From contig CAVTZU010000002.1 of the NCBI GenBank assembly GCA_963739305.1, positions 1 to 19,091 on the forward strand: a stretch of 19,091 nt of DNA. The letters are read 5' to 3'. This stretch comes from Candidatus Bathyarchaeota archaeon (GTDB lineage Archaea > Thermoproteota > Bathyarchaeia > Bathyarchaeales > Bathycorpusculaceae). Below are positions 1 through 19,091 of the stretch, in pieces. The position numbers and the translations under genes were made by a program. The notes beneath the pieces are model-generated. The model did no database searches. It was not told the origin of the DNA and was given only the letters and a program-made list of their open reading frames with translations. How positions within the stretch are numbered: position 1 is the stretch's first letter; every line of letters begins with the position of its first letter.

Positions 1-747
1 CGTGACCATGGAAAACGCGGTTTCCTGAAGGCTGTAACACACGTCTTCAAGTTTGAGATGCTTTTTCTCTAACAGAGCTGTGGCGGCAGTCAGTAGCCCG
101 CTCAAAGAGAGATCCATTCCTTTCACGGTGTACGGGAGAGGAATCAAATCCTTTCCCTTCAAAGCGAGCTTCTCGATCACTGCTCCAAACGGCATTCCCG
201 GTGTCTGGCTTAATCCTGCTTCTCTTGCAAAAACGTCAAGACAGTTTCCTAATGCGATGTCAAGTGTTTCGCCGAAGACTCGGTAGCGTCCAGCGTCGTA
301 GGCTGCAACCATGGTGTTTCCTCCTGAAACGTACAGTGTCACCGGGTCTTTGGCACCAGTTCTCAGCTTGCCTATTTCTATGTGTGCTATGCAATGGTTG
401 ACGCCGACGAGTGGAACATTCAGGTAAGATGACAAGGCTCGGGCCACGGTTGCTCCTGTCCGAAGACATGGCCCCAAGCCTGGACCCTGAGAAAACGCGA
501 CCAGTGATATGTTGGCAGGCTTCATGCCTGATTTGGTGAAGGCTTCGTTTAGTACTTTGTCGGCGACGTCAGCATGATGTCTAGCCGCTTCCCGAGGGTG
601 TATACCACCCTTAGACGGTACGTAAGCATCTATCACGTTGGCCAATATCTTGCCGGCGAAGGTTGATATGCCAACGCTGAAGTCGTCTGCCGTTGATTCA
701 ATTCCCAAACAGTACTTTTCTGCCTTCTTGCCCTTCATTTTCTTCAT
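1..747 (-). CDS. kae1: tRNA N6-adenosine threonylcarbamoyltransferase Kae1 (runs off the left edge; possibly a Kae1-Bud32 fusion)
   Basis: Not in the ORF track. Manual minus-strand translation from ATG 747 (or 738) gives MKKMKGKKAEKYCLGIESTADDFSVG...GGIHPREAARHH, and LEDVCYSLQETAFSMVT at the window edge. These are Kae1/TsaD motifs. Confidence 0.95.
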   Translation of the reverse strand, partial: MKKMKGKKAEKYCLGIESTADDFSVGISTFAGKILANVIDAYVPSKGGIHPREAARHHADVADKVLNEAFTKSGMKPANISLVAFSQGPGLGPCLRTGATVARALSSYLNVPLVGVNHCIAHIEIGKLRTGAKDPVTLYVSGGNTMVAAYDAGRYRVFGETLDIALGNCLDVFAREAGLSQTPGMPFGAVIEKLALKGKDLIPLPYTVKGMDLSLSGLLTAATALLEKKHLKLEDVCYSLQETAFSMVT

Positions 748-837
748 CTTTGAACATGAGTTTTTCCAGGTTTCAGCATACACCTTTTTATTATTAAGTT
801 GCGCATTATAAAGAGGACGAAATTGGAATTGGAGAAA

Positions 838-1212
838 ATGCCGAAACGCAATGACCTTGAACAGAGAGCTTTACAGTTCATAATGACCACCGGCTTTGAA
901 GGCGTGCTCCAGTCAGACTTGTGGCATGAACTTGATGCCAGCAGTCGAGAAGGTTCACGCATAGCTTTGAAGCTTGAGACAAAGGGACTGATCCGAAGGG
1001 AGAAGGAACTCCGTGAGGGAAGGTGGACATACAGAATCTTTCCAAAGAGGCTGCCGGCTTCGATAGACACTATATCGGACTGTCCATGCTTGATGTGCCC
1101 GGATGACCCTCGTTGTGATCCTTCGAGCACGGTTTCACCCCAGAACTGTGATAGACTCACAGAGTGGCTTCACGGAATATCCAGCGGTCCGCCTATTGTT
1201 GGGGACAGCTAG
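838..1212 (+). CDS. Winged-helix protein with C-terminal 4-Cys Fe-S motif; archaeal RPC34/TFE-beta homologue
   Basis: N-terminal wHTH (GVLQSDLWHELDASSREGSRIALKLETKGLIRRE) plus PCLMCPDDPRC...SPQNCDRLTEWL, matching the RPC34/RPC39 C-terminal pattern. ATG 838 follows GGAG; the track starts at TTG 799. Confidence 0.8.
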   Translation: MPKRNDLEQRALQFIMTTGFEGVLQSDLWHELDASSREGSRIALKLETKGLIRREKELREGRWTYRIFPKRLPASIDTISDCPCLMCPDDPRCDPSSTVSPQNCDRLTEWLHGISSGPPIVGDS

Positions 1213-1214
1213 TT

Positions 1215-1832
1215 TTGCCGAAGGCGTGGCTTCAGGACAGGAAAAGAGATTACTACTACAAAAAGGCAAAGCAGGAAATGTACCGTTCAAGGGCGGCGTA
1301 CAAGCTTTTTGAAGCCATCAAGAGGTACCACTTCATAGAATACGGCGATGTCGTTGTAGACTTGGGCGCTGCGCCGGGCGGTTGGATGCAGGCTGCGCGA
1401 AAAACCGTGTGCAACAAAGGCTTCGTCTTGGGCGTCGACCTCAAAGACATCGAACCTTTCCAACAGCCCTACGTTAAGACGATGATATGTGACATAACGG
1501 AACCTGGAACGGTGGAGCAAATCTTGGAGATTATTCCCCGGAGGGCTGACGCTGTCATTTCTGACGCGTCGCCTAACATCTCAGGAGTATGGGAAGTTGA
1601 CCATGCTCGGCAGCTGGAATTGGCTCAGCAAGCGCTCGAAATTGCTTTGCAGATTTTACGGCCTTCGGGCAGCCTTTTCGTTAAGGTTTTTCAAGGCGAC
1701 ATGTTTTCCGACTTCTTGCAGAAGGTGAAGAAGAACTTCGTAAACGTTACCGTTGTAAAGCCAAAAGCCAGCAGACCCAAGAGTGCAGAAATCTTCCTTC
1801 TGGCAAGAGGTTTAAGGACGCAGGAAGCTTAG
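1215..1832 (+). CDS. rlmE: 23S rRNA Um2552 2'-O-methyltransferase (RlmE/FtsJ)
   Basis: DYYYKKAK..YRSRAAYKL, VVDLGAAPGGW, DASPN, KVF and KPKASR..SAE motifs. Probable TTG start at 1215, just after the upstream stop. Confidence 0.95.
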   Translation: MPKAWLQDRKRDYYYKKAKQEMYRSRAAYKLFEAIKRYHFIEYGDVVVDLGAAPGGWMQAARKTVCNKGFVLGVDLKDIEPFQQPYVKTMICDITEPGTVEQILEIIPRRADAVISDASPNISGVWEVDHARQLELAQQALEIALQILRPSGSLFVKVFQGDMFSDFLQKVKKNFVNVTVVKPKASRPKSAEIFLLARGLRTQEA

Positions 1833-1869
1833 ACAGCAGAACATAAATCCTGTCAATGCTTCCTACTGA

Positions 1870-2583
1870 TTGCAGGGTGAGACGTTGAAGGTGATTGCGG
1901 CAGACTCCTCAGCAGCCATACTTAACGAGAAGTTTGTCGTATTATCCATAGTAGCGACCGCTTCAGTCCTCGTTGGGCCTCCATACCGGGAGGCCAGCGC
2001 CTTCCTGGCAGAGCCCATTTTTGTGGATGCTGAAAAGGGGCATGAAGTTGTGATTCATGAAGCAGAGATGTGTCGAGATCTGCTCGCGAAGACGAAGGCG
2101 GACGTCGTTCACTTGGATATGTCTTTAGGCTCTGTTTCTCTTGAGCAGTTGAGCCCTATACAGTTCTCTGAAATGGGTATCTCTGCGAAAGCTCGTCATC
2201 ATCTTCTGAGAGTTTTGCCTCGTCTCAGAAAAATCGGCAATGAGATCACGCAGAAGTATGGCATTGAGGTGTTGGCGATCGGTAAGGAGAGTGTGCCCGT
2301 GAGAATTGCGGAATTGACATCTGGCGCGCATGCAATCCTGTACGCGTGCGCAAAGGCGTCAAAGGAGAAGCAAGTTACCTTACTGGGTTTGCCCTCTAGG
2401 TGCCAACCCCTAATCGTTGGCAAGGGAGTTTATCTGTATTCGCTGATGCCTGCAGAGCACGACGTAAGAGGTTACGCCCAGGATAATGAAGAGATTCTGA
2501 ACAAGGTTAATATTTCAGAGTTTTTAAATCCCTCCGCTAGGGGCTTTCGAGCTTTGAAAATAAACCCAAAGGAGACAGAGTAG
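1870..2583 (+). CDS. Conserved archaeal protein, DUF4152-like
   Basis: 237-aa ORF. The N-terminus KVIAADSSAAIL...VATASVLVGPPY and DVVHLDMSLG resemble DUF4152 as recalled; not searched. Confidence 0.65.
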   Translation: MQGETLKVIAADSSAAILNEKFVVLSIVATASVLVGPPYREASAFLAEPIFVDAEKGHEVVIHEAEMCRDLLAKTKADVVHLDMSLGSVSLEQLSPIQFSEMGISAKARHHLLRVLPRLRKIGNEITQKYGIEVLAIGKESVPVRIAELTSGAHAILYACAKASKEKQVTLLGLPSRCQPLIVGKGVYLYSLMPAEHDVRGYAQDNEEILNKVNISEFLNPSARGFRALKINPKETE

Positions 2584-2640
2584 CTGTCTCTCGCCTTTTG
2601 GAGAACAGCTTCATCAAGAAGGAAGCGAATCGTCACAATC

Positions 2641-3126
2641 GTGATCTTCTTCCTCATATCGATACTTGTAAGCTGCATAGGTGTACTGACTCCTCTAAGC
2701 AAACAAGACGCCGATCAAATCAATCAGGACGTCGAGAACATACGAAGTAATTCAACTGCTCAGAGCATTCTCGTAAACAATCTGCTCATATGCTTGGCAA
2801 TGTTCATTCCGATATTCGGACCCGTATTTGGCTTCTACGCCATGTACAACTCGGGAGTCGCCATCGAGGCGCAGGTCATAGCCACTTCGATGGGGATACC
2901 GCCGATACTCGTCTTCTTCACGGATTTTATTTTGCCTGTTATATGGCTGGAGTTCATCGCGTACTCCATCGCTTTTGCAGAGAGCTTCTGGATCATAAAA
3001 CGTGCGACGCAAGGTTTGCTCAAGAAAGAAATCAAGAATGCCGCCATTCTGATCGCGATATCAGCATTACTGTTGCTGGTTGGTGCAATCATAGAAATAG
3101 CGTTAATCAAGGCTTTTTACGGCTAG
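2641..3126 (+). CDS. Stage II sporulation protein M (SpoIIM/DUF95)-like membrane protein
   Basis: Four to five hydrophobic segments with ILVNN, NSG, LP..WLE and GAIIE motifs. The frame is open upstream to 2584, so the start may be earlier. Confidence 0.75.
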   Translation: MIFFLISILVSCIGVLTPLSKQDADQINQDVENIRSNSTAQSILVNNLLICLAMFIPIFGPVFGFYAMYNSGVAIEAQVIATSMGIPPILVFFTDFILPVIWLEFIAYSIAFAESFWIIKRATQGLLKKEIKNAAILIAISALLLLVGAIIEIALIKAFYG

Positions 3127-3135
3127 CCCTCAAGC

Positions 3136-4008
3136 TCACGATCCGGCCTTCTTCGTTGGCTTGATTTCGAGGCTCACGTCGAAAGCTCTTGGACTTTGAG
3201 TAAGTTCACCGAGACTCACAAGGTCAACTCCTGTTGAAGCGAACTTCAAGACGTTTTCTGCGTTGATCCCCCCGCTCGCCTCCAACAAGATTTTCTTGTC
3301 GCACTTCGCGTTTTTCAACGCCTCTAACGCTTTTCGGACTTTTTCCGGAGAAAAATTGTCCAACATTATGATGTCTGCCTCGGCTCTTGCTGCGCACAAT
3401 GCATCCTCAATTGTCGTCACCTCAACCTCAATTTTCTTGCTGAATGAAGCGTAGTTGCGGGCAGTTTCAACGGCCTTCAGAACGTTTCCGATCACGGCGA
3501 TATGATTGTCTTTTATCAGGACCATGTCATCCAGATGAAACCTGTGAGGGTCTCCTCCGCCGATGTGCACGGCCTTCTTGTCGAAGTACAGTAGACCTGG
3601 TGCTGTCTTCCTTGTGCACGCGACTCTTGTTTTGAACTTGGCCTTGTGCAGTTTCGCGACGAGGTTCCGTGTAGCCGTGGCGATGCCGCTCATGCGTGAA
3701 ACAACATTGAGCAACGTTCTTTCTGCGGTCAGAATAGTCCGGGTATCTCCTGAAATGCTCAGTAAAACTTGGTTCTTTTTCACTTCTTGCCCATCTGTCA
3801 CAGAGGTTTTCACCCGAAGTCCAAGTCCTTCCAGCAGAATCGTGGCTTCCTCGATTCCAGCCACGATGCCGGGTTGTCTTGCGATGATTTGAGCCTGCGC
3901 CCGTGATGAGGCTTCAATTAGAAGCGATGTTGTCACGTCACCTTGACCAATGTCTTCGGCCAACATCTTCAGAAGTTTGGCTTCCAGGATCTTTCGAGGT
4001 ATGAACAT
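3136..4008 (-). CDS. nadC: Nicotinate-nucleotide diphosphorylase (quinolinate phosphoribosyltransferase)
   Basis: ED..GDVTT, ERT.LN..RMSGIAT, TRKTAPG, HR..L.D..LIKDNH, EVEV, IMLDN and EASGGI motifs. Confidence 0.97.
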   Translation of the reverse strand: MFIPRKILEAKLLKMLAEDIGQGDVTTSLLIEASSRAQAQIIARQPGIVAGIEEATILLEGLGLRVKTSVTDGQEVKKNQVLLSISGDTRTILTAERTLLNVVSRMSGIATATRNLVAKLHKAKFKTRVACTRKTAPGLLYFDKKAVHIGGGDPHRFHLDDMVLIKDNHIAVIGNVLKAVETARNYASFSKKIEVEVTTIEDALCAARAEADIIMLDNFSPEKVRKALEALKNAKCDKKILLEASGGINAENVLKFASTGVDLVSLGELTQSPRAFDVSLEIKPTKKAGS

Positions 4009-4053
4009 GCTTGTAACTTCAGGTCTTCAGCTTAAAACGCTTATTGCAGTCTC

Positions 4054-5229
4054 TTATTTGTTAGCAACTTCAATGATTGTGTTCACGGCGTTTTCCAGTC
4101 CGTCATGCTTCGAAGCTTCCTGTTGCACCTCTGCGGCTTTCTCAACCATCCTACTGCTCAGGGTCTCTTTGACTTCTGCGAGGAGTTTCTCTCTGCTTAG
4201 GCGGTCTTGAAGAGCGATTCTTGCGACGCCGATGTCCTCTGCCTGTTTTGCGTTGTTGATTTGTTCGGTGTGTCCAGGAGTCGGTATGAGTATCATGGGT
4301 TTGCCGTAGCACATGCACTGAGTTATCGTTCCATGTCCAGCGCGGCCGATCATGAGGTCGCATGCTTTGAGATACTCGAAACGGTTCGGCACCCACTTGT
4401 AGATGGTCACGTTTCCATGGCGTATGGGTTTGTCGTCGGCGCTCGGGTACCCGTAGGACATCACGATTTCGTAATCATCTGGAAATTCAAGCAGGATCCT
4501 TCTCAGGACACCTGTGACGAAGGCTTTTTCAGAGGTTGGTCCGCTCAGGGGCGCAAAGATAACTGGTTTGTCAACTGGCAGACCTAGCTTCTTGACTAGC
4601 TCCTGCTTCGTGGGCAAATCGTCTGGTCTAGTGGGCAGTATGGGGCCGATGAGCCTTACGTTCTTTCGGTAGGACCTTGGGATGGTGAGGTTGCCGATTG
4701 AAATCGTGTAGGGCGGCGGAAAATCCGGGATAAGAACCGCGTTTACGCTCGTCCAGATTTTTCCGATCAATGTGAGCGTGACCACGTCTGCAAACCTTGC
4801 CAACCTTAGGTTGTGTGTTCTCCGAGGTACTAGCGGCTGAAACTGATTCAAAATACAAATCCTAGGAATCCTTAGCAACCTTGCGGCAAGCAGCGATGAA
4901 GCACGAGAATCTGAGACAACAACGTCTGGTCCAGAGCCCTGTATCGCTGACACTTCAGCATCGATCTGTTTTAAGAGCATGAAAGAAGCCAGAAATGGTC
5001 CAGGGTTGATTGCGGTCTGTCGGAAGTCGATGCTTCCGTCAAGCTTGACCTGAAAACCGACCGGGGGGGATTCTATCAACGGAAACCTTTCGCGTCTGAC
5101 GTAGTCTATTCCTTCGCTGTAAGTTGAAAAGACCAATTCAGCTCCCTTTTCGGAGAGTTTTCTTGCAACAGGTACAACTCGCCCGACGTGTCCCAAGCCG
5201 ATTCCGCATGGAGCGAAGTAGATCTTCAT
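4054..5229 (-). CDS. GT-B glycosyltransferase, family 28 / MurG-like
   Basis: N-terminal CGIGLGHVGR; C-terminal IGRAGHGT..GKPMILIP..GHTEQ..NA. Confidence 0.88.
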   Translation of the reverse strand: MKIYFAPCGIGLGHVGRVVPVARKLSEKGAELVFSTYSEGIDYVRRERFPLIESPPVGFQVKLDGSIDFRQTAINPGPFLASFMLLKQIDAEVSAIQGSGPDVVVSDSRASSLLAARLLRIPRICILNQFQPLVPRRTHNLRLARFADVVTLTLIGKIWTSVNAVLIPDFPPPYTISIGNLTIPRSYRKNVRLIGPILPTRPDDLPTKQELVKKLGLPVDKPVIFAPLSGPTSEKAFVTGVLRRILLEFPDDYEIVMSYGYPSADDKPIRHGNVTIYKWVPNRFEYLKACDLMIGRAGHGTITQCMCYGKPMILIPTPGHTEQINNAKQAEDIGVARIALQDRLSREKLLAEVKETLSSRMVEKAAEVQQEASKHDGLENAVNTIIEVANK

Positions 5230-5444
5230 CAGCTGGTTCCCACCGAGAGAGCGAAGCTCTGGCTGATTGGGCGGTTTTTATCCGCGGCTTGCCCTAGAAA
5301 ATCGTTGAAAACGGGAAACTCCAGCTTCTGCATTAGAGGCAAATGAACTCCGAGCGATTCTTAACTTTTTTGGAATGTTAAGGAGAACTTAAGAAAACAA
5401 TTAAGTCGGATAAGCCGAGTATGGATTGAATTGGAGGACGCGGT

Positions 5445-5774
5445 ATGGCAAAGCAAGAGAAAGCAGTCACGAAGGACATGCTGGTTGGACTGCGGGTTGT
5501 TGACTCAGATGGCAAAGCTGTTGGAAAGGTCAGAGACGTTGCTTTCGTCATCGGGAAGATGGGGCTGTCGTTGTATGTTGAGGGAAAGAAGGGCGATAGC
5601 CGTAATGTAAGTTGGGCTGAGGTTCAAGCAATTGGCGACTTCGTAGTCCTGAAGCCACCAGAAGCTCAGCAACCTCAAGCCACTGTGCAGGCGTGCCCTA
5701 CGTGTGGTGGACCATTGAGATACATCGCGCAGTACCAGAGATGGTGGTGTGACAGAGACAAGAAATACGCGTAG
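5445..5774 (+). CDS. PRC-barrel domain protein with C-terminal zinc-ribbon-like motif
   Basis: LVGLRVVDSDGKAVGKVRDV...VSWAEVQAIGDFVVL is a PRC-barrel pattern, followed by CPTCG...WWCDRD. GGAGG RBS upstream. Confidence 0.85.
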   Translation: MAKQEKAVTKDMLVGLRVVDSDGKAVGKVRDVAFVIGKMGLSLYVEGKKGDSRNVSWAEVQAIGDFVVLKPPEAQQPQATVQACPTCGGPLRYIAQYQRWWCDRDKKYA

Positions 5775-5866
5775 CGCGCGCGGAAAACGCTGCACGCCGG
5801 AACCCGGCACGACCGCCCATTATTGCGAGCCCGGAGGTGCCTGAGGCAAAAGCTAAGCGCGTACTA
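5772..5866. other. GC-rich intergenic multi-hairpin element
   Basis: The ends TAGCGCGCGC and GCGCGTACTA are imperfect inverted repeats. Internal stems are GCCGG-aac-CCGGC and GCC-tga-GGC. Confidence 0.5.
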
Positions 5867-5879
5867 AAACAATTAATAG

Positions 5880-5903
5880 CTGGATACACTTAAGGTTATC
5901 CAG
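5880..5903. promoter_or_regulatory. Inverted repeat CTGGATA-N10-TATCCAG upstream of the cohesin-dockerin gene
   Basis: Perfect 7-bp arms ending 15 bp before ATG 5919. Function inferred. Confidence 0.4.
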
Positions 5904-5918
5904 TCGCGTGGGGTTTGC

Positions 5919-7142
5919 ATGAATGGTAAGATTTTATCGTTGATCCTGTTCTTTGTTTTGGTTTCGTCTTCGTTCATGATGCTGCTTCCAGCGTCCAAGG
6001 CTGTTGAGCCTGTCCGTGTTTACGTTGATCCGCCCAGCGTTGTGGATCCTCCAGTGTTCTTTAATGTGTCCGTGAAACTGGAGAACGTTGCGGACCTGGC
6101 AGGTGCTGAGTGGCAGCTTAAGTGGAATCCGACTGTCCTGAGGGCAGTGAACATCACCGAGGTAATGTTTCATGAGGTAACTCCGCAGAGTGATTGGGAC
6201 AATATTCAGAGACTCTGGCTGGAGACTGACAACGTTCTCGGCGTGGCCAAGTACGCTTACGACTACACTAACGGTGTCAAAGCCAAAGAGAGGGGTTATC
6301 TGCCGATCTCGGGCAACCACACGATGGCAATCATCGAGTTCCAAGTCACAGGCGTTGGCAATTGCAGCTTGGATCTCATCGGATCGAAGCTGGGTGACAT
6401 GAATGCCGAGCCCATTAATCATGAAAATGGCAACGGATTCTTCAGCAACAGCGTTGCGCCTCCACCGCTGCCTCCGTCGCCGATAGAATCCGCAGACGTA
6501 CTGGTGTATCTTGATCCGCATCGAGTGAGAAACGAAAGTCTAGGACCCCAAACGACCTTCTCCATAGCGGTGAAGGTGGACAGTATCGCGAATCATTCAG
6601 GAATGATCTACGTTGAATTTAGCTTGTCGTGGAACTCAACTCTACTGGACTGTCTCAGCGTGACAGATGTGATCATGCATGAAGTCACTCCTCAGAATGA
6701 GTCGGACAACATAGAACTGACCGTGGGTTGGGACAACACGCAAGGCGTTCTTTACTATCTCGGCGATTTCTCCAATTACCTGCGCGCTCAGTCAGGAGGA
6801 TACGGACCTATCTTTGGAAATCACACTATCGCAGTCATCACGTTCCAAGTGAAGGACTATGGCAAATGCTTGCTCCATCTGTTCAATTTTAGGGCGGCCA
6901 GTCCCCCGAGCCTCAGCGTACTGCTTTATGCAACGATGGACGGATACTTCGCCAACACGTTGAACGGTGACGTGAACTGCGACAATGCTGTCAACTTGTT
7001 CGACGCCATATTGCTGGCAAAATCCTTTGGAACTCGGCCTTTAGACATGAATTGGAGTGAAGATGCTGATATCAACGGTGATGGTAGCGTTGATGTTTAT
7101 GATGCGATAGCGTTATGCCGCTGCTTTGGACATACAAGATGA
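5919..7142 (+). CDS. Secreted protein: signal peptide, two cohesin-like domains, C-terminal dockerin
   Basis: Hydrophobic N-terminus. Two homologous repeats (VYVDP..F.V.VK..L.WNPTVL..HEVTPQ..GNHT.A.I.FQV..G.C.L.L) joined by a Pro-rich linker. Duplicated Ca-binding loops GDVNCDNAVNLFDA and ADINGDGSVDVYDA. Confidence 0.85.
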   Translation: MNGKILSLILFFVLVSSSFMMLLPASKAVEPVRVYVDPPSVVDPPVFFNVSVKLENVADLAGAEWQLKWNPTVLRAVNITEVMFHEVTPQSDWDNIQRLWLETDNVLGVAKYAYDYTNGVKAKERGYLPISGNHTMAIIEFQVTGVGNCSLDLIGSKLGDMNAEPINHENGNGFFSNSVAPPPLPPSPIESADVLVYLDPHRVRNESLGPQTTFSIAVKVDSIANHSGMIYVEFSLSWNSTLLDCLSVTDVIMHEVTPQNESDNIELTVGWDNTQGVLYYLGDFSNYLRAQSGGYGPIFGNHTIAVITFQVKDYGKCLLHLFNFRAASPPSLSVLLYATMDGYFANTLNGDVNCDNAVNLFDAILLAKSFGTRPLDMNWSEDADINGDGSVDVYDAIALCRCFGHTR

Positions 7143-7173
7143 ACCGTGCTGTTTAGCGCGCGGTTTCAGCGAC

Positions 7174-9888
7174 TCACGGTACGTGAATGTTGAAGTTGTC
7201 TGCCAGTATGATGGCGTCGTAGATGTCCACGTATCCGTCAGCATTTATGTCAGCGTCTGCGTTGAACCTCGCTTGGCCCGTCGATGCTCCGAAGGCGTTT
7301 GCCAGCTGAATGGCGTCGTAGATGTCTATCAAGCCGTTTCCAGTCGTGTCGCCTGGGAGCGTCTTGGCCGTGAGGGTGCCGGCTGCTTGCACGTTGTTTG
7401 CTGTGTTGGTGTCCTGCGCGTTGTTGTTAATGGGTTGCGTTTCGCCTGCCACCGCGTATGGGATGCCTGTGCTGTTGCCAGCCAATACGACGTTTGTGCC
7501 GTCACACCACCAGATCATGCTAGCGCTTGCGCTGCCGCCTGGTGCAAGGGCCACGTAGGTGCCGTTTGCGAACTGCTTGTTGCCGGCAAACGTGTATGTT
7601 AAACCGACTGCCACGTACAGAATCGCGATAGCGTTGTTGTTGTCGTTCCTTGTAACATGCAGGTTGTAGGTCATGTTTGCCGGCGATGTGTCGCCGTTTC
7701 CTTTTCTCATCTGGTTACGGAAGATGTAAACTGGGTTGTACGTCGGCGACGCCGGCGTAACCGTGGCGGTCATGTCCACGTCTACGTTCTCAAGCGGCGT
7801 CGTCGTCTTGTAAAGGTCGTAAGCATACAAGCCCGGGAACAGAGCGTTGAAGTACCAGCCTTGAACCCAATATCTCGCCCATCTCCTGCCTACGGGCTGA
7901 ACCAGCGGAAAGCTTGGAACGTCCAGCCAGTACCTGTACTGCAGGTCTTGGTACATGGCTCCACGCTTTGCAGAGTCTGGCTCAACCAATGCGGCATTGA
8001 TCTCTTGGTCGACGAAGGCTTGATCCCCGGGGAACGGAGGCCCCTGTGCCACCATGAAATTACCCCAAGATGCCTGATAAGGCTCGCAGAAGTTGTCGGG
8101 GTCAGCGAAGTCCGCAAGCCAACCATATGCTGTAAGGGGAAATGCTTCTTCCCAGGCCATCGAAGGAAGGTAGAATTCATAACCTACCACATTGCACTTG
8201 TACTTGGGGTTCAGACTGTGGAAGGCATCTGCGATCAAGTCTGCAGCGATCTTTCTCCGAGGGGGGTCGCTGCCAAGGTAGTACGCGATGGTTGTTTCGA
8301 AGCCTTCTTGGCTGACGTTGAAGCCGTCAACGATTGCTTGGTTCAACTCGTTCTGCATTTCTGTGTAGTTAAGGTCGCGTTGCGGCATGCTTGCGTTCAT
8401 GTTCTTGTATGATGCCGGTGATAACCCTTCGACCCACCATGATCGTTGCGGAATGCCTTCGCCGAAGTACGCTTGTTGTATGTACTGTGTGTAGTTGAGT
8501 GCCCATGCGAACGCTCTCCTTATGTGCTCGTTGGCGAAGAACAAAGGTTCAGCTGGCGTCCGGTGAGTTGGGTACCCTACATAGGATTGGTAGGAGCTTG
8601 CTCCCGAAATGTTCATGCCGAAAATTTCCATGTCGTTGCTTAAAGCAGGAATGTTGTAGACAAGGTTGATTCCAGGAACAGGGGTATAGGCGTCAGTCGT
8701 CAAGAGGTCGTGCATGTTGGCTTGAGGAACCGCAGCAACATCGAATTCACCTTCAAGAAACAACATTTTTCTCGTCGGCCACGTGTTAACGCCTTTTTCG
8801 ATTACGGTTGTCACGTGGTTGACACTCCAGTTCGTCGGAATCCAGTATTGGGATCCATCGAGCGATGTGCTGGTTTGCCACGCGTCGATTCTCCAGATCA
8901 GGCTCGACTGATCCCATGACGTGAACACGTATGGACCCGTGCCCATGATTTCGTTCACGTGCTTGTTGTTGCTCGGAAACTTTGAGCCTGCAACTGAGCC
9001 GTAGACTGCTGGGTCTTTCCATTGGTCAATTTCGCTGCGTGTGACTGTTGGTTTCCAGTGCCACAGGTTAGTCCAGCCAGCTGCAAACTGCCCGTTCCAT
9101 CCACCGCGTTCCATGACCCATTCTGGCTCGACTATGCAGCCCCAGGTTTGTGCGAAAATCTGGTTGAGCACGCCTTGAGCCCATGGGTTCTGGAAGTGGA
9201 AACTCACGTCGTTGGCACCAGGTCCGAGGTAACACCAACTCTGAATCATGTTGGCGGCGGAGGCTTCGTCAGCGGGGTTTTTGAACGTGCCGTTACCGTA
9301 TTGCGGGAACGCATACCATAAGCCTACTGATGCGGCTCCTGTGAAGACCGATTTGAACCACATCCATGTTGGTGCGTAGTATGAGTCGTAGACCATTTGT
9401 CTCTGGAACGAGTAGATAACGTCCGACGCTTTGAGGTTGCGTGACGGAATGATGCTGCCGTTTGCTGCAGTCCACGGTTGGAATGCGGCTGACGTCCTGA
9501 TCGTGAAAGTGTAGTATTCTCCAGAAGCGTTGAGCACTATCGTCGGCAATGCCGTAGCCAAAACCGGCGTGTAGCTGTAAAGGTCAGCGTACTCTGAAAG
9601 GGTAAGGTTGTGTCCAACACCAAGCGTGAAAGTGATTGGGTGCGTGTCGTTCCACCATATCAACGTTTGCGCGACGTTCTGTATCAGCTCGCCGCTTGCT
9701 GTGTCGTAGGCACGAGCCGGATCAAGCCTAGAAGGTTGACCGATTGTGGCAACGTTGTATATGGTTGGGTCGATTGGTGGTTGAGTTGACGATCCTGCAG
9801 AAGCTGCAAATGAACTGATTATGAGACAAGCTATCAATAACGCGGTGAAGAGTCTCTGCTTGTTTTGATCAAACAGACTCCTCGACAA
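7174..9888 (-). CDS. ABC transporter solute-binding protein, family 5 (OppA/DppA-like), with Ig/CARDB-like domain and C-terminal dockerin
   Basis: Signal peptide; LDPARAYDTAS, GTGPY, IRRAFAWALNY and GWLADFADP motifs. C-terminal GDTTGNGLIDIYDA and ADINADGYVDIYDA. GGAGG precedes the TTG start. Confidence 0.9.
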   Translation of the reverse strand: MSRSLFDQNKQRLFTALLIACLIISSFAASAGSSTQPPIDPTIYNVATIGQPSRLDPARAYDTASGELIQNVAQTLIWWNDTHPITFTLGVGHNLTLSEYADLYSYTPVLATALPTIVLNASGEYYTFTIRTSAAFQPWTAANGSIIPSRNLKASDVIYSFQRQMVYDSYYAPTWMWFKSVFTGAASVGLWYAFPQYGNGTFKNPADEASAANMIQSWCYLGPGANDVSFHFQNPWAQGVLNQIFAQTWGCIVEPEWVMERGGWNGQFAAGWTNLWHWKPTVTRSEIDQWKDPAVYGSVAGSKFPSNNKHVNEIMGTGPYVFTSWDQSSLIWRIDAWQTSTSLDGSQYWIPTNWSVNHVTTVIEKGVNTWPTRKMLFLEGEFDVAAVPQANMHDLLTTDAYTPVPGINLVYNIPALSNDMEIFGMNISGASSYQSYVGYPTHRTPAEPLFFANEHIRRAFAWALNYTQYIQQAYFGEGIPQRSWWVEGLSPASYKNMNASMPQRDLNYTEMQNELNQAIVDGFNVSQEGFETTIAYYLGSDPPRRKIAADLIADAFHSLNPKYKCNVVGYEFYLPSMAWEEAFPLTAYGWLADFADPDNFCEPYQASWGNFMVAQGPPFPGDQAFVDQEINAALVEPDSAKRGAMYQDLQYRYWLDVPSFPLVQPVGRRWARYWVQGWYFNALFPGLYAYDLYKTTTPLENVDVDMTATVTPASPTYNPVYIFRNQMRKGNGDTSPANMTYNLHVTRNDNNNAIAILYVAVGLTYTFAGNKQFANGTYVALAPGGSASASMIWWCDGTNVVLAGNSTGIPYAVAGETQPINNNAQDTNTANNVQAAGTLTAKTLPGDTTGNGLIDIYDAIQLANAFGASTGQARFNADADINADGYVDIYDAIILADNFNIHVP

Positions 9889-10012
9889 TTAGCCTCCCCT
9901 TAGATTACTACGTTAAACAGAGAGATAAATTCTGCGGAACACGGCGCAATCACAAGATAAGCACGTTTTCCAAGAACATTAGCGCGCGCTGGGCAGAGCA
10001 TTCTATCACTAT

Positions 10013-10366
10013 CTATTGAGCAATTGTGGATAGGCCGATAGCTACGGATAGGATAATGAGAACGGCTCCAATTATCATCAGGATGACTCCCTCTGACACC
10101 TGCTTCGGCCTTTGGTCTTCCAGGTATTCCCTGTAGAATTCAGGGTCAGCGATTGTATTTTTCATGTCGACAGTCCTAGGGTTTCCCATCCCTGCAGCGA
10201 CGTACGCACCAAAAGCGAAGATCAGTACTCCCTCCACAAACAGTACATCCACGAAAAGCACATGCAAATACAAGGCTAGAAGAAAGTCTAGTATGCAGAG
10301 CGCTAGCAGAGAAACTGAGATTTTCTTCCAAGAACCGAAGGTTAAACTTGTGCTTTTATTTTCCAT
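10013..10366 (-). CDS. Small membrane protein (about 3 TM), unknown function
   Basis: 117-aa ATG ORF with three hydrophobic segments. Confidence 0.75.
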   Translation of the reverse strand: MENKSTSLTFGSWKKISVSLLALCILDFLLALYLHVLFVDVLFVEGVLIFAFGAYVAAGMGNPRTVDMKNTIADPEFYREYLEDQRPKQVSEGVILMIIGAVLIILSVAIGLSTIAQ

Positions 10367-10491
10367 CTTAAGCTAGATGCTCTATCACCGAGATATATCG
10401 CTATCGTTCAGTTGAGCTAGCGATAAGCGCGCTGAGTGAGGATACGTGCGAGAGAGTAAGAGCGCGTTTGAGAGCGTAAACATCTGGTTTC

Positions 10492-10509
10492 AGGATTAGA
10501 CTTTGCCCC
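10492..10509 (-). repeat. Inter-gene palindromic repeat, copy A (degenerate, reverse orientation)
   Basis: Minus strand reads GGGGCAAAGTCTAATCCT followed by gAAACCAgatgTTTAC. Confidence 0.7.
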
Positions 10510-10591
10510 CAAACTTAAACCCGCATGCTTCAGAGTCTCAAACCCTGCCCTCAGCTCCACAATAATCTTCTGGCTTCTTGCGCGCGCATTA

Positions 10592-10840
10592 CTACTCTTC
10601 TGCCATGAGTGCGAGCAGTCCTACTATGACTGCGAGGCAAAGAACCAATGTTGAAATGTACAATGGAGCAGCACTGGCGTAATAGTAGGGATAGGACGGA
10701 GGACCAAACATCTCTGCGACGTTGAACGCAACGCCAATAACGACTAGGAGAAGACATAAGATAAAACCGAATTTCTGGACTCTTCTTCGAGCTGGTGGAC
10801 GAACTTCCTGTTGTTCTGCCACTCCAGACACCGATGACAA
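10592..10840 (-). CDS. Small membrane protein (2 TM), unknown function
   Basis: 82-aa ORF with a basic patch and two hydrophobic helices. Start uncertain. Confidence 0.65.
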   Translation of the reverse strand: MSSVSGVAEQQEVRPPARRRVQKFGFILCLLLVVIGVAFNVAEMFGPPSYPYYYASAAPLYISTLVLCLAVIVGLLALMAEE

Positions 10841-10884
10841 CTATCGTACACTTTTCCTATAGCCTATTTGGTTAGTGCGTGGAG

Positions 10885-10902
10885 GAGGTAAAGTTTTATC
10901 CT
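10885..10902 (+). repeat. Inter-gene palindromic repeat, copy B
   Basis: GAGGTAAAGTTTTATCCT, containing the exact core GTAAAGTTTTATCC. Confidence 0.85.
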
Positions 10903-10972
10903 ACAGGCCTAGTAGGCTGAATTCACAAATCACATAGTATGACAAGAAGCTGGACAATAGAGGACAAGAAAC

Positions 10973-11167
10973 ATGAGTATGGCTACTGTTCTCAAACTCG
11001 CTGTTTGGGGCATTTGCGTAGCAATTGCATTGCAGGTCATTTTCTATTTCGTTTTTCAAGTGATAGGCTACAATTCTTATTTGCTGAGCATAACCCTGTT
11101 GGTGTCGCTGACGGTCGCTGTTCTGTTTCTGGTTGGATGGAGAATTCTGAAAAGAGCAATAAGATAG
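10973..11167 (+). CDS. Small membrane protein (2 TM), unknown function
   Basis: 64-aa ATG ORF, two hydrophobic helices, basic C-terminus; GAGG upstream. Confidence 0.7.
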   Translation: MSMATVLKLAVWGICVAIALQVIFYFVFQVIGYNSYLLSITLLVSLTVAVLFLVGWRILKRAIR

Positions 11168-11200
11168 CGGCCCGAGTTTGGTAGTCAGTCAAGGTTGGTC

Positions 11201-11218
11201 GGCGTAAAGTTTTATCCC
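11201..11218 (+). repeat. Inter-gene palindromic repeat, copy C
   Basis: GGCGTAAAGTTTTATCCC followed by AAACC. Confidence 0.85.
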
Positions 11219-11250
11219 AAACCGTTTAAGGGTGTAACGGGTAGTGTAAA

Positions 11251-11673
11251 TTGAGTGAGGGTATGGGTCGTCAAGTCACTCTTTACGTGAAAAGCACGAA
11301 AACGAAAGTTGAAGATGGACAAGTAGGTCGTGAAAAAACTGTTGTATCATGGAGGGTGCCCTTATGGGGGGCTGGCAATCCTCGCGCATATCAGTATTAT
11401 GATGTGGAGAACATTTCTCATTATGATTACGTGCTTCCAGAAGATCAGCAAAGAATGCTGGAAGATGTCAAGGAGTTGGGCCTAAAATACGGTTTTAACG
11501 TGGAAGTCGTTGACTTGGAGAAGATGAATGTTTTTTCAAGGTTTGAGCTTGAGCGTTCTAAGAAGATGAAGACGTTTCCAAGTATGGTTACTGATTCTGG
11601 GGAGACATTTGAGGGTATAATGACGAAAGAGCAAATAGAAGCTTGCTTCTCCAAAACAGCCAAAAAAGAGTAA
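11251..11673 (+). CDS. Hypothetical protein, possible thioredoxin/glutaredoxin-like fold without CxxC
   Basis: 140 aa. The pattern VTLY...VEVVDL...TFP...GETFEGIMTKEQI suggests a Trx fold. Start may be ATG 11263. Confidence 0.6.
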   Translation: MSEGMGRQVTLYVKSTKTKVEDGQVGREKTVVSWRVPLWGAGNPRAYQYYDVENISHYDYVLPEDQQRMLEDVKELGLKYGFNVEVVDLEKMNVFSRFELERSKKMKTFPSMVTDSGETFEGIMTKEQIEACFSKTAKKE

Positions 11674-11682
11674 TTTTGGTTC

Positions 11683-11700
11683 GGGATAAGGCTTTAGCCC
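11683..11700 (-). repeat. Inter-gene palindromic repeat, copy D (reverse orientation)
   Basis: Plus strand TCGGGATAA-GGCT-TTAGCCCGA (9-4-9, one mismatch). Minus strand reads GGGCTAAAGCCTTATCCCGAACCAAAATTAC. Confidence 0.8.
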
Positions 11701-11784
11701 GACACACACTTTCAGCGTGCTTGATGCTTGGTTCAATCGATATGTTCATCAAGTCTAGGAGACAGTTTTTAGGGAACTTTGGAA

Positions 11785-12025
11785 ATGCCATCTAGTGATC
11801 TTATGAACGCAATGCAAGCTTTCGTCGCACTTTCCACGTTGTTCATCCTAGTTTTGTACGAGTTTGTTGTCGTATATTTATTGGCCGCCAATTTCCCAAC
11901 TACTGGAATTCATAAACGAGACTTCGGCGCCTCTGATAATAATCGGCTTTGTGCTTTTGGGTTTGTTTGGTATGGTGGCAATACTGATAGCAGCGCGGAT
12001 AGTATACAAAAGATTGGATGAATAG
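11785..12025 (+). pseudogene. Small 2-TM membrane protein split by an apparent +1 frameshift near 11883
   Basis: Frame 1 encodes TM1 (AFVALSTLFILVLYEFVVVYLL). Frame 2 encodes PPISQLLEFINETSAPLIIIGFVLLGLFGMVAILIAARIVYKRLDE*, ending at 12025. Confidence 0.55.
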
Positions 12026-12033
12026 AATAGTAT

Positions 12034-12178
12034 TGAAGCGCGCGCGATATAGGTGTCTTTGAGTTCGCGGTTGGGAGAGTTGGGTTTAGCTGTGCGTCTA
12101 TAGTTGTTTCTTGTTGTGTGTTTTGGGGGTAAAGTTTTATCCAACCAACCAAAAACTTACCTGCTAGCGTGCGCTTCA
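12034..12178. repeat. 145-bp element with terminal inverted repeats, containing repeat copy E (MITE-like or hairpin site)
   Basis: TGAAGCGCGCGC (12034-12045) and GCGTGCGCTTCA (12167-12178) match 11/12 as inverted repeats. TAT flanks both ends. Confidence 0.6.
12126..12143 (+). repeat. Inter-gene palindromic repeat, copy E
   Basis: GGGGTAAAGTTTTATCCA followed by accAACCAAAAACTTAC. Confidence 0.85.
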
Positions 12179-12258
12179 TATTTCTGCTTCATAAAAGACT
12201 TATGCCGCCTATAGTGAAAATTAAAGATTGCCCAGCTGAGAAAGCGGAGATGCAGTGA

Positions 12259-12732
12259 TTGAATGAAAACATCCTAGTTGTTGACGACGACGCAGAAGTG
12301 AGAAAGACCCTTTCTTCAATCCTATCCGAGGAGGGATACTCAGTTGTAACTGCGGAGAATGGCAAACAGGCGACTAAGATCTCCGAAAAATCGCGTTTTG
12401 ACATGGCCCTGATTGACATTAAGCTGCCTGACATGGAGGGAACTGAGCTTCTCCAAAGGCTGAAGCAAAACCAGCCCCACATGGTCAAGATAATCATCAC
12501 GGGTTTTCCGACATTAGAGAATGCTATGGAGACAGTTAACGAGGGTGCCGATGGATACATTTTGAAACCTTTCGACGTGCAGAAATTGCTGGAGATGATC
12601 AGAAAGCATCTGAAAAGGGAGACTGCTGAACATGTCAGCAATTGGATGGAATTTGACCAAGATCGAGCACGGAAATCTGGGTCTGATCAAAACAATGATG
12701 CTAAGCGTAAATCTTTTTTTGAATCACAATAG
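12259..12732 (+). CDS. Response regulator receiver-domain protein with short C-terminal extension
   Basis: ILVVDDD, phospho-acceptor LIDIKLPDMEG, IITG, GADGYILKPF. Confidence 0.93.
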   Translation: MNENILVVDDDAEVRKTLSSILSEEGYSVVTAENGKQATKISEKSRFDMALIDIKLPDMEGTELLQRLKQNQPHMVKIIITGFPTLENAMETVNEGADGYILKPFDVQKLLEMIRKHLKRETAEHVSNWMEFDQDRARKSGSDQNNDAKRKSFFESQ

Positions 12733-12756
12733 ACCGAAAAAGCCATTGGTTGGTTG

Positions 12757-12774
12757 GGGGTAAAGTTTTATCCC
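12757..12774 (+). repeat. Inter-gene palindromic repeat, copy F
   Basis: GGGGTAAAGTTTTATCCC followed by AAACCCAAAAATTATTAC. Confidence 0.85.
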
Positions 12775-12822
12775 AAACCCAAAAATTATTACCTCTGTAG
12801 TAGAAGAGTCATAGGGGTTAAC

Positions 12823-13461
12823 ATGTCAAATCACGTTGTTAGCGTGATTGAAGACAAGACACGGGATAAGCCGTCACGATTGAATAGAGTCTTTCGAATA
12901 AGCCTCAAACAGCTTCTCGTTTTGATTCTGGTTGTCGCAGTAGTTTTTGCGTCATTTGCGTGGGCATCTGACAGAATTGAAATTCATAAGCGTTGGGCTT
13001 CGATGATAGAGATGTCGCAGCGTTTCCGAGTTCACTTCACTGAGGTTTACCTGCGTCTGTATAGCCTGACGGAAAACGAGACCATGGATCCCCTTTCACA
13101 TGAGATTTTCTCGAATGAGATAAGTTATGCGTCGTGGACGATGAACCAATTGGTCAGTTTGGATAGTGCACATGCAAGTGAACTCTTCAGAATTGAAGAT
13201 TTAATCATGACTTTACAGGAGTCGGGGACAAGTGGGTTACAATTACAGCTGAGGGACTCTCAGTTTCAGAACTTGAGCGACACTCTTCACGCTATTGCAG
13301 AGAACCTTCCTCTAGCATATTGGAACCCTCTCAACACCACAAGTATAAACAGCGAGACTGGACCTCCGTTCTGGTATTTCGGGCCCTCACCACCCGACGA
13401 AGCTTTGTTGCAGCAAATAGCCACCCTCGCCATCCAAGCAAAAGCAATAATCGGTCCATAG
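12823..13461 (+). CDS. Hypothetical membrane-anchored or secreted helical protein
   Basis: ATG 12823 preferred because the track's TTG 12754 start runs through repeat F. One TM segment (LLVLILVVAVVFASFAWA). Confidence 0.7.
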   Translation: MSNHVVSVIEDKTRDKPSRLNRVFRISLKQLLVLILVVAVVFASFAWASDRIEIHKRWASMIEMSQRFRVHFTEVYLRLYSLTENETMDPLSHEIFSNEISYASWTMNQLVSLDSAHASELFRIEDLIMTLQESGTSGLQLQLRDSQFQNLSDTLHAIAENLPLAYWNPLNTTSINSETGPPFWYFGPSPPDEALLQQIATLAIQAKAIIGP

Positions 13462-13627
13462 CTTGAGACAAAACATTGCCCAACCAACTTCGAAAGACGG
13501 GCGCACACGCTATGCACGCTTTGGAAGCGTTCGGCAATCTCGAACAGTCTGCTTCAGAGAATAACATTAAATCGTCTCGCAACAACTACAACTGTTGGGG
13601 CACGGGTCTAGGCGACCTCATTTGTCC

Positions 13628-14077
13628 ATGACCAATGAAGACAAAGAAGAGATTTCAGGAAACACCCTGCGGGTCTACTGGTACATCCTGAAGAAAAGAG
13701 AGAACTGCGGTGTTAGGGAAGTTCAAAGAGCACTTGGCTTTTCTAGCTCAAGCAGTGCGCACTACCATCTTGAGAAACTCGCTGACAAAGGTTTTCTAAT
13801 CAAGGACAAGTATGGAAGCTATCAAGTGAACACCAAAGTGAAAACAGGAAGCATCAGCCCCTTCATCCTCGTTCATGGCTTCATATTTCCAAGACAGCTG
13901 TTTTATGCCCTTGCGACGACTGTCATGAACGTTTTCTTCCTATCGTTTTTCTGGGGGTTTGTGACCTTGATAGTCGTTCTCGCCTTGACTCCTGGAATCT
14001 TGGCTTGCATAATCTTTTGGTATGAAACAGTGAAGTTGTGGCTGAGTCTCCCGTCTTTCGAGGAGGGTGTTCGATAA
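13628..14077 (+). CDS. Winged-helix DNA-binding protein with two C-terminal TM helices
   Basis: TLRVYWYIL..GVREVQRALGFSSSSSAHYHLEKL..KGFL..YGSY wHTH, followed by two hydrophobic segments. Confidence 0.82.
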   Translation: MTNEDKEEISGNTLRVYWYILKKRENCGVREVQRALGFSSSSSAHYHLEKLADKGFLIKDKYGSYQVNTKVKTGSISPFILVHGFIFPRQLFYALATTVMNVFFLSFFWGFVTLIVVLALTPGILACIIFWYETVKLWLSLPSFEEGVR

Positions 14078-14132
14078 GTTTTGATGGCTGTTCGAATCTA
14101 TAGATTGAAAGGCATCAATTAGAATTTGATTC

Positions 14133-15437
14133 ATGGTTATCAGAATGAAGAAAAAAATCTTGACTGTGATCACGCTCGGACTGTTGCTCACTAGCTTGGC
14201 AAGCGCCGGCTTTGTTTGGCGCACACCTCCCGCAATGGGGGCTAGTTCTTCAGATGATGAGACAGTGAACACGGGCGCTGAGTATTCCAATGCAACCATA
14301 GGATCGCCCATAGAAGGGTTGGCGATATGGTACGTTTGGATAAACACTAACTCCACTCAAGTGATCTATCTGGCCTACGTCTCTTCGACGGTTCCGCCCC
14401 CGGTTCTCACGTTCTTCGGTCAGCATTACGTGACTGGAAACGGCACAGAAGTGTTCGTGGGCAACACGTTGACTGCGATGGAAGTTTACAACGACACTAA
14501 TCGAAACGGAATACCAGATGTAGATCTGAGCAATGGGACAAGTGAATTGTTGTATAATTTCGCTGTCAACAGTTCACAAAGCTTCGTGATAACACCTGTT
14601 CAGAAAACTCTGATAGACGGAGATATTCATTACACTTGGGGCTTGCGATACAATACTATAGATGGTTTCCTGCTCACTGAGAACCAGGCTACAGGCGCGA
14701 ATGTCCTTCTTGACTATCTAGCTTCGTCATATGATTTTTACGTCAAAAACAATGCTTCCTATTTGAAGACAAGCTTCGAAATCGGCAAGATATTGAACGT
14801 CACATCCTCCTCAGACCTCAACTTTACGCTGGAAGGGTTGAGTCTCTCTTTGCTGTACGGAACAAGCGTCATTGCTTCAAACACTTACACGACGGTTGTC
14901 AACGGGGAACCCTACAACTCCACGACAACGCAAAGCTCGGCGATACCTACGCAATCAGGTGAAATCAGGATTGAAGACGCCAAGGCTTACGAGTGTGTGT
15001 TTGGGCAAAACTACACGCTCTCGAGAGATTCAGAGAACGCGACTTATCCGTCCAAGTCTGCCGCTGTTTCTGACCATAGCGTGCCTGGAGGCGTGTACAG
15101 ATCCGTTGAAAGTGCACTCTCATTCTTTGAGAATGTGCTGTCGGGTGTGTTTCCGAAAATAAGCAGTGTACTGACAACCATCAACCTTGACTACGGTTTT
15201 TCATCTTTTCTTTACAGAGTGTGCTATCCACGATGGGACGGCTACGCACTTGAACACGATCCAACCTACATAGCCTATGTGACTCTGGTAGCTATACCTG
15301 AAATAGGCCCGCCTGTGATGCTGGTCATCGGAGCATCTATTGTGGGCTCAGCCGTTTTGATAGTGGCGCTGCTTGACACGAGGAAAAATCGAAGAATGCT
15401 GCCTAACAAATCGGGCGTACAAGTACCCTCATCTTGA
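14133..15437 (+). CDS. Secreted cell-surface protein with C-terminal membrane anchor
   Basis: MKKKIL signal peptide, S/T/N-rich with many N-x-S/T sequons, a YNDTNRNGIPD Ca-loop-like motif, C-terminal TM followed by RKNRR. Confidence 0.8.
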   Translation: MVIRMKKKILTVITLGLLLTSLASAGFVWRTPPAMGASSSDDETVNTGAEYSNATIGSPIEGLAIWYVWINTNSTQVIYLAYVSSTVPPPVLTFFGQHYVTGNGTEVFVGNTLTAMEVYNDTNRNGIPDVDLSNGTSELLYNFAVNSSQSFVITPVQKTLIDGDIHYTWGLRYNTIDGFLLTENQATGANVLLDYLASSYDFYVKNNASYLKTSFEIGKILNVTSSSDLNFTLEGLSLSLLYGTSVIASNTYTTVVNGEPYNSTTTQSSAIPTQSGEIRIEDAKAYECVFGQNYTLSRDSENATYPSKSAAVSDHSVPGGVYRSVESALSFFENVLSGVFPKISSVLTTINLDYGFSSFLYRVCYPRWDGYALEHDPTYIAYVTLVAIPEIGPPVMLVIGASIVGSAVLIVALLDTRKNRRMLPNKSGVQVPSS

Positions 15438-15444
15438 GCTTCCA

Positions 15445-15459
15445 TCTTTTTCTATTTTT
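15445..15459 (+). terminator. Putative archaeal oligo-T terminator
   Basis: TCTTTTTCTATTTTT just after the stop at 15437. Confidence 0.45.
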
Positions 15460-15552
15460 CAGCCACACACTCGACGTTTGAGAACGCATTAATATGATAG
15501 TGAGTGCGCGCGCTGAGAAGGTTCTTGTTTTCTTGCAGGTGGACTGTTCATC

Positions 15553-15564
15553 AAGTTTTTATAT
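15553..15564 (+). promoter_or_regulatory. Putative BRE/TATA box for the MFS gene
   Basis: AAGTTTTTATAT about 36 bp upstream of GTG 15600. Confidence 0.45.
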
Positions 15565-15599
15565 GCTTTCTTGTACCGTAGGCTAAGAGGTCTATTTCA

Positions 15600-16866
15600 G
15601 TGGCTGGTTCCAGTGGGTCAAATAAGATTCTGAAGAATTGGCGAGGAAGATTCTATCTTCCAGGCAACACGTGGGTGCTTGCTCTGAGCGCCACTGTCTG
15701 GAATATCGGAGGCGCGATGATCAACCCGTACCAGTCTGTTTATTTTACGGGCTTAGGAGCAGATTCGGTGTTCATCGGCTTTCTCTTAGGCGTCAACTCG
15801 GCTGTCACAGCCTTGATGCAGTTGGTAGGCGGATATGTTGCGGATGCTTGGGGTAGAAGAAAAGTCATCGTTATCTTCAGTTTTTTGAGCGCTGGAACAG
15901 CGTTTATATTCATTTTTGTTTCGGGGCCGGCTCTTTTGATGATTCCTATAGTGATTGGGGCGATTTCAGGCATTTATGGTCCTGCGTTCAATGCGACTTT
16001 GACTGATTCGATGGAGCCGGAGCTGAGGGCGCGAGGGGTGGTTTCCTTCACACTTGTTTCTTCACTGCCCTCGATTTTCTTTCCGTACGTTGGAGGAACG
16101 CTGATGCAGACGCTTGGAACGCTCGAAGGGCTTGCGCGTAGCCTTTTTCTTCAGTGGACTCTTGGGCGTCATCGGAGTATCGTATAGGGCTCTGAGGCTC
16201 AAAGAGACCTACGTGGGGGTTATGGTGAAGGAGAAAAAGCGAGTTCGACGTCTTGTTTCAGACTTTTTCGCGGACAATTTGTTTGTTCTGCGGAACGCCA
16301 CGGACGGGGCGAAGAAGCTTCTAATCTACGCCGTTTTGGCAAGTGCTGGAACGGCCATGACCGTGCCTTACACGTCGATCTATTTGGTTAACATCGTAAA
16401 TCTGCCCCCGGAATTCTATGGTCTTCTGACGAATGTTGCTGGATTGATCAGCGTCTTGCTCTTGCTGCCTGCTGCGAGAATAATTGAAAGAGTGGGGTTG
16501 AGGAAGAGTGCGGTTTACGCTTCAGTTTCAGTTCCTGTGAATCAGCTTATATTCGTGAGGGCTAGAGGAACGGACGACTTTGTAACGTGGACTGCGATAG
16601 GCGGCGCGAGCGGTGCTTTGTTAGGTCCATCGTTGACGGCGCTTCAGGCGAATCTTTCGCCGCAGGAGATGCGTGGGAGAATAATGGCTATGTTCAGTGT
16701 GTTCTCGCTGATCACGGCTGTTCCGGCGCAGATAGTGGGAGGTTACTTGTTTCAGACTCTGGGTCCGCTGTCTCCGTTCATCGCCTCGACACCGATCTTT
16801 GTGTTGGCGACGTTGATACTCATTCGAATAAAGGAGCCAGGTCCGCGGTCAATCGAAAAATCATGA
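15600..16866 (+). pseudogene. MFS transporter with a single +1 frameshift at about 16128-16130 (pseudogene or sequencing error)
   Basis: Motif A GGYVADAWGRRK in the first half; ARIIERVGLRK and RGRIMA in the second. Deleting one G from GAAGGGC joins LGTLE to GLRVAFFFSG, giving a 421-aa protein. Confidence 0.85.
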
Positions 16867-17020
16867 AAACTCATTATGCGCGCAATAGGAGGAACAGCGT
16901 GAAATCCCCATGCTTTTGTAACAATTTTGCTGCAGCAATGAGTAACAACTTCAGTTTTTCTGAAGTTCTCAAAAAGAAAATTAACGCGAAGGCTTTTTTT
17001 GGGGGTGTTGTGACACTCGG

Positions 17021-17302
17021 TTAATCTCTGTGTTCGTGGGATTCCTCTTCAGATTTTTCTTCGGTCTCTTCTTCGTCCTCAGTAGCTTCTTCTCCTACGG
17101 CTCTTGCTTCTTCTTCAGCGTCTCCTTCTGCAGGATAAGTGTCATCTAACCAAATCCTGAACTGTTCTTTGCTCTCAGGATCGGAAAAGGCCCACTCACA
17201 CAGTTGACTGACGACGGCGTTGAGATCGATCTCATGATCTTTGGCCAAATTCTTCAGAAACTGTTCCCACTTTGCAGGTAAAGATACCGGAGGCCCAACC
17301 AT
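17021..17302 (-). CDS. Hypothetical protein, RHH-like N-terminus with very acidic tail
   Basis: 93-aa ATG ORF with GGTGA RBS. PVSLPAKWEQFLKNLA...LNAVVSQLC fits a strand-helix-helix pattern (inference). Confidence 0.65.
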   Translation of the reverse strand: MVGPPVSLPAKWEQFLKNLAKDHEIDLNAVVSQLCEWAFSDPESKEQFRIWLDDTYPAEGDAEEEARAVGEEATEDEEETEEKSEEESHEHRD

Positions 17303-17401
17303 CTTACTTTTTCACCGTCATCCTTTATCATTCAAGCCATATTTAAGCTTCAGGCATACTTTTCGCCCGAAACGGGCCTGCAATTAAGCATGCGATTCAA
17401 G

Positions 17402-18034
17402 CTAGCGAGCGTTTTCGCAGATTGAACCAGGCATTGACCTTGACCATGCGTTCGGATTTTTGTACTTGACTGCTGGCGCTATATCTTCTGTCTGTTTTTC
17501 TTCTCCGACAAGGATTTTTTTCATTTTTGACAAGAGTTCTCTGTGAGTCTCCTCATCTCTGATGATGGTTTCGAGAATGTCCTTTAGGTCTTGTAAGTCC
17601 ACATTGTAGATCTCGCGGATTTCTCTTGTCATGTATTCAAGGGTCTTCAGCTGAGTCAGAATATAGTACTCTTCGGCAACAGTGCTCTCTAGGAGCATCA
17701 GCTTTTCAATCAACGATGACATGTGCTCTTTGGGTATTCTCTCTTTTGTGGCGATCTCTCCTGCAAGACGCTCAATTGTCGTCCAGGTTGCGCCGAAAAA
17801 GAGTTTCTTTTCGCGGCCTCTGGGTTGCTTTTTTTGCTTAACTATGCTTTCGCTTATTCCTTTGAGGAGTATGGAATGTTTGCGACTGTCGAATGCGATG
17901 TGAAGCAGGAGAGAATTGATTAGCGGGAGATTCACTTTGTCGGCTAGACTCTTGTAGAGTAGATATGCCCTTTCTTCCAGAATGCTAGCGCAGCGCAGAA
18001 AGTCTACAACGCTTTCCTGCTTGAGCTTTGTCAT
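17402..18034 (-). CDS. Ferritin-like / rubrerythrin-family protein
   Basis: Duplicated E...(D/E)xxH helical pattern: LEERAYLLY..DSRKH and LESTVAEEY..DEETH. GGAG upstream. Confidence 0.78.
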   Translation of the reverse strand: MTKLKQESVVDFLRCASILEERAYLLYKSLADKVNLPLINSLLLHIAFDSRKHSILLKGISESIVKQKKQPRGREKKLFFGATWTTIERLAGEIATKERIPKEHMSSLIEKLMLLESTVAEEYYILTQLKTLEYMTREIREIYNVDLQDLKDILETIIRDEETHRELLSKMKKILVGEEKQTEDIAPAVKYKNPNAWSRSMPGSICENAR

Positions 18035-18127
18035 CCATAGGCTCCCTTCTGACTAAGATGATAGTAAGATGATAAACAATTTATGAATCCGAAATATAGA
18101 CGCAGACTGAAGAAAAGAGACTGGATT

Positions 18128-18280
18128 TTATCTTTGTTCTTTTAACAACAACAGTCTCTTCGCGGTCTCTTTGGAGATTTTTTCAAGACCCTCGGCTAAT
18201 TCTGCACGGGTAACTTCGTCTATTGGATACACTTTCCCATTCTTATCGATAAATGCGAGTTCCAACTTCCTTTTTTCCAC
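18128..18280 (-). CDS. Small 50-aa protein (absent from the ORF track)
   Basis: GTG start with GGAGGTGA Shine-Dalgarno at 18285-18292. Translation MEKRKLELAFIDKNGKVYPIDEVTRAELAEGLEKISKETAKRLLLLKEQR*. Confidence 0.7.
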   Translation of the reverse strand: MEKRKLELAFIDKNGKVYPIDEVTRAELAEGLEKISKETAKRLLLLKEQR

Positions 18281-18370
18281 CTTTTCACCTCCCTTCAAAC
18301 TCTATCATCTGCCATTGCGCCTGCCAACTTAAGAATGACAGGTTTCAGTCTGCTACATGCATCTGGTTTT

Positions 18371-18595
18371 TCAGTAGTTGCCGCGAGCGCGGGCAAATTT
18401 GTATTTTCTGTCTGACTCCTCCGTCACTCGATCGCGATCGATCGATGCTTGCTTGATATAGTTGTGTTCGCTCAGGTAGGCTATGACTATCGACCGGACT
18501 ATCTCGGCGTCTTCTGTTCCGAGACCTTTGAGCGACCTGATTATTTCTATTTGATCTCTGTCAAAAGTCACTGGTATTCGCTGAACCTCTGTCAT
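18371..18595 (-). CDS. CopG/ribbon-helix-helix DNA-binding protein
   Basis: QRIPVTFDRDQIEIIRSLKGLGTEDAEIVRSIVIAYLSE fits strand-helix-helix. ATG at 18595 or 18601. Confidence 0.72.
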   Translation of the reverse strand: MTEVQRIPVTFDRDQIEIIRSLKGLGTEDAEIVRSIVIAYLSEHNYIKQASIDRDRVTEESDRKYKFARARGNY

Positions 18596-18693
18596 GTTCA
18601 TCACAGGTCTATGTCCAAAATAGAAATATTTAAGACTATTTGGCGCGTGCGAAGAGAAAGCGTGCAATAGGACACGAACTCGTTTTTATTAGC

Positions 18694-19091
18694 ATGAATC
18701 TGCAAATGTATGTTCAAGTGATCTCAAGGATGAGGCGAGTTTCCAACCGTTTCAGTGAAGAAAAAACCACTGGCTATTATCTGGAAACCTTGTTGCTGGG
18801 ATTGAGGCTATATCGTGGACTATTCGCGAACTCCCTTGGAGTGAGGGCTCCGCTGTTTTGTGGGCACAAGCTAACATACAATTGCAATCTCCGATGCAAG
18901 ATGTGCCCCTTCTGGAAAAGATCCAGCGCTGATCCGAGTCTGGAGAAGGAAAAAGCAATTCTGAAGGAGATTTATGATTCAGGAGCTTGCGGAATCGCGT
19001 TTGAAGGAGGAGAGCCGCTCCTGAGAAGTGACTTGGTCAACATTCTTGCTTTTTCCAGGTCTCTTCCTTTGCATACAAGCCTTGTCACTAA
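18694..19091 (+). CDS. Radical SAM protein (partial; resembles archaeal PTO1314 family)
   Basis: Not in the ORF track. Frame 1 gives GHKLTYNCNLRCKMCPFW (CxxxCxxC) and FEGGEPLLRSD, and runs off the right edge. Start uncertain. Confidence 0.9.
   Translation, partial: MNLQMYVQVISRMRRVSNRFSEEKTTGYYLETLLLGLRLYRGLFANSLGVRAPLFCGHKLTYNCNLRCKMCPFWKRSSADPSLEKEKAILKEIYDSGACGIAFEGGEPLLRSDLVNILAFSRSLPLHTSLVT

What the first reader, a model, noticed from the sequence alone, without database searches (positions are those of the whole stretch)
10013..13461. Cassette-like array: six conserved palindromic sites, each consecutive pair enclosing exactly one small unrelated gene
Seen: a motif GGGRTAA-N4-TTAYCCC, usually with an AACC-A-rich-TTAC tail, occurs at 10492 (rev), 10885, 11201, 11683 (rev), 12126 and 12757. 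Four copies share the identical 14-mer GTAAAGTTTTATCC. Spacing is 316-631 bp. Each interval holds one ORF: two small 2-TM proteins, a Trx-like protein, a frameshifted 2-TM protein and a receiver domain. I did not find the full motif in the housekeeping part. Established: one-gene-per-site architecture typifies integron attC arrays and Xer/pdif modules. These sites lack the attC RYYYAAC/GTTRRRY ends and occur in both orientations. Inference: this may be an undescribed archaeal site-specific gene-capture system with the recombinase acting in trans, since none is in the window. The alternative is a shared operator or promoter: AAAGTTTTAT resembles BRE-TATA and every copy is also 30-130 bp upstream of some ORF.
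Basis: partly seen in the sequence, partly recalled or inferred. Interest (0 to 1): 0.85.

Follow-up and report, generated by a model that had tools for sequence, protein, structure and literature searches.

The report
Repeat marking swappable gene modules
The six sites are copies of a roughly 40-base repeat, confined to one genus of peat-dwelling Bathyarchaeia and its tailed proviruses, that sits exactly where small gene modules are gained, lost and re-joined, much like the promoter repeats that shuffle genes in T4-type phages.

Summary

The unit is larger than described: about 40 bp, mirror-symmetric, with a G/T-rich arm, the core GGGGTAAAGTTTTATCCC and an A/C-rich arm. G000 has about 48 copies, nearly all intergenic and clustered in islands of mostly orphan genes. 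All 10 other genomes of the same genus have it; the 30 genomes of other genera searched have almost none. It also lies in virus-collection contigs beside tape-measure and terminase genes.

Homology between loci breaks at the repeat. Sister contigs and independent peat-metagenome contigs lack exactly the stretch between two copies: window 10484-11677, 10880-12124 and 12160-12750. The receiver-gene module recurs in 7 contexts with unrelated neighbours beyond the cores.

It is not an attC, REP or CRISPR site: there is no hairpin, no Y1 transposase and no serine recombinase. No partner integrase is conserved. The core resembles the organism's own BRE/TATA, but its orientation does not predict gene direction.

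Best reading: a PeSL-like regulatory junction repeat. A dedicated site-specific capture system remains possible, at about 0.3.

The parts
10485..10519 (-). Degenerate copy of the repeat (core GCAAAGTCTAATCC). It is the left edge of the 1.2-kb stretch that is absent from sister contig C3.
   Evidence: nhmmer 12.3 bits, E 0.25. C3 homology ends at 10483. Contig joint 10483->11678 in run X2.
10875..10909 (+). Repeat copy with the exact 14-mer core, lying between divergent small genes.
   Evidence: 22.3 bits. Left edge of the metagenome variant that skips 10880-12124.
11193..11223 (+). Repeat copy with the exact core.
   Evidence: 28.6 bits.
11674..11708 (-). Degenerate copy (core CTAAAGCCTTATCC). 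It is the right edge of the stretch absent from C3.
   Evidence: 11.2 bits. C3 homology resumes at 11678.
12114..12153 (+). Repeat copy with the exact core. It is the left joint of the receiver module.
   Evidence: 33.5 bits. Homology of 7 class-A loci starts inside it.
12746..12783 (+). Repeat copy with the exact core. It is the right joint of the receiver module.
   Evidence: 37.9 bits. Homology of the class-A loci ends inside it. C3 homology resumes at 12751.
10592..10840 (-). Module gene: 82-aa protein with two hydrophobic segments.
   Evidence: No Pfam family.
10973..11167 (+). Module gene: 64-aa protein with two hydrophobic segments.
11263..11673 (+). Module gene: 136-aa soluble protein, possibly with a thioredoxin-like fold (weak lead only).
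   Evidence: No Pfam hit. Nearest Atlas cluster scores 0.90, with 13% of members carrying Thioredoxin_3.
11779..12025 (+). Module gene: small membrane protein split over two reading frames.
   Evidence: Homologues lie beside integrase genes on C8 and C31.
12259..12732 (+). Module gene: stand-alone response-regulator receiver, with its own conserved upstream region of about 110 nt (12175-12258).
   Evidence: PF00072, E 3.9e-31. The upstream region is conserved in all 8 aligned loci.
12823..13461 (+). First gene after the last copy: 212 aa, one N-terminal hydrophobic segment, no known family.
10484..11677 (.). Three-gene stretch that is present here but absent from sister contig C3 and from a peat-metagenome contig.
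12160..12750 (.). Receiver module that is present here but absent from C3 and from peat-metagenome contigs.
   Evidence: Joint 12118->12754 in runs X3 and X4, including record 28 of 1468 nt.
9982..9989 (.). GCGCGCGC run. Homology between C2 and C3 begins exactly here, which makes it the left edge of the shared island.
   Evidence: Genome-wide excess shown.

Best explanation
The sites are copies of a genus-specific, mirror-symmetric intergenic repeat of about 40 bp. Each has roughly 12 nt of G/T-rich low-complexity arm, the core GGGGTAAAGTTTTATCCC, and roughly 12 nt of A/C-rich arm. The repeat is the joint between independently assorting gene modules, both in chromosomal islands and in tailed proviruses of these Bathyarchaeia.

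I read it as the archaeal counterpart of the PeSL 'mobile regulatory cassettes' of T4-type phages. The core is a BRE/TATA-like site, probably protein-bound and probably able to fire in both directions. Because the same 17-18 bp recur at every joint, exchange between two copies removes, inserts or re-partners the module between them.

Shown: the repeat's anatomy, its distribution, its place at homology breakpoints, presence/absence variants bounded by two copies, and the same module with different neighbours.

Inferred: promoter or operator activity, and that exchange needs no dedicated enzyme.

Odds: about 0.45 for this homology-assisted, PeSL-like reading, and about 0.3 for a dedicated site-specific enzyme (first rival).
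For: Anatomy and distribution
- G000 has 27 exact copies and 41 copies with at most 1 mismatch. That is 48 distinct elements at nhmmer E<0.05.
- 48 of the 50 classified lie outside called ORFs.
- All 10 other genus genomes have the motif, up to 40 copies each, and the reversed-pattern control finds 0-2. The 30 genomes of other genera have 0-7.
- A search on the arms alone returns almost only this core, and only in this genus.

Breakpoints
- In 600-nt windows centred on 192 elements, 2 HSPs span the element and 68-82 are one-sided. The same windows shifted by 400-1500 nt give 4-11 spanning against 8-17 one-sided.
- Within G000, elements give 2 spanning and 51 one-sided. Island-neighbour intergenic midpoints give 55 and 190.
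- Element pairs sharing exactly one proximal flank number 18; pairs sharing both number 1.

Indels bounded by two copies
- C3 equals C2 minus 10484-11677 and minus 12160-12750.
- C30 equals C8 minus 6377-9041, with flanks 99.3% identical.
- Peat-metagenome contigs show joints 10483->11678, 10879->12125 and 12118->12754, plus a 'goes back' joint 12759->10517.

The receiver module
- 7 loci share arm-gene-arm at 89-99% DNA identity. Sequence beyond the cores is unrelated in the 8-row alignment. Neighbour clustering, where it could be scored, gave 5 different left and 6 different right neighbours for 6 of the 7 (L157 has no scorable left flank and G005 was not in that set).

Regulatory look
- tRNA upstream regions carry AAAG/AACG followed by CTTAAA or TTTTAA, which the core matches.

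Module content
- 352 of 407 protein clusters near elements are singletons. Recurrent families are GNAT, glyoxalase and surface proteins.

Viruses
- Full elements lie beside a tape-measure and a neck gene (L246) and 830 nt from a large-terminase gene (L248).
- A terminase 71% identical to that one lies 1.4 kb from an element in G001.

Precedents
- PeSLs (PMC2839356: abstract and sections 13 and 16 read).
- Halovirus HF2 intergenic repeats, whose class II repeats promote in both orientations (PMC8707807: passages read).
Against: - There are no RNA data at all.
- Core orientation does not follow the neighbouring gene: forward-only 12, reverse-only 14, divergent 9, no start within 300 nt 13, inside an ORF 2, of 50. 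This rests on my own crude gene calls.
- The receiver gene keeps its own conserved upstream region, and about 20 relatives lack the element. So the repeat is not needed as that gene's promoter.
- PeSLs have a terminator stem-loop. These repeats do not. Own-arm pairing is 5.34 of 15, against 5.54 with shuffled partners. Fold z-scores range from -2.3 to +1.1.
- Identity between recombining copies is only 17-18 bp. The two minus-strand copies that bound 10484-11677 share runs of at most about 5 nt (my reading sequences). That is thin for homologous recombination.
- The right-hand core of the same module is inverted in 2 of 7 loci, which simple exchange between direct repeats does not give.
Confidence: 0.45

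Rival explanations
1. A dedicated site-specific, or target-specific, module capture and exchange system. The 18-bp quasi-palindromic core would be a double-stranded crossover site. It can be read as GGGGTA-AAGTTT-TATCCC, meaning 6-bp inverted halves with a 6-bp spacer, or as 8-bp halves around a central GT. The enzyme would be encoded elsewhere. Candidates are one of the many tyrosine recombinases, or a Cas1-solo protein whose relics lie near the elements.
For: - All the breakpoint and indel evidence cited for the best explanation applies here too.
- The core is strictly conserved across species while the arms and flanks vary.
- Exchange has occurred between copies with almost no identity, and at the arm/core edge.
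- Cores are flipped relative to the same module.
- The element is genus-restricted, as expected for a site co-evolving with an enzyme.
- Tyrosine recombinases are plentiful: 15 PF00589 hits in G000, 5 of them within 5 kb of an element.
- By my tally, 8 of 15 Cas1 hits examined in six genus genomes lie within 5 kb of an element. The G009 hit was not examined, and element lists for some genomes were cut.
- The cargo profile resembles what I recall of chromosomal integron cassettes (acetyltransferases, glyoxalase). That comparison is from memory and was not checked here.
Against: - No recombinase is conserved beside arrays. The integrases next to elements in G001, G002 and G000 C30 share at most 21% identity or do not hit each other.
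- PF00589 is just as abundant in genera that lack the element.
- No serine recombinase in 0 of 11 genus genomes. No Y1 transposase in G000.
- Cas1 is only fragments or pseudogenes in G000, G001, G005 and G008, which still carry 22-40 elements each.
- Sites are not co-oriented: 39 same against 23 opposite.
- The arms are conserved only in composition, which is unlike the binding arms of known recombinase sites.
- The test for inverted-repeat module ends was not significant: longest common substring 6.33 against 5.99, reached in 110 of 1000 shuffles.
Confidence: 0.3
2. The repeat is only a promoter or operator of an accessory-gene regulon, for example the site of a genus-specific repressor overlapping BRE/TATA. 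The breakpoints would be incidental, because homology between paralogous genes ends in intergenic DNA anyway.
For: - The core resembles the tRNA-gene BRE/TATA of this genome.
- A quasi-palindrome suits a dimeric factor.
- Generic intergenic midpoints also show mostly one-sided homology: 165 spanning against 771 one-sided.
- Start codons cluster 49-87 nt from the core on either side.
Against: - The spanning fraction at elements (2 of 53) is below that of neighbouring intergenic spacers (55 of 245).
- Precise presence/absence of the stretch between two copies, leaving a single hybrid copy, was seen 3 times inside G000 and again in independent contigs.
- 13 of 50 copies have no gene start within 300 nt.
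- Orientation is irrelevant to gene direction.
- The element is dispensable for the receiver gene.
Confidence: 0.12
3. The repeat is a selfish short element (REP/REPIN- or MITE-like) that spreads into intergenic DNA by its own transposition.
For: It is short, palindrome-like, intergenic, present in tens of copies and lineage-specific.
Against: - It has no hairpin potential.
- G000 has no RAYT/Y1 transposase.
- The arms differ from copy to copy, so the copies are not replicas of one master.
- The arms travel with the neighbouring gene module, not with the core.
Confidence: 0.08
4. The junctions are assembly artefacts: contigs wrongly joined across a short repeat.
For: - G000 is a MAG with 7.8% contamination.
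- The Logan contigs are built from 31-letter words, a build detail I recall rather than read from any call. The shared core plus G-run is 17-18 bp.
Against: - The same junctions appear in the MAG's own contig C3 and in contigs of 3 separate runs. One of these is a 1468-nt record with 440 and 1000 nt on the two sides.
- Junction flanks differ by 2-9% from C2, so they belong to another lineage rather than to mis-joined reads of one lineage.
- The receiver module with elements lies on metagenome contigs of 75-397 kb (L145, L147, L148) from three different metagenome assemblies.
Confidence: 0.03

Closest known systems
PeSLs (promoter-early stem-loops), the 'mobile regulatory cassettes' of T4-type phages (Arbiol et al. 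2010, PMC2839356; abstract and sections 13 and 16 read)
   Same: Both are conserved intergenic repeats with a consensus-promoter look, at about 50 copies. Both are concentrated in hyperplastic regions and flank small orphan genes. In both, insertions, deletions and replacements between close relatives are bounded by two copies and leave one chimeric copy. Both occur in tailed-virus genomes.
   Different: These repeats have no stem-loop terminator. They are mirror-symmetric, and their orientation is not tied to the downstream gene. They have low-complexity G/T and A/C arms. They are mainly in a cellular archaeal chromosome. Promoter activity and mini-circles are untested here; there is one 'goes back' contig joint only.
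Intergenic repeats of halovirus HF2 (Russ, Pfeiffer and Dyall-Smith 2021, PMC8707807; passages read)
   Same: Both are short repeats in an archaeal tailed virus that contain BRE/TATA. The 29-bp class II repeats have AT motifs separated by C runs and promote in both orientations.
   Different: [quoted passage not shown] The repeats here mark variable joints, number 25-50 per genome and lie mostly in the host chromosome.
Integron cassette arrays with attC sites, including the archaeal integrons of Ghaly et al. 2022 (PMC9668308; passages read)
   Same: One gene per site, accessory and orphan cargo, arrays, and cassette presence/absence between relatives.
   Different: [quoted passage not shown] Here the arms are not complementary and the folds are no better than shuffles. 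The sites are not co-oriented. No IntI was identified.
pdif / Xer modules of Acinetobacter plasmids (recalled from memory, not read here)
   Same: Gene modules bounded by short quasi-palindromic double-stranded sites, in both orientations, with the enzyme encoded elsewhere.
   Different: pdif sites alternate in orientation around each module and have sequence-conserved 11-bp arms with a 6-bp spacer. Here the orientation is mixed without alternation (39 same, 23 opposite), and the arms are conserved in composition only.
REP/REPIN elements with RAYT transposases (recalled from memory)
   Same: Short, extragenic, palindrome-like, lineage-specific repeats at tens of copies.
   Different: These repeats have no hairpin. 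G000 has no Y1 transposase. The repeats sit at module joints.

Membership tests
Integron (attC cassette array) | attC folds as a single-stranded hairpin from imperfect inverted repeats | tested here: not met
   Own-arm complementarity is 5.34 of 15, against 5.54 (sd 0.15) with shuffled partners, over 128 elements. DNA folds of the six window copies give -1 to -5.8 kcal/mol, with z-scores from -2.3 to +1.1.
Integron (attC cassette array) | Conserved RYYYAAC / GTTRRRY ends | tested here: not met
   The sequences of the six copies and the position table of 41 copies show no such ends.
Integron (attC cassette array) | Sites and cassettes are co-oriented | tested here: not met
   Adjacent elements within 3 kb: 39 in the same orientation and 23 opposite.
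Integron (attC cassette array) | IntI integrase with the IntI-specific extra domain | not tested
   G000 has 15 PF00589 hits. No IntI-specific profile was available. No integrase is conserved beside arrays.
PeSL-type mobile regulatory cassette | The repeat carries the host's consensus promoter | tested here: inconclusive
   The core AAAG+TTTTAT matches the pattern upstream of the 37 tRNA genes found by ARAGORN. There is no activity or start-site data, and no RNA run was listed. Orientation is not tied to genes.
PeSL-type mobile regulatory cassette | Stem-loop terminator within the repeat | tested here: not met
PeSL-type mobile regulatory cassette | Concentrated in hyperplastic regions beside orphan genes | tested here: met
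   The elements are clustered. Of 407 clusters made from 506 ORFs within 2.5 kb of 132 elements, 352 are singletons.
PeSL-type mobile regulatory cassette | Indels and replacements between close relatives are bounded by two repeats and leave one chimeric repeat | tested here: met
   C3 against C2 (two stretches) and C30 against C8. Contig joints in 4 peat runs. Flank-sharing triplets.
PeSL-type mobile regulatory cassette | Mini-circles formed by exchange between neighbouring repeats | tested here: inconclusive
   There is one 'goes back 2243' joint, 12759->10517, in one run (X3, depth 4.7, 58 nt on the shorter side). It could equally be a different array order.
REP/RAYT | Hairpin-forming palindrome together with a Y1 (RAYT) transposase in the genome | tested here: not met
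   PF01797 gives 0 hits in G000, which is 97.1% complete. There is no hairpin.
CRISPR array | Repeats of about 30 nt separated by spacers of 25-50 nt | tested here: not met
   Element spacing is 300-3000 nt. No Rfam family reaches threshold. A crude repeat scan found no array in G000.
Casposon | Intact Cas1 plus family-B polymerase between inverted terminal repeats, with a 14-15-bp target duplication | tested here: not met
   Cas1 near the elements is mostly fragments. The one intact Cas1 segment examined (G002 C28) has no polymerase among the 10 proteins scanned. The test for inverted module ends was not significant. The definition of a casposon is recalled from memory.
Serine-recombinase crossover site | A serine recombinase is present | tested here: not met
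   PF00239 hits 0 of 11 genus genomes and 1 of 41 relatives.

The most novel reading that the evidence does not exclude
The repeat is the crossover or target site of a previously undescribed, double-strand, sequence-specific module capture and exchange system, shared by one genus of Bathyarchaeia and its tailed viruses. Gene modules that carry their own low-complexity arms would be inserted, excised and flipped at an 18-bp core by an enzyme encoded elsewhere. That enzyme could be a tyrosine recombinase or a Cas1-solo integrase, whose relics are enriched near the elements. This would be an integron-like platform that evolved independently of attC/IntI and links viral and host gene pools.
Probability: 0.3. 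Interest if true: 0.9.

Novelty: new variant of a known kind. Interest (0 to 1): 0.7.

Why it matters
Bathyarchaeia are abundant, uncultured sediment and peat archaea, and how they gain and lose genes is largely unknown.

This is a simple sequence tag that predicts where their genomes are plastic. It is shared with their proviruses, and it bounds modules that differ between co-occurring strains. If the exchange is homology-assisted, PeSL-style modular shuffling is not confined to T4-type phages and also operates in a cellular archaeal chromosome. If it is enzyme-driven, it is a second, independent kind of gene-cassette platform.

In both cases the 40-mer gives a handle for three things:
- mining the accessory gene pool of this genus from metagenomes;
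- pulling down the protein that binds the repeat;
- testing virus-host gene exchange directly.

My four literature searches found no description of such an element in Bathyarchaeia. Those searches cover only the open-access library held here.

Tried and rejected
- Hairpin, attC or terminator fold: rejected.
- Known RNA family: nothing near threshold.
- Serine recombinase and Y1 transposase as partners: not found.
- A conserved neighbouring integrase: rejected, because the three candidates are not orthologous.
- Proteins of the window (235-aa, 160-aa HTH, 434-aa) as array-linked partners: their paralogues are not near other arrays.
- Cas1 as the current enzyme: rejected for G000, G001, G005 and G008, which have only fragments. 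The proximity remains a lead.
- Module ends as inverted terminal repeats with the core as a target duplication: not significant.
- 'TTAC tail' as an initiator: not general.
- Replichore polarity of the core in the complete genome G001: best two-breakpoint fit is 26 of 30. It is reached by 52 of 5000 free permutations but by 307 of 5000 cluster-preserving ones. Orientation against GC skew in G000 gives r = 0.33. Suggestive only.
- Many independent captures of the receiver gene: rejected. The identical homology limits, 12175 and 12745, seen in about 20 loci reflect one difference between an element-bearing lineage and an element-free lineage that has its own 3' extension.
- RNA evidence: no RNA holder was listed, so expression and start sites are untested. 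Parts of the window without contig cover are not interpreted.
- Supplementary files of the papers were not consulted. Data S1/S3 of PMC9668308 might list Bathyarchaeia genomes with canonical integrons.
- A slip of mine: the receiver gene was translated from 12264, which is out of frame. The Pfam result uses 12259-12732 and stands.
- Gene calls for the orientation and context counts come from my own dicodon caller. On 50-codon pieces at score above 4 it gives a true-positive rate of 0.87 and a false-positive rate of 0.05. Elements below nhmmer E 0.05 were left out of the G000 counts, except the two degenerate window copies, which were added by hand. Elements under 24 bits were left out, and those under 15 bits.

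Full report
**What is there**

The window is a whole contig (C2) of a 2.32-Mb MAG, 97.1% complete and 7.8% contaminated. All multi-copy hits of the genome-collection scan are records titled Candidatus Bathyarchaeia or Bathyarchaeota.

Four carry the exact 14-mer GTAAAGTTTTATCC and two carry 3 mismatches on the minus strand. That is 8 matches at up to 3 mismatches, against 1.64 expected.

It has a G/T-rich arm, then GGGG-TAAAG-TTTTAT-CCC, then an A/C-rich arm, about 40 bp in all. The two sides are compositional mirror images out to about 19 nt from the centre.

The arms come in flavours: (GGTT)n, (GGGTTT)n and (GT)n. The two arms of one element are not complementary beyond chance (5.34 of 15 against 5.54 with shuffled partners). 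Same-flavour arms are depleted: 1 of 128 elements has GGGTTT on the left with AAACCC on the right. Single-strand folds are weak. So this is a double-stranded, quasi-palindromic site and not a hairpin.

**Distribution**

- G000 has 48 distinct elements. They are clustered, for example 9 within C8 6-15 kb, 5 within C23 11-17.5 kb and 6 in the window.
- Of the 50 classified with my gene calls, 48 lie outside ORFs.
- All 10 other genomes of the genus have the motif, with 22-40 copies in the near-complete ones. The reversed-pattern control gives 0-2. The 30 genomes of other genera have 0-7.
- A search that specifies only the arm edges (TTGGGG-N9-15-CCCAAAC) returns, within the genus, almost only this core. 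Outside the genus it returns nothing comparable. Core conservation is therefore not an artefact of how I picked copies.

**The elements mark homology breakpoints**

1. Inside G000, contig C3 is a diverged copy (91-98% identical) of the window's island.
   - C3 4709-5211 equals window 9980-10483.
   - C3 5221-5701 equals window 11678-12159.
   - C3 5664-11032 equals window 12751-18132.
   - C3 therefore lacks 10484-11677, which holds three genes and lies between the two minus-strand copies. It also lacks 12160-12750, the receiver gene, which lies between two plus-strand copies. One hybrid element remains at each junction.
   - Likewise, C30 is C8 minus 6377-9041, between two plus-strand copies, with flanks 99.3% identical.
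2. Contigs of four peat-metagenome runs from one study show the same two junctions: 10483->11678 in X2, and 12118->12754 in X3 and X4, the latter including a 1468-nt record.
   - They show a third junction, 10879->12125 (X1 depth 24, X2 depth 18), again between two plus-strand copies.
   - They also show one 'goes back' joint, 12759->10517.
3. Across 192 elements (43 in G000 and 149 in fetched loci), 600-nt windows centred on the element give 2 spanning HSPs and 68-82 one-sided HSPs. The same windows shifted by 400-1500 nt give 4-11 spanning and 8-17 one-sided.
   - Against the fairer control of other intergenic midpoints within 10 kb, elements give 2 spanning and 51 one-sided, and the control gives 55 and 190.
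   - Element pairs that share exactly one proximal flank number 18. Pairs that share both number 1.
4. The receiver module.
   - 32 metagenome loci encode the same receiver at 75-97% amino-acid identity.
   - In seven sequences (the window, L145, L146, L147, L166, L157 and G005) the shared DNA is A/C arm, leader, gene and G/T arm. Outside the cores these sequences are unrelated to each other in the alignment.
   - Clustering of 900-nt flanks put six of them (G005 was not included, and L157 had only its right flank) in 5 different left and 6 different right neighbour groups.
   - No homology to the window extends beyond 12116 or 12783 in any of 35 sequences.
   - The right-hand core is plus in four of the seven, inverted in two (L146 and G005), and replaced by a GCGCGCGCGC run in one (L147).
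   - About 20 other loci, and also G001 and G008, carry the gene without elements and with their own conserved 3' extension. So the element-bounded form stems from one capture and was then re-partnered.

**What the element is not**

- It is not attC: no fold, no conserved ends, and sites not co-oriented (39 same against 23 opposite).
- It is not REP/RAYT: no hairpin and no Y1 transposase.
- It is not CRISPR.
- The genus has no serine recombinase.
- Tyrosine recombinases are plentiful. G000 has 15 hits, 5 of them within 5 kb of an element. They are as plentiful in genera without the element.
- Those lying beside elements in G001, G002 and G000 are not orthologues.

**Is it a promoter?**

The stretches upstream of this genome's tRNA genes carry AAAG/AACG/AACC followed by CTTAAA, TTTTAA or TTTAT, about 35-45 nt before the mature 5' end. 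The core AAAG-TTTTAT fits this. Its reverse complement, AAAAC-TTTAC, is a weaker version of the same pattern.

However, core orientation is unrelated to the neighbouring genes: forward-only 12, reverse-only 14, divergent 9, none within 300 nt 13, inside an ORF 2 (these rest on my crude gene calls). The receiver gene also has its own upstream region, conserved in all relatives whether or not they carry the element. A simple directional promoter is therefore not supported. A symmetric, two-way promoter or operator remains possible. No RNA run was available.

**Cargo and viruses**

ORFs within 2.5 kb of 132 elements are overwhelmingly orphans: 352 singletons among 407 clusters. The recurrent families are:
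- GNAT acetyltransferases;
- glyoxalase / bleomycin-resistance-type proteins;
- methyltransferases;
- cohesin, dockerin and beta-helix surface proteins;
- integrases;
- Cas1 fragments.

Full elements with arms, and with nearby GCGCGCGC runs, occur in IMG/VR contigs.
- L246 has three plus-strand copies following a tape-measure protein and a neck protein.
- L248 has copies on both sides of a 402-aa gene that lies between a large terminase and a type I restriction-modification system.
- Terminases 66-75% identical to that one are integrated in G000, G001, G003 and G008. The one in G001 is 1.4 kb from an element.

The repeat is thus shared by the host's variable islands and by its tailed proviruses.

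**Mechanism**

The firmly supported statement is that copies of this repeat are the joints at which gene modules are lost, gained and re-partnered.

For the underlying process I favour, at about 0.45, the PeSL model (PMC2839356). In that model a conserved regulatory repeat recurs at every joint and so channels recombination to harmless intergenic points. The halovirus HF2 intergenic repeats (PMC8707807) are an archaeal-virus precedent for promoter-bearing repeats, some of which are active in both orientations.

Several points count against this reading and in favour of a dedicated enzyme (about 0.3):
- only 17-18 bp are shared by the copies that recombined;
- the two copies bounding 10484-11677 share almost no identity;
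- the crossover in C3 lies at the arm/core edge;
- cores are flipped on the same module;
- the core is strictly conserved and genus-restricted.

No enzyme could be named.

**Comparison and novelty**

The element works like PeSLs and, more loosely, like integron or pdif modules. It fails the defining structural tests for attC, REP and CRISPR, and it lacks the PeSL stem-loop.

I file it as a new variant of a known kind: modular shuffling at conserved intergenic repeats, here in an archaeal chromosome shared with its viruses. My literature searches returned nothing describing it. They cover only the library held here.

**Verdict**

Interest is 0.7.

Noticed in passing
window 9982-9989, 10427-10432, 10580-10587, 12038-12046, 12167-12174; genome-wide in G000: GCGCGCGC occurs 359 times in G000 against 23 expected. 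521 of 742 GCGCGC runs lie outside ORFs of at least 100 aa, although such ORFs cover 75% of the genome. Several homology breakpoints fall exactly on such runs. They include the left edge of the C2/C3 island and both sides of the receiver module in L148, which is flanked by ATAGCGCGCGC. In L147 a GCGC run replaces the core. This may be a second junction or boundary motif.
   Followed up: partly
G000 C18 9381-9596 and 15069-15263; G001 2258379-2259146; L142 9903-10946: Cas1 in this genus is mostly fragments or pseudogenes, and they are often close to elements. For example, one is 89 nt from an element in G001. By my tally, 8 of the 15 hits examined lie within 5 kb of an element. G002 C28 has an intact Cas1 with no recognisable cas2. 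It lies in a 9-kb stretch between two inverted elements that also encodes ThiF/E2-like and proteasome-like proteins.
   Followed up: partly
G001 whole chromosome: In the complete genome, core orientation is '+' in the arc 2.29 Mb -> 0 -> 0.69 Mb (8 of 9) and '-' from 0.79 to 2.285 Mb (18 of 21). One switch lies near an Orc1/Cdc6 gene at 692 kb. Significance is modest: 307 of 5000 cluster-preserving permutations reach the same fit.
   Followed up: partly
L140 13293-15979 (G002) and L141 7643-11883 (G008): Two adjacent, paralogous tyrosine-recombinase genes of 421-492 aa, 43-47% identical to each other and 67-73% identical between the two genomes. In G008 a third large gene of 487 aa, not recombinase-like by BLAST, lies next to them. 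The layout is reminiscent of recombinase-in-trio elements, a comparison I recall from memory.
   Followed up: no
window 12175-12258: A stretch of about 85-110 nt upstream of the receiver gene (TTCATATTTCTGCTTCATAAAAGAC...) is conserved in all relatives aligned. It holds a TATA-like box and a possible 18-codon upstream ORF.
   Followed up: no
window 15600-16866: Two overlapping ORFs, 15600-16187 and 16114-16866, each match MFS_1. This is probably one transporter gene split by a frameshift or by a sequencing error.
   Followed up: no
window 11779-12025; G000 C8 584-871; C31 4574-4862: The small membrane-protein gene that is split over two frames in the window has homologues, 81% identical at the DNA level, directly beside tyrosine-integrase genes on C8 and C31. 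Read against the window's protein, those homologues also change frame.
   Followed up: no
window 5919-9888: Two surface-protein genes: a cohesin/dockerin protein (5919-7142) and a 904-aa family-5 solute-binding protein ending in a dockerin (7174-9888). Five or more paralogues of the latter, 69-75% identical at the DNA level, lie elsewhere in G000. This suggests cellulosome-like surface display in this archaeon.
   Followed up: no
G000 C10 112185-115095: An inverted duplication of a 314-aa gene, with one element inside each inner end (113058 on the plus strand, 114222 on the minus strand). The two copies are identical for at least 40 nt beyond the element. This could be an invertible segment or an assembly feature.
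   Followed up: no
L246 and L248 (IMG/VR contigs): Both contigs carry tailed-virus genes: tape measure, neck and large terminase. They are the first hint of the virus family that shares the repeat. L248 carries a type I restriction-modification system next to the terminase.
   Followed up: partly
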